Source: a virus. From it: 64,000 nt of DNA. The stretch spans positions 13,500 to 77,499 of IMG/VR virus record IMGVR_UViG_3300050343_000230; one strand, given 5' to 3'. Positions 1 to 64,000 of this stretch are shown here, in pieces. The notes under the pieces were generated by a model. It searched no databases. It worked only from the letters and a program-made list of their open reading frames with translations, and had not been told where the DNA came from. How positions within the stretch are numbered: position 1 is the stretch's first letter; each line of letters opens with the position of its first letter. A program made the translations under genes and the position numbers.

Positions 1-29
1 GCAGCTAAAAAAGCTAAGGACAAAAGATC

Positions 30-152
30 ATGAAACAAGCTAAAAAAGATTTACAGAAAATCTCCAAACAGTTAAAAGGCAGTGCCAAGATGCATGCCAG
101 CCAAGCTAAAAAAATTGACAAGCTTGCCGGTAAATACATGGAGAAAAAATAA
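30..152 (+). CDS. small basic hypothetical protein (40 aa)
   Basis: MKQAKKDLQKISKQLKGSAKMHASQAKK...; coupled to neighbours by ATGA and TAATG overlaps; below the ORF-track cutoff. Confidence 0.6.
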   Translation: MKQAKKDLQKISKQLKGSAKMHASQAKKIDKLAGKYMEKK

Positions 153-850
153 TGGATTTAGCAGGTAAATTGATGGGCGGACTTAAATCTGTTGCAGGAG
201 CAGGTTTAAATTTATTGCCAGACAGAATCAATTTGTTTGGTCGTTACTTGACAGGTGTCGGTAATTCTAATTTGCAATTAGATCGTTCTACTGAACAATC
301 CTTAATCAATGCAACTGAAAAACCTCCTGTCTCTATGGGAATGGTACGTAGTTGGCCAGATCAAAGAACTGCAATAGAAGGTGATCTTTCTAAAAGCAAG
401 ATGGTAGAAAGCCCAGTGGTTGCAGCAGGCCCAGGCATTCCAACCTCTGGTCCAACGATGCCATATATGAGTGGTGATCAAGTAGCTTCTCAAACACTCG
501 GACGCTTTAATGCAGAAGTGACTCCAACCACTGTTCGTGTTAAAGATACTTATGACATGGTCAATGAATCAGAAGATCCTGATTTAGTTAGCGGTCAATT
601 CCAACCAGGCAAAGCGTATAGAACTTTGCAAGGAGCTTTTGATCCGACAAAAATTTATCATCCAAGGATTGATCAACTACAAGATATCAGCCATTTACTA
701 AAACCTGAAGAAAAAGATTTTGGTGCTTACATGCGCGAGGTGGGTAAAGGCACAACAAGAAGTCCCTTAACAGATGTGGCTCGTGCTGCCATGTACGCAT
801 TACCTGTTCAATTTCAACCGTATGAAATTGATTACACGATTCAACGCTAA
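152..850 (+). CDS. hypothetical protein
   Basis: 232-aa ORF, translationally coupled within the operon. Confidence 0.7.
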   Translation: MDLAGKLMGGLKSVAGAGLNLLPDRINLFGRYLTGVGNSNLQLDRSTEQSLINATEKPPVSMGMVRSWPDQRTAIEGDLSKSKMVESPVVAAGPGIPTSGPTMPYMSGDQVASQTLGRFNAEVTPTTVRVKDTYDMVNESEDPDLVSGQFQPGKAYRTLQGAFDPTKIYHPRIDQLQDISHLLKPEEKDFGAYMREVGKGTTRSPLTDVARAAMYALPVQFQPYEIDYTIQR

Positions 851-852
851 CC

Positions 853-1062
853 ATGGCAGACAAAGCAATCCAATCTGACGGTACGACCAAACGTTACCTC
901 CCCAAGAAAGCATGGGCTTCTCTTTCCAAAGAAGAAAGGGAAGATACTGACCGCAAGAAACGAGAGGGATCTCGTAAAGGAAAACAATTTGTCGGTAACA
1001 CAGAGAAAGCAAAGAAAGCTGGTAAAGCTGCTAGGATGTATAAAAGTAAGGCTGGTAAATAA
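853..1062 (+). CDS. small basic hypothetical protein
   Basis: K/R-rich 69 aa (RYLPKKAWASLS); TAATG coupling to the next gene. Confidence 0.7.
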   Translation: MADKAIQSDGTTKRYLPKKAWASLSKEEREDTDRKKREGSRKGKQFVGNTEKAKKAGKAARMYKSKAGK

Positions 1063-3443
1063 TGGCCGGAACGAGCGCCCGTCTAAGAGAAATCGTTAAC
1101 TCATACATCGAAAGAGATGGTAATGAGTACGTTGACACGGGCATTGTCGCAGGTCATATCGCTCAGATGAAGCTCTTTGGTATCCGCCAAGGTGTTGAGT
1201 TCTTCCCTTCACAAGATAACTTCGGGAATCAGCGAAAAGATTTTATCGATAAAGTAATTAAATACAACAAGCTAGACACAAGACTTGATTCGATATGGGA
1301 TTATTTTCTTTGTGATGGAAAAGGGCTTTTCTACATCAGACCTACTAAAAATAATTATCGTCTCTATTATTTCCGTAGCCATGAGTATCGCTCTTATTAC
1401 AACGTAGATGGTGAATTAGAAGAAGTCGTAATCATCTACAGCTATAAAGTCAAGACTGGAAAAGGAGGCATTTACCAGGACATTGGTTTGTCCGGACTAA
1501 GTGGTGCCACTGATCATGAAAATCCTGGACAGAAGCGTTACATCCGTTTGTCAATCAAACCTGATGTTATCGAAGAAACTCACTCAGAAGGTGAAATTTC
1601 ATTTGACAATGTCAACATGATGACCCCTGGCAAAACCCAGAAATTTGCCAATGAGCTTTTATATATTCCTTGCGTTGAGATCTTCAACAACCCCAAGGGC
1701 TTCTCCATGGAAGGCAGTGGGGAATTTGACCAATTAGCCAACCACATCATTACGCATGATGAGTTGGTACGCAACATGAAAAAGAACTTGCAGTTCTTTG
1801 GTAATCCTACGTTGCTTTCTTCCCGTCCCAAGACGGATCTGATGGAGCCAGGGGGAGGTGGGGATGGATCTGCGCAACGTCCCTCTATTGCTGCAAACTC
1901 AGGTTTCAATAGTATGTCGCCAATGTCGCGATCTACCTTTAAACAAGATCCTATTCAACGTGGTGTTGACGGACAACTCCGTGTGCCACGTGTTATTGCC
2001 AACCTTGAGCCTAACGATCGAGTTGGTTATATTGTTCCTGATGCAATTTCAGGTGACCAGAATGCATTTGTACGACAATATAGAGAAGAGATTCGTACAG
2101 CCCTTGGAGGTGTAGATGAACTTTCAATCTCCGCAGGTGTTACTGCGACCGAATATAAAAGTTTGTTTGGTCGTGTTGCAGCCACCAGCAAAAAGAAAGC
2201 GAATTCGATTTATACGCATGGGCTCTGCCGATGCATGGAACTAATCATTTTTCAAGAGGAACAACTCTTCAAAGATACATTGGCAGCTGCTGCACAATTT
2301 GAAAAACCAATCACGCCTTCGCCAGGAAGTGGTCCAGAAGAAATGCAGTTTTATCGCGAGGCGATGGAAGAATATGACCAGCGTGTAAATCAACTTATGA
2401 TGGCATGCGTTAAAGCACAGATGATTCCACCTGGTGTTAGGGGACTAATACCAGATGGAGACATTACAATGCTTTGGCGTTGGCTTGGGCCGGTTTATGA
2501 AGAATCGACTCAAGATATCCTGAACAATTCAATTGTTGTAAGAAACTTACAAGAATTGGGTGTTGATAGCATAGAAGCACTGAAATATCTTTTCCCTTCA
2601 AAAACAGAAGAGGAAAGAGCGGAGATGCTTTCAGGATTTCCGTTCAGGATGGTTAACGAGTTACAAGGTGCTTACAACCAATTCTCTCGTTTGATAGGGG
2701 GCATGATGCAGACCCCTCATCCCCAATCTCCAGATTTGCCTATGGCAGCTGACCCGAGATTGGACCTTACTCCATATCTGTATCGAACACTAGAAGCATT
2801 ACAAAAGGAGATGAGTTATGCAGGACGCTTCCGTCCAATCGATCCCACAGATGAGCCAGCCATCCGTGGCCCCGAGCAGTTACGTGGCGGCAGCACCGGC
2901 AGCTCCGGTAGCGGCTCCTCAGGCAGCCCCGGCTCAGGTGGGGACGTACTTCCCCCAGGCGGTGCCCCAGGCGGCTCCAGCCTCGACTACCAGTTACCAA
3001 TCAAACCCGTCAGCATTCGTCCCCCCTTCCCAGGGCCAGGCGGATCAGGGGAACCCATGGGAATCGGCCTTCAACAAGGTGGTGAACCTACTGGGCAGTC
3101 CGGTGCAATCCCCGTTCCAGGGAGCACCATCACAGGCCCCGGTTCAGACTCCGGGTCAGTATACCCCGGCCAATTGGGGTCAAACAGCATCGACCCAACC
3201 CGACGCATCAACGAGCTGGGGTCAGCAGACCTCGCAAACAAGCCCGACCTCATACAGCAGCTCTTCCCAAACTTCATCGATCAACTCCTTAGCCGACGTG
3301 GCGGATCTCCTTCAGTGGAGTCCGGAGAGTCAGATGGTAGTGGCGAACTACGGGACGGAAGCGCCAGCGATTCTAAACCAGTACGCTCTAAACCTGGAAG
3401 GAATGCTGGACAGCGCGGTCGCGTGGGGAAGCGAGGCAACTAA
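1062..3443 (+). CDS. putative portal protein with overprinted G/S/P-rich C-terminal extension
   Basis: ~585-aa globular core upstream of the scaffold and major capsid genes; the last ~208 codons are low-complexity and overlap the next ORF. Function inferred from size and synteny. Confidence 0.55.
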   Translation: MAGTSARLREIVNSYIERDGNEYVDTGIVAGHIAQMKLFGIRQGVEFFPSQDNFGNQRKDFIDKVIKYNKLDTRLDSIWDYFLCDGKGLFYIRPTKNNYRLYYFRSHEYRSYYNVDGELEEVVIIYSYKVKTGKGGIYQDIGLSGLSGATDHENPGQKRYIRLSIKPDVIEETHSEGEISFDNVNMMTPGKTQKFANELLYIPCVEIFNNPKGFSMEGSGEFDQLANHIITHDELVRNMKKNLQFFGNPTLLSSRPKTDLMEPGGGGDGSAQRPSIAANSGFNSMSPMSRSTFKQDPIQRGVDGQLRVPRVIANLEPNDRVGYIVPDAISGDQNAFVRQYREEIRTALGGVDELSISAGVTATEYKSLFGRVAATSKKKANSIYTHGLCRCMELIIFQEEQLFKDTLAAAAQFEKPITPSPGSGPEEMQFYREAMEEYDQRVNQLMMACVKAQMIPPGVRGLIPDGDITMLWRWLGPVYEESTQDILNNSIVVRNLQELGVDSIEALKYLFPSKTEEERAEMLSGFPFRMVNELQGAYNQFSRLIGGMMQTPHPQSPDLPMAADPRLDLTPYLYRTLEALQKEMSYAGRFRPIDPTDEPAIRGPEQLRGGSTGSSGSGSSGSPGSGGDVLPPGGAPGGSSLDYQLPIKPVSIRPPFPGPGGSGEPMGIGLQQGGEPTGQSGAIPVPGSTITGPGSDSGSVYPGQLGSNSIDPTRRINELGSADLANKPDLIQQLFPNFIDQLLSRRGGSPSVESGESDGSGELRDGSASDSKPVRSKPGRNAGQRGRVGKRGN

Positions 3444-3816
3444 CACCCTGATGGGTTATGCCAACTTCTCCGTCAATGAGCATCGCGAGAATCTGGCTTA
3501 CAACGAAATTCTTACTAACCCTGACATCTTGTCGGATTACACCTTGAATTTCTTTGGTCCTCAAGGTCCATATCCAGTCTACGAATCTGAAGCAGAATTA
3601 GCTACCCCTGGTTATCCAACTCAGCAGGTATCTAACGAGCAAATGATTCCTGGCGCAAACTTCCCTGCACCTCCACAGGCTGCTGCTCCTCAAGCTCCCC
3701 AAGATTTCTGGGGTTCTTTCAAGCAACAGATGGATCAAGATCCTACGCAAGCATGGCGTGTGATCAACCAGGCTTCACCTCAGGTGATGGCTAACAAACT
3801 CTTCGTCATGGAGTGA
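2818..3816 (+). CDS. putative capsid scaffolding/assembly protein
   Basis: A/P/Q-rich 332 aa between the portal-like and capsid genes; AAAGGAG SD upstream of the ATG. Confidence 0.55.
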   Translation: MQDASVQSIPQMSQPSVAPSSYVAAAPAAPVAAPQAAPAQVGTYFPQAVPQAAPASTTSYQSNPSAFVPPSQGQADQGNPWESAFNKVVNLLGSPVQSPFQGAPSQAPVQTPGQYTPANWGQTASTQPDASTSWGQQTSQTSPTSYSSSSQTSSINSLADVADLLQWSPESQMVVANYGTEAPAILNQYALNLEGMLDSAVAWGSEATNTLMGYANFSVNEHRENLAYNEILTNPDILSDYTLNFFGPQGPYPVYESEAELATPGYPTQQVSNEQMIPGANFPAPPQAAAPQAPQDFWGSFKQQMDQDPTQAWRVINQASPQVMANKLFVME

Positions 3817-3820
3817 TCCA

Positions 3821-4342
3821 ATGCGTAACGCTTTGAAATATGGTATTCCTGCGGCTGCCGGTCTCGGCGCTGCAGGTCTTGTTGCCAGTCAAGGCGGGAA
3901 TCCTGTTGAAGCCGGTGGCGCTGCTATTGCTGCTGGCTTAGGCGGTGCTGCTGGTTTAGTAGGCGCTCGTCTACTTGCGGGTAAATACAGCCCTCAATTA
4001 GTATCTAAAATCCAACGTGGTTTAGGTACAGTTGAGGATCGGCTTTCCCAGGCAAGTGCAAATCGCCCTGATGGTTCGATGAGAGCCAATGCCTTACTGG
4101 ATTTATCTAGCGCGGCAGGTAACATTGCTGATTCAGTCACTGAACGTGGCATGGCTAAAGCTACTGCTGCTGGCCTAGTTCCAGCTTCTGCTGCTACTGC
4201 TGCCCTTGGCGGCTATGGTGCAGGACAAGCAGTTGGTGCTGTTGCCCAAATGATTGGCATTGATCCAGAACTCCCTGGTTCAAGCAATACAGTTAATTCC
4301 CGATTAAACATGCAAGGTATGAACTACCTTCCCATGTATTGA
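3821..4342 (+). CDS. G/A-rich hydrophobic virion-associated protein
   Basis: Gly/Ala-rich hydrophobic helices; located in the head module. Confidence 0.5.
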   Translation: MRNALKYGIPAAAGLGAAGLVASQGGNPVEAGGAAIAAGLGGAAGLVGARLLAGKYSPQLVSKIQRGLGTVEDRLSQASANRPDGSMRANALLDLSSAAGNIADSVTERGMAKATAAGLVPASAATAALGGYGAGQAVGAVAQMIGIDPELPGSSNTVNSRLNMQGMNYLPMY

Positions 4343-4453
4343 TTAGCACTTAAAATATTTAAGACTGCTAAACTTTTATTTAGATAGGGTGATTGTTTTG
4401 CCCGAATCTTTCGTTTGACAAACTTACTATCCGTATACGGAGGATAAACACAA

Positions 4454-5617
4454 GTGTTTTTAGATAACGACTTTCCTAAGATTTTAGGTGCGGAACTATA
4501 CCGTCCGCATCCCGCTTATGTCTGTGAAATGGCTGTCGAGCCTGTAGTCGTACATGACTTCACCTCGCAGCCCGGCCAGACCGTGCAGCTGGATCGCTAT
4601 AAGTTCTGGGGAACTCCTGGTACTAAGGATTCACGCGAGCGTATTGCTGACCAGACTATTGGTACAGCTAATAGCCGTAACATCACGAAGGAGAAAGTCC
4701 TCGTGGTGCTTAAGGAATACACCGGCCCTGCGGACCCAGGTGATCCTACCCAGCCTTCAACCTTTAAGATTGCTCGTGAGACCCTGGTCACCGCGCAGCG
4801 TTTGCTGCTCGACACTGGCAACTTGAACATGTTCCACCAGTCAATCGGTAGCTTGACGCTGCTTGATGACTATCGTCGTTGGCGTGACCGCGTCTTCATT
4901 GACGAACTTGCAAAAGCAGAAGCACAAGGTGCAGCTTCTTCAAGCCAAGGCGGTTATTACTTCGCTGGTGGTAAAGGTAAAGATGGTACTGGCCGTATTT
5001 CTTATACAGCTGCTGAGTACACCGCACAAGTACAACAGTTCTCTGTTCGTACCGACCTTCTCGAAGTTGTAAAAGATCTTCGTAAGCGCAACGTACCTAC
5101 ATTTGCTGATGGTCTGTATCGCTGTATTTGCGATCCTACCTTCATGATGCACTTGCGTCGTGACGAAGATTTCCGTGAGATCGCTCGCTACGCAGGCAAT
5201 CCTGGACAAGGCATGTACATGGCTAACCCCATGATGCCTAACAACTCCAGTTTCTACATGGGACCACAAGCTGGTCAGGGCTACTTCCTGGCTGGTGAAC
5301 CTGTGATGCCTACTGGCGTTCAGTTTGAAGGCGTTAAGTTCTTTGAGTCAACCAACTTCCCAAATAAGAGTGTAACCACCTCATTTGATGCGGGTGCTAA
5401 CTACGCTTCTGAAGAAGTTGCACAAGGTTACTTCTTCGGTCCTCAGTCTGTTGGTGTTGGTATTGGCGGTCCTAACGCACAAGTACTCATTAACAACAAT
5501 GATGACTTCTCTCGCTTTATCATCCTGATTTGGCAGCTCTATGCTGGTTTCGAGGTCTTGAACAAAGACTTCATCACTACTGCATTCAGCTACCTCTCCG
5601 ATGACGGCGTAGTCTGA
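4454..5617 (+). CDS. major capsid protein
   Basis: 387 aa, GTG start after GGAGG, strongly biased codon usage, C-terminal DFSRFIILIWQLYAGFEVLN typical of HK97-fold/N4-gp56-like capsids, follows the scaffold. Confidence 0.75.
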   Translation: MFLDNDFPKILGAELYRPHPAYVCEMAVEPVVVHDFTSQPGQTVQLDRYKFWGTPGTKDSRERIADQTIGTANSRNITKEKVLVVLKEYTGPADPGDPTQPSTFKIARETLVTAQRLLLDTGNLNMFHQSIGSLTLLDDYRRWRDRVFIDELAKAEAQGAASSSQGGYYFAGGKGKDGTGRISYTAAEYTAQVQQFSVRTDLLEVVKDLRKRNVPTFADGLYRCICDPTFMMHLRRDEDFREIARYAGNPGQGMYMANPMMPNNSSFYMGPQAGQGYFLAGEPVMPTGVQFEGVKFFESTNFPNKSVTTSFDAGANYASEEVAQGYFFGPQSVGVGIGGPNAQVLINNNDDFSRFIILIWQLYAGFEVLNKDFITTAFSYLSDDGVV

Positions 5618-5647
5618 TCATAAATAAGTAAACCTCTATCAAGAAAA

Positions 5648-6415
5648 ATGGCATACTTATCTGCTAAGAAAATCTTCCCAGGTGACATGACTGAACCCCT
5701 TAATGGGTGGTATCAGAATATTGACACTACTGGTGGATCACAAAATAATGCATCCTTGGCAGGCCCGACTTCGGTCTTGGCCAATCCTGGATGGCAGTTT
5801 TATCAACTGCGTGGATACGTACCTGTTACCAATACTGTTGGTGCAGGCTACGTCACTGTGGGCGATGTGATCATCCCTTCTCCTTACAAGAATGATGACA
5901 CCCGCGTCAACATCACTGGCATGACTGTCACTGCTGATGCTGAGCGCCCTGCTTACGTTTATCGCACTGCTGTTTCCGTAGCCTCTGGCTGGGGTGACGG
6001 ACGCGTTGCACTGGATGGCATCACTACTTCTGGCGCTACTCAGGTAATCGGTTTCGGTCCTGGTACTGCTACTGCTCCTGTAAGTTTCTCAGGTGTAGTT
6101 GAAGGAGCTAATATCACTGCTGCTGCTAGCAATCTTGCTGCAGGTACTGGTGGATTGGGTGCTTGCCCTCTAGATTCTTCTGTTGATTACGAAGTCTTAA
6201 CTGCTAACACAAACTTCCGTGTTTATTCCAAAGCATTGACTAACTCCACTGCCACTAATGGCGGCTGGGCTATCTCTAATGCTGACGCAGCTGCTGGCCG
6301 TGCTGGCTACATCCTTTGCGAAGTTTGCTTCGTACGTCAAGATGTTCCTGTCGATTACGACGAGCTTGAGCAGTATCTTCCCTACAAGATCGCTTCTAAC
6401 TATCCTGGTTATTGA
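5648..6415 (+). CDS. virion structural protein (minor capsid/decoration candidate)
   Basis: T/G/A-rich, highly expressed codon bias, directly after the MCP. Confidence 0.55.
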   Translation: MAYLSAKKIFPGDMTEPLNGWYQNIDTTGGSQNNASLAGPTSVLANPGWQFYQLRGYVPVTNTVGAGYVTVGDVIIPSPYKNDDTRVNITGMTVTADAERPAYVYRTAVSVASGWGDGRVALDGITTSGATQVIGFGPGTATAPVSFSGVVEGANITAAASNLAAGTGGLGACPLDSSVDYEVLTANTNFRVYSKALTNSTATNGGWAISNADAAAGRAGYILCEVCFVRQDVPVDYDELEQYLPYKIASNYPGY

Positions 6416-6458
6416 TATTTAGGGTAACATGGGGCTAGTTAATAAATAGCTAGTCCCA

Positions 6459-6869
6459 ATGCTCTTTAAACACAATAAAACCGGTGTAAGGTTAAAGATC
6501 GTGTCTGAATGGGATGAGGGCGATTGGTTCATGGTCGAAGACCAAGACGGTCGCATCTTTACTGTTTACAAGACAGAAATTGTTGAAGACAAGGAAGCAT
6601 CTAAGAAGGTTAAAACTCTTCAAGTAAAAGATGCAGCCAAAGGTGACGAGCCTCGTAAATTTCCTACAGATGTTCGGCTTAATGTCAATGGAGCTACGGC
6701 TCAAATGATTGCCGATCATATCAAAGGAGTCGGTCTTAAAACTGCAAAAGAGATTAAGGATTTACAGCTTTCTTTGTCAGGCGAAAGGTTCACTAGCCTT
6801 GAGCAGTTAAAATCGATTCCCCGCGTAGATTGGGACTCAGTGTTTGCAGCTGATCTAATCCGCGTCTAA
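6459..6869 (+). CDS. helix-hairpin-helix (ComEA-like HhH) DNA-binding protein
   Basis: LNVNGATAQMIADHIKGVGLKTAKEI...FTSLEQLKSIPRV matches the HhH pattern. Confidence 0.7.
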   Translation: MLFKHNKTGVRLKIVSEWDEGDWFMVEDQDGRIFTVYKTEIVEDKEASKKVKTLQVKDAAKGDEPRKFPTDVRLNVNGATAQMIADHIKGVGLKTAKEIKDLQLSLSGERFTSLEQLKSIPRVDWDSVFAADLIRV

Positions 6870-6874
6870 TGGTT

Positions 6875-6894
6875 AAGCCCCTGTAGGGGCTTTT
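6875..6894 (+). terminator. intrinsic terminator ending the capsid transcript
   Basis: AAGCCCC-TGTA-GGGGCTT-TT just after the HhH stop codon. Confidence 0.75.
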
Positions 6895-6939
6895 CTATTA
6901 TTTGTGCAGATTATAATTAACAAATACTGACGGTGCATT

Positions 6940-7419
6940 GTGCAGTTATCTGATTTCAATAAAAGCCGCGTCAGGTATCATCTTGGGTATTACGTTACCA
7001 GTGTCCCAGCAGGTGACTATGCGCGGCTAGAAGAAGCTTTGAATTCTGTCCCTGATTCAGTGTTCAACGATAAGATCATTTATCAGATCAATCGTTGTGA
7101 CGCTGCAGAGAAGAAAACACAGCTTGCTTCTTATGAGGATGACTTCACTCCTCCAAGCACAAGAGTCGAAGGTATTGTGGGAGACGTTGATCGTACGATT
7201 CGCTCCAGCAATGTCAAAGATGCTTTGAAAGTATGGGACGAAGTTTATCTGTATGAGACTAATCGTCTTGCACAGATTCTTTATGTACCTAACTACAAAG
7301 ATCCCTTCCAGGCACGTTATCGCTATGAGCGTTCTGGGGCAGAATTTATCATGGCTCTACCAGGCCCAGCTGATACAGCAGTGGGCGCAAACCTTTACCT
7401 TCGCGTTAACTACAGATAG
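6940..7419 (+). CDS. putative head-completion/adaptor protein
   Basis: 159 aa; position after the head genes. Confidence 0.4.
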   Translation: MQLSDFNKSRVRYHLGYYVTSVPAGDYARLEEALNSVPDSVFNDKIIYQINRCDAAEKKTQLASYEDDFTPPSTRVEGIVGDVDRTIRSSNVKDALKVWDEVYLYETNRLAQILYVPNYKDPFQARYRYERSGAEFIMALPGPADTAVGANLYLRVNYR

Positions 7420-7421
7420 CC

Positions 7422-8780
7422 ATGCCCCTTAACTTTCTCGCTAAGCAAGCTGTACGATTTGGCAGGCCGGTTGTTAGTTCTGCTGTTGATGCTATTACAA
7501 ACCCCCAGACTTATATCAAACTGGGAGACCAGGCTAGTGACGTACTGCAACGGACACTTCCGACTCGTTTTCAAGGAGCTGGCTTTAAAGATATCCCGAC
7601 TGCGTTTACTGGAACGCTTAATGATATTGCAGGCATGGCCCCTGGCGCAGCTAGAGAGCAAGCACGTAATAGTGCAAAGACACAATTAAACCAGGTTGCG
7701 CGTTCTTTAGAGCCTACCCTTCGTCGCCCTGCAGGACAAACAGCATCAGGTTTGTTAAGAGCGCCTAACGTAGGCAGTGCAGCACCGCGCCCAACTGTAG
7801 CGACAAGTGTGCCTGTTACACAGCTTCCACAGGCCGGTGGTCCTTTAGCTCGTGATTACGCCTTAGGACGTAGCTCAGGAGCTGTTAATGAAATGGCAGA
7901 TGTTCGTAAGCTTTTAACACAAGCACCTGCTAAAGCCACAAGTTTTTTAAACAACTTAAATCCTTTTAATAAGCCCGGTCGCCTTCTGAATCCCACTGGA
8001 TTTCGTGGGGGTCTTCTTTACGGTACAGCTGCTGACCAACTTCTTCCTCGTATAGGTTTAGATAAAAAGAATACAGCCGCTATTTCCACTGCACTTACAA
8101 TGCCTGGACCCCCATCGTTGAAACTTTTAGCGGGTCTTATGGCGCATGATTTTAACAATCCGCTTGCTACTGGAACCTTGGCGGATGCCCCGCAGCTCAC
8201 TCCTGCACAAATAAAAGTAGCCAATAAAGCGCGTAAAGAACAAGGATTTTCTCCTTTAGGGCCTAATGGAGAAGTAGATAATAGACAAGAAAAGCTAACA
8301 CCACCTAAATCTGAAGAAATCTACGGATCCATTCCTCCTTCTGTCAATGATGATCTTCCCGGACAGAACTATGATTCAAGTGTGACACTGCCTGGTGCAC
8401 CCACAATAAATAATCCTCCTTACGTACCACCCACAACGCTGACACCTGATCCCGTACCTCCTACGCCAACACCAGACATTGGGCAAGCAATGGATCCTTA
8501 TGCATATCAATTAAATGTATATGGACAAGGACGCCAAGATGCTGCTACACAGTCTTCACAAGCTGCTGTGCGTGACCTAGGACTTTCTATTCACAGGCAA
8601 CTGTATCCCGGCCTTTACCCAAATGAAGGGCCTAAAACACCCTTGCAAGAGCCAAGCACAATGAACAATTTGGATGCAATGTCTGAACTAGATGCATCCA
8701 CGAACGCAGTAGAAGAATTAATTGATCCTACAATTCTTGCTCAACTCAATGCAATGAACTTAAGGAGGTCAGGTTATTAA
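7422..8780 (+). CDS. Pro-rich putative internal virion protein
   Basis: 452-aa low-complexity ORF coupled to the transglycosylase gene. Confidence 0.5.
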   Translation: MPLNFLAKQAVRFGRPVVSSAVDAITNPQTYIKLGDQASDVLQRTLPTRFQGAGFKDIPTAFTGTLNDIAGMAPGAAREQARNSAKTQLNQVARSLEPTLRRPAGQTASGLLRAPNVGSAAPRPTVATSVPVTQLPQAGGPLARDYALGRSSGAVNEMADVRKLLTQAPAKATSFLNNLNPFNKPGRLLNPTGFRGGLLYGTAADQLLPRIGLDKKNTAAISTALTMPGPPSLKLLAGLMAHDFNNPLATGTLADAPQLTPAQIKVANKARKEQGFSPLGPNGEVDNRQEKLTPPKSEEIYGSIPPSVNDDLPGQNYDSSVTLPGAPTINNPPYVPPTTLTPDPVPPTPTPDIGQAMDPYAYQLNVYGQGRQDAATQSSQAAVRDLGLSIHRQLYPGLYPNEGPKTPLQEPSTMNNLDAMSELDASTNAVEELIDPTILAQLNAMNLRRSGY

Positions 8781-9598
8781 TGGATTACCAAATCACTGAT
8801 AACGATAAAGCAGCCATTGTCAGAACGGCACAACAGTTAGGAGTTACCCCTATTGAACTAGGAGCCGTTCTTCAGCGTGAGTCAGGCATGAACCCTAATA
8901 TCTGGGGTGGTAAAGGCGGCAATTACTATGGTGCTATTCAATTTGGTGGTCCGGAACGCAAAGAAGCTGGCTTAGATCCTAATAAGATTGGCAACTACAG
9001 CCTGGCAGAGCAAATGCCACATGTTCAAAAATGGCTTGGTGGTCGAGGGTATGAGCGAGGAATGGGAGTAGCTCTTTTATACAACACAATTCTTGGTGGC
9101 AATCCAAATGCCAACATGAATACACAAGATTCGTTTGGTAGTTCAGTAAACAACTCTTTGCGAAGATTCCAACCCGGTGGTGCTGATTACACTGCAGCAC
9201 AGAAAAAGCTAGGAGATCTAACTAGCTACGGTGTAGGGCAAGGCGGTCCAGGCTTCCCCCAACTCTCCTACCAATTCGACGAAGACGGAAACGTTATCGG
9301 CATTGACCCCAGCTCAGCTGGTGGATCTACTACTTCCGGTGGTAATACTTACAACACTACTATCAATGTCACGGAAGGCAAAGATAAAGCGAACTTTATG
9401 GATGCGATCAAAAAGCAACTTATGGGTCAAGCGCTTCTGGACCAGAATAAAAAAAGTTCAACCTCGTACGACCCGATGAGTATTGTCCAGCAGTACACAG
9501 GCATGAATTTAAAGCAATTTATGCCAGGAGAAACGACTAAAGAGGAGACACCTGGATATTTAGATCCAGCAACCTATCTAAACTTAATCAATAAGTAG
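8780..9598 (+). CDS. virion-associated lytic transglycosylase (SLT/lysozyme-like) protein
   Basis: AVLQRESGMNP...YYGAIQF motifs with the catalytic ES. Confidence 0.7.
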   Translation: MDYQITDNDKAAIVRTAQQLGVTPIELGAVLQRESGMNPNIWGGKGGNYYGAIQFGGPERKEAGLDPNKIGNYSLAEQMPHVQKWLGGRGYERGMGVALLYNTILGGNPNANMNTQDSFGSSVNNSLRRFQPGGADYTAAQKKLGDLTSYGVGQGGPGFPQLSYQFDEDGNVIGIDPSSAGGSTTSGGNTYNTTINVTEGKDKANFMDAIKKQLMGQALLDQNKKSSTSYDPMSIVQQYTGMNLKQFMPGETTKEETPGYLDPATYLNLINK

Positions 9599-9627
9599 TA
9601 AAATAAACTGATACTAGAAGTGGAAAC

Positions 9628-10413
9628 ATGACCGCTACGAATACTAATAAGCAGCCAGTATTTGTTGATCGGCCGCTAATTGCTCGGACTCGTTTAACAA
9701 ATCAGGTTGTTGGTAGTAACGCAACGGTCGAAGTCCAGGGTGGCCAAAGCCCTGCTCTACTGGTTGATATGGATGCAAACCTAAGCTCCGACAACAACAG
9801 TGGCGGCATCATCGATTCAGTAAGGGCTGTTCGTGATGACATGAACACCTCTATTGATCCTGACTATATTGTTAATACAACAACTTCAGGACAATTCATT
9901 GGCTTGGTTAGCGGCCAGACTGTTTACGTTACTAGTACTGGTCTTTTGGCTACTGGTACTTCTAACGGCCCTGGGTATTACACCTATACAGGAACTACTG
10001 TTACTGGAGAAATCAATACAGAAATCCTTTACTCAGGAGGAGTCGTCAATGGTTTTACATACACTTCCCTTGAAGCTGGCACTCTTCCCGCAGTCACATT
10101 AGCTCTTTATCACACTCGTGGAACCACAGTTCCCATCCCAGCAGATGGTGACTACCACATGGTTAGCTACAAGACCCTAGCCGTGGGCGAAACTAACATG
10201 GATTTCACAGATGTCTTGCCTGAACTCAGCGTACCAGTTCCTAATACAGGTAATACCGCAGGACTTGGAGAAGCCAGTCCTCTTCGTAATAGGGCTATCA
10301 ATCTTCAACGCGGTGATCGTCTTTATGTTGGTGTTGTACAGCGCGGTGCACAGTCTTCTCAAACTGGTTATGTAAACGGAATTAGAATTACAGCGCAAGG
10401 CGGTTTCTATTGA
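9628..10413 (+). CDS. putative structural protein
   Basis: T/G/V-rich, beta-like 261 aa in the virion module. Confidence 0.5.
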   Translation: MTATNTNKQPVFVDRPLIARTRLTNQVVGSNATVEVQGGQSPALLVDMDANLSSDNNSGGIIDSVRAVRDDMNTSIDPDYIVNTTTSGQFIGLVSGQTVYVTSTGLLATGTSNGPGYYTYTGTTVTGEINTEILYSGGVVNGFTYTSLEAGTLPAVTLALYHTRGTTVPIPADGDYHMVSYKTLAVGETNMDFTDVLPELSVPVPNTGNTAGLGEASPLRNRAINLQRGDRLYVGVVQRGAQSSQTGYVNGIRITAQGGFY

Positions 10414-10414
10414 T

Positions 10415-12148
10415 ATGACACGAAGAAGACCCGGAGGAAACTTTGGAAACTTCGGGACCGATTCTTTTGCAAAAAGACCAGACAAGAAAGATAAAAATTA
10501 TAAAGTAAAACCAATCACAGGAGCTTTTGGGGGTAGCGTTCCAGACTCTCTTTATAGCAGCAATAGAGAAGCAGCCTGGACACGATGGCGCAAAGGATGG
10601 GAGCTTGCTGTTGGAGATGGGGCACGTAAGTCTTTCTTGTATCCGTTTGACTATGAAATTCCTTTTCCTCCAGGAATCATTACACCCATTGGTGCAAGAC
10701 AACCTGTTATCTCCGGTGTCTTACAGGGTTTTCCAACTCAGAACAAAGAACTGGGTATGCACTGGGCCGGTGTTGTAGAAGCAGGTAACTTAAGATTTGA
10801 TGGCTTACAAGCACAAGATGGAACCCTGCTGGCAGTTTCTGGAGAAGCTGATCCAAGAGTTTTGTTTCTCAGCAGTGGCCAAGACAATACAAACTATTGG
10901 TATATACAGCTCAGTGGTACGTTTAGCTCAGGTACTATTTCTGGCGTAACAGGGCCTTTACCTCCGCCTTTGTATGTAAGCTTTGGTCCTGCTGGCAGTC
11001 TTAAAGCAATCAACGGAGACATACTGGAAGATACGATTTTAACTGTGTCAGGAGAAGCAATCGATGCAGAGACACGTGATCCATTAACCAATAAACTTTA
11101 CGGTTTTGTACAAGCTGTTCTTATTGATGTTGATCAAAATCAAGGCATCCTTAAAGTTGCAAAGACTGGTTCAGTAGAGACAACGATTGATTCCGGCGTT
11201 AGAAGAACGCCGTCTCGTATACCATTTCATCCAGGACGATTTCTTCAGACAGGCAGACGTTACTGTTGCTCTTGCCAGGATTACATGCGTCGTGATTACG
11301 CTTACCTATCTAATCTTGGACTTAGAAAGAAACCTTTGTTTCCTGTTACAAGGTGCGCCACGACTAAACCGGGTCGCTACGAAGTGATGACAATGAATGG
11401 GCAGGTGATGAATGCAGCCCAAACCAAAGTTAATGCACAGATTCAACAAAACCGTTTGATGACTCTTGTCTATCCAAGCGGTAATCCAAATGATTACTCT
11501 TTACCAGGGGTTGGAACATTTGAGTCAGGCAAAAACATTGAAGATCCTAAGAACTTGTATAGAGATTTACCAGGTGTCTTCTCTGATTTCGGCAAAGCGT
11601 ATACCAGAGGAGTTGGACCAAATCCTGATCAAGTTGCAGAAGGCATGCCTAACTACAACGATTACAGGGCACCCGGCGGAGAGCTTACTTTCATCGCTGA
11701 CAACTGGACCTACACACTTGATTCCTATCGTTGGTGCAAGCACATTTATGCAATGAAATTTGCTGCTGGCGAAGCACCACCAGAACCATCAGATTTTCCT
11801 GTAGAAATAGGGCTTATGAGTGAATGGGAAACAAAATTAGTTCTCAGAACCCAAGCAGAACAGGTACGTGCATTTAATAAACTGGATTATTACGGAATGG
11901 GGTACATGGATGTACCACCATTCAATATCCAGGCACCAATGATGATGCCAATGATGCAAAGACTGTTCAATGTACCTAGTACTTTTATCGATATAAAAAA
12001 CTTCATGATGAAAGATAAAGACGGTAATTACTATAGTGTTGCTTCAGGACAGAAACCTGATTCAGGCGGTCAGTCAAGTGGATTCACTATTAATGACTGG
12101 AACTTTAAAACCAACGCTTACGACTTAGGACCAGGCATAAATTACTAG
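10415..12148 (+). CDS. hypothetical protein with a split SWIM-like Zn motif
   Basis: YCCSCQDY ... WCKHIYA. Confidence 0.55.
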   Translation: MTRRRPGGNFGNFGTDSFAKRPDKKDKNYKVKPITGAFGGSVPDSLYSSNREAAWTRWRKGWELAVGDGARKSFLYPFDYEIPFPPGIITPIGARQPVISGVLQGFPTQNKELGMHWAGVVEAGNLRFDGLQAQDGTLLAVSGEADPRVLFLSSGQDNTNYWYIQLSGTFSSGTISGVTGPLPPPLYVSFGPAGSLKAINGDILEDTILTVSGEAIDAETRDPLTNKLYGFVQAVLIDVDQNQGILKVAKTGSVETTIDSGVRRTPSRIPFHPGRFLQTGRRYCCSCQDYMRRDYAYLSNLGLRKKPLFPVTRCATTKPGRYEVMTMNGQVMNAAQTKVNAQIQQNRLMTLVYPSGNPNDYSLPGVGTFESGKNIEDPKNLYRDLPGVFSDFGKAYTRGVGPNPDQVAEGMPNYNDYRAPGGELTFIADNWTYTLDSYRWCKHIYAMKFAAGEAPPEPSDFPVEIGLMSEWETKLVLRTQAEQVRAFNKLDYYGMGYMDVPPFNIQAPMMMPMMQRLFNVPSTFIDIKNFMMKDKDGNYYSVASGQKPDSGGQSSGFTINDWNFKTNAYDLGPGINY

Positions 12149-12151
12149 GAT

Positions 12152-12181
12152 TTGACTTAGCATAACTTAATCCTTTATAAT
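12152..12181 (+). promoter_or_regulatory. sigma70-type promoter
   Basis: TTGACT-N18-TATAAT upstream of ORF 12286. Confidence 0.6.
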
Positions 12182-12285
12182 GTTTTTATCAAGGAACAAT
12201 AAGTTCTCTTGATATTCAAATCAAGTTACTCGTCGAGCTGGTTGACCAGTGTCTATAGTGCCATTATTCTTTTTCTCCTCTTACC

Positions 12286-12705
12286 ATGATCCATCAACAC
12301 CTTCCGAACGACGCCCGGATAGTTGACGAAGTTTTCAATGTAGTTGCAAAACCAGGACTGGCAAAAGTAGGGTGGCTTCTTGCAATGGTTGCCGTTTACG
12401 GTAAAGCACCTATTGAACTAGAAGGGTTTACCTGGAATGAAGATAATTCAATTAACATCAAATCAAAAAAAAGACCCATTCACCCTCTGCATCCTCAGTG
12501 GGTTTTTATTTTTCAACTCAAAGAAAAGCAGCCTCTCAAAAAGAAAAGCTGCTGGAATCTCCTCGTCGTCAGCTTAACTGATGCAATGAATAAAGAACAG
12601 ATCAATCTTTCAATTGATGGTCTTATTCTTGCTCATAAGATTCGTAAAATTTATTACACTCCTATTAAACGACAGAAGCAGTTGCCTGCTCTTGTTTCTG
12701 CTTGA
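12286..12705 (+). CDS. truncated/degenerate tyrosine-recombinase-like protein
   Basis: WLLAMVAVYGKAPIEL resembles the integrase box I MxATYGLRPHE, but the catalytic Arg is absent; only 139 aa. Confidence 0.45.
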   Translation: MIHQHLPNDARIVDEVFNVVAKPGLAKVGWLLAMVAVYGKAPIELEGFTWNEDNSINIKSKKRPIHPLHPQWVFIFQLKEKQPLKKKSCWNLLVVSLTDAMNKEQINLSIDGLILAHKIRKIYYTPIKRQKQLPALVSA

Positions 12706-12883
12706 GAAGCTTCTCTACCAAAGGAATATTCCAATAGTAAGTGTCACGGCACCTAGTCATTGGTCCCGCACCAAAGTGCTTTCCTAGTTTGTAGTCACCA
12801 CTATCCCGCATGCGATAGAGCGTACTGGTATCTACGCCAAGCATCTTTACTGCGCGATGCCTTGGTTGCCAGCTACTAGCCAT
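12665..12883 (-). CDS. excisionase/AlpA-like HTH protein
   Basis: AVKMLGVDTSTLYRMRDSGDYKLGKHF winged-HTH pattern. Confidence 0.65.
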   Translation of the reverse strand: MASSWQPRHRAVKMLGVDTSTLYRMRDSGDYKLGKHFGAGPMTRCRDTYYWNIPLVEKLLKQKQEQATASVV

Positions 12884-13024
12884 TAGTTTTAATCATGTAC
12901 ATATCTAAAATAGTTCCAGATACAGAAAAGTCAAGCTGTGTGCAGAGGATGTTAACAGAGTCTTCAACAGGTTGAAGTTTTATGATATTTACCTGACATA
13001 GGATGGATTAACGGCTAGAACAAC

Positions 13025-13387
13025 ATGTTCAAAACGGAGAACGAACCGCTCGCACTCCTACTTGAACTCCGACCGAAACAAGCGAAAAAACGTTTTAGAG
13101 ATGAAATATACAAAGCCTGGAACTATAAATGTGGATATTGTGGAAACGAGGCAACCAGCCTGGACCATATTATCCCAAAATTTAAATCGGGTTCTTCCAA
13201 CCGAAATAATTTAATTCCTTGTTGTCGTACATGCAATACTAATAAAGCTTCAAGCCCAATGGAAGAATGGTACAGACAACAAGAATTCTTTTCCCAAAAA
13301 AAATTAGATGCTGTTCATGAATGGACAAAAGGAGATAAAATAGTATTTACTTCTGATATGAGCCAGCTAAGGCTAGGTGTTGCATAA
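13025..13387 (+). CDS. HNH endonuclease
   Basis: CGYCG...SLDHIIPKFKSG...NLIPCCRTCNTNK. Confidence 0.9.
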   Translation: MFKTENEPLALLLELRPKQAKKRFRDEIYKAWNYKCGYCGNEATSLDHIIPKFKSGSSNRNNLIPCCRTCNTNKASSPMEEWYRQQEFFSQKKLDAVHEWTKGDKIVFTSDMSQLRLGVA

Positions 13388-16309
13388 ATGGCTACATATA
13401 CAAGCAAAGGATGGAAAGCAACAAATTTAAAATACAACGGAAGAAGCTCAAGTAATAATCCATATACAGCAGGTGAGTTTTCAGAAGCTATACCTACAAG
13501 ATCAGCAAACCGTAAAACGGATGCAAAGACTAATCGTCCAGAAGAAACATCAACACAAATTTATGTAAAAATTAGAAATGGAAGAGTAGTAGATCTTAAA
13601 AATGATGGCAAAGATTATCAAGGAGATGAATGGAAAGCATTTACTATAAGGCAACCGAATGACTATGATGGTTACGGGTTAAAGCAGTTTGCAGAAAATA
13701 GAAACTTTGAATGGACTGATAAATATTTAAATGAGGCACGTGGTTTTGGCGACCGAATAAAAACTGAGCGAGAAAATAACATCAAAGATAATGAGACAGC
13801 TAGAAGAACAAATGATGCGAATAGAATTTTAAATGAAACAGACCAAGCTTATAACGAAACAGTCCCTGCGTTACGTCAAGAAAAAGCAGATGAATTTAAT
13901 GCAAAAGGTGATAAGCAAGTAACAAAAGTAAATTCCATAAACCAATGGAGTTCTTCTGCTGTTAAATGGGCGAAGGCTAGTCCGACTGGTCGCTATGTTG
14001 GTAATCGTTCTCAAATAAATTCAAATGCTTCTGGAGGCCAAGGTGAGTTCTTAACTTCATTAGTTAATGATGGTTATATTACAAATAAGGAAAAAAAGGA
14101 TCTTTTAGGTACTTTAACAACTTCTTATAAGACCTACTACGGCAGCACAAGGGTAACAGCCTGGAATTACGAAGCACAAGGAATCAATCCCCCTGTAGGG
14201 GGCTTTGATAGTAAGTATTACATAAACCAAAATGAAGGCAACAGTAATTTAGAAAAAAAATGGAATAATGCTGTAAAAAACGATGACCTTGATATTCTTG
14301 TTCGTTATGAAAACAAAGGTAATTTTGCATGGAATGATTACAGTACAGTAGGAAAATCAGCTGGTTATAGAGGTAATAAAGAAAAACCAACAGCACAAAC
14401 AGATGCTTATAGAGAAGATTTTCAAAAGAATTTTTCAGATGCTGATAGACAATTAATTCGTGATAACCAGCTAGGCCTTACGGGTGAAAGGATATCAGAT
14501 GGCAAACCTATTCGCACTGTTAACTGGGACGACGGAGTAGGTGGCGATTTAGAAGTAATTATTGGCGGCAGTATTGCACAAAGAGAATTAACAGAACAAG
14601 ATAAGTTTAAAGGCCTTGGTCTTGACATGGCAACTGATGCAATTAATGAATTAAATAAAGCAAGAGCAAGAGAAAGAGAATTAGATATATACAAAGGTTT
14701 ACCAGGATTTAGTGAAATATTTAATATGAATGCGACACTTTCAAACTCTATCCTGGGTGACTCAGGTGTAGGCGGAATCCTAGGAACGATGGGTGTTAAT
14801 ACATCCCAATTAGAAGAAAGTTTTGAAGATCAAATAGGGGCGGTTACAGGCGTAAACTTCAATAGCTCAGAATACAACTGGCAAAAATGGTTTAACGATA
14901 CTTTAATTAAAGATATAGAGAGTAAAAGTGAAGTACTAGGTTTTGGTGTTGATTACAATAAAGATACAGGAGAGGTAAAAATCGGAGACGAACGTACAAC
15001 TGTTTATGAACTAGAAGAAGATTTTAAAAAGAACTTTATCGATAACTATGTAACGCCACGTTTTGATCAATCAAAATCTATGGATGAATTTATTAGTTAC
15101 ATTGACACTATTGATAAAGAAACAGAACAAAATATTTTTCAAACACAAACAGCAGTAAATGCACTGCGTGATGTCGCAGCATTACGTGCAGAAGAGTTTT
15201 ATGCAGGACTAGAAGGAAAAGTAGGAGATAGTTATCAAAAATCTTTTAATCCTGAATTTTATTTTAATCCTGGGAATTCCGCTAAGTATGGAACTGTAAA
15301 TGATGCCAAAAAATTAGATTATGCAAATCAGAAAAAAGAAGTTGCTGCTGACTGGAAAAAAGCAAAAGCAAATCCTAATTCCATCGCTTACGCATTGACT
15401 AAAAAGGAAGCTAAGGACTTTGGTTTAACGGGGTCAAGAACTGGAGTAACCTGGGCAGAGCTTGCTTATTATTATGGTCTAGATTTAAAAGATAAAAATT
15501 CTTTTGCCAAGTTACATTACGACAAAATAGGACGAAGCAAAAATTTTGACCCTGCACGTGATGTAGTAACAGACAGTGATGTAAAAAGTTTTATTAGCAA
15601 TAACGTTTTATCTGCAGTAGATGATTCACGTGATAAGTTTGGTGATTCACCTTTCCTTGCTTTTGTTACACCTGAAGAATTTGCAAATGAAATACTTGAA
15701 GGTATTGATCCCTTAGAAAATAAAGATGAATGGAAAGAATTGCTTGAGCTATATGGACTAGATGAAAGCGCAACATTAAATGAAGTAAAGGAATATATTC
15801 TTGAATCCGTTAGGACAGGTGCAGCAAAAGATATAAGAGAAGGTATTAAATATTTAAACCAAAAAAGTAAAAAGCCTACGCAAAAAGAGTTAGGCGTCAC
15901 ATACATCGAAAGAGACGAAGACGCAAATCCTGAAGAAGATCCTGATGCTGATGCCTTATACAAAACATTTAAAAATGCTGGTTTTGGTGGTACGCAAGAA
16001 GAATTTTATGAAACGTTTTTGCCAGATATGGATAGAAATGATCTTAATATGATCACCCAAGGTCTTGAGGGGCTTCAACTTAAAGATGCTGACATGAGTG
16101 ATCCATTCACCGCCTTAGGTTCTGTTCAAGGCTTCCTAGGTGACGACGGTAGTGATCTATTTGGATCGTCAGACGAAGATAAAGATAAAGAAGAAGACAA
16201 AGAACCTAGTTATTTTGATTTATTTGCTGATGAAAAAAATTATGATAACGATTACGCAAGCGATTCAGGAAGAGAGTTGATTACAGATTTTACAAGTTTC
16301 TTTAAGTAA
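13388..16309 (+). CDS. large acidic putative internal virion protein (973 aa)
   Basis: long AT-rich ORF with two FD/FNxxY(Y/F)...YxxxG repeat-like segments. Confidence 0.55.
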   Translation: MATYTSKGWKATNLKYNGRSSSNNPYTAGEFSEAIPTRSANRKTDAKTNRPEETSTQIYVKIRNGRVVDLKNDGKDYQGDEWKAFTIRQPNDYDGYGLKQFAENRNFEWTDKYLNEARGFGDRIKTERENNIKDNETARRTNDANRILNETDQAYNETVPALRQEKADEFNAKGDKQVTKVNSINQWSSSAVKWAKASPTGRYVGNRSQINSNASGGQGEFLTSLVNDGYITNKEKKDLLGTLTTSYKTYYGSTRVTAWNYEAQGINPPVGGFDSKYYINQNEGNSNLEKKWNNAVKNDDLDILVRYENKGNFAWNDYSTVGKSAGYRGNKEKPTAQTDAYREDFQKNFSDADRQLIRDNQLGLTGERISDGKPIRTVNWDDGVGGDLEVIIGGSIAQRELTEQDKFKGLGLDMATDAINELNKARARERELDIYKGLPGFSEIFNMNATLSNSILGDSGVGGILGTMGVNTSQLEESFEDQIGAVTGVNFNSSEYNWQKWFNDTLIKDIESKSEVLGFGVDYNKDTGEVKIGDERTTVYELEEDFKKNFIDNYVTPRFDQSKSMDEFISYIDTIDKETEQNIFQTQTAVNALRDVAALRAEEFYAGLEGKVGDSYQKSFNPEFYFNPGNSAKYGTVNDAKKLDYANQKKEVAADWKKAKANPNSIAYALTKKEAKDFGLTGSRTGVTWAELAYYYGLDLKDKNSFAKLHYDKIGRSKNFDPARDVVTDSDVKSFISNNVLSAVDDSRDKFGDSPFLAFVTPEEFANEILEGIDPLENKDEWKELLELYGLDESATLNEVKEYILESVRTGAAKDIREGIKYLNQKSKKPTQKELGVTYIERDEDANPEEDPDADALYKTFKNAGFGGTQEEFYETFLPDMDRNDLNMITQGLEGLQLKDADMSDPFTALGSVQGFLGDDGSDLFGSSDEDKDKEEDKEPSYFDLFADEKNYDNDYASDSGRELITDFTSFFK

Positions 16310-16333
16310 AATAAACAAAAGGATCTTATCCAA

Positions 16334-16633
16334 ATGTCAGACAAGCCTAAGAGAGCAGCGAAGGCTGCCAAGCTGCATAAAGATAAGATGAAATGCAATA
16401 AGCCACAAAAAACACCAGGGCATAAAACTAAGTCCCACGTCGTAAAAGCTTGCGAAAACGGTAAAGAAAAGATAATCCGTTTTGGCCAGCAGGGCGTGAA
16501 GGGAGCCGGTAAAAATCCCCAGACAGACAAAGAGCGAGCACGTAAGAAGTCATATTACGCAAGACACAATGCACAGGATAGCAAGCCATCTAAAATGAGT
16601 GCCAGGTATTGGAGTCATAAGGTCAAATGGTAA
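16334..16633 (+). CDS. basic hypothetical protein
   Basis: KIIRFGQQG...RKKSYYARH...SARYWS, a pattern common in marine phages. Confidence 0.7.
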   Translation: MSDKPKRAAKAAKLHKDKMKCNKPQKTPGHKTKSHVVKACENGKEKIIRFGQQGVKGAGKNPQTDKERARKKSYYARHNAQDSKPSKMSARYWSHKVKW

Positions 16634-16636
16634 CTT

Positions 16637-16816
16637 ATGACTCATGTAGACATTAAAGTTTCAGTAGAAGGAGTACGTACTCTTTACCAAGCAGTCAATG
16701 ATGCACTGGAATACTGGCCTGGATCACCAGCCAGACCAGCAGAGGAGCAAGAAAATTATAGACAAATGAAATTATTTTTGTTTAGTATAGTTTGTGAAGC
16801 TAATTATGACTTATGA
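16637..16816 (+). CDS. hypothetical protein (59 aa)
   Basis: MTHVDIK...YWPGSPARPAEEQE; read manually. Confidence 0.6.
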   Translation: MTHVDIKVSVEGVRTLYQAVNDALEYWPGSPARPAEEQENYRQMKLFLFSIVCEANYDL

Positions 16817-16926
16817 ATACCGCTGGCTCTTATGTTCAAGCAAAGCCTAAGAAAACACGTCAAGGTCAAGGCAAGCATTCAAAGCCTTCTCATCGCCGTA
16901 AACAGTTACGAGGGCAAGGAAAGTAA
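16813..16926 (+). CDS. small basic protein (37 aa)
   Basis: KPKKTRQGQGKHSK...RGQGK; ATGA coupling. Confidence 0.55.
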   Translation: MNTAGSYVQAKPKKTRQGQGKHSKPSHRRKQLRGQGK

Positions 16927-16959
16927 TATATAGTTAAAGGGATTCTCTTTCAGCGTTCA

Positions 16960-17622
16960 ATGTACCCCTATAAGACTGCGTTGAACATCATTAAAACCTT
17001 TGAGGGCTTTAATGAAAAAGCATACCCAGACCCTGGGTCTGGAGGAGAACCCTACACGATTGGCCATGGAACACAGTTCTACCCTGATGGTACTGCTGTT
17101 AAGCAAGGACATATGTGTACCAAGAAGAAAGCTCTTGAGTATGTTCTCAAAGACATCAATATCATTGCGCATGAACTCAAAGCTTTAAACATGGGTCTAT
17201 ACCCATCCAGCCTGGAAGCATTGATTTCTTTTATCCATTCCATTGGATGGGAAGCTTTTTTGTACAGTGAAATTATTGACCAATTAGACAGCAACGATTA
17301 CAAGGCAGTAACTGAATCCATCAACCAATGGGTCTTTGATAAAAACCACCAGGTGATAGGAGGTTTACTGGATAGACGCAGACAAGAAGTCAGGCTATTT
17401 CTGCAAGATATAGAGATGAACCCATGGCCTTCAGACATGATTCTACTAAAGGCTTTTAGAAATTATTCTGCAGCACCTCACCAGGTACGTGCTATTCGGG
17501 AATTAGAAAGCGCAGTCAGCCCTTACGTTTTAAGTGAGTTCGCAAATGCCTTTTGCGTGACAGATACAATAGATGAAATGGAAGACGAAGAGCTAAGAGA
17601 CATCTTTAGTTCTTGGAGTTAG
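16960..17622 (+). CDS. GH24 (phage lysozyme) endolysin with C-terminal accessory module
   Basis: IKTFEG...AYPD...YTIGHGT (E-x8-D...T catalytic motif) and GLLDRRRQE. Confidence 0.9.
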   Translation: MYPYKTALNIIKTFEGFNEKAYPDPGSGGEPYTIGHGTQFYPDGTAVKQGHMCTKKKALEYVLKDINIIAHELKALNMGLYPSSLEALISFIHSIGWEAFLYSEIIDQLDSNDYKAVTESINQWVFDKNHQVIGGLLDRRRQEVRLFLQDIEMNPWPSDMILLKAFRNYSAAPHQVRAIRELESAVSPYVLSEFANAFCVTDTIDEMEDEELRDIFSSWS

Positions 17623-17646
17623 AATTATTCCAACAAGGTCTGAAGA

Positions 17647-17943
17647 ATGGAAGATTTCACATCGTTGAAAGAAATGGATCTGCCTTTACACTTACAGCTT
17701 TCTATGCGTAAAGCCGAGTTGGCAGCGCAAGAGATGACATGGGACCAGCTGCAGATTGCTCTTTTGAATCTGTACCACCAACGAATGCTTGAGCTGCAAG
17801 CAATTAAGGACATGCTCCAGGCTGAAGACGTTGAAATTGAATTTGATATCCCCACAGATCTAGAGCTTACTCAGCTTGCTATCAGCATGATGAGTCAAGA
17901 GATGGACGACGAAGAGGATGATGAACAGCCAATTTTTGGTTAA
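17647..17943 (+). CDS. nblA: NblA-like phycobilisome degradation adaptor with acidic tail
   Basis: LPLHLQLSMRKAELAAQEMTWDQLQIALLNLYHQ aligns without gaps to the recalled NblA pattern LSLEQQFSIRSFxxQVQxMSxDQAxxFLxxLYEQ. Confidence 0.65.
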   Translation: MEDFTSLKEMDLPLHLQLSMRKAELAAQEMTWDQLQIALLNLYHQRMLELQAIKDMLQAEDVEIEFDIPTDLELTQLAISMMSQEMDDEEDDEQPIFG

Positions 17944-17949
17944 ATTGTC

Positions 17950-18267
17950 ATGCTATCAACTGAATACAGGCTACGCCTAGAGTACATTTGCAAGCGCATT
18001 GCAAATCAAGAAGAGGTAAAACTCACCGATATGATCTGGGCTGAGAAGCTAGGAAAAGCTAATCGTTCAGCAGGTGAGATGATGCGCAAAGCAAGGCGAA
18101 AAGCAAATAAACCAGAAATGGAAGAAGGTAGTCTTGACAGCTTTATGAATGCAATGGATCTAGGTGATCCAGACCCAAGCAATCATCGGACTAAGTTCAA
18201 TGGTCCAGATGATATTGCAAATTGGTTTAGTCAAGAAAAAACTGATGATTGGCGTCAACGCGATTAA
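17950..18267 (+). CDS. conserved cyanophage hypothetical protein
   Basis: MLSTEYRLRLEYICKRI...MIWAEKL. Confidence 0.7.
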   Translation: MLSTEYRLRLEYICKRIANQEEVKLTDMIWAEKLGKANRSAGEMMRKARRKANKPEMEEGSLDSFMNAMDLGDPDPSNHRTKFNGPDDIANWFSQEKTDDWRQRD

Positions 18268-18449
18268 GGCCACCCAGTAGGAGCTACAATTCCTGGGTGC
18301 AAAAAGTTTTGTCCACATCGACGACGAAGATTATTTAAAACTTTTCTTTTATCTTCTGTCTTAAGGACAGGAGTATGGATTATCTCCCAAGCAACCTCCG
18401 CACACAGCTTTGCAGGCAATGGCGGAGGAGTGTAGTGTGCACCTACCAC
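18264..18449 (-). CDS. hypothetical protein
   Basis: 61-aa ORF following hli. Confidence 0.45.
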   Translation of the reverse strand: MVGAHYTPPPLPAKLCAEVAWEIIHTPVLKTEDKRKVLNNLRRRCGQNFLHPGIVAPTGWP

Positions 18450-18634
18450 AAGCCAGGAATCAATTGACCTGTGGTCGCATACGCACCGATAGCAGCAATG
18501 ATTCCAAGCATTGCGAACCTACCGTTTAAACGTTCTGCTTTTGTGTTGTGGTCTTCGGTCACTTTAATTACCTCCATTGTGGGTTCTTTAGCAAAGACGT
18601 TTGTTTGTCCATGCTCGTTAGTTGTTACCGTCAT
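18443..18634 (-). CDS. hli: high-light inducible protein
   Basis: AERLNGRFAMLG chlorophyll-binding motif and C-terminal TGQLIPGLW. Confidence 0.95.
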   Translation of the reverse strand: MTVTTNEHGQTNVFAKEPTMEVIKVTEDHNTKAERLNGRFAMLGIIAAIGAYATTGQLIPGLW

Positions 18635-18652
18635 AGTTTTTCATGATCTTGT

Positions 18653-18934
18653 TTATTCTATATCTACAAGACGCGTGAGATACCATTGCGCTTTTTGTAA
18701 TGACTGAACCCCTCCTTTATATTTTTCTCTCCACAAATATTTGGCGACGTTACCTTTTAAGTACCCTCTATATTCTTCTGGCGTTAGCTGCGCTTCAATT
18801 GCTTCAATGCATTCAATATTGCCATCAGTGTAGTGTGCAGGATGATTGACAAGATCTTCTTTTATATCATCTCCGCTTGTATCTGTTGCCCAAGGGACAG
18901 GACAAACACCCCCCGGACAATCAGAAAACTCCAT
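18653..18934 (-). CDS. DUF3310 (SaV/T7 gp1.7-like) protein
   Basis: VNHPAHY...IECIEAI...GYLKGNVAKYLWR...LQKAQWYL; start reassigned to MEFSDCPGG. Confidence 0.85.
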   Translation of the reverse strand: MEFSDCPGGVCPVPWATDTSGDDIKEDLVNHPAHYTDGNIECIEAIEAQLTPEEYRGYLKGNVAKYLWREKYKGGVQSLQKAQWYLTRLVDIE

Positions 18935-18936
18935 AA

Positions 18937-19329
18937 TCACATCGCTAGATTCTGAAGAACCGCTCCCGACCGGTTCAAACCAGTCTGTAGTTTGCGTTGC
19001 TGGTTCATCGCTACTTCCTGCTCCTCTGGTGACAGCTGACCCATGTCTACTATCAGCTGCCTTGGCTGAGGTTCCGCTCCGTGCATCATTCCGGTTTCTG
19101 CGCTTGGAATCGTTCCCGTTACTCCGCATCTGGGCTGTGCTCTTGGATCAATACTTAGGTTAATACGATCGCTCATATTTTGCTGCGTTGCAGCAAGACC
19201 AGTATTGTATTGGTCATACAAAGGAACATCATTAGCCTCATTATCCAAAGGCTGACCAAAACTATCAAGAGTCAACATACGATCTTTTAACGTATCATTC
19301 GTTCCCATGAATTCATTGAGGAAACTCAT
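18937..19329 (-). CDS. hypothetical protein
   Basis: 130-aa ORF. Confidence 0.6.
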   Translation of the reverse strand: MSFLNEFMGTNDTLKDRMLTLDSFGQPLDNEANDVPLYDQYNTGLAATQQNMSDRINLSIDPRAQPRCGVTGTIPSAETGMMHGAEPQPRQLIVDMGQLSPEEQEVAMNQQRKLQTGLNRSGAVLQNLAM

Positions 19330-19367
19330 TACACTATGCCCTGGTTTAAGTCAACTATAATTCTATT

Positions 19368-19721
19368 ATGGCTTATTCAAAGAATTATGACCGCAGTTTA
19401 GATGCGGGATCTTCTGGTGGAGAGGTTAATGACCTTAACCCACAAAGGGCTTATGACGTAGATATTCGTCGATTAGATGAGGATGAGAGAGAAATCGCGA
19501 AGGCTGCGGACACTCGCAACGTAGGGAAGCAAAATCGTGTTGAAAAGTTTCTGCGAGCAAAGCGATCTGCAGGTAAGTTTTCTCAGAAGAGAAAATTCGA
19601 CGGTCCATGGACGAACAGAGAAGGACAAGTCCCTGCTTTTACCGAAGGTGATCAGTTTGGCAGGGCCGGTTCAACGAACTATGCAGATAAACCACAAGCG
19701 TCAACCAGTAGCTTTTTCTAA
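19368..19721 (+). CDS. hypothetical protein
   Basis: 117-aa ORF preceded by TATAAT. Confidence 0.6.
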   Translation: MAYSKNYDRSLDAGSSGGEVNDLNPQRAYDVDIRRLDEDEREIAKAADTRNVGKQNRVEKFLRAKRSAGKFSQKRKFDGPWTNREGQVPAFTEGDQFGRAGSTNYADKPQASTSSFF

Positions 19722-20302
19722 GCCTTAGCTAATATTACTTCCAGCGGCTGGTTCTGATATTTTCCTTTGCGTTCTAAATAGCTCACTTCACAGGGCTCAC
19801 CCTGGTAGAACAAGAGCTGGCAAATACCTTCGTTGGCGTAAATTCTATTGAACAAAGGAGTGCAATTACTAATCTCCAAAGTCAAATGCCCTTCCCAACC
19901 AGCCTCCGCAGGAGTAATGTTAGCCATAATGCCAGCCCTGGCATAAGTACTTTTGCCTACAGCCACCACCGTAACGTCCCTGGGTAGAGCCAGGCGTTCA
20001 ATAGCAACGCCAAGGCAGTAACCGTAAGGAGGCAAGATAAAATACTTTCCGCGCTCGTCTTCATGAAGTGCAGTCTCCTTTAAAATTTCAGGATCGAAGT
20101 TCTTAGCATCGCACATTCCGTGCTGAACGCCACCAAACAAAAGGCACTGACTGGGAGATAACCGGATATCGTAACCATAAGAGCTAAGTCCGTAACTAAG
20201 TACAGGTACATCTTTTTCTTTGGTCACAAGACGATCCTGAAAGGGTTCAATCATCCCCTTCTTTGCAAATTTACGGATCTCTTTATCGCTTAGAACGCTC
20301 AT
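19718..20302 (-). CDS. dcd: dCTP deaminase
   Basis: SYGLSSYGYDIRL, GKSTYARAG, PAEAGWEGHLTLEISN, YANEGICQLLF. Confidence 0.95.
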   Translation of the reverse strand: MSVLSDKEIRKFAKKGMIEPFQDRLVTKEKDVPVLSYGLSSYGYDIRLSPSQCLLFGGVQHGMCDAKNFDPEILKETALHEDERGKYFILPPYGYCLGVAIERLALPRDVTVVAVGKSTYARAGIMANITPAEAGWEGHLTLEISNCTPLFNRIYANEGICQLLFYQGEPCEVSYLERKGKYQNQPLEVILAKA

Positions 20303-20325
20303 CTGACTATGTCTGTTCAGATAAT

Positions 20326-20919
20326 CTACACCAGCACTCTACCTTTTTCAGAGTAAATATCGACAAAATTTTCAGTTGCTTCAGCGATATTGTCTGGTGG
20401 ACCTAAGTAGACAATCATAGAAACCCCAGTAGACTTTGGCTCCACTTTGTCATCAGCATAATAGTGACGCAATAAAGAAGGTCTTTGCTTCATGATGCAC
20501 ACTGGATGATCAAAGATGTCCTGGCTGTACATCACCATATCCACATAATTGGTAAGATAAACAGCTTGCTCTACTTCACGAGCCAACCATTTACGCTTTA
20601 AAGTTCTCCACCAGAGAGAATGCCCTGATGTAAGAGTGGGTGACAAACCTCTAGTCGGCTTCCAGCGAGCATTCTTTTTATCCCAGAAGTAAGACTGGTG
20701 TGGAGGAAATAAGTAGACTTTGCCAAACCATTTTTGATCGTTAAGCCCATCGTCAACTGGGTTGTAATAATTTTTTGCTCCTACATACGGATTGGCAAAG
20801 GCTGAGCTAGCAGGATCAAGATCAATTTCACCCATGAGCATATGGGCAGAGTCAACTAAATCACGATTTGAAATCCATTCAAAGTCTTCAGACTTTAAGT
20901 TCCCTCTCCTTAATCCCAT
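20326..20919 (-). CDS. phage DNA N6-adenine methyltransferase-like protein (atypical FPPH motif)
   Basis: IDLDPASS...DDGL...WFGKVYLFPPH. Confidence 0.65.
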   Translation of the reverse strand: MGLRRGNLKSEDFEWISNRDLVDSAHMLMGEIDLDPASSAFANPYVGAKNYYNPVDDGLNDQKWFGKVYLFPPHQSYFWDKKNARWKPTRGLSPTLTSGHSLWWRTLKRKWLAREVEQAVYLTNYVDMVMYSQDIFDHPVCIMKQRPSLLRHYYADDKVEPKSTGVSMIVYLGPPDNIAEATENFVDIYSEKGRVLV

Positions 20920-21302
20920 TATTTTGCATCCTTTTCATAATCAACTACAAAATAACGCATCCCCTGACTGTCATTGAGAATATAAGCAGCTGCTGCAGTG
21001 GGATCGATCTTAGCTGCTGACTCAAGAATTGTATTAAATGTTTCTGCCATTTTCTTTTCACCCTTACGTTCAGACTCTTCCTTGGCAGCGTGGAGTTCTT
21101 CTAGTGTCAGCCAGAACATTGAACGTTCATCCTCTGGTTGCATTACCAATGCACCAGGGCCTTCTGTTTTCCAAAATTCAAAAAAATATTTACCCATATC
21201 TGCCAAGATAATTCTGGCAGTTACGTCTGCGTAAGCTGCGCTATTACCATCGACATCCTTCCCGCAAACAGCTTGGAGGATTTTTTCTCTTCTATCTGTC
21301 AT
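20919..21302 (-). CDS. hypothetical protein
   Basis: coupled ORF in the minus-strand operon. Confidence 0.65.
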   Translation of the reverse strand: MTDRREKILQAVCGKDVDGNSAAYADVTARIILADMGKYFFEFWKTEGPGALVMQPEDERSMFWLTLEELHAAKEESERKGEKKMAETFNTILESAAKIDPTAAAAYILNDSQGMRYFVVDYEKDAK

Positions 21303-21756
21303 TGGTGATCAGTTTTTGTTTTTGCAAGACAGTCAACATCTTAGGTAATGGCTGATAGATAACAACCATTTTTCCCAAAACGCCCCGCTTTTTAATCAGC
21401 TTACCATTTTCATGACGCATTTTTTCAAACTCACCTGAACGGATTAAATACTCAGCAACGCAACGTAACCGCCGTTTCAAGGGTAGATCAGCATTGGGAA
21501 AACGAGTACAAATCGTATCAGGTGTCATATCACGGAAAGCCAACCGTAAACGGTTAGCTAACGTCATATTGCTATTAGGATCCTCTAACTCAAAATCTTT
21601 GAGCAATTGGATGTATCGCTGTAGTACCTCGTTATCAAAAGAACCTGATGGAGGTGTGAATGGTTCCACTTGCAAGATCAAGCTTTCAGGAAGAAGCTCG
21701 ACATAATTATCAATAGTTAAGTTTTCGATCTCAACTTTGTCAAAACGATGCGGCAT
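21292..21756 (-). CDS. hypothetical protein
   Basis: start reassigned to MPHRFDK. Confidence 0.65.
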   Translation of the reverse strand: MPHRFDKVEIENLTIDNYVELLPESLILQVEPFTPPSGSFDNEVLQRYIQLLKDFELEDPNSNMTLANRLRLAFRDMTPDTICTRFPNADLPLKRRLRCVAEYLIRSGEFEKMRHENGKLIKKRGVLGKMVVIYQPLPKMLTVLQKQKLITNDR

Positions 21757-22210
21757 CTTTTTCTTCCTGAGTTCTAGGGATAGGAACGTTGTCCCAATGC
21801 GAGCGGTCATGAGGCTCATAAAGAGGACGCTTGCTTTTGTCAAAAGTCCTGAGGGTAGCCTCTGGGCCTTTGTGATAAGACAAGATCAACTGGTTCCAAG
21901 GGATACGAACCAATTGTTTTTTGGCACCTGCGGGAATAACAATGTAATGAACCCCCTGGACCCAGCCGTCAAAGCCCTTGGTCTTGTTACGTTTCTTGCC
22001 TTGCAAAATCCAATTACGAATCGTTTGATCCGTTACGCCTAAACGTTTTGCACACTCCTCAGTGGAAATGTATTCATCAGAATAGATTTCAGGACTGACC
22101 ATATCAGTCTCATCCTTGCTATACCGAGAATGCCACATAGAAGCAAGTATATTACGGATGCCTTTCAGCTCTCCTGCAATAACGTCTAAGCTCTTATTTA
22201 CTTCCGACAT
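21740..22210 (-). CDS. HTH (excisionase/MerR-like) DNA-binding protein
   Basis: YISTEECAKRLGVTDQTIRNWI. Confidence 0.75.
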   Translation of the reverse strand: MSEVNKSLDVIAGELKGIRNILASMWHSRYSKDETDMVSPEIYSDEYISTEECAKRLGVTDQTIRNWILQGKKRNKTKGFDGWVQGVHYIVIPAGAKKQLVRIPWNQLILSYHKGPEATLRTFDKSKRPLYEPHDRSHWDNVPIPRTQEEKDAASF

Positions 22211-22248
22211 ATACGAAAGTTTAATGCTACAGTTCATTTGAAAATACT

Positions 22249-22749
22249 GTGTTTTTGATGGAAGATCAAGTAACTCAGCAAAGGGATTTTGTTACTCCCA
22301 GTCAAGTCCCTCAAGAAGGGAACTATTTTGAGAACCCTGAAGGCCCTCGCTACAACAATCCAGCTGAATACGAGCAGGCCATGGCAGCTCAAACACCTCA
22401 ACCACAACAGCCTGGTGTTCAGTTCAATGTGCCTGATTTTGCAGCCATGCGGCAAGCTGCTTTACAGCAAGCAATTGAACAAGTAAAAGGTCAGCAAGTC
22501 CCTACTCCTCAAGCTCCTCCCGCAAGACCACCACAAGCGATTCCCCCTAATCCACCACGGGCTATCCCACCTAATCCCCCAAAGCCTCAGGTTCAACAAA
22601 ACCCTGAAGTCATATATGTCAGGCGCAACCTGACATTTGCAGAATTAATTATTGTATTCGCCCTTTCAGTTGGTGTTGTAACAGGTATTCAATTTGGATG
22701 GTATGTAGCTACTGATGTCTTGCCACGAATTGAGATCCGCGATAAATAA
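22249..22749 (+). CDS. P/Q-rich protein with a C-terminal TM helix
   Basis: AIPPNPP tandem repeat; LIIVFALSVGVVTGIQFGW. Confidence 0.6.
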   Translation: MFLMEDQVTQQRDFVTPSQVPQEGNYFENPEGPRYNNPAEYEQAMAAQTPQPQQPGVQFNVPDFAAMRQAALQQAIEQVKGQQVPTPQAPPARPPQAIPPNPPRAIPPNPPKPQVQQNPEVIYVRRNLTFAELIIVFALSVGVVTGIQFGWYVATDVLPRIEIRDK

Positions 22750-22790
22750 GCAGTCCTATAATCAACAAAGGATCTTAGCGTTATAGCAGG

Positions 22791-25247
22791 GTGGCAAATA
22801 GAAGAATAACGCAATTCCCTGTTATTGCACCAGGGGATATCAACGATCAAGACGTGCTTACTTTGGTGCACGTTTTTGAAGTTGACCCTGCACTGCGTAA
22901 TAAAAAGTTTAGCTTTGAACAGCTTCGTTTATATCTAGACGAATACTATATCAACACAGCAGAGTTTGATCCTCTGGTAGCAGGAAATGTTATTGTTTCT
23001 GGATACGCCATTATCAGTGGCGAAAGCATTTTTGGATCAACGTTAAATGTTAGTGGTAATACTTTTTTCTCTTCTGATGTAACAATCACAGGAGACCTAA
23101 ACGTATTAGGAGATTTAAATCTCACTGGTGACTTAAACGTAGACGATATTGATGCAGTTTTTATTACCACTGATGGATTCGAAGCTCAAGTATCTGGTTT
23201 TATTAATAATCTTTCTGGTAATACAATCCAAGCCACAAGTGGAACGTATCAACACACTTCTACTGTTACGCAAACAGGTATTACTTCTAATTTTGTTAAC
23301 GGTAATTTCACCAACTTAACAGCAGATTTTGTTGATATAGGAACAATTGAAGTCAGTGGTATCACTATTACAGGTGAGCTGATTTCTAGTGGAACAATCA
23401 ATGCAAATGATATCAATGTAACTGGCACCCTATCGGGCGCAACAATTACTGGTGATGTTGTTAATGTTACAGATCTGAACGTTACCAGCGGGAATTTCGA
23501 TTACATCTCCGGTATCACAATTACTGGCGACAACGTTGGAATTGCTAACGGTGAATTTACCAGTATGACTGGTGAAGACCTACGCTCCCTTAATCTCTCT
23601 GGTACGACAATCACCGGAGAAGATGTTTTCATCTTTAACGCGACCATTGTTAGTGGCAGCTATCAAACTCTGACGGGGCAAACCTTTACAGGAAACACTA
23701 GCAATATTCTGGACGCAAACATTACTGACTTGTATGCAGAAGTTGCAAACATTGATAATGCAACAATTACTGGTTTAACAGTACACACAATTACTGGAGA
23801 TGTTGCACAGTTTGAAGCCTTGTACGTTAGTGGTGATGCCACTATTACAGGCAATATAAATGTCAGCGGTGACCTTGTTATTGATGACATTACTGCTGAT
23901 CACATTGTTGCCAACAGCGGAGAATTTGGATCAGGCTATTTTCAATACCTTTCAGGCTTAGTAATCTCTGGGGAGAAAGGAGAATTTGGTCAAATTGACG
24001 TTACAGTTCTCAATGCGGCTGCTCTTCAATTTTCAGGTAACCAGGCTATTAGTGGAAGTTTAGATGTTATTGGAGATATTACAGTTACCGGAGATGTTTA
24101 TGTTCGAAGCGGTTTAACCGTCACAGGAACAATCAGTGGCACTTCAGGAATCTTCCCAACACTTGATTCAGATGTAACCAGAGTTAGTGGCCTCGAAGCT
24201 CAAGTTATCTGGATCAGTGGCGATGCTGTGGTCAGTGGTAATACTGAGTTACAAGGCAATTTAGATGTTAGTGGTTCACTGTCTACCAGTGGTGTTCTTA
24301 CCGTTCTTGACAACGTATTCGTCAGTGGTGATGTTGTAGTTGGCCCAAGTGGTGATCTTATTGTTTCTGGTGAAAGCCTCTTTGAAGGCAGTGGTTTATT
24401 CCTGGAAGATGCAATCTTTGCATCTGATGCAACAATCACTGGTGGCCTTAGTGTCTCAGGTGATTTAGAAATTGCTGGAGGCATTATGCTCACTGGTGAT
24501 TTAAATGTCAATGATTTAACAGTTCGCAATGAATTATATGTAGGCAGCAATACAGTTATTAGTGGAGACCTCACTGTTACTGGTGGACTGTCAGTCAGTG
24601 GAGCAGCAGAATTTTTAAATGCCGTAACAATCTCAGGTGACCTGTCAGCTGATAACATTGTTGCGACAGGAAACATTATTGTTACAGACAATATTACTGC
24701 TACAGGAGATATTTCTGGAGATAACGGCAATTTCCTCGGAACAATTACTGGTGACACAGTTCATGCGATCACAGTAACGGGAACGACTGCCAGTTTTACC
24801 TCTGGTTTATTTGACACGATTGTTGTCAGTGGTTCTCATACAATCAGCGGCAACTTAGCGGTAAGTGGTGATTTAGAAGTTGATGGTTCCGGTTTATTCC
24901 AAGGAACAGTAACGGGATCAACAGCAGACTTTACTTTCGTATATGGAAGGAATACCGTATCAGGATTAATTGTCACTGGCGAAACAGGTAATTTTACAGA
25001 GATCCTTGCGAGTGGCATTGAATGTAGTGGCATCACTGTCATTGATGAACTTAACGTACCCTTTGGAACAGTAACTGAACCTGGATTAGGTTTTAAACGA
25101 CAAGGGCAGCCAACCGTTTATGACGGCATCATGTGTGAAAATATTGGCGGACAGTACAGTGAAATGACTTTCGTTAACCAGCAAGCGTCAGGAATGACAC
25201 TTTCTTCTGGTAATGGAAGGTTCATTCTAACAATTTGGGGTGGCTAA
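22791..25247 (+). CDS. tail fibre/spike protein (repetitive beta-helix)
   Basis: MANRRITQFP N-terminus; dozens of [VI][ST]G[DN]L repeats. Confidence 0.75.
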   Translation: MANRRITQFPVIAPGDINDQDVLTLVHVFEVDPALRNKKFSFEQLRLYLDEYYINTAEFDPLVAGNVIVSGYAIISGESIFGSTLNVSGNTFFSSDVTITGDLNVLGDLNLTGDLNVDDIDAVFITTDGFEAQVSGFINNLSGNTIQATSGTYQHTSTVTQTGITSNFVNGNFTNLTADFVDIGTIEVSGITITGELISSGTINANDINVTGTLSGATITGDVVNVTDLNVTSGNFDYISGITITGDNVGIANGEFTSMTGEDLRSLNLSGTTITGEDVFIFNATIVSGSYQTLTGQTFTGNTSNILDANITDLYAEVANIDNATITGLTVHTITGDVAQFEALYVSGDATITGNINVSGDLVIDDITADHIVANSGEFGSGYFQYLSGLVISGEKGEFGQIDVTVLNAAALQFSGNQAISGSLDVIGDITVTGDVYVRSGLTVTGTISGTSGIFPTLDSDVTRVSGLEAQVIWISGDAVVSGNTELQGNLDVSGSLSTSGVLTVLDNVFVSGDVVVGPSGDLIVSGESLFEGSGLFLEDAIFASDATITGGLSVSGDLEIAGGIMLTGDLNVNDLTVRNELYVGSNTVISGDLTVTGGLSVSGAAEFLNAVTISGDLSADNIVATGNIIVTDNITATGDISGDNGNFLGTITGDTVHAITVTGTTASFTSGLFDTIVVSGSHTISGNLAVSGDLEVDGSGLFQGTVTGSTADFTFVYGRNTVSGLIVTGETGNFTEILASGIECSGITVIDELNVPFGTVTEPGLGFKRQGQPTVYDGIMCENIGGQYSEMTFVNQQASGMTLSSGNGRFILTIWGG

Positions 25248-25289
25248 AGTAGAATGAAAAGATCAGTAGTGGTAGTCAGGTAGAAAATT

Positions 25290-26075
25290 ATGCCACAGTA
25301 TGGCGAAGTACGGGTTGATTACATCACCTATACAACCGGCGTTGTTCCGGCTGAAGGCAATCGGACTGTCACAGTTTCAAGCCTGATCGGTAACCCTACT
25401 TTTACTGGTGATGTCATTATCTCTGGTAACACATTTATCAGTGGTCAATTAGATGTTAGCGGTAACGTAATCTTTGACCAGAATTTAAATGTTAGTGGGG
25501 ATACTACTCTCAACAATTTAACTGTCACAGGAATTGCTTTTGTCGATGAATTGTATGTAAGTGGTGACACTACTGTTACTGGCAATGTTGGCATCAGTGG
25601 TGATACTGATATTCGCGGAAACTTAACTGTTACCGGGACATCTCAACAGATAGGAAATGCACAATTTGGAAGTGATGTTTGGATCAGTGGTCTAACCACA
25701 ATTAGTGGTGATCTTTACGTATCTGGCACTATTTCAGGTGCCACGGATGGTGGCGTAAATGGTTCTGGTTATTGGAAGATTCCTTCCGGTACATCTGCTG
25801 AACGTCCTACTGGTGCAGGCCAAGTTCGTGCTGGCATGATCCGGTACAACACTACTCTTGATACATATGAAGGATTTGATGGTGGTGAATGGGGACCACT
25901 TGGTGGAGGTGCAACCGGTTCTGGGACTGATCGCGTATTTGTACTGAATGAACAAAGTGTCAACACTAACTACACGATCCCCGATCAGATGAACGCTACC
26001 AGCTGTGGACCGATTACAATTGAAAATACAGCAGAAGTCATCATTGGCGATGGCGAAAACTGGTCAATCGTTTAA
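25290..26075 (+). CDS. tail fibre-associated protein
   Basis: SGD repeats; PSGTSAERP...GMIRYNTTLDTYEG fibre motif. Confidence 0.7.
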   Translation: MPQYGEVRVDYITYTTGVVPAEGNRTVTVSSLIGNPTFTGDVIISGNTFISGQLDVSGNVIFDQNLNVSGDTTLNNLTVTGIAFVDELYVSGDTTVTGNVGISGDTDIRGNLTVTGTSQQIGNAQFGSDVWISGLTTISGDLYVSGTISGATDGGVNGSGYWKIPSGTSAERPTGAGQVRAGMIRYNTTLDTYEGFDGGEWGPLGGGATGSGTDRVFVLNEQSVNTNYTIPDQMNATSCGPITIENTAEVIIGDGENWSIV

Positions 26076-26086
26076 CTTAAAGAGCA

Positions 26087-27517
26087 ATGACATTACAACT
26101 AGGCGGCGACGGTGTAATTACAGGTTGTACTTCTCTTCAAGAACCTGATCTTACTGTTAGTGGTTTAACAATTAATGGCGCTCTAGAAGCTCCAAAAGCA
26201 ATCGTTAGTTCTGGTACTGCTGCAGAACCTTCTTATACGTTTAGTGGTGATATAGATACAGGTTTATATTATGCAGGCACTAACACTATTGGTGTGTCTA
26301 CTAATGGCACCCCTGCAGTAATAGTTAACGCTGTTCGCCAAGTGCTAGTGGGAACGACTAGTGCGCGTAGCGATTTTAATAACGGTACTGCATCTTGCAA
26401 AGTGCAGTTAGAAGGTACTAACTTTCCTTCTTCAAGTATTTCAATTACACGAAACTCTAGCGGTGTAGGAGCCCCCGCTCTTGAACTTGCAAAAACAAAA
26501 AGTACCGATGTTGGAGGAGTTGCGGCTGTTGTAGCTAATGACAAGCTTGGAACCATTAATTTTTCCGGATCGGATGGAACAGATCTTATCCGTGGTGCCA
26601 GGATTGAAGCTCACGTAGACGGTACACCTGGCACTGATGACATGCCAGGTCGCCTAGTGTTCTTAACTACTGCAGCTGGTATGGCATCACCAGCCGAACG
26701 TTTGAGAATTAATAAGGAAGGTAAGCTGTTGGTGGGGATTACTAGTGATTTTGGATCAGGTTCTGCCGGAGATCTTATTCAAGCTGCGTCAGGTTCAGGA
26801 GGTCATCTTTTACTTGGAAGAGAAGACTCCGCAGTAAGTGCCAATGAAACTATGGGACTTATCCGTGGCTATAGTTACGCAGGTAGCGTATGGGGAGAAG
26901 CTGCAAGAATTTCTCTTCAAGCTGATTCTAATCACATATCTACATCTAAACCCGGTCGCATACTTTTCTCCATTACTCCTGATAGTGCGACTACCCCTAC
27001 GGAGCGTTTTAGACTTGATAATGAGGGTAGAGTTGATCATTTTGCTAGTGACGCAAATGCTTATGACTTACATGTCGCAGACAGTGGTGCTACTGACGTA
27101 GCTTTTGCGGTTAAAAGTGGTGCGACTAGCCTTGACGACGGCACCCTAGTCATGAACATATTGGCAGATGGTGATATAGAAAATGCAACTGGTAGGTACA
27201 CACAAATTTCTGATCTTAAATTCAAAGAAAATATTATAAATGCTTCATCTCAATGGGAAGATCTTAAAGCGATTAGAATAGTAAACTTTAACTTCAAAGA
27301 AGAAAAAAATTGGGGTACGCACAAGCAAATTGGTGTTGTCGCTCAAGAAATTGAGGCTGTTTCTCCTGGTCTTGTTTGTCAAAGAAAAGAGGAAAATGGC
27401 GAAGAGTATAAATCCGTTGCATACTCCGTGCTCTATATGAAGGCAGTCAAAGCTCTTCAAGAAGCGATAGAGCGTATCGAAACCCTTGAACAACGCCTAA
27501 CTGATGCTGGCCTTTGA
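26087..27517 (+). CDS. tail fibre with C-terminal peptidase S74 intramolecular chaperone
   Basis: SDLKFKENI...GVVAQEIE...VAYSVL...ALQE. Confidence 0.85.
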   Translation: MTLQLGGDGVITGCTSLQEPDLTVSGLTINGALEAPKAIVSSGTAAEPSYTFSGDIDTGLYYAGTNTIGVSTNGTPAVIVNAVRQVLVGTTSARSDFNNGTASCKVQLEGTNFPSSSISITRNSSGVGAPALELAKTKSTDVGGVAAVVANDKLGTINFSGSDGTDLIRGARIEAHVDGTPGTDDMPGRLVFLTTAAGMASPAERLRINKEGKLLVGITSDFGSGSAGDLIQAASGSGGHLLLGREDSAVSANETMGLIRGYSYAGSVWGEAARISLQADSNHISTSKPGRILFSITPDSATTPTERFRLDNEGRVDHFASDANAYDLHVADSGATDVAFAVKSGATSLDDGTLVMNILADGDIENATGRYTQISDLKFKENIINASSQWEDLKAIRIVNFNFKEEKNWGTHKQIGVVAQEIEAVSPGLVCQRKEENGEEYKSVAYSVLYMKAVKALQEAIERIETLEQRLTDAGL

Positions 27518-27569
27518 TCTTAAATAAAAATCTCTCACGTTAGAATAGTTAAAAAGTAGTTGGTAAAAA

Positions 27570-29330
27570 ATGTCTGGCGTTCTTCGTTTAAGCAATAACG
27601 TTACTGGTCGCAGCACCATTGTTGCTTCTGCAAATACTGACCAGACTTTTACTTTGCCTTCAATTGGCGGTACACTGTTAACTGGTGGAAGCAGCTTAGA
27701 AGTAATATTTCCTCCAGGAACAGAAGCCTTACCTGGTCTTCATGTACAAGGTGATGTAGATACAGGTTTATATGCTCCTGCAGCAAATTCATTAGGTATT
27801 TCTACGGCAGGATCCCAGCGCCTAATAATTGACGCTTCTGGCAGGGTTGGAATTGGAAATTCAACTATGTACCAATACTTAGAAGTAGGCTTTACTGACG
27901 ACAATGCTACTTTTCAAGGCACTGGTGCTTTCGGAGATTGGGGTGCAGGTTCTAGAGGGATTTTACTTGAAAACAAAAGTTCTACTACTGGCTCTAAAGT
28001 ATTAGCTCAATTTAGAAACACTGCTAATGATTGGTTTGCAGGCACCGCTCATAATGGAACTAACACTGATTTTATACTTCAGCGTGAAAATTTTGATCCT
28101 ACCCTAATAGTTAGTGCCGAGGGCAGGCTGTTGATGGGCACACCGTCTGATATTACTGGTAGTACAAATTATATTCTCCAAGCTGCAACCACAGGTGGTG
28201 GAAGTATAGCTCTTGCTAGAAATGATGGGACAGTAGGAGTAAATGAATCCATGGGGAGGATTACCTTTTATGGTAATGACGGGGGAACTTATGAAGCTGT
28301 TGGTCAAATTGATTGTCAAGCAGATGATCCTCATGCAGCAGGTGACAAACCAGGTCGCCTAGTGTTCTCCACTACTGCAGATGGTGCGTCAGCAGTAACT
28401 GAGCGAATGCGACTGGACAGTTCGGGTTCGTTGTTGATTGGGTCTACTCAAAATCAGATAGTTGGAAGAGGATCTATTGGCGGACGTCTTCAAGTTAGTG
28501 CTGATGACAACGAAGCAGCAATAACAATTAAAAGAGCCACTGCGGGTGCATTCGGTAGCTATCTTGGCCTTGGTAAAGCGAGAGGAACACTAGCGTCACC
28601 TAGCATCGTTCTAGATGGTGATGAACTTGGAACAATTTCTTTTGGAGCTTATGACGGAACAGACTACGCATCATTTGCTGCACAAATCACAGCTATTGTA
28701 GATGGTCTTACCGGTGAAAATAACACTCCAGGGAAGCTTCATATCTATACGACTCCTGCTGGAGGTAGTCAATCATTGGCACGAATGCAGATAGATGCTC
28801 GTGGGCAGTTTATAGCTATATCAGATGGAACAGGCTCTGTTGACAATATGTTATCAACTCTAGGTGCCAGTAGTAGTAGCACAAAACTACTTTCTTGTCG
28901 GCGTAATGCAACTAGTGAAAATTTTGGATCAGGAACAGAAGTCTGTGTAATCCGAAGAAATGGAGATCTTGATAACACGAACAATTCGTATGGCGCTCTT
29001 TCTGATATTAAACTAAAAGAAAATATCGTTGATGCTGGCTCTCAGTGGGAGGACTTAAAAGCAATTCGGTTCCGTAAATACAATTACAAAAAAGAAACCA
29101 GAAACGATACGCTTACGCAACTAGGTGTTATTGCACAAGAGCTTGAACTTGTTTCCCCTGGCCTGGTTACCACTACTCCAGACCTGGACGAAAACGATGT
29201 TGATCTTGGCACAACTACTAAAAGTGTCAAATATTCGGTGTTAACCCTGAAAGCACTTGTTGCATTACAAGAAGCCATGACTCGAATTGAAGCTCTTGAA
29301 ACCGAAGTCAGCTCACTTCGAGCTAAATGA
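27570..29330 (+). CDS. tail fibre with C-terminal peptidase S74 intramolecular chaperone
   Basis: SDIKLKENI...GVIAQELE...VKYSVL...ALQE. Confidence 0.85.
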   Translation: MSGVLRLSNNVTGRSTIVASANTDQTFTLPSIGGTLLTGGSSLEVIFPPGTEALPGLHVQGDVDTGLYAPAANSLGISTAGSQRLIIDASGRVGIGNSTMYQYLEVGFTDDNATFQGTGAFGDWGAGSRGILLENKSSTTGSKVLAQFRNTANDWFAGTAHNGTNTDFILQRENFDPTLIVSAEGRLLMGTPSDITGSTNYILQAATTGGGSIALARNDGTVGVNESMGRITFYGNDGGTYEAVGQIDCQADDPHAAGDKPGRLVFSTTADGASAVTERMRLDSSGSLLIGSTQNQIVGRGSIGGRLQVSADDNEAAITIKRATAGAFGSYLGLGKARGTLASPSIVLDGDELGTISFGAYDGTDYASFAAQITAIVDGLTGENNTPGKLHIYTTPAGGSQSLARMQIDARGQFIAISDGTGSVDNMLSTLGASSSSTKLLSCRRNATSENFGSGTEVCVIRRNGDLDNTNNSYGALSDIKLKENIVDAGSQWEDLKAIRFRKYNYKKETRNDTLTQLGVIAQELELVSPGLVTTTPDLDENDVDLGTTTKSVKYSVLTLKALVALQEAMTRIEALETEVSSLRAK

Positions 29331-29359
29331 TTTAAACTAGTATTACTAGGACGTAAAAA

Positions 29360-32152
29360 ATGAGTACGCTACGCGCATCTAATTTGATTCATGGTACTAC
29401 AAGTATCAACAACATTGTTCTAGATGGACAAGGTCGCGCAATTTTTGGCCCTAATAGTTCTTTTGGTCGCGCTGCTCTTTATGTAGATCCGCAAACTAAT
29501 AGAATAGGAGTTAACAAGGAGACTCCTACTGTTGCTTTAGATGTTGATGGCTCTATTAATGCAACAGGAAGTCTTAATTTTAGTGGTACTTTAAATCTTA
29601 CAGCAGATTTAGCAGTTGATACAAATACTTTATACGTAAATTCAACTACTAATCGTGTCGGACTTAAAAATAGTTCTCCTCAGTCTTTGCTACAAATTGG
29701 GTCTAGCACACCAGATGAAGAAGTTTATATTACTTTTGGTAAAACACTAGCATCCACTCAAACTAATCTACCTGTTATTGGACAGACGTCGCTTGATGGC
29801 GTAAGTAATGATTTAGCTATTGCTACTCGTTCTAGCACCGGAAAATTATTATTTTATACAGGGGCAGCTAACATTGCTAATATTGGTATAGGTACAAGTG
29901 ATAATAAAGCCCGTCTTCAAATTAATGAAGAAGGTCAACTTTTAGTTAACCCAAACAATGCATCAACAGGTGCAGCTGAAGCGGTTGTTATTTATGGTTA
30001 TGGTGATAGTAACAATATCTTAAAAGTATATGGCGCAGACGTAACTGCCGCGCCTTTTACATCCTTAGGTATAAATGGTGATATCGCATATGTAACAGGA
30101 GGCAACAACGGCACTGCATTTTGCAATCTAGCCCTCAGATGTACGCCTGCCACCGGAGTGGAAGCAACAGAATTATTTATATCAAGCAATGATGGTACAT
30201 ATGCTGCCTTCTTTGGTGGAGATGCAAGCAGTAATGTTACGAACAGTAGCAATAATGTTCAAGTATATGGAGGAACTACTAACCGACCAAGACTTAGCCT
30301 GATAACGAGTGATACCAGCATCGGAGATACCGCTGAGCTAGGTCGCTTTAACTGGTGGAATAACGACGGAGGGACATACGATGAGCTTGCGTATATGCGT
30401 GTTCTTGCTGATCAAGCCTTTAGTGCTGGTAATAAAGGATCACGTATTACCTGGGGCACTACGGCTAATGGTGCTACAACACCTACTGATCATATGATCT
30501 TGAGTTCGGCAGGTGATTTAACAGTTAGTAACGTTTTAAACGTAAGAGAAGCAATTGATTTAGCCGATAATGATGTCTTGCGCTTTGGCAGTGGTGATGA
30601 TTGTCAGATGGTGCATGATGGCTCACATTTCTATATTAAATTATTAGCTGATGACGACTTAATTATTAAAGATGAAAACAACGACGTAACTGCACTTAGG
30701 CTTGATTCTAGTGCTCGTCGTCTTTATGTTCAAGATAATATATACGCTGGTTATAACTTAACTGATTACAATAGCGGTACAAGTAATGCTGTAACTACAT
30801 ACTGTAGAGATGCTGCTAATCAAGCTGCTGATACATGGACTGCCTATGCAAGTATCACTGCTGATTTCCGTGGTAATGCAAATGAAACAACTACTGAATC
30901 TACACATCATTTTATTTCAGAAATAAAAGACCGAGCGGGTAATAGAACTGTTATTAACAAACTCGATGTTAACGGATCGCATTGGGCCTTTGGAAGTGTG
31001 TATGCAGGACGGACGCAAAATTCTACAACCAGTACAGCTACAAATTACTATCAGCGTACTGGTAATGGCTATGGATTTCATAGTTATAACAGCATACCGT
31101 ATGCGACGGGTAAGAAATATGGAACTACCTATCGCGCTTATATAAAAATGAGTGCAGTATTTGATGATGCAGATGATAGAAAAGCTTTGTATGGGATCAA
31201 ATCAGATGCTGATAGTGTTATTGATTACGACGCAGATCAATATTTAGCCTGCTCTGCAATGGGGCGGTTTGATGTAAAAGGTGGTATTCGATCAGGGCGT
31301 GTTGAATCAGATGAAGCATCTCCTAACCAAATTTATGCACCAGTAGGCTGGGGTGGTGGTACTGGCATATTATCGTACACAACCAATAGTAATTCTTACA
31401 CTGCAATTTATGGACGCACTACAGCTAATACCGATCCTGTCTTACGCGTCCGTGTTAACCAAAGTGCTGATAAAGTACGTATTCAATCAAACGGTCAAGC
31501 TTATACAGATGGAGCTTGGAACAATGTCCCTGCTGACTATGCAGAATATTTTGAATGGGAAGATGGTAACCTTAACGATGAAGATAGAAGGGGTTTGCCT
31601 GTAGTCTTAGTTCAAGATGGCAAAATTCGTATTGCAACAACGGAAGACGATAGTGAAAGTATTATCGGTGTTATTTCAGCTTATCCAGCATTTGTTGGCG
31701 ATGCAGCGGAATTATCTTGGCATGGAATGTATGAGAAAGATTCTTTTGGTAAACCTGTTGAAGAAGACGAGTTATGGTTGATTTGGAACAAAGACTATAA
31801 AGATGGACTCCCTATCAACCAGCCAATTGCAAGTGACCCAGATACCTGGGGAGCTTCTGACGGTTTTCCTTTGTCAGATCTTCCAGGCATTGAAAAAGCC
31901 ATGGCTGATGGAGTAGATACAGGCATTCCACGCTGGGCGATTGCTCAAAATTGCATTGTCAATAAGCCAAAGCAAATTGTATCAAGTGCTTATGATGCAA
32001 GTAAAGCCTATATTCCAAGATCAGAACGTAAGGAATGGGATACTGTTGGTTTAATTGGAAAATTACCAGTAGTTAAAGGTTCTCCTATAGGTTCTAGGTG
32101 GATTAAGATGGGTGAGTTGTCCGATACCTTAGATCGTTATTTTGTCCGTTAA
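29360..32152 (+). CDS. tail fibre/spike with peptidase G2-type autocleaving chaperone
   Basis: ADYAEYFEWEDG...YIPRSERKEWDTVGLIGKL. Confidence 0.85.
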   Translation: MSTLRASNLIHGTTSINNIVLDGQGRAIFGPNSSFGRAALYVDPQTNRIGVNKETPTVALDVDGSINATGSLNFSGTLNLTADLAVDTNTLYVNSTTNRVGLKNSSPQSLLQIGSSTPDEEVYITFGKTLASTQTNLPVIGQTSLDGVSNDLAIATRSSTGKLLFYTGAANIANIGIGTSDNKARLQINEEGQLLVNPNNASTGAAEAVVIYGYGDSNNILKVYGADVTAAPFTSLGINGDIAYVTGGNNGTAFCNLALRCTPATGVEATELFISSNDGTYAAFFGGDASSNVTNSSNNVQVYGGTTNRPRLSLITSDTSIGDTAELGRFNWWNNDGGTYDELAYMRVLADQAFSAGNKGSRITWGTTANGATTPTDHMILSSAGDLTVSNVLNVREAIDLADNDVLRFGSGDDCQMVHDGSHFYIKLLADDDLIIKDENNDVTALRLDSSARRLYVQDNIYAGYNLTDYNSGTSNAVTTYCRDAANQAADTWTAYASITADFRGNANETTTESTHHFISEIKDRAGNRTVINKLDVNGSHWAFGSVYAGRTQNSTTSTATNYYQRTGNGYGFHSYNSIPYATGKKYGTTYRAYIKMSAVFDDADDRKALYGIKSDADSVIDYDADQYLACSAMGRFDVKGGIRSGRVESDEASPNQIYAPVGWGGGTGILSYTTNSNSYTAIYGRTTANTDPVLRVRVNQSADKVRIQSNGQAYTDGAWNNVPADYAEYFEWEDGNLNDEDRRGLPVVLVQDGKIRIATTEDDSESIIGVISAYPAFVGDAAELSWHGMYEKDSFGKPVEEDELWLIWNKDYKDGLPINQPIASDPDTWGASDGFPLSDLPGIEKAMADGVDTGIPRWAIAQNCIVNKPKQIVSSAYDASKAYIPRSERKEWDTVGLIGKLPVVKGSPIGSRWIKMGELSDTLDRYFVR

Positions 32153-32184
32153 CTGCTATAGTATTTAGTGTTTAAACAAGACTA

Positions 32185-32364
32185 ATGGCCTGTAAAAAAA
32201 GTGAATTGATCGAAGCTATTAATACTTTGATCAGTGCAGTATCAACGAGGAACCAGAAGCTCTTAGCTTTTAGTTCTGAAGAGCTTTCATCTTGTATTGA
32301 TACACTTGAATTCGAGCCAGAAGAGGAGATGATTAATGACGATCAACCTGAGCAAGTCGGCTAA
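32185..32364 (+). CDS. hypothetical protein (59 aa)
   Basis: MACKKSELIEAINTL...; read manually. Confidence 0.55.
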   Translation: MACKKSELIEAINTLISAVSTRNQKLLAFSSEELSSCIDTLEFEPEEEMINDDQPEQVG

Positions 32365-33019
32365 GTACTACAAGGAAGAATCACATCAGTTAGCTGCCTG
32401 GAACTGGCTAGAAAGTCAGCTATCTGATGCTGTCCTTGATGAGTTTGCTGAACTGTATCGTGCTGGGCCTGTTAACCCCAGCACTAAAATCATCACACCA
32501 CAGATCTGTCAACAGTTAACTGGTTATTCAGCCAGTTCTTTTGACGATACTTTCTGTGGTGACTTTAATAAGTTGCTAACGATGACTGGCTTTGACAAGC
32601 ACAGAGAAGCAATGTGCATGTTGATTGCTAATCTCATGCACGAAACTGGCAACTTTAAGTGGATGTCTGAGATTGCTGATGGCTCAGCGTATGAAGGACG
32701 TCAAGATCTCGGAAATACGTCCCCTGGTGACGGGAAAAAATATAAAGGGGCCGGAGTCTTGATGCTGACAGGTAAGTACAATTACTCACGTGCAGCAGAG
32801 AAATTACAAGACCCGCTTATCTTGGAACGCGGATGGAAATATGTAACTGATCAGTATCCGTTTAGGTCCGCCTTAGGCTGGATTGAAGATAATGATTTGT
32901 TAAATGTCTGTCTTACAAAAGGATTCGACGACTGTTGCTACCGAATCAACGGAGGTTGGAACGGGTATGACGACCGGGCCGCAAAATTCTCCATCACTAA
33001 AAACGTATTCGGCGTTTAG
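32336..33019 (+). CDS. GH19 chitinase-like endolysin with N-terminal accessory module
   Basis: HETGNF...YEGRQDLGN...DGKKYKGAG.LMLTGKYNY...INGGWNG. Confidence 0.9.
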   Translation: MTINLSKSAKYYKEESHQLAAWNWLESQLSDAVLDEFAELYRAGPVNPSTKIITPQICQQLTGYSASSFDDTFCGDFNKLLTMTGFDKHREAMCMLIANLMHETGNFKWMSEIADGSAYEGRQDLGNTSPGDGKKYKGAGVLMLTGKYNYSRAAEKLQDPLILERGWKYVTDQYPFRSALGWIEDNDLLNVCLTKGFDDCCYRINGGWNGYDDRAAKFSITKNVFGV

Positions 33020-33245
33020 TTCTACCGTCAGTGTGTTCTTAGGCATATGGGCTTTAACGTCCGTTACTATTTTATTGCGAGCAATGAACTATGTCTAAAG
33101 ATAAAAGGATTCGTGTCAACGTTTGCTGGACACAAAGTGGTGAAAACCATTGCAAGACAATGGAAAAAGAAGAAGCCTATGCTCTCAAGCGTTGGTTAGA
33201 TAAGAGCAAAGAAGGCTTTACATATTGGTTTCAAGCACTTGAAAA

Positions 33246-33464
33246 TTAATCTTTTCTTCTACGTTTGAGGCGTTTAGAACGCTTAAACGCTTCATCACTC
33301 CACTCAGGAGCTTCTTTTTTGTACTGCTTGATCGCTTCATCAATCGTATAGGGAAGCATTGCTTCGTTCTTACGACGCTCAAGTTCTTGGGCGATACGAT
33401 CTTTATCACTCCTCAAACTCCATGTTGCTAAGAACACAGCATCTGGAGGAGTGACACCCTTCAC
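33246..33464 (-). CDS. hypothetical protein
   Basis: 72 aa; GTGA coupling. Confidence 0.5.
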   Translation of the reverse strand: MKGVTPPDAVFLATWSLRSDKDRIAQELERRKNEAMLPYTIDEAIKQYKKEAPEWSDEAFKRSKRLKRRRKD

Positions 33465-33607
33465 TTTTTTACAGAAGGCTTTAACTTAAGTACAGCACGT
33501 AGGACAAGCTGGATCACGCTGTTGTCTTTATACTTAGACATACCAATGATCTCAGACGCTGCAGCAATAATGATCCAAGTAATTGGACTGGATAAAATTT
33601 CTTGCAT
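33461..33607 (-). CDS. small membrane protein, holin candidate (48 aa)
   Basis: MQEILSSPITWIIIAAASEIIGMSKYKDNSVIQLVL; near the endolysin. Confidence 0.5.
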   Translation of the reverse strand: MQEILSSPITWIIIAAASEIIGMSKYKDNSVIQLVLRAVLKLKPSVKK

Positions 33608-33633
33608 GATAGAACTAATGAAGTATAACTATT

Positions 33634-34365
33634 CTAACGATCAAATTTTTCGTCGTTTTCATGCGGCGTATAAACAGTAAATTTATATTTACTTTTTGTT
33701 TCTGTTTTGGTTTCCCAGAAGTAATCTTCTGATTCCCCTAAACGCCCCCACTTAGCATTTGGATATTCGACATTGAAGTACCTGGTCGAGACAAGAAAAT
33801 CGGGTGTCTTAAGTTCTTCTGGCGACAAACTAGGGTCAGTAATACAACATCGGTTGTTGGGGTACGCTGCGAATTGACCATTTCGCAATGCAATGACATT
33901 GAAGGATTTATGTTCGTCTGGCGTTTCTGCGAAAGATAAATCAGTCCTAGAGCGGTCCCCATTAAAACTGTCAATAGTAAACAGATAATCTCCGGAGAGA
34001 GAACCGTGGGTTTTGGTTCTGATTTCCCAGCCCATTGTGTAGGTAAGATTTTTTTCCAAGGTGGTAATGTCATAGCTAAAGCAATTCCAAAATTGAAGTT
34101 CTTCTAAAGGCAGATCAGGTGTGGGTGCTTCTGGTATTTCTGGATGATCTGAATCCCATACTAAGAAAGCAGAAATAGGAAGCTTGTCGTATAACGCACC
34201 ATATGACGGTATGAACGTCTCGAAGTAAAAGCACCGCCCTGGAAGGGATTTAATACTGACCCAATAACCAAGCACATACTCACCATGCCCATCACGCATA
34301 TCGCGTAAGTACTCTTTACGTACCCAAACTTTTTGTGCGGGTGCATTCGTAATCAGTGTTGACAC
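33634..34365 (-). CDS. conserved phage hypothetical protein
   Basis: VWVRKEYLRD...HGE...EHKSFNVI...AAYPNNR. Confidence 0.7.
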   Translation of the reverse strand: MSTLITNAPAQKVWVRKEYLRDMRDGHGEYVLGYWVSIKSLPGRCFYFETFIPSYGALYDKLPISAFLVWDSDHPEIPEAPTPDLPLEELQFWNCFSYDITTLEKNLTYTMGWEIRTKTHGSLSGDYLFTIDSFNGDRSRTDLSFAETPDEHKSFNVIALRNGQFAAYPNNRCCITDPSLSPEELKTPDFLVSTRYFNVEYPNAKWGRLGESEDYFWETKTETKSKYKFTVYTPHENDEKFDR

Positions 34366-34558
34366 CTAATCACACATCGTATTCACGGCACTCTAACGCC
34401 CATGGCTCTAGCCTGCAATACTCTTTAAACGCTTCTGTTGGACGAGAAGATAACTTTATATCTGTTTTATTTTTTGTTCCTTCCCAATAGCTTCTAATCA
34501 AATCAACAGGGGATGTTACTAATGGATTAGTCATCACATATTTATCAGTCAGTATAGT

Positions 34559-35494
34559 TTACTGGGAGGTAGCGAAAGGAGCGAAGACCCCTGATGGGAA
34601 ACGCTCATCATATGAATGATCTCTATCCCACGCTGCTTTCCATTCAGACAGCGAATGGTTAGGAGGAATCGTATTATACCAATTCTCTGTTGCATCTAAA
34701 TTAATCTTGCTACCCTCATTTGGCGCTTCTAAATCAGGACCAATGACCCACGTTAAAGGGTTTTTTGTCACAGTATTTTCAAAATTTACTTGCACAAAAA
34801 TTCCTGATGCAATCTCCGAAAATACAGGTGTATAAGCACTTAGTTCATTAAGCGTGACAGTTTGCGTAACTACCTGAGGGATTTCCAGGAACCCTGCACT
34901 GCTGTTTCCAAAATCTTCTTGCAACATATAAGCAACAAGAAAATCTTCAGTCATAATAAAGTTTTCTTCAATCTCTGAAAACTCAACAACTAAACCAACT
35001 CCATACTGGAATAGTTCATTGCGTGTAGCAGACACGCAGAACATGTACTCACCTGGAACAAGGTCGTAAAATAATTCGTCGCCCTTGTTATAAGCTTTTG
35101 GATCATATGTATTGTATAAATCTGACTGACCACCTGCTACATCACCCTTGTAGGCACGGGGTTCTTGATGAATAACCCGACTTTCAATCGGGTTTTTATT
35201 CATGTCATAGAAAGCAATCTCAAAACGAGTGGAGGTATCACTAAACCGATTGGTAGGTACGTAGTTACTAGTAGCTAATTTAGTGCCTGCTTTAATAGCA
35301 ATTATGCAAGCATCATCTAATAGTGTAAGTTTGAACCAGTTGTTATAAGTGTCATTGCCATACCCCCCTTGAATGATCTGACTTTTTGGTCCAAGCGTTC
35401 CTGTAAGAAGACGCAAGGATGTGCGATCAAAACGACCTAGGTTAAGGGGATTAAATTGTGATCGCTCCCTTTGAGGTACGCTCGGGTTCGTCAT
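34559..35494 (-). CDS. hypothetical protein
   Basis: 311-aa ORF. Confidence 0.65.
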   Translation of the reverse strand: MTNPSVPQRERSQFNPLNLGRFDRTSLRLLTGTLGPKSQIIQGGYGNDTYNNWFKLTLLDDACIIAIKAGTKLATSNYVPTNRFSDTSTRFEIAFYDMNKNPIESRVIHQEPRAYKGDVAGGQSDLYNTYDPKAYNKGDELFYDLVPGEYMFCVSATRNELFQYGVGLVVEFSEIEENFIMTEDFLVAYMLQEDFGNSSAGFLEIPQVVTQTVTLNELSAYTPVFSEIASGIFVQVNFENTVTKNPLTWVIGPDLEAPNEGSKINLDATENWYNTIPPNHSLSEWKAAWDRDHSYDERFPSGVFAPFATSQ

Positions 35495-36191
35495 CTATAT
35501 CTTGCCGAGTCTGCGTATTGCTTTCTATTTTAGGATCTCTAATTGTTGGCCTATACAACTGTTTTAATAGGTAATCAATTGTCTGTCCTTTGCTTTGACG
35601 CAAAGCCATGATGGCATGTTTCTGCGGATCCCAATCCAGGGACAAGTATTGGAATGAAACTGGCCTGCGCTTAGCAGAAGAATTAAAGCTGGAGGTTGTA
35701 TGTAAAGGATTTACACAGCTTTCATCACCACAAAGATTGGCTGCTGTTGTTACGTACATCCTGCCCACGTCACCCCAGAAGGCTTGGTAAATAATTTTCT
35801 TTGTCTGCACACGGTCAGTAAGACGACCAGTGTTGTGGCTTCTCCAAGAGGGATAAGACGGTGCTTTAAAACTTTTACGCACATGCCAGCAACCTTCGTG
35901 AGGTGCCTCTGGATTATCCATCACCACGTTTTTCATCACCCTAGTAAGGATGTTCTGGTAATCTCTGTGGATAAAGTTCAGATCAAGACCACAAACGTTG
36001 GATTCGATCTTCAAAGCGCAGTGATAACACCAGTGTCTTTCTGAGTCTCGTATGCGATGACCGAGATGGCAGGGAAAACCAAGGTAGAAACCTTGCTCTT
36101 CAAGGGAACCATTGGGATCTAGGTAACGAAAACTCCTGTCAATCACTGCTTTCTTGCCTCTGATGCCCTTCCTGTCATCAACATTGGCCAT
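35451..36191 (-). CDS. Zn-binding HNH/His-Cys-type endonuclease-like protein
   Basis: CHLGH..CYHC, GCW, LCGDESCVNPLH. Confidence 0.55.
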   Translation of the reverse strand: MANVDDRKGIRGKKAVIDRSFRYLDPNGSLEEQGFYLGFPCHLGHRIRDSERHWCYHCALKIESNVCGLDLNFIHRDYQNILTRVMKNVVMDNPEAPHEGCWHVRKSFKAPSYPSWRSHNTGRLTDRVQTKKIIYQAFWGDVGRMYVTTAANLCGDESCVNPLHTTSSFNSSAKRRPVSFQYLSLDWDPQKHAIMALRQSKGQTIDYLLKQLYRPTIRDPKIESNTQTRQDIDDEPERTSKGAITI

Positions 36192-36202
36192 AGTTCAAGC
36201 AA

Positions 36203-36384
36203 AGTTGAGGAGTTGAGGGTCCAATACTAACTCTTTTATTCTATGCAGTGTCATTTTAGCCCGACATTTTAGCCGTAACTTTAGCCCTCAGACAGCGCAG
36301 GCCCAAAATCGCGGCCAAAGTTGCAGGCCAAAATGACACTACATACATGAAGGGAGTAGGAATGAACCCCTCAACTTCTGAACT
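36203..36384. repeat. long imperfect inverted repeat with internal TTTAGCC direct repeats (origin candidate)
   Basis: ~85-bp arms (AGTTGAGGG/CCCTCAACT; AGTGTCATTTT/AAAATGACACT) in non-coding DNA. Confidence 0.8.
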
Positions 36385-36428
36385 CCAACCGTCGCATTTG
36401 AATCTCAGACTGAGACTGGTTAGCCATT

Positions 36429-36447
36429 AAAAAAGCCCCGAAGGGCT
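36429..36447 (-). terminator. intrinsic terminator after the glycosyltransferase
   Basis: minus strand AGCCC-UUCG-GGGCU-UUUUU. Confidence 0.85.
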
Positions 36448-36452
36448 GGTGG

Positions 36453-37709
36453 TCAGTCAGCCACGCCTACTGGTTCAAGCTTCTTTCCACCCTTGCGGCG
36501 ACGGCGTACCTTGGGGCGGGGGGGCTCGATCTCTTTCAGGGTCTCAGCAAAGACTTCCTCGAACTGGTAAGCGACGGTATCCCACTGGTACTTGGTATCC
36601 GTGGCACGTTCATAGCAAGCCTTGCCAACCTCTTCAAGCTTCTCGCGATTCTCATATAAGTCGCAAAGGATCTCACAGAGATGCTCGGCGCTAGGCACCG
36701 GCATATCACGGTTGTAGTTCATGTCCACATCAATGAAGCAGTTATCGATCAATGGTGCGGCACCTTCAAAGATCTCCTTGAGACTCGTGTGATTAGGCAC
36801 CACCTGGGCGATGCCACAGGCGGCGGACTCATGGTTGACTAACCCGTGTCCCTCACCTTTACAAGTATTTACCGAGACATCGGCCGTGTTGTAGATAAGA
36901 TTCAGTAACTCAACAGGGACTGAAGGCGGATGCGGAGACTGAGCAGTCATGACGATCCTGCCATTGGGATCCAGCCCACGCTTGAGCATCTCCCTGGAGA
37001 ACAGGGGCATGATGTCCCACCCTTGATCTTTCAATCCCATGTGAAGATACAGCTTGGTATCTGGTCGGCCAACGGCGAACTGAGCAAAAGCATCAATCGT
37101 GATATCGATGCGCTTACGTCCTTGGTTCCGATTTCCATTGAAAACAATGAAGCCCTCCTCGGGAATGCCGAGTTTTTTCCTCGCTTCCTTCTTATTGACA
37201 GAGAAGAACTGTCCGTCAGTGACGCCGTGGGGGATTACAGTCACAGGCTTTTGGATTCCTGCGGCCATAAGTTCGTAAGCCCCGAAGTCTGTGTAGACAA
37301 CAATGTTGTCCCAGGCATTGGCGTGGTCTTTCAAGCAGCCCGTCCAGCCGTAGCTGTCCATCGGCATGTAAGCAATGAACTTAAAGTGCTTTGCTTCATG
37401 CAGATCCTTGATCTTGGCATAGATCGCATTGACGATCCACGCATCATTATTGATAAAAATCAGATCGGGTTTTTCCTTCTCAACGATCTCGCGGACACGA
37501 AGAGTACCGAAGGGCTCCGTTTGGAAACGGTTGGATGAGGGATACATCTTGAAGTCCTTCTGGAATTCATTTGGATCACCCCACCAGTTATTACCCAATA
37601 CAACGATCTCATATTTATCTTTCAATCGTGTAATCAAATTTTCTGTTACACGAGCAAAGCCAGTACGAGCAACGATGTCACCTGACCATAGGATCTTCGG
37701 CTTCGACAT
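36453..37709 (-). CDS. glycosyltransferase, GT-B fold (GT4-like)
   Basis: TGFARV, IPHGV, NRNQGRKRID, GEGHGLVNHESAACG (ExxGxxxxE); start MSKPKILW. Confidence 0.9.
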   Translation of the reverse strand: MSKPKILWSGDIVARTGFARVTENLITRLKDKYEIVVLGNNWWGDPNEFQKDFKMYPSSNRFQTEPFGTLRVREIVEKEKPDLIFINNDAWIVNAIYAKIKDLHEAKHFKFIAYMPMDSYGWTGCLKDHANAWDNIVVYTDFGAYELMAAGIQKPVTVIPHGVTDGQFFSVNKKEARKKLGIPEEGFIVFNGNRNQGRKRIDITIDAFAQFAVGRPDTKLYLHMGLKDQGWDIMPLFSREMLKRGLDPNGRIVMTAQSPHPPSVPVELLNLIYNTADVSVNTCKGEGHGLVNHESAACGIAQVVPNHTSLKEIFEGAAPLIDNCFIDVDMNYNRDMPVPSAEHLCEILCDLYENREKLEEVGKACYERATDTKYQWDTVAYQFEEVFAETLKEIEPPRPKVRRRRKGGKKLEPVGVAD

Positions 37710-40293
37710 TAGTATTCTTAACCTTATGTTCGAGCTGTATGTTACCGTAAAAATCACGGTACTTGTTAACATCCTGGGCTAAATCAATCAGGGAAGGATA
37801 ACCAGAATCAGTTTCATAGCTACGGATTCTAATGTTGAACAGCTGAATAGTTCGCTGATTCCCCTTGTAAACATTGAGGTTTAGCTGATGGTTGAGGATA
37901 TCCATGAGCATGTTTTCAAACCGTGCTCGTGACATCATATTCACATTGTTGTTACGGCAAAACTCACCGTAGTTGGCATAGAGCCTTGTCTCTGCGTAGT
38001 GATAATAAGTACGAGCATCCTTAGCAGCAGGCTTGCAATCACCGATGTAGGACATGCAGTTGTTGTCGAACACGATGTTGGTATGCAGCCAGTCCATGAT
38101 TGGATTGGATCGGATGTGTTGTTGCGTCGTGAATTTCTGGAAATAAGCAACCCGCTCTTGGGTTTGTAGCAGATAGCTACGCATGTCCTCTTCTGACATT
38201 TGCAGTACCCAGTTGACCAGTCCTGGCATATAAGGAGCAAACTCTCCAGATGTGGTATGGCGATCACAATTAATCAGAACCCTTTGCTGCTTTGCATTAC
38301 CAGTGAAGGGACGATCAAAAGGAATTGTTAAGCGACGACGAAACAAGCCAGAGCTTGGGTCAGTAGTTTGGATCTGTTCGTTGGCTGTGATCATGATCAA
38401 GCCATCAAATTTAAATGTTGATTCTGTCTGCTTGTACTTGTGCTCACAGTTGATCAAGTCAGTACCCGTCAGGGCTTTGAGCATTGAAACGTTGCCGCCG
38501 TAACGCTCAACATCATTGAATAGCAGAAGCTTTTTATTAACAAGTTTGGAGGTTTCAAATCTGTTTTTCTCAAGCCGTTCCATGGTTGAGACTGCTGCAT
38601 TGTCGAAACCAACCAGTGCATGACAGAGGTTTGCGAAAGTTGACTTACCGGATTTACCGGGTCCGACAATCTCAACAAAGCGTTGGATACTATCTGCGCT
38701 AGTAAGTACAGCCCTTAACCATGCACGAAGGAGTTGCACTCGCTCCCAATCATTGTGCTGTGTAAATTTCAGCCAGCGAACAATAGGTTCGCAGGTTGCG
38801 CTTGAGTCATACTCATAAGGCAATGAACGGTTGATGTAGTTTTCTTTCTTAAAGCCCTCAATCTCCTCTGTTGCAGTATTGAAAATGCCATTACGGAACA
38901 GGATCAACTCTTTATTAATGTTCCATTCAGAATTCTGCAGTGACTGAGACAACAAAATATACTGATCATTGATGGTGGAAACACCAAAACCCCTTGGCAG
39001 TAGTTCGTTTTTGATACGACTGAGCATGGAGTACAGCTCATGTTTCATCTCAGCTTCTGAAACCCCACTCCACAAACCCCATGCTTCACGTTCATAGATA
39101 TAGAACTGGTTTGAAGCAGGATCAAAGAGCAACTTACCGGCAAACATCTGGGTCAAAATGTCACACAGTTCGTTCGCTGGCGCATTTCGTTTTTTATTCA
39201 TCTCATTACCATCGGCATCGCCATCGAACTGCCGAGACTTTGGGAAGGTTTGCACCCTATTAAATGTGATTTCATCAGGTACTTCGGGTTCAGAATCCAA
39301 CATTGCTTTCAACATGTCGCTTAGTGCCTCTATTGATTCATCGGCTACCGGCATTGCCCGGTATTCCTGAGATGGCTTGAAGCCATACTGTTTTGCATTG
39401 TGATATAAGGTGCCAGCTGTGATACCACCACCAGAAGAAAATGACCGCCACTTTTGATGGCAGGCACCATTCCTATATTTTTCAGACTGCTTAGACCATT
39501 CATCCCACTCATCACAGAGTGCTTCATCAACTGAATGCAAGGCTTGACCTGCGGTCAGCCATGCGTCGTAATCATCAGCACATTCGGGAGGCAAAGTCCA
39601 TAATGCTTTGACTGCTTCTTTAACTTCAAAGTCATGGCCTAGTTTTGCATTGATAGCAAAGGATTCGCCATACATACGCGAATGCGTTTCGTTTGGCTTA
39701 CCTTGCTTCATATTCTTCAGTACAATGCCAGCAAGAATCCAATCAGGAATCTCAGGCAATTCTTTAGAAAAAGTGAAGTCCTCTTGCTCTTTCGTGAAGT
39801 AGCCCTCAGTATCCGGGTGCATACCCATGAGGACGCCTTGGCACCGCTTCCAAAGTATTTCAAGTTTCTCGCCATCCCCTTCTGCATGCCAGGCATATTT
39901 ATTACGGATGAACTTATCCCAATTGTTTTTGGAAACACGGTAGAGCTTACGCTCTCTACCCTCTCTGCCACTACAGATTGTCAGGGTTGGAGGGAGTGCT
40001 TCGTTGAGGGGCAATCCACTTTCTTTTTTAATAAGTTCGTAAACAGTAGGGCCATCGATGTCAATCCAGACCAAACCATAGGGCTCGTTGTAAACAGGCC
40101 CACCAATAAGACCAACAGCTTTGGCACGTCCTTCTTCTAGTTCTTTCCCAACATCTTCTACTGCGTATGGTTTGTTTTGCCAGCCCTGGATGTAAGGGTT
40201 TTTTCTATCACCAATCGGGGTAAGAGGCCAGTCAAGAGGGATTAAGCCAAGATTAATTTCGCCGGGTTTTAATGCTGAAGACATTTGATTCAC
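37678..40293 (-). CDS. Prim-Pol/PriCT-2 primase fused to a D5/P4-like SF3 helicase
   Basis: WIDIDG, DDYDAWLTAGQALH...WDEWS, Walker A GPGKSGKST, SSGLFRRR. Confidence 0.9.
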   Translation of the reverse strand: MNQMSSALKPGEINLGLIPLDWPLTPIGDRKNPYIQGWQNKPYAVEDVGKELEEGRAKAVGLIGGPVYNEPYGLVWIDIDGPTVYELIKKESGLPLNEALPPTLTICSGREGRERKLYRVSKNNWDKFIRNKYAWHAEGDGEKLEILWKRCQGVLMGMHPDTEGYFTKEQEDFTFSKELPEIPDWILAGIVLKNMKQGKPNETHSRMYGESFAINAKLGHDFEVKEAVKALWTLPPECADDYDAWLTAGQALHSVDEALCDEWDEWSKQSEKYRNGACHQKWRSFSSGGGITAGTLYHNAKQYGFKPSQEYRAMPVADESIEALSDMLKAMLDSEPEVPDEITFNRVQTFPKSRQFDGDADGNEMNKKRNAPANELCDILTQMFAGKLLFDPASNQFYIYEREAWGLWSGVSEAEMKHELYSMLSRIKNELLPRGFGVSTINDQYILLSQSLQNSEWNINKELILFRNGIFNTATEEIEGFKKENYINRSLPYEYDSSATCEPIVRWLKFTQHNDWERVQLLRAWLRAVLTSADSIQRFVEIVGPGKSGKSTFANLCHALVGFDNAAVSTMERLEKNRFETSKLVNKKLLLFNDVERYGGNVSMLKALTGTDLINCEHKYKQTESTFKFDGLIMITANEQIQTTDPSSGLFRRRLTIPFDRPFTGNAKQQRVLINCDRHTTSGEFAPYMPGLVNWVLQMSEEDMRSYLLQTQERVAYFQKFTTQQHIRSNPIMDWLHTNIVFDNNCMSYIGDCKPAAKDARTYYHYAETRLYANYGEFCRNNNVNMMSRARFENMLMDILNHQLNLNVYKGNQRTIQLFNIRIRSYETDSGYPSLIDLAQDVNKYRDFYGNIQLEHKVKNTNVEAEDPMVR

Positions 40294-40511
40294 TACTGGA
40301 TCCTCACTGTAAGTTGTTTTGAGTTGTTTGTAGATTTTTTTGCAATGTCGTAAGCATGTGCGTGAGCGTCTGAGGGCAACAGAAAGCAGTCACCATCACA
40401 AGCTTCATCCAAAGCCTGTGTGATCGCTGAGATCCATTGCCCTGTCTGGATTCTTATCTCCATAGGGCCTCTTTTGTTTGCGTCTTTTAATCTTAGTTGT
40501 ACTGAATCCAA
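40293..40511 (-). CDS. hypothetical protein
   Basis: short ORF upstream of the primase; start uncertain. Confidence 0.5.
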   Translation of the reverse strand: MDSVQLRLKDANKRGPMEIRIQTGQWISAITQALDEACDGDCFLLPSDAHAHAYDIAKKSTNNSKQLTVRIQ

Positions 40512-40554
40512 GAAAAATTAGAGTGAAATAGAATAAATAAAAAGATCAGGCAAG

Positions 40555-41349
40555 ATGTACGGTAACAATTTTGATTACACAGGACAACAGCCTGATGTAG
40601 ATCGTGAGATCTTGCAAGAGATCATGGATGATACGCGAAACAATACAAATAAATACACCGCACAAGGATTCCCAGATTCTGACATGGGAGATCGGTTTGA
40701 AGAAGCTGGTGTCGGTGATGTTAGTGCCTTTTTAGACGAAGCTTATGCACCTTTTATACCTGAGCAAACTCCGTCTTATGCAGACTTTATGTCGAAGACA
40801 CCCCAAAATATTGCCAATACAATTGGGGCAGTGCAAGCGCAATATCAAACAGGACGTGCTGCTAGAACACAAGACTTTCAAAACATACTGAATGACGTAA
40901 AAAAATATACGTATGGTGATGATGATGCCTTTGCTAATGCCGGTTCACCAGCAATTCCTAACACTGTAGATCTAGATAATTTGAATGGAAACAACGCAGC
41001 TGCTGCAGAAATTGATGCTCTTAGAATCAAACGTATCCAGGCAGTTGATGGCGAGCCTCTAGAATATTTTGCTGACACATTCGGTAAATCATTTGGTCTT
41101 AATGACTACGACAGATTACTGGCAGGAGGCCAGAGTGAAGATGTTATACAAGGTCGTATAAACCAGTACGCAAAAGAAGGAGGTACGTTTGGCGCAGGAG
41201 TAAAACAAATGGACTTTTTTGAACCACGCCCTACTATTGGTAGCTTTATGAAAGGCAGTGGCTTTGGTAAAGAAGATAAAGCACGAGCCCAAGGAGCAGG
41301 TTACTCTAATGCTGAAATCAGGGAATGGAAGAAAAAAACTGGTAATTAA
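40555..41349 (+). CDS. hypothetical protein
   Basis: 264-aa ORF on the opposite strand to its neighbours, TAGAAT upstream. Confidence 0.65.
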   Translation: MYGNNFDYTGQQPDVDREILQEIMDDTRNNTNKYTAQGFPDSDMGDRFEEAGVGDVSAFLDEAYAPFIPEQTPSYADFMSKTPQNIANTIGAVQAQYQTGRAARTQDFQNILNDVKKYTYGDDDAFANAGSPAIPNTVDLDNLNGNNAAAAEIDALRIKRIQAVDGEPLEYFADTFGKSFGLNDYDRLLAGGQSEDVIQGRINQYAKEGGTFGAGVKQMDFFEPRPTIGSFMKGSGFGKEDKARAQGAGYSNAEIREWKKKTGN

Positions 41350-42194
41350 ATAAGGTCTCTGTCATAGACAGGGCAACGGTCAAGTTGTTTGTAGTATTCC
41401 TCTACAACCTTTAGCCATTTGTCCTGACAAGAATCAAGATGACGACGAGAGATTTTAAAGAGCTGCGTATCCTCTGGTGTTGACACAAGGATGGCAGCTT
41501 GCTGTACTTTCATGTTTAATGTCTGCTCAATACCAAGGGCATAAGCTCCTAGCTGCAAGCATGTTTTATTAAACTTCATATAACCACCAAGACGATCCCG
41601 CCATTCCACACTTCCCTTTGGCAAATCTTTAGGCCACCATCTGCAATATGGCTTTACGCTGGTCTTCAGGTCAGCAAGTGTCAGCTTGTTGCCTGCAACT
41701 CCAATGATGTCAGGTGATCCGACCCATGGTCTCTCTTCCTCGTCCCTTCCCCACACGCGCCCGATACCATCTTCGGATAAAGCGAACTCGTGTTCACGCT
41801 TCAGCGGTGTTTCGGCCCAAAGCACTTCTTGGAATTGGTCAAGAATCTCTGGCATCCCGGTCCAAAAGTTTGCGTAATCCGGAAGAACGTCAAAGGCTTC
41901 TTGCTTCAGGTACATCTCCATACAGCTATGTATCGCCGTACCACGTTCTGCTGCAGCTTCTTTGACACCAGGATTATTCTTGGACCACATCTCAAGCTTT
42001 TTCTTATTAGCTTCTGATGCGGTCTCTGAAATTATTGTTGTTACAGATGCTGCTGGCCCTGTCTGGAACGGGGTTTGATAGTGCCGTTTACCATTGATAG
42101 TGACCCTGGCAGGCTTATTGTTTAACGCTTTAAACTCTTCGGGGTCACGAGTATAAATGTCAAAGACAGTTTCAGTATCTGTGTATCCAACCAC
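41346..42194 (-). CDS. PD-(D/E)XK exonuclease
   Basis: RGTAIH...GSPD...ADLKTS...QLGAY. Confidence 0.85.
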   Translation of the reverse strand: MVGYTDTETVFDIYTRDPEEFKALNNKPARVTINGKRHYQTPFQTGPAASVTTIISETASEANKKKLEMWSKNNPGVKEAAAERGTAIHSCMEMYLKQEAFDVLPDYANFWTGMPEILDQFQEVLWAETPLKREHEFALSEDGIGRVWGRDEEERPWVGSPDIIGVAGNKLTLADLKTSVKPYCRWWPKDLPKGSVEWRDRLGGYMKFNKTCLQLGAYALGIEQTLNMKVQQAAILVSTPEDTQLFKISRRHLDSCQDKWLKVVEEYYKQLDRCPVYDRDLI

Positions 42195-42202
42195 GGCGAG
42201 TT

Positions 42203-42955
42203 GTGTATATTAAGTTGAGTGTAGCGCAATCCCTGGTGAATACAACACAGATCTTTCTCAGCACATTACCAAAAGAAAAGCGAGGAGATTTACCATGGCA
42301 AATACAAGATGCCATGGAATCTGTACTGGATTGGTATAGCGATACTGACTACACGGTTTACGACAACGAAGCGGTTGAAAAATTTCTTGATACCCATTTC
42401 GAGCCAAAAGTTCGCGCTGCATATGAGAAGCTAAATCCTTTGGCATATAAAGCAGATCTAGCGAGGTACTGCATTCTCTATATCAAAGGAGGATGGTATC
42501 TAGATGTAGGCATCACTGCCCTTGGCAGAGTAGAACCAAAAGAAAATCTATTTGCTTTCCGCAGTATGAATAGATATTCCATGACGAGCTGGGCCTGTGA
42601 CAACGGAATGATCTATTGCAAGGAAGGAAACCCTGCATTGAAACGTGCTATTGATCTTGTAATCTCAAACGTCTCAAATAAGTATTACGGTAAGACACCA
42701 TTGTGTCCCACCGGCCCGTCCCTATGGGGCCGTGCCATTGCAGAATCTGTTAGTGAAGGAAATGAAAGCATGCTTTTTGGTGACTGTGACGAGCTAACAC
42801 CCAACCTAATCATCAAAAATAAAGCATTTATCACACCGCAAGGCCAAATCTTGGCTGAATGTAAGCCCACACAAGGTGGTGACCTCACTGGAATGGGAGC
42901 AAGGGACACCAATAACTACAATATTTTCTGGCATAACCGGCAGGTTTACCGTTGA
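42203..42955 (+). CDS. glycosyltransferase (GT32/DxD sugar-binding type)
   Basis: KADLARYCILYIKGGWYLD, TGPSLW. Confidence 0.85.
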   Translation: MYIKLSVAQSLVNTTQIFLSTLPKEKRGDLPWQIQDAMESVLDWYSDTDYTVYDNEAVEKFLDTHFEPKVRAAYEKLNPLAYKADLARYCILYIKGGWYLDVGITALGRVEPKENLFAFRSMNRYSMTSWACDNGMIYCKEGNPALKRAIDLVISNVSNKYYGKTPLCPTGPSLWGRAIAESVSEGNESMLFGDCDELTPNLIIKNKAFITPQGQILAECKPTQGGDLTGMGARDTNNYNIFWHNRQVYR

Positions 42956-43590
42956 ATCAATAGTTTTCCTGCTGTCAGGTAGGAGAAACGTGCCTCTGGT
43001 AGGACAGAATTTGCTCCTGTGATCTTTTCTTTTACATTGGTGAAGTAATTTTCCTCTACTTCATCTTCAATAGCTGGTAGTTGTAGACCAGGTAAATCAA
43101 AAGTACACAGGAGATAACCTCCTTTCTTAACCATTGAGAACAAACGGCGTAATATTTGTACATGATTACCATTGACTTCTTCCAACGTCGAGACGTTAAT
43201 GACAAAATCAAATGCTTCCCACCAATCAGACGGTGGGTCTTCTAGCAAATTCCAGAGCGTAGTTCGTGGTAGATCAGATCGTTGGATGTCAGTATGAAGA
43301 GTTTCATATCCACGGCCATCTAATGCATCTTTGAATTCTTTGTGGCAAGTATAAGGGCCGCCTTCAAAGCCCCAGCTGGTGTTATGAACAGTAGAAGCTT
43401 TGCTATCTTTAGTCCGTGGTTTTGCTCCTAACTTTTCTAACGTTTGAAGTACCCATTCATATTCATATACACGAGACCATGCACCCCACTTGACATCTGA
43501 CGGATCATCTGTAGAAAAATTTCTAAATTCAAGAACATCAAAGTCCTCGATAGGCCCCGTCACAAGCTTACGTACTTTACGATTCGGCAT
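42946..43590 (-). CDS. class I SAM-dependent methyltransferase-like protein
   Basis: WSRVYEY, FDFVINVSTLEEV, VKKGGYLLCTFD. Confidence 0.7.
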   Translation of the reverse strand: MPNRKVRKLVTGPIEDFDVLEFRNFSTDDPSDVKWGAWSRVYEYEWVLQTLEKLGAKPRTKDSKASTVHNTSWGFEGGPYTCHKEFKDALDGRGYETLHTDIQRSDLPRTTLWNLLEDPPSDWWEAFDFVINVSTLEEVNGNHVQILRRLFSMVKKGGYLLCTFDLPGLQLPAIEDEVEENYFTNVKEKITGANSVLPEARFSYLTAGKLLIQR

Positions 43591-43604
43591 GCACCGGCTC
43601 AAAA

Positions 43605-44252
43605 CTACGTTAAGTATAAGGATAAATACAGAGAATACATCTCTTTTACTTTTGGTTTGTTCAGCGGACCATCGTAAACATGGCTATGGAAATATTGATT
43701 CATGAAGTCATAAGGCTCTAGTTCTAAGTTGATAGGTCTAAAGACAGACCCGATAGCAAGATCTGTATTGGCTTTACATGTCTTGTTGGTGGTAACAAGC
43801 AAAAGCTTACCGACTCTTGACGCTTCTTTTAAGTATTGAATGTTGTATGCAGTAGGCAGATGCTCTAATGTATGGCGGCATAAGATCAAATCAAATGCAT
43901 TGTTAGCTTGATCCTCTAAAAAGGAAAGAGAATCTGTATGGACAAAGCGAGTATGACTATTGCCATAGGTGAAATTATTTCTGACTACAAGTTCTTCTAC
44001 GATGTCTAACCCTGTGTAGTCAGGCAGTCGTTCAGCTAATCTCTTCATCCAATTCCAGTCACCGCAAGAGGTATCAAGCATGCAGTTGACATTGAACTCA
44101 CTGACAATATCGGTGAAATTCTCTAGCAAAGAACCTGCATAACTCATGGTGCTGCCTTCACCACTGCGTGATTCGGCAGACCCCCAGAAATTAGAACGAT
44201 AGATATCGGTGAATGTTTCTTCTAAAGCGTGACACTCTTTACTGTTTTCCAT
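43605..44252 (-). CDS. class I SAM-dependent methyltransferase
   Basis: ESRSGEGS, LDTSCGDWNWM, YTGLDIV, DLILCRHTLEHL. Confidence 0.85.
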   Translation of the reverse strand: MENSKECHALEETFTDIYRSNFWGSAESRSGEGSTMSYAGSLLENFTDIVSEFNVNCMLDTSCGDWNWMKRLAERLPDYTGLDIVEELVVRNNFTYGNSHTRFVHTDSLSFLEDQANNAFDLILCRHTLEHLPTAYNIQYLKEASRVGKLLLVTTNKTCKANTDLAIGSVFRPINLELEPYDFMNQYFHSHVYDGPLNKPKVKEMYSLYLSLYLT

Positions 44253-44983
44253 CCACCAGAAATCGCATTCCTAACTACTTTATCTCGTTGCGAGAAAAAT
44301 AGGGAATGTGATAACCAAGTATTGTTAGATGTTGCAACTGCGTCCGTACCCAGTTCAATCGCATGAATGCTACCCCACTTGTCTTCTTCACCTGGGGGAT
44401 GTGGAGGACAGAAGGTTTGTACATTGCCATATTTTTGAGCACAGTAACTGAAGTGAATGTCTTCTCCGTTATCCCACGTGTAAGGCTTCTCCCTCCAAAG
44501 ATGAGATAAGCATTCACGATTAAAGAACCAAGCGTGTCCAACAAGATCAACACGTTCTGTTTCTTGATTTTGCCCAGGCCAACCAGAGCGTGTGTGGTTT
44601 TCATATCTAAAACTATTTAATGTGACACCAGCTGAACCAAGAATAGGAGTTTGATAACCTTCTTCTTCTAGCTTGCAGTAAGTACCGAGACAGTTCTCAA
44701 ACCATTCTGGCCCAGGAATCGTGTCATCATCAAACATTGCAATGTATTTAGTGTCAGCTAAGAGCGCCCCTGCGAATCGTCCGAAGAATTTGAAATTATA
44801 ACTACAGTCAATAACCCTGTCGATATCAAGATACTCAAGGCAAAGGTCACTGTTATCAGCATGCTCATTAACCCATACCCAAATTTCTTTCGGTGGGAAT
44901 GTCTGGTTGCGCAGAGCCTCAATTTGTCTCGCTAGATTCTGAGGTCTGCGATACAGGTTAAGGATAACCGTTACGTCAAACAT
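44222..44983 (-). CDS. glycosyltransferase family 2 (GT-A)
   Basis: VTVILNLYRR, FDDD, GEDIHFS. Confidence 0.85.
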   Translation of the reverse strand: MFDVTVILNLYRRPQNLARQIEALRNQTFPPKEIWVWVNEHADNSDLCLEYLDIDRVIDCSYNFKFFGRFAGALLADTKYIAMFDDDTIPGPEWFENCLGTYCKLEEEGYQTPILGSAGVTLNSFRYENHTRSGWPGQNQETERVDLVGHAWFFNRECLSHLWREKPYTWDNGEDIHFSYCAQKYGNVQTFCPPHPPGEEDKWGSIHAIELGTDAVATSNNTWLSHSLFFSQRDKVVRNAISGGWKTVKSVTL

Positions 44984-45089
44984 GGCCCACTTGTTTATTT
45001 CTGCACTATAGTTCAATTGGCTTCATGTCGGAAGCCATTCAATTTAGTAAACAAACGTCTCCAAGGTTACGGTTTAAAAGGAAGAACCT

Positions 45090-45113
45090 AGGGCTTGATC
45101 AGCCCTTTTTTTT
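45090..45113 (+). terminator. intrinsic terminator
   Basis: AGGGCT-TGATC-AGCCCT-T7. Confidence 0.75.
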
Positions 45114-45142
45114 GTTATTATTTACAAAACATATAAATTTTT

Positions 45143-45394
45143 TTGGCAACTAGAGAAGCAAATCTTAGACATAGGTATGGCATTGGGGTCAAAGACTATG
45201 ATGCGATGTACAAAAAACAGAAAGGAAAGTGTGCAATTTGTGGCATCAAGAGGGATAAAAATCTAGATGTAGACCATTGTCATCACACAGGAAAGATTCG
45301 CGGCTTGCTTTGCAATTGCTGCAACCAAGCCTTAGGTTTATTAAACGATGATGAAAAAATTATTAAGAAAGCAGCTGAATATGTTACTTCTTAA
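45143..45394 (+). CDS. endonuclease VII-like protein
   Basis: QKGKCAIC...VDHCHHTGKIRGLLCNCCNQALG. Confidence 0.85.
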   Translation: MATREANLRHRYGIGVKDYDAMYKKQKGKCAICGIKRDKNLDVDHCHHTGKIRGLLCNCCNQALGLLNDDEKIIKKAAEYVTS

Positions 45395-45933
45395 TTGTTT
45401 CTTAGGGTTGCTTTGATTTGCCAAGCAGCGGTAAAGCAATCTTCAACAAGTTCTCCACAATAATTTTCAATATCAAAAGCATCCATCTTAGCTGCTATCT
45501 TGGCTACGTTTTTAGCACACATACCAAAAGCTTCTAAGTTCTCGTAGTAAGTTATAAGCATCGCAGTGCCTTCATATGCTTCGATATGACTGAATTTTTT
45601 ATAAGCTGCCATCAAGCCTTTACAACACATAGGCATCAAATAATCAAGAGAGCGGGTAAGTTCTCCGAGTCTATCCAATTGTTTTTGGTGTTTTTTATAT
45701 TGTCCCTTAGTGAATTCATGTACACCAAAGAAATTACCACCTTCAAAATTCAAATGTACGAGGTGCGCTTGAAGCATCAAGTGGGCAGCATGGCTACTAA
45801 GTGTTATGAGTTCATTAGCCAAACGGCTTACGGGTTCTTTTTTACTCTTGGGCTGGGGCTCATTGGATACTGGCTTTTCTGGCTGCCGCTCTGTAGTTTG
45901 TTCCGGCTGTACCGGAGGAATGCCACTATACAT
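45391..45933 (-). CDS. dps: Dps/ferritin-like protein
   Basis: HLNFEGGNFFGVHEF...QY....LDRLGE, the Dps signature pattern. Confidence 0.7.
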   Translation of the reverse strand: MYSGIPPVQPEQTTERQPEKPVSNEPQPKSKKEPVSRLANELITLSSHAAHLMLQAHLVHLNFEGGNFFGVHEFTKGQYKKHQKQLDRLGELTRSLDYLMPMCCKGLMAAYKKFSHIEAYEGTAMLITYYENLEAFGMCAKNVAKIAAKMDAFDIENYCGELVEDCFTAAWQIKATLRNN

Positions 45934-46015
45934 GAACCTTTGCTCGTGCTAATGATTTACATTCTAATAGAAAGACCGCTGGTAAACTAGATAAAAGCGA
46001 TACTCAAGGCAGGCA

Positions 46016-46555
46016 ATGGCTAGTTCAAGAAAGAATTTATTAGATCGTTACGCTGAACTTGGTTTTAGACAAGGAGACACAAAAAATGTTGGTCTTGCTG
46101 TTCGTTTAGAAATTGAAGAACGAAAAGAACAGTATAACGAATTAAAAAAAGACATTGAAAAACTTCCTTCCGAAGACAACAGCTCTGTTGTTGATTGCAA
46201 TACACCTTATTCTCTTGTAGTAGGCGAGCTTGACAGCAACGACTTACTTAAATCAAAAGGTAAAAATGTAGAAGCTACCCAAATTTTAGAGACTATTAGT
46301 CTTAGAGATAAGAAAGGAAACGACCTGGGCAATGTGAGGTTTGAATCAGGTAGCGGAATTGGAGTAGCCTTAAGCAATAGATATAAAGACACTATTTATA
46401 TCCATGGAGGACAACTTCAAAGCAACATCACAAAGAATTCTTCTGACATCAGCGCTAACTACACTGATTTGTTAGGTCAAATCAAAGACCTTCAACGTGA
46501 AGTTGAGGTGCTTAAAAACATTTTAAATGGTTCAAAGGCAACCAAGAAAAAATAA
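46016..46555 (+). CDS. hypothetical protein
   Basis: 179 aa with coiled-coil ends. Confidence 0.6.
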   Translation: MASSRKNLLDRYAELGFRQGDTKNVGLAVRLEIEERKEQYNELKKDIEKLPSEDNSSVVDCNTPYSLVVGELDSNDLLKSKGKNVEATQILETISLRDKKGNDLGNVRFESGSGIGVALSNRYKDTIYIHGGQLQSNITKNSSDISANYTDLLGQIKDLQREVEVLKNILNGSKATKKK

Positions 46556-46565
46556 TGTGTAATGA

Positions 46566-46790
46566 ATGAACTTATCACAAAAAGAAAAAGTATTAATTAG
46601 CTTTCTAGGTATTATCTTTTCAGCCCAGATCATTCTCTATGGGATTGGTCTGGGTTTTTGCATGCGTAATGGTGGATTAAATGCATGTCCTGAAATCGGC
46701 AAAAGAGGAGAGATTATGTTTGCTGGAATGACTGCCACTGTATTAGCATTAATCACAAATATAGGTACTGGCGGCCGTACTCCAAAATGA
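46566..46790 (+). CDS. small membrane protein
   Basis: two hydrophobic helices. Confidence 0.55.
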   Translation: MNLSQKEKVLISFLGIIFSAQIILYGIGLGFCMRNGGLNACPEIGKRGEIMFAGMTATVLALITNIGTGGRTPK

Positions 46791-46915
46791 AAAACATGGA
46801 TGACGAAACCCTACACAACTGGCACAAAATAAAAACCCACCTTGAAAAGGTAGGTAAAACAGATAACATGTTTTATACACGTGCAGTAAGTATCACTGCA
46901 GCTAATGGTGACCCA

Positions 46916-47263
46916 TTACCCCAAATCAATTGGCCGAGTTCCAGTGGTGAAATCAACTAAGTCATCAAGAGTTTTTATCTCTGCCTTATGCCAGTTTTGT
47001 TGAGCCTTAATTCCTTCAAGGAATGCTTTATAAATGTCTTCACCTGACAGACGTTTCTGTCCGAGGACATCATAAGGCTCTGTGTATTCACTAACAATCT
47101 CTTCAAAAGCATCGACACAGCGTCGGTACTGTAGATAGTGATTGTCAAGATCATCTAATGAACCAGCATGAGTTGTGTCATGAAGGTTTTCTCTTGACGC
47201 CTTGGTTACACCAGGCTCATCAAGTTCAGCAACAACAGGCTTTCCAAACGATTTAGTAGTCAT
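46916..47263 (-). CDS. hypothetical protein
   Basis: start MTTKSFGK, coupled to the upstream stop. Confidence 0.55.
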   Translation of the reverse strand: MTTKSFGKPVVAELDEPGVTKASRENLHDTTHAGSLDDLDNHYLQYRRCVDAFEEIVSEYTEPYDVLGQKRLSGEDIYKAFLEGIKAQQNWHKAEIKTLDDLVDFTTGTRPIDLG

Positions 47264-47604
47264 CAATCGTGGAGAGTAGGTACAAATTCTTCTGTGCATC
47301 CATCTTCTTTAGAACATGGTGAGACATCTTCCCTAGCATCAACACCAGTACCAATCAAGTTCGGATCCATTTTTTCAAGTTGCCTGAATGCTGCTTGATC
47401 AAGAAAGTCTTTGATTGCTCGTTGTTGTTCAAACCACATTTCTTTGCAGTAAGGACCAGCTTCCTTTAAACAAAACTCTTGCCAAAGCCCAGTGAACAAA
47501 CCATTAGTACGTCCTGAACGTTCATACATATGTTGCATGAATATAGTACGTTTGTTTTGTTCATTGATGTCCCAACCAACCATGTCTGGAGTGTCCATTG
47601 TCAT
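47263..47604 (-). CDS. conserved cyanophage hypothetical protein
   Basis: FMQHMYERSGRTNGLFTGLWQEF. Confidence 0.65.
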   Translation of the reverse strand: MTMDTPDMVGWDINEQNKRTIFMQHMYERSGRTNGLFTGLWQEFCLKEAGPYCKEMWFEQQRAIKDFLDQAAFRQLEKMDPNLIGTGVDAREDVSPCSKEDGCTEEFVPTLHD

Positions 47605-47610
47605 AAGAAT

Positions 47611-47811
47611 TTAGTTGAACTGATCTACTGATACTACCTTGCTAAAGAGACCGTGCACACTATCGCCACGAACATCAAACAATGCAGCGTGAATATCATC
47701 TTCTAAAGAGACAGCAAATTCCTCTGGTGTCTTGCCTTTAAAAGGATCGTATTCAACCTCAAATTCTAAAGTGTACTTAATAGAAAGTAGAGGCTTAGCT
47801 TCGATTTGCAC
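47611..47811 (-). CDS. hypothetical protein
   Basis: 66-aa ORF. Confidence 0.55.
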   Translation of the reverse strand: MQIEAKPLLSIKYTLEFEVEYDPFKGKTPEEFAVSLEDDIHAALFDVRGDSVHGLFSKVVSVDQFN

Positions 47812-47838
47812 GGTGTTGTTGTAGATGCTTATACCTTA

Positions 47839-48111
47839 TCATTTATCCATTAATCTTTCCAGATTATTTACGGTGGATCCTTCGTATTGAGCAAGCTTGC
47901 TTTGGATGATGTTGGCATAAGACACAGCAGCTTCTACGATCTGCTCTGCATCAAGGCCTTGAGAAACCTGTGGGTTAGCAAGCAGGCCAGCTACGAGTGT
48001 AGTGACCTGCCATTCCATGCGTCCACCTAAGAACGCTGTTAAGGGCGTACCACCCTTGGTGAAGTTATCGAGGATGTAATAAATATGTTCCTCGTAATTC
48101 TTAGGGTCCAT
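47839..48111 (-). CDS. hypothetical protein
   Basis: 90-aa ORF with AAGGAG SD. Confidence 0.65.
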   Translation of the reverse strand: MDPKNYEEHIYYILDNFTKGGTPLTAFLGGRMEWQVTTLVAGLLANPQVSQGLDAEQIVEAAVSYANIIQSKLAQYEGSTVNNLERLMDK

Positions 48112-48134
48112 TGGTACAACTCCTTTTCTTTATC

Positions 48135-48422
48135 CTATTGCATGGAATACCAATAGGCATTGGATGCATTGGTGTGATACCGCTTCGCATTAATTAACTT
48201 AATGCGGCGCTCATATAATGCATTGATCTTGTCCTCGTTATAAGGAACCTCTTCTCCTTTTTCTAGTTCGATCTCTGCCACCAAGACTTCCATTTGCATG
48301 TCGATGTCAGTCACCGCATGCTTATGGCATGTCATCTTTAGGTCAGCATCCTTTTCATTAGCTGGTGCATCAAGAGTTGCGTAGAAGTTTTTCTGTAACG
48401 AAGGATGAAATTTAGTCCACAT
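48135..48422 (-). CDS. hypothetical protein
   Basis: start reassigned to MWTKFHP. Confidence 0.55.
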   Translation of the reverse strand: MWTKFHPSLQKNFYATLDAPANEKDADLKMTCHKHAVTDIDMQMEVLVAEIELEKGEEVPYNEDKINALYERRIKLINAKRYHTNASNAYWYSMQ

Positions 48423-49071
48423 TTTGGTTGAGTTGTTTGTTGAGGATACGTTTGCGACTGATGCGGTACTTTTTGATGAGGCGTACTCCTGAGGGGAGTG
48501 GCTGACCATTTTCATGGGCTGCTCGGATTGCATCGGGATTCGGTACGTGCTTATGCTTGATTTTTTCATCTGACCAAAGGATGTCTTTGCCATTGTTTGA
48601 TCTAACGATAGTGGTCGTGGTGACCTCTTCGACCATAGCGTAGGCTTCTTTGTCTTCGTTGTCCCATTCTTCTACGGGTTTCGATACCTCTAGGGCCAAT
48701 TCCGGTAGTGGACTAATGTTGAATTGGTAATTTTTACCTATCAACTTGTTATCTTCTATGCATCCCAGTTGATGCAAGCGTTCTAAGATGCCACGCAATC
48801 CTTTTACTTCTGCTTCATGATGCTTGATTGCAGCATCAAGAAGTTTTTTCTCTTCCTTACCAGTAGCAATTAATTGTTCGTGGTTGGTAAGAGCGTAATG
48901 AATGCCATCCATCTTTTCAGAACGGATCCGTGCAACTTGCTCAAGCTCAGCCAGAACCAACTGCTTTGATTCAGGAGTGAGCAAAGGCAAGCTGTGCGAC
49001 AGGCCAGCATAGTGCTTGTACAAGTCGAAGGTGTTGAGCTTGTTGAGATTAACAGCTGTGATTTGTGTCAT
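48412..49071 (-). CDS. Siphovirus Gp157-like protein
   Basis: coiled-coil N-half; PNPDAIRAAHENGQPLPSGVRL C-terminus; start MTQITAV. Confidence 0.65.
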   Translation of the reverse strand: MTQITAVNLNKLNTFDLYKHYAGLSHSLPLLTPESKQLVLAELEQVARIRSEKMDGIHYALTNHEQLIATGKEEKKLLDAAIKHHEAEVKGLRGILERLHQLGCIEDNKLIGKNYQFNISPLPELALEVSKPVEEWDNEDKEAYAMVEEVTTTTIVRSNNGKDILWSDEKIKHKHVPNPDAIRAAHENGQPLPSGVRLIKKYRISRKRILNKQLNQNVD

Positions 49072-49141
49072 CAGAATTGTGAAGTAATGTAGTTGATTGC
49101 CATTGCCATACCGAAGGCAATAGCGCTTTGAAATACCTCGG

Positions 49142-50107
49142 TCAGGATGTTGGTGACTGCTGAGAAGAAGGCTGAGAACATGATTTGAATGCGTTAGAAA
49201 CTGAAAGTAATGCGGTGTGTGGGAAAGGAACAAAGCCTTGTTCAATCATGGCATCGAATAGATCCCATGCATGTGTTTCATCGAAACGTTCTTGTGATTT
49301 GTATACCCGCCAGTATTTCAGCGGAGCATTCTGACCATGTTTAGTGAAGATAATACTGAGACGGCCATGGGTTTGACCAATCTCTGGTGGTGCATAGTAC
49401 CAAGCTGTAGCATTGTCTGCCATGTTGCCACGGCAGGATTCGATTAGTTCAGAGCGTTGTGATAGATGTGAACGATACTTGGCGAACCAAGTCATGTGTT
49501 TGCATGTGGGTTGATACCCAGGGATTTCTTCCTGTAGTTGTGGAAGCAATTGAACTTGACGTTGGAAAGAACCACAGTTGCAATAGGGCTTGGGTTCTTC
49601 AGGAGTCTCAGGTGTTTCATCAAGACCTGAACCTAAGATGTCCTTAGGATTAATCTCGGTCTTACCATCTGGTGAAATCAGATAGCCGAGATCGAATGCA
49701 CTCAAGGTGCTTTTGAGTTTTGTCTCGTCATGAATCATCGAGAACTTATTGGCCCAACGACGTTGAGCTACTGCTGAGACGAGTGCGGTACTACCTTGAG
49801 ACTGGTAATGCCAGCCTTTAAACAAGATGTAGCAATTGTTTCTCCAGATACTGGGTCCACGGAAATTTGGTCCGAGGTAAGAGAAGAAGTGCGGCAGTCG
49901 GGAGGTAAAGGTCTTGAAGGCATCGATGATTGGTCGTATGGCATACTCCTGGCTGGTGCCGTCAGTACGACACACAACAAGATCAGAACCCTTACGGAAT
50001 AAGCCACTGATGTCGGTATCATCAAATTCAGCAAACGCTCTACGGATGTTTGCACGGGAATAGATAAGTGATTGAGCTTCATTTAGTGGACTTAGTTGTG
50101 TTTCCAT
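49142..50107 (-). CDS. SWIM zinc-finger protein
   Basis: YCNCGSF...PTCKHM; start METQLSPL after a CA-rich leader. Confidence 0.7.
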   Translation of the reverse strand: METQLSPLNEAQSLIYSRANIRRAFAEFDDTDISGLFRKGSDLVVCRTDGTSQEYAIRPIIDAFKTFTSRLPHFFSYLGPNFRGPSIWRNNCYILFKGWHYQSQGSTALVSAVAQRRWANKFSMIHDETKLKSTLSAFDLGYLISPDGKTEINPKDILGSGLDETPETPEEPKPYCNCGSFQRQVQLLPQLQEEIPGYQPTCKHMTWFAKYRSHLSQRSELIESCRGNMADNATAWYYAPPEIGQTHGRLSIIFTKHGQNAPLKYWRVYKSQERFDETHAWDLFDAMIEQGFVPFPHTALLSVSNAFKSCSQPSSQQSPTS

Positions 50108-50134
50108 TGATAAGATGAAATGAAATGATGTGGT

Positions 50135-50341
50135 GTGATGTTGAACTTTGAACAATCTCCAGAAGAGGAGTTTTGGAAGTTAAGAATGCATCGTGAAATA
50201 GAGAATACAGAATCAAAAGAGGAACTCCGCACGATCGCGAAGCTCCTCGTCAGCATAGCAGCAACTAGGCAGTGTGTGATCAAAGGTCTAGTACGTGATG
50301 CACTAGACCATATGTCATCACAACATACTGTCAGCTCCTAG
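50135..50341 (+). CDS. second NblA-like protein (marine cyanophage type)
   Basis: SPEEEF...MHREIENTESKEELRTIAKLL...RQCVIKGLV two-helix NblA-like pattern. Confidence 0.45.
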   Translation: MMLNFEQSPEEEFWKLRMHREIENTESKEELRTIAKLLVSIAATRQCVIKGLVRDALDHMSSQHTVSS

Positions 50342-51328
50342 GTTGTCTCGTTGGTTGAGGACTTTGACTTCAACGGTTTCGTTAGGGTTCCCCCCTCTGG
50401 ACTCCGGAAGAATATTGACACCTTCCGCGATCCCATACGCACCATTGAGCCGACTAGCGTCTTGCTTCGAGTGCTGGTTGATGTAGTCGTTATACATCTC
50501 TTGGAATTTCCAGGTTGATTCACGATCTTCATCGGGGATAGAGAACTGATCAAGGGAGAAGGCAGCAGCTTCTTGAGTATTGAAGATAGGCTTCTCATAC
50601 TCATCAACGCAGCAGATCTCTACGTTGTTCTGACCGCGCATGTCACTGACCAAGCTGGGGGTCCAGATGGTAGTGCAATAGAACTGTTCGTTCATCATCA
50701 GTGGAACTTCAGAGCCAATAGCTTTGGAGAAACACTTAGACATATCTGACTCAAACTCTTTGAGACTGCTTGATACATCAGTACCATTCAATCCTTTAAG
50801 AGTAAGGACAATAGGAAGCTTGTGGGCTCGCTTGTTCTCTTGGGTCAAGATGTAGATCAGGTATTTAGTGCGTACAGAAAACTTACGCTTGTACATCTCA
50901 CCTTTGCTTTGTGCAAGGTCAGCTGCAATCTTGTCGGCATCCCACAGTTCTTTGACACGATCGTTGTCAAATGAACCAAGAATCTGACGCATACCTGATG
51001 TCTCTTCCACCATCAAAGGAGAGCGGAGGAGGACTTGAACCCGTGGTCGATGGAAGTTAATTCCCAGTTCCTTGGAGGTATTGGGGGGCATACCAAAGGT
51101 TTGTTCGTAGTCAAAGCTGACCGATCCTTTGTCAAAGTCTGTGACTTCCGCAGTCCAACCACAGTTGTCCAGATCGCTATTGCGAATAAACCAACCACGT
51201 TTCTTTGATTTGTTAAGGGGTTGAATAGTTACAAGCGGCTGATAACCAGCCACAAAACGCTTGTCATTAAAGAAAGCGAATGACTCAAGCGATCGTGTCG
51301 CAAGAGCTGATGAAGATTTCGTAGGCAT
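50318..51328 (-). CDS. DUF5895-like protein
   Basis: KYLIYILTQENKRAHKLPIVLTLKG; next to SSB. Confidence 0.5.
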   Translation of the reverse strand: MPTKSSSALATRSLESFAFFNDKRFVAGYQPLVTIQPLNKSKKRGWFIRNSDLDNCGWTAEVTDFDKGSVSFDYEQTFGMPPNTSKELGINFHRPRVQVLLRSPLMVEETSGMRQILGSFDNDRVKELWDADKIAADLAQSKGEMYKRKFSVRTKYLIYILTQENKRAHKLPIVLTLKGLNGTDVSSSLKEFESDMSKCFSKAIGSEVPLMMNEQFYCTTIWTPSLVSDMRGQNNVEICCVDEYEKPIFNTQEAAAFSLDQFSIPDEDRESTWKFQEMYNDYINQHSKQDASRLNGAYGIAEGVNILPESRGGNPNETVEVKVLNQRDNLGADSML

Positions 51329-51357
51329 TGAGATAGTGAGTTTGTTCAGGGTGAATT

Positions 51358-51394
51358 AACTGGGCCTTACACGCGTAACTAGCGTTGCCCAGTT
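51358..51394 (-). repeat. structured intergenic element family I, copy A
   Basis: AACUGGG-CA-ACGC-loop-GCGU-GUAAGG-CCCAGUU. Confidence 0.75.
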
Positions 51395-51410
51395 GAATGA
51401 TCAGTATAGA

Positions 51411-52310
51411 TCAGAAGGGTGCGTCGTCATCAGCAGACGCTGGAAGATCTGGTAAAGCCTGTGCTGCATTGACTTCTACGAGTTCAGCCATGCTTTCATT
51501 AGCCTTGACCCATGGATCTAAAGCTGGGACAGGAGACGGTGGTGTAGGTGCAGAAGGTGCAGGAGCGATTGCATCTTGATGTGGTGATTCATTCTGCATG
51601 GTCTGGCCACCCCACAAAGAGGTGGGCATAGACCCTGCATTTATAGTGGTGCTAGGTTTCACCTCACTAGATACACCAGACTTAGGAGCAAGTGTCATCT
51701 TGTTGACTTGAATTTTGGTTTGACTTTTTTGTTCACCGCTTGCTTTATCTACCCATGCATCGGTAACTAAACGCCCACATATTGTGAGGCCAGTACCTTT
51801 ATGGGTGAAATCACATAGCAGTTGTGCTTGGTTGTAACGATCATCTGCTTTGTTAATTGCATAAAGATTAAACAAATCAGCTTGTTGTTTGCCTGTATTA
51901 ACAGACAATGTTTGATTCGTAATCATATAACCAGAGTCAGTACAACGGAATGACCTGGAATCTGATTGATCTACGTCACGAATACAACGACCGCCAAGGA
52001 TAATCTCATTGACAATGCCAAATGTTTCGTGGCTTACTGCATAGATTGATCCACCATGAATGGTATGCTCCCTGGTTTTAAGATCATGGCGTAGTGTGCC
52101 ACCGGCAATAAACAAAGTGCTGTTCTGCTTTACAGTAGAAAGCACTCTTGCCTTATCATCCTTGCCATAGACATGTACTGTGACAGGAGTTGGTGCTTTA
52201 CCTGACGCTGGAGGTACTAAGCAGTCAATGATTACATTCGTACGCGTCTGGTCAACATAGATCTCTTTAGGATCATTTGATGCTTGGACAGAAAGATAGA
52301 CTTTGTTCAT
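51411..52310 (-). CDS. ssb: single-stranded DNA-binding protein (tandem OB folds)
   Basis: KGTGLTICGRLVTDAWVDKASGEQKS; acidic tail DDDAPF; start MNKVYL. Confidence 0.8.
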   Translation of the reverse strand: MNKVYLSVQASNDPKEIYVDQTRTNVIIDCLVPPASGKAPTPVTVHVYGKDDKARVLSTVKQNSTLFIAGGTLRHDLKTREHTIHGGSIYAVSHETFGIVNEIILGGRCIRDVDQSDSRSFRCTDSGYMITNQTLSVNTGKQQADLFNLYAINKADDRYNQAQLLCDFTHKGTGLTICGRLVTDAWVDKASGEQKSQTKIQVNKMTLAPKSGVSSEVKPSTTINAGSMPTSLWGGQTMQNESPHQDAIAPAPSAPTPPSPVPALDPWVKANESMAELVEVNAAQALPDLPASADDDAPF

Positions 52311-52335
52311 AGCTTGAGAGTTTTGTTCAGAGTAG

Positions 52336-52363
52336 CTGGGACTTACACCCAATGGATGCCCAG
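52336..52363 (-). repeat. structured intergenic element family I, copy B
   Basis: CUGGG-CA-UCCAUUGGG-UGUAAGU-CCCAG. Confidence 0.8.
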
Positions 52364-52368
52364 TTTAA

Positions 52369-54231
52369 TTAATGAGTATCAGCCCAGCAATAGCCAGTCT
52401 TTGCATCACCTTCAATCTTGCAACGGAAACCAAAGAAGTCACCAGCTTCTATGAAAGAACGCAGGACTGTACTAATGATTCCGTCTTCTAGGCCTGGTCT
52501 ACAGGATAGTTGGATCTCGTCATGGATCATGGCGTGTTGATGCCAATCTTCACCATAAACATAGCCATCTAATTCCATATTCTTTTGTACGCCAATGACT
52601 ACCTGTTTCATTAACACTGCACCAGCTGATTGCAACAATGAGTTCAGTGCTTGGTATTCACTACGGCAATACAATGGCCTGCGGTCGAGGGCCAACAAAT
52701 GCCCTCGATCCAGCAGGCTTTTAGTTAGTGAGTCTTTGAGTTCTTGAAGAGCTGGTACTCCAGAATAGAAGGATTCGATAGCAGCTTTTCCGAGAGCTTT
52801 AAGTCGCTCGTTATCTTTTTCTGTAGCATCGATAATACTACCCGCCTTAGCATGTCCGCAGCCATAAAGAATCCCATATAGAAGACGTTTACTAATGTCC
52901 CGTGTGGCAACTCCGAACATGCGTTGATTGTATGTATGGATGTCTTTAGTTTCATCGATTACTACATCACCATATTGTCCATCATCCCATAAAGCTAAAT
53001 ATCCCGCTAGACACCTAAGCTCCAAAGCTTTAGCATCAGCACCGATGAGAACCCAATCATCAGGAGCATGGAATAAAGAACGGCATTCCTTTCCGTAAGG
53101 AGAATAAACAGCAGGAATTTGTGCCGTGTTGGGATTTCTGTGGCTACATCTTCCGGTGATGCATCCATTGGTGACCACATCACCATGCATGTATCCATCT
53201 TTGGAAACCAACTTGAGCCAACCGTTCTTACCATCTTTGATTTGACCGAGCCGTTTCTTAAGTAACATGTACTCAGCAAGAGGTTTAGCCTCAGGATATG
53301 GAAGGGCCTCAAGCACATCATCATTAAGGATTGGATTTCCTTTTTCAGTTTTGTGTTCAGGTTTCCATCCATACTTGGCAGTGAAACGATCAATAAGTTG
53401 TTGTCTGGAACCAGGGTTGAATTCTTCAGTGCGTACCTTTTTGAATGGGACTCCTTTGACATAGCCTCGTTTAGTGTTGTTTACTTTGGGTGTGAACCAT
53501 TCCTCATGTTGAATAGGAGGAAAGATTTCTTTTAGTTTAAGTTCTAGTTCTTGTTTCTTAAATTCAAGTTCATCCACAAGATTAAGACATTCATCAATAT
53601 CAAAAGGAAAGCCTGATCTAATTTGTCGCTCAATGGCTTGAGCGAAGTCATGCTCCAATCGATAAGCCGATTGCTTAATGTTCTGTCGTTCGATGACTTC
53701 GTATAACTTGGTAGTGACGTTGACATCTTGTTGGCAGTACACAAGCATCTCGGTACTGTATTGAGAAAAGTCTTTGAAATCGATCTTGTTATCACTGAGT
53801 CTGTAGCCCCAGGCTTTAAGACCAGCTGTTCCCCTGAGTCCAGGCGGTACGTTTGCGTAGTGATTGAGATCGAGGTCGTATAACTTTTCTTTTGGCCATA
53901 GTAATCTGGTCGCGACGAGTGTGTCGATGACATGTGGTTTCTTTGTAAAAAAGTTTGGATAAAGTTTTTCTAAGACTGGGATGTCATAAAAGATAATATT
54001 GTGCCCTATAAGAGCATCAGCATTCCTGATAAGCTCAAGAGCACTATCAACATCGTCAGGCCCAAAGCTAAGAGTTTGTTCTCGTGCGACATCATAGATA
54101 ACGACGCAGAAGATTTGAGTAACATCATCATAGAGTCCGTCAGTTTCTAAATCAAAAACGTACCAATTTTCACTTGAAGTACTTGGCTTCAGGCTGAACG
54201 TTGAGTCCTTTATTGGCAAGCTTTTTGTCAT
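52369..54231 (-). CDS. polA: family A DNA polymerase (3'-5' exo + pol, T7-like, Tyr762 type)
   Basis: FDLETDG, GHNIIFYD, DAKALELR, KRLLYGILYG, HDEIQ. Confidence 0.95.
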   Translation of the reverse strand: MTKSLPIKDSTFSLKPSTSSENWYVFDLETDGLYDDVTQIFCVVIYDVAREQTLSFGPDDVDSALELIRNADALIGHNIIFYDIPVLEKLYPNFFTKKPHVIDTLVATRLLWPKEKLYDLDLNHYANVPPGLRGTAGLKAWGYRLSDNKIDFKDFSQYSTEMLVYCQQDVNVTTKLYEVIERQNIKQSAYRLEHDFAQAIERQIRSGFPFDIDECLNLVDELEFKKQELELKLKEIFPPIQHEEWFTPKVNNTKRGYVKGVPFKKVRTEEFNPGSRQQLIDRFTAKYGWKPEHKTEKGNPILNDDVLEALPYPEAKPLAEYMLLKKRLGQIKDGKNGWLKLVSKDGYMHGDVVTNGCITGRCSHRNPNTAQIPAVYSPYGKECRSLFHAPDDWVLIGADAKALELRCLAGYLALWDDGQYGDVVIDETKDIHTYNQRMFGVATRDISKRLLYGILYGCGHAKAGSIIDATEKDNERLKALGKAAIESFYSGVPALQELKDSLTKSLLDRGHLLALDRRPLYCRSEYQALNSLLQSAGAVLMKQVVIGVQKNMELDGYVYGEDWHQHAMIHDEIQLSCRPGLEDGIISTVLRSFIEAGDFFGFRCKIEGDAKTGYCWADTH

Positions 54232-54418
54232 TAGTGTTAATCCATTTAAGAATACTCATAGCACCTGTCTTATTAGGTGAACAGAAAGCTTTAGAAATTT
54301 GAGAAGCACGTTCGATCGGAATCAAATCAAACTTATTCTCTTCAACGTTAGGCTTAATAGCGTGGGGCACCCCGTTAATGTCGGTGGTGATCAGATAAGA
54401 CAATTGAGTTGAGGACAT
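54170..54418 (-). CDS. hypothetical protein
   Basis: 82-aa ORF. Confidence 0.55.
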   Translation of the reverse strand: MSSTQLSYLITTDINGVPHAIKPNVEENKFDLIPIERASQISKAFCSPNKTGAMSILKWINTNDKKLANKGLNVQPEAKYFK

Positions 54419-54470
54419 TTGAAATTAGAATAGCAAAGAAAAAATAGATAGCAAGTAGATAAGTGTCTAC

Positions 54471-55241
54471 TTATTTGTGGTAACCAACAAAGTCACCGTT
54501 GCGTTTGCGATCTTGAATTGATTTGCCTGCAACAGATCCCTTGGGCTGGGTGCCATGGACTAGAAGTGCAAACGGTTGAGTACCAAAACAATGACTGTCG
54601 TCGTGATCAATTGATAGACCCAGACCAGCTGCTTCCATCTGGCTGTAGACCACATGAGAGATGCGAACGAATTTGTGTGCATGACTCTTGAGTAGTGGGT
54701 CAAGGTTGCCACCTTGTGATGCAGTGAGGTAGAAGTTCTCTGGGATCTGGTCGAGGTTATTCAGCCACAGTTGTAGCTGTTTGGTGTAAGCGTAATACTT
54801 ACGAGTTGGATTCTTGCGAGCTACACGTAGCCATGCAAGGAAGTAAAGCTCTGACCAGAAATCTCCTGACTCATGGATACGAACCAGCTCAATCTTAGAC
54901 TTAGGATCTTTGGCGTCAATCGATTGTGTGATTAACATTTGTAACGCTTCAATCTTTTCTACTGGGTTGTTAATAGGCACCATGGTTTCTTTCAACATGT
55001 CCCAGTTGTGCCAACGTGCGGCACGACATTGAGGGCTTCGTGCCTCACTACTAGCAGCAAAGCAACGGTATGGTGCAGCATCAGTGTTGTTTGTCTGTGG
55101 CAGATCTTGGATCTTGCCAGTGACTCGGTCACTGAATGTCTTGCATACACCAGCATTAGGGCATGTGTACCCAGCTGGTAGTGAGAAGATCAGGCGCTTG
55201 CCAAGTTTGGCATTGCCTGTGGAAAACTTGAGTAGTGTCAT
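54471..55241 (-). CDS. GP88-like phage protein
   Basis: FSLPAGYTCPNAGVC...CFA, RIHESGDFWS, YAYTK. Confidence 0.7.
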   Translation of the reverse strand: MTLLKFSTGNAKLGKRLIFSLPAGYTCPNAGVCKTFSDRVTGKIQDLPQTNNTDAAPYRCFAASSEARSPQCRAARWHNWDMLKETMVPINNPVEKIEALQMLITQSIDAKDPKSKIELVRIHESGDFWSELYFLAWLRVARKNPTRKYYAYTKQLQLWLNNLDQIPENFYLTASQGGNLDPLLKSHAHKFVRISHVVYSQMEAAGLGLSIDHDDSHCFGTQPFALLVHGTQPKGSVAGKSIQDRKRNGDFVGYHK

Positions 55242-55270
55242 TTGATTTTGTGTGGTGTAAGTGAATGGCC

Positions 55271-55306
55271 CCAGGACTTACGCGATGCTCTACTACCGCT
55301 GCCTGG
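55271..55306 (-). repeat. structured intergenic element family I, copy C
   Basis: CCAGG-CA-GCGGU..AUCGC-GUAAGU-CCUGG. Confidence 0.8.
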
Positions 55307-55312
55307 TATAAT
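55304..55312 (+). promoter_or_regulatory. extended -10 promoter for the riboswitch/DUF4278 unit
   Basis: TGG-TATAAT 8 nt upstream of the riboswitch 5' end. Confidence 0.6.
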
Positions 55313-55320
55313 TAATGATA

Positions 55321-55370
55321 CGTTCACCTCTTAAGAGGCGCATAACAACAGGCGTGGAACGGCACCTGTT
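55321..55370 (+). ncRNA. glutamine-II (Downstream-peptide) riboswitch
   Basis: CGUUC-A-CCUC(UUAA)GAGG-CGCA..AACAGG-CGUG-GAACG-GCA-CCUGUU: P1, P2 and 3' pseudoknot, upstream of a YRG peptide. Confidence 0.85.
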
Positions 55371-55386
55371 TTATCGGAGAACTCCA

Positions 55387-55530
55387 ATGACCCTTACTTA
55401 TCGTGGTCTGACTTACGAATCTCAGTCTGGTTTGCTTACTCATTTATTGAGCAAGTATAAGAAAGAGTTACGTCGTGAGAAAGAACTTAAGAAAGATCAA
55501 GAAAGAATGGCGGCAGGTCCAGCTATTTAA
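55387..55530 (+). CDS. DUF4278 'downstream peptide' (GifB/IF17 N-terminal-like), 47 aa
   Basis: MTLTYRGLTY motif; GGAG SD; directly after the riboswitch. Confidence 0.85.
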   Translation: MTLTYRGLTYESQSGLLTHLLSKYKKELRREKELKKDQERMAAGPAI

Positions 55531-55659
55531 TAAGATAAAGAAGTAGACAGTACTGTCTACGTTTCATGTACACTTATTCATGAAGCTTTACTCGCTACCG
55601 GAAGATAGCCAGATCAGGTTAGGCGCGTGAGCCACTGAATCTTCCATTACTGGATCTAG

Positions 55660-55863
55660 CTAGCACCAGGGCCAACTTAGTTCAAGGTCTTCTTGTTCCC
55701 ACGCGGCGGGATCATAAGGACGTTGTGCTACGTAGTCTTTAAACAGGCGTTTCATTTCTTCAAATGGAACGTCTATTTCTTTGGCGATTACTGCAACATT
55801 AGTCTGTCCTTGGTAGATCAGATCAAGTGCTTGTTCCGTAGTGATTACAGTCATGTGCTTCAT
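55660..55863 (-). CDS. hypothetical HTH-like protein
   Basis: NVAVIAKEIDVPFEEMKRLF. Confidence 0.5.
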   Translation of the reverse strand: MKHMTVITTEQALDLIYQGQTNVAVIAKEIDVPFEEMKRLFKDYVAQRPYDPAAWEQEDLELSWPWC

Positions 55864-56335
55864 TGGTCATGTACTCAGGCAAGAACCAGTCACAACGGTC
55901 TTGACCTCTGTTGTTATGTTCACATTGTAGACAAGCGATAGTTTCTTGAGGTTCAGTTGTATTTGTTTGTGGTGCAATGTTGCCTTGTTCAAATACATGT
56001 TCAGGTACTTCTAGTGTTACGACTCTGTAGTCACAGTTTTGACAGTGCTTACTGCGTCGTCTGTAGTTCTGTTTAGTGATACGAGTAGTAATCACTTTAA
56101 GAAAGTGTTGGTTGCATACAGGACAAGCTTCAGTAAAGCCTTTCCTTGCAGCAGTGATACGTTCAGATTCTGTTTTAACAACAGCAGGTTTGCGATGTAC
56201 CTTGGATGCACATACAGTCGAGCAATAAGTTTTAATACGACCGCGTCTGATGTTGTTATTGTGTTGCCATTTTGGACGTGTAAATAACACGCCACATTTG
56301 ACACACGTTAACTCAACAGGAGGAACTCTTTTCAT
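55823..56335 (-). CDS. multi-Zn-finger protein with an NrdR-like zinc ribbon
   Basis: CPVC...VITTR...RRRSKHCQNCDYRVVTLE. Confidence 0.6.
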   Translation of the reverse strand: MKRVPPVELTCVKCGVLFTRPKWQHNNNIRRGRIKTYCSTVCASKVHRKPAVVKTESERITAARKGFTEACPVCNQHFLKVITTRITKQNYRRRSKHCQNCDYRVVTLEVPEHVFEQGNIAPQTNTTEPQETIACLQCEHNNRGQDRCDWFLPEYMTNEAHDCNHYGTST

Positions 56336-56984
56336 TGGGCCACATTGATTGTGAGATGATTGGGAATTGTTTGGTGAAGATTACTTTGCAAGCATCAGCA
56401 ATCTCTTTGTGTTCTTGTTGCGTACCATTAGAAGTACGCAGATCTATGTAATGCATCCATGATCGGAGTGTACCGCTCATGAATAATTTTGTTGGTGAGG
56501 CTAAAGGCAATAAAAATCTTGCTGATTCCTTTGCAATACCATCAGATAACATCTCTTGATATAGATGTTCAGCGTCTTCAAAGAGACAGCTGGTTCGACG
56601 GTAGTACTCAGCAAGCTTGGACTTGCCTATCTTTTCAACTAGATCATCATTAGAGTTCTGCCTGTTCTTGATGTCTTGTGAACGTAGATGAGGAACAGTT
56701 GCATTACCAATTGCATTGGTGTTTGCATACCGTTGAGAGAATTCTTGGAAGCTAAAGCTTCTATGTCTCAGTATCTGTGGTGAGATACCACGTGTTGTAT
56801 GGATTTCTAAGCACATGGATGCCATCTCAAATGGACTCCAGTGCTTATGTTTGATTAGATAAGACAGTAGACGTGGACTGGTAGTTGTGTTCTTTGCATT
56901 GGCAGGGGCGCTGACGCGAGCCATCTCTACGATGAGAGGCTCTGCCATTTGTGTTGCCCATACCAATGAAACAGTTGGTGTCAT
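56313..56984 (-). CDS. thyX: FAD-dependent thymidylate synthase
   Basis: HWSPFE, RHRSFSFQEFSQRY motif, ESARFLLP; start MTPTVSL. Confidence 0.95.
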   Translation of the reverse strand: MTPTVSLVWATQMAEPLIVEMARVSAPANAKNTTTSPRLLSYLIKHKHWSPFEMASMCLEIHTTRGISPQILRHRSFSFQEFSQRYANTNAIGNATVPHLRSQDIKNRQNSNDDLVEKIGKSKLAEYYRRTSCLFEDAEHLYQEMLSDGIAKESARFLLPLASPTKLFMSGTLRSWMHYIDLRTSNGTQQEHKEIADACKVIFTKQFPIISQSMWPNEKSSSC

Positions 56985-57073
56985 AATTAGTATTGAAAAA
57001 TCCCCGGTTGTTCCAAGACCAGGGATGTGGTCCACTTCATCGCCGGGGGTTGATCAACAACCCCTAGCAGATG

Positions 57074-57430
57074 TTAAGCAGTAGCTGCTTCTGTGTCAAT
57101 AGTGTCAGCAGTAGATGCCTCAGTGATCTTGTCGATCATTGCGGACATCATTACTGCATTCTCCTGAGTCTTCTTGAAGAATGCATTGACTCGTTCAGCG
57201 GACATGGTATGAATCATGCCACCGGATTCAATGTACTTCCAGCTGCCATCAGGTTGTGGTTCACCGTTGGTAACAGCAAGCTTCTCGCTGTTACGAATGT
57301 ACTTGATCTGTAGATTGTGATGATCAGTTAGACCTTCACGATCAATCCAAGTAAGGCCAAGGTTGTACCGTTGCTCGCCATCCATGTGTGCATGGGGCTG
57401 AGGAATGAGGTGCTTGATTGCTCCGAACAT
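57074..57430 (-). CDS. hypothetical protein
   Basis: 118 aa after the tRNA, CA-rich leader. Confidence 0.65.
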   Translation of the reverse strand: MFGAIKHLIPQPHAHMDGEQRYNLGLTWIDREGLTDHHNLQIKYIRNSEKLAVTNGEPQPDGSWKYIESGGMIHTMSAERVNAFFKKTQENAVMMSAMIDKITEASTADTIDTEAATA

Positions 57431-57456
57431 GATGCTGTGTGATGTAATGGGACGGT

Positions 57457-57533
57457 TGGTAGGAGTGGCGGGATTCGAACCCGCACTGTAGCGATTTTAA
57501 GTCGCTTGCCTCTGCCAATTGGGCTACACTCCC
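57457..57533 (-). tRNA. trnL: tRNA-Leu(UAA), 77 nt, short variable loop, encoded CCA
   Basis: GGGAGUG/CACUCCU acceptor, AGCGA-CUUAAAA-UCGCU anticodon arm, GCGGG-UUCGAAU-CCCGC T arm, ACCA end. Confidence 0.95.
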
Positions 57534-57536
57534 GTT

Positions 57537-57592
57537 CTAGGGCTTACACTTTCGGTGTCTCCTGGAGGCGGCGTTACCTACCGGATGCCTAG
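57537..57592 (-). repeat. structured intergenic element family I, copy D
   Basis: CUAGG-CA-U...GUGUAAGC-CCUAG, ending 3 nt before the tRNA 5' end. Confidence 0.7.
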
Positions 57593-57598
57593 CTGTTA

Positions 57599-59368
57599 TC
57601 AGGACTGTAGCTGAAGCTCGCGGACATTCAATGCCATCTTAAGTTGATGTTCAACAATGGCACGATCAATGTCGTTGAGTCTGGCATTGCCAACGTCTGC
57701 TATCTGAGAGACGTGCATTACACCGTTGTCAACTGTTAGTTGCACAGTGTAACGAGGCTTGTTATCAATCATGACCAGTACGATCATGTGTCTGTACTTC
57801 TTAATACCGTCTGCATAGCTCTGGGAGCCGACGCAGTTACGTACTGCGCGGCCCCAATGAGCGAGCATGTGTGTATCAAGTGGTTGCAAGAACGTATAGG
57901 TATTAACTACCTCAGGTTCTGCCAGTGTGATGTCACCTTTGAGTGGTACTTTGATTGGTTCAGGGAATAGTTTCTGGGGTAATGAAGTCAATGGATTGTC
58001 TAGTTTCCATGTCTCTGCCATGAGGTGATCATGCCATTCAGTCATGCGCCAACGTCTTGGCTTAAGCTTGGCTGGATCTGTACCAGCTGCAATACATTGG
58101 GTAAGCATGGCGTATGTATCTCTCCATTCGTACGTATACATGTGTACGTTACCTGTTCTGTTGTCAATTCTTTGACGTGACTTATATTCTTTAGATGTTT
58201 CTATTGCTTTGGCATATTGCTTGCATAACATATTCAAGAAGGATTCAACAGGTAAGTTGGCACGTAACCATTCGTATCCTGTCTCAGAATGATACCCATG
58301 CATCTCGATACGAGATAGGTAACCATATCTTGAATGTAAGTAGTTGATATCCATGTCACGCCATATGCACTTGACGTGGCATACAGACTCAATGAATATC
58401 TGTAGTTCGCTATAAGGTTGTATCAATAGGTCTAAGTTAAATTGTTGTTTAGCATTCTCTGTGTCATATATAGTTTGTAGTTTATCCATTGCAGTGACTA
58501 CCATGCGACGGAACCATTTAGATTCCCATACGTCTGTTAGCCATGGATTCTTATAGTGATTAGAGATCTTTTGCAATACATCATTGATGTCATGTACGTA
58601 AGAACTCTCTATAATGTTTAACCATTTAGGACGTGTGTGACTATGTGTTAAGAGCTTGGATAAGCCTGTGCCTTTATTAGCTACGCGTTCAAATACATTA
58701 CGTGAGAAGCCACCTTTGTAAGTAGGTATCTTGCTTAGTAAGTATGCTTCCCATTTAGTAACAGCTTTGTATATAACGCTTCCATTACCCCATGATGAAA
58801 TGTAATGATTATTGCGATCAATGCCTTTCCAATAACTAGATGAGTAACCATTTTGGATTGCTACATCGTTAACTAACAATGTATCTCTGTACCAATATGA
58901 CTTACCATCTTTAACGTGTTGCATTTCTCTTCGTTTGTATTCATTATCTTCATCTGATTTAGATGATTGAAGCATGCAGGTGTTACATGCCTTACGTCCT
59001 GTTGCTGTGTCCTTATAGGTATAGCTCAGTCCGTAGTAATAAGTATCTTCTTCTTTCTGTGGTAACCATGCGGCTACCCATAGTTGTTTGTAGTAGTAGA
59101 TAACTGCTACTGGCTGAGGTTCTTCACCGAACACTGGTCGTGTGATAAGACGTACCTTACCGTTTGCAACTGACGTGGAGTTGATGTAGTCAACTGCCTC
59201 TTGCCATGTTCGATCATTAACAATGTGAGTTGGTATGAGGTTAGATGGGTTGCCATTGGGATACTTAGCTTTCTTACTAGTAGTAGTTGTCTTTGGTTGT
59301 AGTCTCTTGAGCGTCTTGTCATAGGACATGACTTCAAGTTGAAGGTTGGAAGGAAGATTGAATCGCAT
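57599..59368 (-). CDS. PcfJ-like domain protein
   Basis: WHDHL...LAHWGRAVRNCVGSQSY...YTVQL C-terminal pattern. Confidence 0.65.
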   Translation of the reverse strand: MRFNLPSNLQLEVMSYDKTLKRLQPKTTTTSKKAKYPNGNPSNLIPTHIVNDRTWQEAVDYINSTSVANGKVRLITRPVFGEEPQPVAVIYYYKQLWVAAWLPQKEEDTYYYGLSYTYKDTATGRKACNTCMLQSSKSDEDNEYKRREMQHVKDGKSYWYRDTLLVNDVAIQNGYSSSYWKGIDRNNHYISSWGNGSVIYKAVTKWEAYLLSKIPTYKGGFSRNVFERVANKGTGLSKLLTHSHTRPKWLNIIESSYVHDINDVLQKISNHYKNPWLTDVWESKWFRRMVVTAMDKLQTIYDTENAKQQFNLDLLIQPYSELQIFIESVCHVKCIWRDMDINYLHSRYGYLSRIEMHGYHSETGYEWLRANLPVESFLNMLCKQYAKAIETSKEYKSRQRIDNRTGNVHMYTYEWRDTYAMLTQCIAAGTDPAKLKPRRWRMTEWHDHLMAETWKLDNPLTSLPQKLFPEPIKVPLKGDITLAEPEVVNTYTFLQPLDTHMLAHWGRAVRNCVGSQSYADGIKKYRHMIVLVMIDNKPRYTVQLTVDNGVMHVSQIADVGNARLNDIDRAIVEHQLKMALNVRELQLQS

Positions 59369-59393
59369 TTGATTTGATGTGGTGTAAAGGAAA

Positions 59394-59427
59394 AACCTGG
59401 GACTTATACCGTTTGGATGCCCAGGTT
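59394..59427 (-). repeat. structured intergenic element family I, copy E
   Basis: AACCUGGG-CA-UCCAAACGG-UAUAAGU-CCCAGGUU. Confidence 0.8.
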
Positions 59428-59432
59428 ATTAG

Positions 59433-59717
59433 TTAGTCAATGTCAAGTTCCCATTCAAGATCTAGTGGATCAATGAATTGGATCTTGTCGTGTTCAGTAC
59501 CATGTACCGGTGGTGGAAGTTCGTCTGGCTCTAGGACAAAGCTCGCGCTACAAAGCGCTGGGCCATACTCTGCAGGATGCGCAGCGTCAGCTGGATGGTA
59601 GGTAGCAGGAATTGTCTGCACCATGTCAGCAATGTTGGCAACAGCAATCCAGTGAGACGTTCCATCGGGTTCAACAAGGTCAAGGTAAATGTTGTCAATT
59701 GAGATGATGTTGGTCAT
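59433..59717 (-). CDS. hypothetical protein
   Basis: PAEYGPALC motif, 94 aa. Confidence 0.65.
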   Translation of the reverse strand: MTNIISIDNIYLDLVEPDGTSHWIAVANIADMVQTIPATYHPADAAHPAEYGPALCSASFVLEPDELPPPVHGTEHDKIQFIDPLDLEWELDID

Positions 59718-59911
59718 GAGTTCTCCAATAAGATGATTGCAGCTTGACGTAAGCCGTTGGTCTTACCGCAGCCTATGAGCCATGCATCAGAACCTACTTT
59801 ATGCTTGTAGGTTTCGTCATGTGATGCATCTGCTGCGGCAGAGATGATGAGATACTTCTCCCATACTTTGTCACGGTAGATGCCAGGAAGTTCAGTGATT
59901 GATGAAGTCAT
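59714..59911 (-). CDS. hypothetical protein
   Basis: start reassigned to MTSSITEL. Confidence 0.55.
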   Translation of the reverse strand: MTSSITELPGIYRDKVWEKYLIISAAADASHDETYKHKVGSDAWLIGCGKTNGLRQAAIILLENS

Positions 59912-59936
59912 TTGATTAGATGTGATGGATGGACAT

Positions 59937-59963
59937 GGGTAGTTTAAAGACATACCCAGGTCT
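59937..59963 (-). repeat. 27-nt H-type pseudoknot, family II, copy a
   Basis: AGAC-CU-GGGUA-U-GUCU-UUAAAC-UACCC. Confidence 0.8.
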
Positions 59964-60033
59964 AGTTCATTGGTATCTATAAGTCTTAATAGTTGTGGTC
60001 GTGGCTGTTCCCAGGGGGTGCAGGGGGACTGAC

Positions 60034-60309
60034 TTACTGGTCGTCAGACCACATGGAGTTGTCTTCTTTGTACTCAGGTAGATCTGGTACTTGGAAGGAG
60101 GATATATCTGGTAGGTCATAGCGTTTAGCTAAGCCCGTACCAGGTAGTGATGTGGTTCCTTTTAGGTGGCCAGTCTCAACATTGATGTTGATTGTTTGGC
60201 TGAAGGGACCAATCTTAAAGGTCTTGGTGTAGGACTTGACGCCACGCTCGGTGATATTAAAGCCGAGGATGGACTTGTCAAAGTTGAATGCTGATTTCTT
60301 ACGTGTCAT
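60034..60309 (-). CDS. hypothetical protein (DUF4236-like)
   Basis: FKIGPFSQTINI...TTSLPGTGL. Confidence 0.5.
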   Translation of the reverse strand: MTRKKSAFNFDKSILGFNITERGVKSYTKTFKIGPFSQTININVETGHLKGTTSLPGTGLAKRYDLPDISSFQVPDLPEYKEDNSMWSDDQ

Positions 60310-60464
60310 GTTGAACGCTTCCGCATTGCAGGGTTTAGATCACTGAGTGCAATTAACTGGCAGATAGTTTCTATCCTTTGATAAATTTGCGTGTCAGTTG
60401 ATTGAAGCTCTAGCACCTTGTCTTCAAGATACTCAATTCTTTCTAGTAGTTCTCTCTTTTTCAT
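60306..60464 (-). CDS. hypothetical protein (52 aa)
   Basis: MKKRELLERIEYLEDK...; ATGA-coupled at both ends. Confidence 0.5.
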   Translation of the reverse strand: MKKRELLERIEYLEDKVLELQSTDTQIYQRIETICQLIALSDLNPAMRKRST

Positions 60465-60524
60465 ACCAAGTCTTCAAAAGCTGCTTTCTTACGTGTCATG
60501 TTGAATGATTTTGTAGAGGTGTAA

Positions 60525-60728
60525 CTATGAAAGGATGTCAGGGATGATGTGGTCAGGATCTGACTCATCCATGTTGGACATGATGAATCGTTCACCGTCT
60601 GGTGACATAAAGCCACCGATGAACTTGGCACCTGCCTTGTCAGCAGCTGCTTTCATCTGAGCAACAATCTGCATAGCACGTAGCTTGTCATCAGTAGGTA
60701 GTGAGTCTGGAACTTGGAGGTCATTCAT
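60525..60728 (-). CDS. hypothetical protein
   Basis: 67 aa. Confidence 0.6.
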   Translation of the reverse strand: MNDLQVPDSLPTDDKLRAMQIVAQMKAAADKAGAKFIGGFMSPDGERFIMSNMDESDPDHIIPDILS

Positions 60729-60746
60729 TTGATTGATTAGCGTAGC

Positions 60747-61031
60747 TTATGAGTTTGTGGTTGTTTGCATAAAGGCCTTGAAGCGTTTCGCTACGTCCCT
60801 TTGTGCATCCATTTGGTCATGGGCTCTCTTCTCTGCTTCTGCAGAGGTGATCTCTTCATTCATCATGAAGGCTGTTACTAAGCCTGCAAACTCTTCGTTC
60901 TCTTGTTCGTCGAGCCAGTCGTCTAGTAGCAATGGTGCTGAGTAATCATCACCATAGTTCTGTGGAGATGGATCGAAGTCGTCCAAGTAGGCTTGGTACT
61001 CTTTGAGTTGCTTGTCTGTAAAGGATGCCAT
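60747..61031 (-). CDS. acidic hypothetical protein
   Basis: start MASFTDKQ after the family I element. Confidence 0.6.
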   Translation of the reverse strand: MASFTDKQLKEYQAYLDDFDPSPQNYGDDYSAPLLLDDWLDEQENEEFAGLVTAFMMNEEITSAEAEKRAHDQMDAQRDVAKRFKAFMQTTTNS

Positions 61032-61049
61032 GTGATGTAGTGATAGGAA

Positions 61050-61083
61050 ACCCTGGGACTTATGCATTGTAGCTGCCCAGGGT
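61050..61083 (-). repeat. structured intergenic element family I, copy F
   Basis: ACCCUGGG-CA-GCUACAAUGC-AUAAGU-CCCAGGGU. Confidence 0.8.
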
Positions 61084-61113
61084 ATTAGTTATTTGTACTG
61101 TTACTAGATGTGT

Positions 61114-61485
61114 CTAGCAATAGTAAGGCCGCTCGGTGGGATAGTCCAAGGCATATCCCGAACCGAGTGTTGCGTGAAGGGCGGTAAAGCCTCTGCTGTC
61201 ATCAATAGGTGGTTGTTCGTAGAGACAGAGGTCTTGGGTGAGGTCGAGTAGTCGGTTGATACATTGCTTCTTCGTGAAGATGAAATGGGTTTGGTACGCT
61301 TGCCCGACTTCGTACCACCAGCCGCCTTCTTCCGGTCCACCAAATTGTTGGTTGACGTTGTGGAGTTTGATGCTGGTTGGTTCTGCACCGTCCCAGTCGG
61401 TTGCCCAGTTGTACTGGTCGATCCAGTATCGGGCTGCTCCGGTGCGTGGATAGCGGTTGATGTAGTCCTGGAGGAGTGAGGCCAT
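61114..61485 (-). CDS. conserved phage hypothetical protein
   Basis: FGGPEEGGWWY...YPTERPYYC. Confidence 0.7.
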   Translation of the reverse strand: MASLLQDYINRYPRTGAARYWIDQYNWATDWDGAEPTSIKLHNVNQQFGGPEEGGWWYEVGQAYQTHFIFTKKQCINRLLDLTQDLCLYEQPPIDDSRGFTALHATLGSGYALDYPTERPYYC

Positions 61486-61558
61486 AGGAGGATTGAAAGT
61501 AAAGCAATGATGTGATCGATGACGTGAACCTCGACAGGTTCAACTGTGGGCTTGAGTT

Positions 61559-61735
61559 TCAAAGGAGAGCCTCAGGGTGATTGTCAATGAACTGTTCGTA
61601 GACATGGTCTACTTCTGGTTCGTCCATTTCCTCACGCATTGCGTTCTCTTGTTGATAAGCAATGTCTGCAAGGATGTCAAGGTCGTCGGCCTTGATCTCT
61701 TGCATGAGGCGATGGAGTTCGGACATGGTTGACAT
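61559..61735 (-). CDS. acidic hypothetical protein (58 aa)
   Basis: MSTMSELHRLMQEIKADD...; read manually, follows a family II element. Confidence 0.6.
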   Translation of the reverse strand: MSTMSELHRLMQEIKADDLDILADIAYQQENAMREEMDEPEVDHVYEQFIDNHPEALL

Positions 61736-61764
61736 GATGTTGAATTGAATAATGTGATGGGACA

Positions 61765-61791
61765 GGACAGTTTAAGGACATGTCCAGGTCC
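61765..61791 (-). repeat. 27-nt H-type pseudoknot, family II, copy b
   Basis: GGAC-CU-GGACA-U-GUCC-UUAAAC-UGUCC. Confidence 0.8.
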
Positions 61792-61952
61792 ATAGATTAG
61801 CGTTTGAGTAGTCTGTAAAGCCACCTGGCTATTGCATTTCTTAACCCTGGTGACTTATAAGAGTCAAGGGTGCAAAAGTTATATTTAGAAATGCGGAAGG
61901 TGTGTTGTGCCATGTGTCTTGCAAATAGAATTATGCGTTTGGAAAGTGTTAC

Positions 61953-62207
61953 TTAGAAGCTAATGAAAGGAGCTTGAATAGTGTTGCTTGGTGCTGGTGA
62001 TTGGACATAGCGTTGGCAATAAGCCATGACTTGTCCATCGTTATAGCCTGCATTCTGTAGTTGATTGATACAGATACAGGCCTGAGTACCAAGCTGAGAT
62101 ATACAGTAGTTCATAACAGGACTAGCCTGAGAACTGGAGTAGTACTGAGCCTTGGCTTCCAACCCTGCGGTTGTGGCGACAAGGAGGGGGAGGAGGAACT
62201 TGATCAT
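61953..62207 (-). CDS. signal-peptide-bearing hypothetical protein
   Basis: MIKFLLPLLVATTAGLEAKAQ. Confidence 0.5.
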   Translation of the reverse strand: MIKFLLPLLVATTAGLEAKAQYYSSSQASPVMNYCISQLGTQACICINQLQNAGYNDGQVMAYCQRYVQSPAPSNTIQAPFISF

Positions 62208-62211
62208 TAAC

Positions 62212-62424
62212 TTAGAAGCGGATCTTCTTGTTGATGTAGCTACTGTCATTGTCGTAGCTAGTGGTCTTAGTAGTTGTGTCTTCCTCATACTCTTTAGAGT
62301 CTCGGAATGCTTCACGTACTACTAATGCACAGCCAGTGGCAACGATGAAGGGTGCTGCACCGACCATGGCTGCGATACCAGTAAGACCGGCACCAAGTGC
62401 GATTGCTTGTGACTTGTTGTTCAT
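62212..62424 (-). CDS. small membrane protein
   Basis: hydrophobic N-half. Confidence 0.55.
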   Translation of the reverse strand: MNNKSQAIALGAGLTGIAAMVGAAPFIVATGCALVVREAFRDSKEYEEDTTTKTTSYDNDSSYINKKIRF

Positions 62425-62609
62425 GATAGTTGTAGATCGTCTTGAAAGAATTGGTTTAAAACGTAACGCATCTTTATATCATCGGAGTTAGTAAATTCTT
62501 TGCTCCAATGAGTAACAATGCATTTCGTCTCCTGACATTCAATAGTCAGTCGTGTCTCATTAGGTAACTCAACTGTTAGATCGTTACCTGGTTTGATGTC
62601 AATGAGCAT
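62421..62609 (-). CDS. hypothetical protein
   Basis: 62 aa after family I copy G. Confidence 0.55.
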   Translation of the reverse strand: MLIDIKPGNDLTVELPNETRLTIECQETKCIVTHWSKEFTNSDDIKMRYVLNQFFQDDLQLS

Positions 62610-62621
62610 AGAGGTGTGAGC

Positions 62622-62665
62622 AAGAGGTAGGACTTACACACCTGGCGGGGTGATGCCTATCTCTT
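62622..62665 (-). repeat. structured intergenic element family I, copy G
   Basis: AGAGAUAGG-CA-UCACC..GGUG-UGUAAGU-CCUACCUCU. Confidence 0.8.
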
Positions 62666-63029
62666 AGTTATAGATGGGGGATTCGTAGATGAATCCTTTC
62701 TCGAATGTTTTCCATGCCTTATAGATAGCGGCACGGATCTCTTCTCGGTTGTTATAGATCACCACTGCTCCTTCCCAGGCTAGCTGGGTGAGCAGGATGA
62801 TCAGTGCAATGGCATGTACTAACAGCCATTTGAGTGGTTTGTGTAGGTGCCTGCGATAGAACTTACCAAAGGCATAGCCTGCCTCGTAGGTGTTCTTGAC
62901 GCAGTTACCAAGGAAGTTCAAGCATAACAATAGGGCTGTGATGCTGAACAGTTCACCACCTAATGCATAGATACGCATGGCGGTAGTGATGAAGGTGTCA
63001 AGGTGTGACAGGATGTGAAGGGTAGTCAT
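62664..63029 (-). CDS. membrane protein
   Basis: two hydrophobic segments. Confidence 0.6.
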   Translation of the reverse strand: MTTLHILSHLDTFITTAMRIYALGGELFSITALLLCLNFLGNCVKNTYEAGYAFGKFYRRHLHKPLKWLLVHAIALIILLTQLAWEGAVVIYNNREEIRAAIYKAWKTFEKGFIYESPIYN

Positions 63030-63050
63030 TAGTTTAATGTGTAATGGTTG

Positions 63051-63130
63051 ATGCCCCCTCGTGTAGAGAGTGAGGAGGCAATAACTGACCAGGGCCTTCG
63101 AGGCCCCAGCTCACGCTTGGTGATCAGTTG
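63051..63130 (-). repeat. three-way-junction + hairpin element, family III, copy i
   Basis: AACUGAUC...GGGGCC-UCGAA-GGCCCU-GGUCAGUU-AU-UGCC..GGCA. Confidence 0.75.
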
Positions 63131-63288
63131 TCAGGTGAGATACGCTTGGCAACCTTCCTGCGAACGTTGTCAATTTCGTATGTCACTTGTGCTTTGCTTG
63201 GCACACCTGGTGCCTTAGCTTTGCTGATACCATCTGCTGTGATATGCAGAAGGTTGGATAGATTCTTGCGGATGTTGAGTGCAGTCAT
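63124..63288 (-). CDS. basic hypothetical protein (54 aa)
   Basis: MTALNIRKNL...ISPDN*; read manually. Confidence 0.6.
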   Translation of the reverse strand: MTALNIRKNLSNLLHITADGISKAKAPGVPSKAQVTYEIDNVRRKVAKRISPDN

Positions 63289-63325
63289 TGTTCAGTAGGT
63301 AGTGTGTGTTGTAATAACCTAGACC

Positions 63326-63550
63326 TTAGAAGCCAGGGCCATACTTGTTAGTGGTGGCATAGCCGTAAGTCTTACAGAAGTCCACATGAGCAGCATGCTT
63401 TTCAGCAGGCCAGTCATGGTTAAGACATTGCTTACGGGTAGCAGCTTCTAATACTGTAGGTAATACAACTGCAGCTGAGATGGTACTCAGTGCAAGTAAC
63501 AGTGTACTGATGAATACAAGACGGCCATCGGCAAGGAACTTGTTAAACAT
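63326..63550 (-). CDS. small membrane-anchored protein
   Basis: start MFNKFLADG; QCLNHDWP...HVDFC. Confidence 0.6.
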   Translation of the reverse strand: MFNKFLADGRLVFISTLLLALSTISAAVVLPTVLEAATRKQCLNHDWPAEKHAAHVDFCKTYGYATTNKYGPGF

Positions 63551-63565
63551 GATGTGATGTAATAG

Positions 63566-63635
63566 ATGCCACGGAGGTGTGGCAATAACTGACCCCGGCA
63601 TTGCACCGGGGATGACCGCGTTTACGGATCAGTTG
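63566..63635 (-). repeat. three-way-junction + hairpin element, family III, copy ii
   Basis: AACUGAUC-CGU(AAAC)GCG...CCGG-UGCAAUG-CCGG-GGUCAGUU-AU-UGCC..GGCA. Confidence 0.75.
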
Positions 63636-63925
63636 GTAGTGATGACTAGACGATGGATGAACTTCAGCTGGTACTTATCACCCACCTTGTTGGCATAGAC
63701 ATGCCAGGTGAATGGTACGTAGTCCTCTGCATCTGTTGGTCCATCCATTGTTGTTAGGAAGGACTTGAACATCTGCATGACATCAGTGATTGTCTTGCCA
63801 TAGAACTGGAGCTGACACGTTGTGATCGTGACAGATCTTGTGTTGGTTGTTGCAATCTTGTCGCTGAGTTCATAACACTTGGTCAAGAACTCTTCGCACT
63901 TGATGTCTTCTGATGTGTAATTCAT
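63629..63925 (-). CDS. hypothetical protein
   Basis: 98 aa ending ITTN*. Confidence 0.6.
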   Translation of the reverse strand: MNYTSEDIKCEEFLTKCYELSDKIATTNTRSVTITTCQLQFYGKTITDVMQMFKSFLTTMDGPTDAEDYVPFTWHVYANKVGDKYQLKFIHRLVITTN

Positions 63926-63947
63926 GTGATTGAATGTGATTGAACGC

Positions 63948-63974
63948 GAGAAGTTTAAAGACTTACTCAGGTCT
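63948..63974 (-). repeat. 27-nt H-type pseudoknot, family II, copy c
   Basis: AGAC-CU-GAGUA-A-GUCU-UUAAAC-UUCUC. Confidence 0.75.
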
Positions 63975-64000
63975 TACGAGCTTACAGTAGTTTCTGAAAG

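Follow-up and report, generated by a model that had tools for sequence, protein, structure and literature searches.

A compact H-type pseudoknot of 27 nucleotides on the mRNA strand, strongly supported by covariation in both stems, conserved loops and an A-rich third loop (L3), heads each of three early genes in the window analysed here, a 64,000-nucleotide stretch of a marine S-EIV1-like dsDNA cyanophage, and recurs in hundreds of unrelated phages as well as in some small RNA viruses. Judged by sequence and architecture, it is probably a relative of the coremin (xrRNA-C) fold with a long stem 2, an octaloop and no second hairpin. We favour, with somewhat less than even confidence, the reading that this knot would act as a mechanical roadblock or insulator, working in one direction and protecting the RNA downstream of it.

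Copies 1, 2 and 3 occupy positions 59937..59963, 61765..61791 and 63948..63974 of the minus strand and, written as alternating stem and loop segments (S1–L1–S2–L2–S1–L3–S2), read AGAC-CU-GGGUA-U-GUCU-UUAAAC-UACCC (59963..59937), GGAC-CU-GGACA-U-GUCC-UUAAAC-UGUCC (61791..61765) and AGAC-CU-GAGUA-A-GUCU-UUAAAC-UUCUC (63974..63948), reproducing the originally predicted sequences letter for letter. Stem 1 is thus AGAC/GUCU in copies 1 and 3 and GGAC/GUCC in copy 2, while stem 2 pairs at 5/5 positions in copies 1 (GGGUA/UACCC) and 2 (GGACA/UGUCC) and contains one U-U in copy 3 (GAGUA/UUCUC); L1 is CU and L3 UUAAAC throughout, and the single L2 nucleotide is U, U and A, respectively. The pattern GACCTGNNNANGTCYTTAAACT matches the window three times, on the minus strand only, against a shuffle expectation of 0.10 (0/100 shuffles reached three), and a search of the whole 77.5 kb genome found no copies beyond these. 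Copy 3 lies 27 nt from the contig end, the genome being circular or permuted.

Each copy is followed by a G-poor, unstructured leader that has no Shine-Dalgarno sequence and ends at an ATG, the measured distances of 25, 29 and 22 nt agreeing with the 22–29 nt predicted. The leaders of copies 1 (59912..59936) and 2 (61736..61764) both carry CCAUCACAU, and that of copy 3 (63926..63947) carries CAAUCACAU; they open minus-strand ORFs of 65 aa (59714..59911), 58 aa (61559..61735) and 98 aa (63629..63925), none of which belongs to a family. In the related genomes S-EIV1 and L406 the knot likewise heads 22–29-nt leaders without a Shine-Dalgarno sequence, and in contig L146 the copy-3 knot, its upstream flank and its leader are nearly unchanged, with the block containing the downstream ORF ~80% identical. 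The preceding confident ORF is 70 to ~470 nt from the three copies; a putative coding ORF of 38 aa on the same strand (61797..61913) ends with a UAA 5 nt before copy 2, which is the modal stop-to-knot spacing of other loci.

The pairs that covary within the window, one in stem 1 and three in stem 2, are by themselves too few to decide the fold, but hundreds of independent copies elsewhere bear it out. Scans of IMG/VR in which one part of the motif was left free each time, so that the pattern could not bias that part, showed that stem 1, stem 2 and both loops are each maintained. When stem 2 was the free part, all five of its pairs formed at 76 of the 91 non-redundant loci, with 39 G-U against 5 A-C combinations; with stem 1 free, 94/119 loci pair 4/4 through many pair types; and with the loops free, L1 was CU or CC and L3 was NNAAAC in all 72 loci. 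Compensatory changes are interleaved across both stems, with G-U exceeding A-C (62 versus 12) on the sense strand only. The consensus across phages is NNNC-CU-GRNYA-N-GNNN-NNAAAC-URNYC, in which ten of the 27 positions are invariant and one nearly so across many phyla: the C3-G12 pair is present in 146/146 sequences while the other three stem-1 pairs covary, and AAACU is invariant, preceded by two variable nucleotides and followed mostly by R. The L2 junction nucleotide is U, then A, C and G in order of falling frequency, and the L3 adenines probably line the stem-1 minor groove. These data uphold the original prediction of a compact pseudoknot with two covarying stems and an A-rich L3, and the larger alignments of IMG/VR loci keep that covariation; the loss of it that had been named as a sign of a DNA-level site did not arise. 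The predicted invariance of the loops stands for UUAAAC in the three window copies, whereas across phages only NNAAAC is fixed and L1 may be CU or CC. No family in Rfam 15 matches the 27-nt element.

Across genomes the element is intergenic, sits on the sense strand and is strictly co-directional with the genes, the antisense control being flat, and the genes flanking its copies are unrelated to one another. The distance from stop codon to knot peaks at 5–6 nt (72/274 loci) with a hard lower limit of ~4 nt, and the start codon follows at a peak range of 13–36 nt, with none nearer than 13 nt; the spacing to the ATG is near-fixed in cyanophage-type leaders (mode 23 nt) and spreads widely outside that group. 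ORFs ending upstream are commoner than ORFs starting downstream (76% versus 57%, background 18–19%), and all nine downstream sense tRNAs begin 2–9 nt after the knot, the distance being 2 nt in Arthrobacter phage Amigo. Integrases and homing endonucleases are enriched among the downstream genes, not the upstream ones. In Staphylococcus aureus and Lactobacillus phages the knot lies between a minor-head or protease gene and the scaffold and major-capsid genes, and in the S. aureus phages homology of the upstream gene continues through the knot and breaks just beyond it. The tail that follows the knot is G-poor, with A at +1 and then U-rich sequence, and a U-tract (at least 5 U in 7 nt) starts 0–6 nt after about 22–36% of copies, compared to 2–4% elsewhere, at equal frequency with and without a downstream gene.

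The same 27-mer consensus is found in tombus-like RNA-virus contigs (L043, L053, L080, L084, L100 and L108), where the knot lies 8–23 nt past an RdRp-type ORF and ahead of the coat gene or, in the 3' UTR, 14 nt after the coat stop with hairpins next; these are the classical xrRNA positions. Hairpins follow some of the tombus-like copies, most clearly in L080 (its 3'-UTR copy) and L043 (its first copy).

The closest likeness is to the coremin motif (xrRNA-C) and its Watson-Crick variant xrRNA-WCC, carried by eukaryotic RNA viruses of the beny-, cucumo-, hypo-, chryso-, tombus-like and other groups (PMC6546385, PMC10321173, PMC10520033). Coremin consists of a 5' hairpin of 3–5 bp with a loop of consensus YGAD or YGNNAD (7–8-nt loops, e.g. 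CGAGUAA, have been tested), and in both elements the loop pairs with the nucleotides directly after AAAC to form a pseudoknot; both are located immediately behind an ORF, between genes or in a 3' UTR. Mutational mapping of coremin revealed that the C-G closing pair is required, that U13U14 can be changed to AA and that A16, A17, C18, U19 and A20 are essential (PMC6546385). The knot matches this map: its C3-G12 closing pair is invariant, and within the spacer (G)UUAAACUAC the tolerant UU corresponds to its variable positions 16–17 and the essential A16–A20 to its invariant AAACU. The knot loop, C-U-G-R-N-Y-A-N, has an invariant first C, G and penultimate A, a last nucleotide that is mostly U or A, and a U before the G; it shares with coremin the first Y, the G, the penultimate A and the last D, although it is an octaloop and the published coremin-type loop consensus includes none of that length. 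Loop-extended coremin variants comprise the heptaloop CGAGUAA, which is Xrn1-resistant (PMC10520033), and the octaloop CGCAAAGC, and the copy-3 loop CUGAGUAA is one U apart from that heptaloop. The two also differ: stem 2 of the knot is a full 5-bp Watson-Crick helix, unlike that of coremin, and coremin requires a second hairpin (hp2) directly downstream for Xrn1 resistance, whereas the phage knots are without it. No excess of hairpins was seen behind the knot at 274 loci (62 loci, compared with 85 for control windows), the mean folding energy also being weaker, and the 28 nt 3' of phage knots are less structured than control windows. Moreover, coremin is carried by eukaryotic RNA viruses, while here the knot is carried by a dsDNA phage that infects bacteria, and bacteria lack Xrn1.

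Other known RNAs resemble the knot less closely. The preQ1-I riboswitch (RF00522) is likewise a compact H-type pseudoknot with an A-rich 3' tail ending AAAC-U, but its L2 loop holds the ligand-pairing C where the knot has one variable nucleotide, and the knot has neither Shine-Dalgarno sequestration, its stem 2 3' strand not being a Shine-Dalgarno sequence, nor a terminator; the RF00522 covariance model gave no match at E values up to 10 on positions 59800–64000 or on 18 other knot loci. GP20-b (RF03003) is a candidate cis-regulatory RNA that precedes phage scaffold (Phage_GP20) genes (Weinberg et al. 2017, PMC5737381; PMC10690425), as does the knot in S. aureus and Lactobacillus phages, and the knot of phage KC5a can be weakly aligned with the GP20-b 5' hairpin, at 20.5 bits where the gathering threshold is 36.2 bits. 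GP20-b differs, however, in a second hairpin, in L1 and in the end of L3, and its model found no match on the window or the S. aureus phage loci scanned together, none in five genomes found via the motif pattern (four with a clean knot) and none in 151 Lactobacillales genomes. The luteoviral −1 frameshift pseudoknots (e.g. BWYV, 28 nt) have a 2-nt L1 starting with C, a single junction nucleotide and an A-rich L3 in the stem-1 minor groove, and the knot is alike in size and in these loops; unlike them, it stands after stop codons and before tRNAs. A role as −1 frameshift stimulator is disfavoured, since slippery heptamers 5–9 nt upstream occur only at background frequency and the intergenic knots have no overlapping −1 ORF. 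In position the knot recalls the RNase III processing hairpins that separate the early genes of T7, as well as the tRNA-punctuation model: discrete structured RNAs divide up an early polycistronic transcript, each placed a few nucleotides past one gene and shortly ahead of the next. The fold of the knot is a different one, and we know of no nuclease that recognises it.

How might such an element work? In the roadblock reading each copy would be a self-contained knot within an early polycistronic transcript, in which stem 1 (4 bp, closed by the invariant C-G), L1 (CU), the 5-bp stem 2, one junction nucleotide and L3 (NNAAAC) would, without the help of a protein, halt machines moving 5' to 3' on the RNA at the knot's 5' face. 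The machines stopped may include the host cyanobacterium's RNase J, RNase E in its 5'-end-dependent scanning, and ribosomes that slide or scan, such that the gene or tRNA behind the knot would keep its own lifetime and translation whatever happens upstream. The knot would remain folded as ribosomes terminate upstream and initiate downstream, lying at least 4–5 nt after the stop and at least 13 nt before the start (here 22–29 nt). A Vibrio phage also has a clean copy, and since its host group is not known to possess RNase J, that enzyme cannot be the sole target. There is precedent for such blocks: xrRNA-C halts Xrn1 one nucleotide ahead of its hairpin, bacterial RNase J1 is blocked by a flaviviral xrRNA (PMC5760640), and coremin stops ribosomes (PMC10321173) and has a frameshift-stimulating activity that was exploited for an E. 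coli screen (PMC10520033). Among the three functions originally offered, a 5'-exonuclease block is the best supported, by the coremin map and the tombus-like xrRNA positions, although its RNase J-specific version is not universal. The placement of the knot ahead of the scaffold and major-capsid genes in S. aureus and Lactobacillus phages, the downstream excess of integrases and homing endonucleases, and the Shine-Dalgarno-less leaders of the window, S-EIV1 and L406 speak for the roadblock reading; the missing hp2 of phage copies and the U-tract that follows about 22–36% of copies speak against it.

The couplings to stop codons and tRNAs and the upstream ORF bias would fit a role at the 3' end at least as well. 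The knot may instead cap the upstream message tightly behind its stop codon, blocking 3'-to-5' exonucleases after a cut made just downstream by RNase P at the adjacent tRNA, or by RNase E/Y in the G-poor, U-rich tail; we liken this to the MALAT1 triple helix, which adjoins its tRNA-like RNase P site. The composition of the tail agrees with such a cap, as does the S. aureus phage homology that spans the knot with the upstream gene, and some phages have a TGnTATAAT box 17 nt downstream of the L3 TTTAAA, so that the downstream transcript would lack the knot. We nevertheless consider a cap unlikely: the window copies are far from the preceding confident ORF yet fixed at 22–29 nt from the ATG, a stem 2 of 5 bp that includes A-U pairs offers 3' exonucleases little resistance next to REP or terminator hairpins, the known relatives of the fold resist attack from the 5' side, the tombus-like copies occupy xrRNA positions, and the downstream enrichment of integrases and homing endonucleases would be left unexplained. 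The same spacings could also be those of a translational insulator or regulator just outside the footprints of terminating and initiating ribosomes, which would block post-termination sliding or serve as a landmark or standby site for Shine-Dalgarno-less initiation. The 4–5 nt limit after stop codons equals the ribosomal helicase boundary, and the exclusion within 13 nt of the start, the near-fixed cyanophage leaders and the effects of coremin on scanning ribosomes and frameshifting point the same way; copies that immediately precede tRNAs or lie in a 3' UTR, with no translation start after them, and the broad downstream distances outside the cyanophage group make this distinctly improbable.

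Recognition by a conserved protein or small ligand, as operator or riboswitch, would suit an element with so many invariant positions, which are typical of specific recognition, and with an architecture like preQ1-I, but this is very unlikely. Where preQ1-I has its ligand-pairing C the knot may carry any of the four nucleotides, an expression platform is lacking, neither preQ1 nor any other Rfam model matches, and occurrence in dsDNA phages of many phyla and in tombus-like RNA viruses argues against a host-specific partner. The ligand sensor of the original prediction is disfavoured on these grounds and by the copies before tRNAs, and the unrelated flanking genes speak against a protein operator tied to one gene, as in T4 gene 32. 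Nor do we give much credence to a leaky terminator or attenuator, in which stem 2 closing beside a U-tract would release RNA polymerase; the excess of U-tracts and the location at gene ends favour it, yet 0/3 window copies have a U-tract and a terminator scan finds none there, U-tracts are no rarer where a gene follows, the S. aureus and Lactobacillus phage knots precede genes needing the highest expression, and the motif also occurs in RNA viruses. That last observation likewise opposes a DNA-level site, i.e. a promoter, operator or recombination (mosaic-junction) sequence, a reading that is already largely refuted and that we regard as extremely improbable. L3 could act as a −35 box in some phages, a BPROM promoter annotation covers the element in phage B166, and mosaic breakpoints adjoin it; against these stand the compensatory, sense-strand-only changes in both stems, the strict co-direction with genes against a flat antisense control, and the lack of a −10 signal at a fixed offset.

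Returning to the roadblock reading, the comparison with coremin raises the tentative suggestion, to which we give rather less than an even chance, that dsDNA phages whose bacterial hosts span many phyla use an RNA roadblock that needs no protein and belongs to the coremin/xrRNA-C fold family of eukaryotic RNA viruses. If true, this would be the first class of RNAs in the prokaryotic world to resist exoribonucleases or ribosomes, common to phages and tombus-like RNA viruses through transfer or convergence, and it would provide a modular punctuation by which every cistron or tRNA has a stability of its own.

The three minus-strand copies of the 27-nt H-type RNA pseudoknot (here called the knot) were confirmed exactly as originally read, at window positions 59937-59963, 61765-61791 and 63948-63974. 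The 22-nt core pattern matches the window three times, always on the minus strand, against 0.10 matches expected, and a pattern search of the whole 77.5 kb virus record found no further copies elsewhere. Each copy does lie closely upstream of an ATG, with gaps of 25, 29 and 22 nt for copies 1, 2 and 3, and the ORFs behind them are small (65, 58 and 98 aa, respectively) and match no family. The intervening leaders are poor in G and without a Shine-Dalgarno sequence, and all have AUCACAU in common. The space upstream of copy 2 is taken up by a putative 38-aa basic ORF (61797-61913, minus strand), whose UAA lies exactly 5 nt before the knot, which is the modal spacing in other phages; copy 3 is separated from the contig end by 27 nt.

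Since three copies alone are weak evidence, the motif was searched for in IMG/VR with several patterns, each with one part unconstrained, and the predicted H-type pseudoknot with covarying stems was upheld part by part. With the interior of stem 2 free, and its first G and closing U fixed, 76 of 91 non-redundant loci pair at all five positions and 11 at four of five. With stem 1 free, 94 of 119 loci pair 4/4 through a wide variety of pair types, and the closing C-G pair of that stem is the same throughout. When the loops were freed (72 loci), loop 1 was CU in 66 loci and CC in six, and loop 3 read NNAAAC in every one. G-U pairs outnumber A-C pairs by 62 to 12 on the sense strand, and the motif is strictly co-oriented with genes, the antisense control being flat; this asymmetry and orientation indicate that the structure belongs to the RNA. 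Conservation does not extend into the flanks, which makes the motif a discrete 27-mer with the consensus NNNC-CU-GRNYA-N-GNNN-NNAAAC-URNYC. When 146 distinct copies are aligned, ten columns are invariant and one is nearly so; as these copies were pre-selected for pairing, the pair counts from this alignment are used simply to list the pair types.

The copies are real and belong to a widespread, uncatalogued motif, whose function as proposed below is putative. The motif recurs in hundreds of unrelated phages, whose hosts or sources include cyanobacteria, Firmicutes, Actinobacteria, alpha- and gamma-proteobacteria and candidate phyla radiation (CPR) bacteria, as well as in crAss-like phages, among them cr7_1. 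In Lactobacillus phage KC5a and S. aureus phages B166, 80 and 96, the knot separates the minor-head or protease gene from the scaffold (Phage_GP20) and major-capsid genes, and in roseophage SIO1 it follows the ribonucleotide reductase gene. The layout in S-EIV1 is a stop codon, 5 nt, the knot, a leader of about 23 nt and an ATG. One clean copy was found in a Vibrio phage; an apparent copy in E. coli phage AugustePiccard is degenerate, its stem-2 3' strand misfitting, and was left out of the counts. Nine knots lie inside 6 kb of one phage contig (L326). In a comparison of L410:1350-1700 with S. aureus phages, the mosaic breakpoints between Phietavirus head modules lie about 8 nt after the knot, the homology of the minor-head gene extending through the knot and then ending; in some phages, 220-245 nt containing an additional small ORF are inserted at this point.

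Among 80 bacterial-genome matches examined, about 45-55 look real, including those in Weissella prophage-like elements, CPR bacteria and cyanobacteria. Weissella chromosomes (L126, L127, L129, L132, L134, L147, L150, L167, L172, L174, L178, L179, L181, L187, L191 and L196) contain several knots each, about 32 nt upstream of tyrosine-integrase genes, with a conserved leader, AAAGGUUAGGUUUAAACUAAUG, before the knot and a TATTATACC-like box after it, which suggests a family of integrative elements with a knot in the integrase 5' UTR.

For 274 non-redundant copies, the position of the knot relative to genes was analysed. Where a sense ORF ends upstream, the spacing between its stop codon and the knot shows a sharp peak at 5-6 nt (72 loci) and is almost never below 4 nt. 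The next ATG follows at 13 nt or more, in most cases at 19-36 nt, and the commonest distance in cyanophage-type leaders is 23 nt. Downstream sense tRNAs start 2-9 nt after the knot in nine cases out of nine, the distance in Arthrobacter phage Amigo being 2 nt. A symmetric gene-neighbour test with an antisense control, which replaced a classification by ORFs of at least 90 aa made noisy by spurious antisense ORFs, found that at 76% of loci an ORF ends within 60 nt upstream and that at 57% one starts downstream, compared with 18-19% in the control. Downstream genes are enriched in integrases and homing endonucleases, and upstream genes include Hsp20 and RIIB, among others.

The window belongs to a marine phage related to Synechococcus phage S-EIV1, the two sharing 63% identity in DNA polymerase A. 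A near-identical or close relative was found as a contig (L146, 1-2855) binned in a Methanobacteriota (archaeal) MAG; this contig connects the window's contig end (77499) straight to position 1, indicating that the phage genome is circular or permuted and that the MAG bin is contaminated. RNA runs X1-X3 contain only fragments of the window phage or a relative, as assembled contigs without transcript ends or strand. Other structured RNAs in the window are a glutamine-II riboswitch aptamer (55318-55368, plus strand, antisense to the early arm; Rfam 40.4 bits, gathering score 33) and a tRNA (57460-57533, minus strand; 62.4 bits). Four minus-strand hairpins of a second repeated element, Family I (59369-59432, 62610-62663, 57534-57598 and approximately 55242-55300), share GGCA...RUAAGYCC and an asymmetric internal loop. 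They sit in knot-type slots, with a stop codon 6-9 nt before and the next ATG 20-29 nt after; one lies 7 nt before the tRNA and one is followed by UUUUU. This placement supports the view that structured elements of equivalent function punctuate the early arm. In the sibling phage L406, two knots stand ahead of other genes without Shine-Dalgarno sequences, within an otherwise unrelated early arm; the early arms of the two phages share too little sequence for a search for the same downstream gene under different elements. At least four copies of Family III, an element of about 85 nt (window 63547-63631), occur in the L406 early arm (397-480, 1207-1290, 1485-1575 and 1950-1996).

Neither the three copies nor 18 further loci with a knot match an Rfam family, GP20-b giving only a sub-threshold partial match in one phage (KC5a), and no earlier account of the phage motif turned up in the literature under sequence strings or keywords. 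To our knowledge, exoribonuclease-resistant RNAs (xrRNAs) have so far been known only from eukaryotic RNA viruses. The closest likeness is to coremin, an Xrn1-resistant RNA of such viruses, whose mutational map agrees position by position with the invariant and variable columns of the phage motif. In the BNYVV map, the C-G closing pair is required, the loop has a first Y, a G and a penultimate A, UU to AA is tolerated, and A16, A17, C18, U19 and A20 are essential (PMC6546385). The Xrn1-resistant heptaloop CGAGUAA is one nucleotide off the loop of copy 3 (PMC10520033), and in a Watson-Crick variant of coremin the loop pairs with nucleotides after AAAC, as in the phage motif (PMC10321173). The phage motif differs in having an octaloop with U before G and a full 5-bp stem 2, in lacking the second hairpin and in being carried by prokaryotic DNA viruses.

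The same consensus was also found in six small IMG/VR contigs that are tombus-like RNA viruses, each with a detected RdRP_3 and/or S-domain coat protein. Their knots lie 8-23 nt behind the RdRp-type ORF and ahead of the coat gene, with another 14 nt past the coat stop in L080, and these sites are the classical positions of xrRNAs. Some knots are tandem, and hairpins follow some of them; in two RNA-virus contigs, L043 (3150, 3224, 3252) and L100 (2245, 2275, ~2305), the period is about 30 nt. Separately, about 200 nt at or shortly after the knot in tombus-like contigs match the GIR1 lariat-capping ribozyme model over its full length but below threshold, at 24-40 bits against a gathering score of 100 (L053:768-966; L084:2295-2518 and 2108-2270; L108:1546-1750; L080:2397-2608). 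These regions share the blocks AUGGGGUU...CCAAAACGG...UCCGUGCUAA, and the matches may reflect chance or a group-I-like structured intergenic RNA.

The most economical reading of the knot, held tentatively and at a little under even confidence, is that it acts as a directional mechanical roadblock or insulator. Its coremin-type relatives halt Xrn1 and ribosomes with no protein needed (PMC10321173, PMC10520033), and the knot would act likewise. The motif is common to viruses whose hosts otherwise have nothing in common. Another xrRNA class blocks bacterial RNase J1 (PMC5760640); the clean Vibrio-phage copy argues against RNase J, named in the original prediction, as the only target. The knot heads genes that call for an expression level of their own, among them those for capsid, integrases and homing endonucleases and the small early genes of the window, and its spacings equal the minimum distances at which ribosomes that terminate or initiate would leave it folded. 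The tight coupling to upstream stops and tRNA 5' ends speaks for a 3'-cap role, which we consider unlikely overall, and a translational insulator appears improbable.

A terminator-like element has very little probability. The nine nucleotides 3' of the knot contain 5-10% G, with A at +1 in 61% of loci and then a U-rich stretch, and a U-tract follows at 22-36% of loci, with or without a gene behind it. Hairpins are not enriched 3' of the knot in the 274 copies. That the knot is the site for a specific binding partner seems only slightly less remote. The proposed ligand sensor was not borne out, there being no Rfam match, and the suggested likeness to preQ1-I riboswitches holds for architecture only, because the position of the ligand-pairing nucleotide varies in the motif. 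A DNA-level site is largely excluded; a sigma-70 promoter was rejected as a general reading, with no -10 signal at a fixed offset, as was a frameshift signal, with slippery heptamers 5' of the knot at background frequency.

The motif is a 27-nt, sequence-defined relative of exoribonuclease-resistant RNAs in phages, and it fills an Rfam gap and would improve phage genome annotation. New here are the part-by-part, unbiased fold tests, the G-poor, U-rich tail that has no second hairpin, the negative tests for a frameshift signal, a promoter and a riboswitch, the copy in a Vibrio phage, the downstream enrichment of mobile genes and the occurrence of the consensus at xrRNA-type sites of tombus-like RNA viruses, a link that bears on RNA modules moving or converging between DNA and RNA viruses. 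Direct tests are feasible in culture with S-EIV1, S. aureus Phietaviruses, Lactobacillus KC5a and Arthrobacter Amigo, and the knot would serve as a small module with which to stabilise or insulate synthetic transcripts. If the roadblock works as proposed, a tiny portable RNA knot can compartmentalise bacterial mRNA decay and operon expression.
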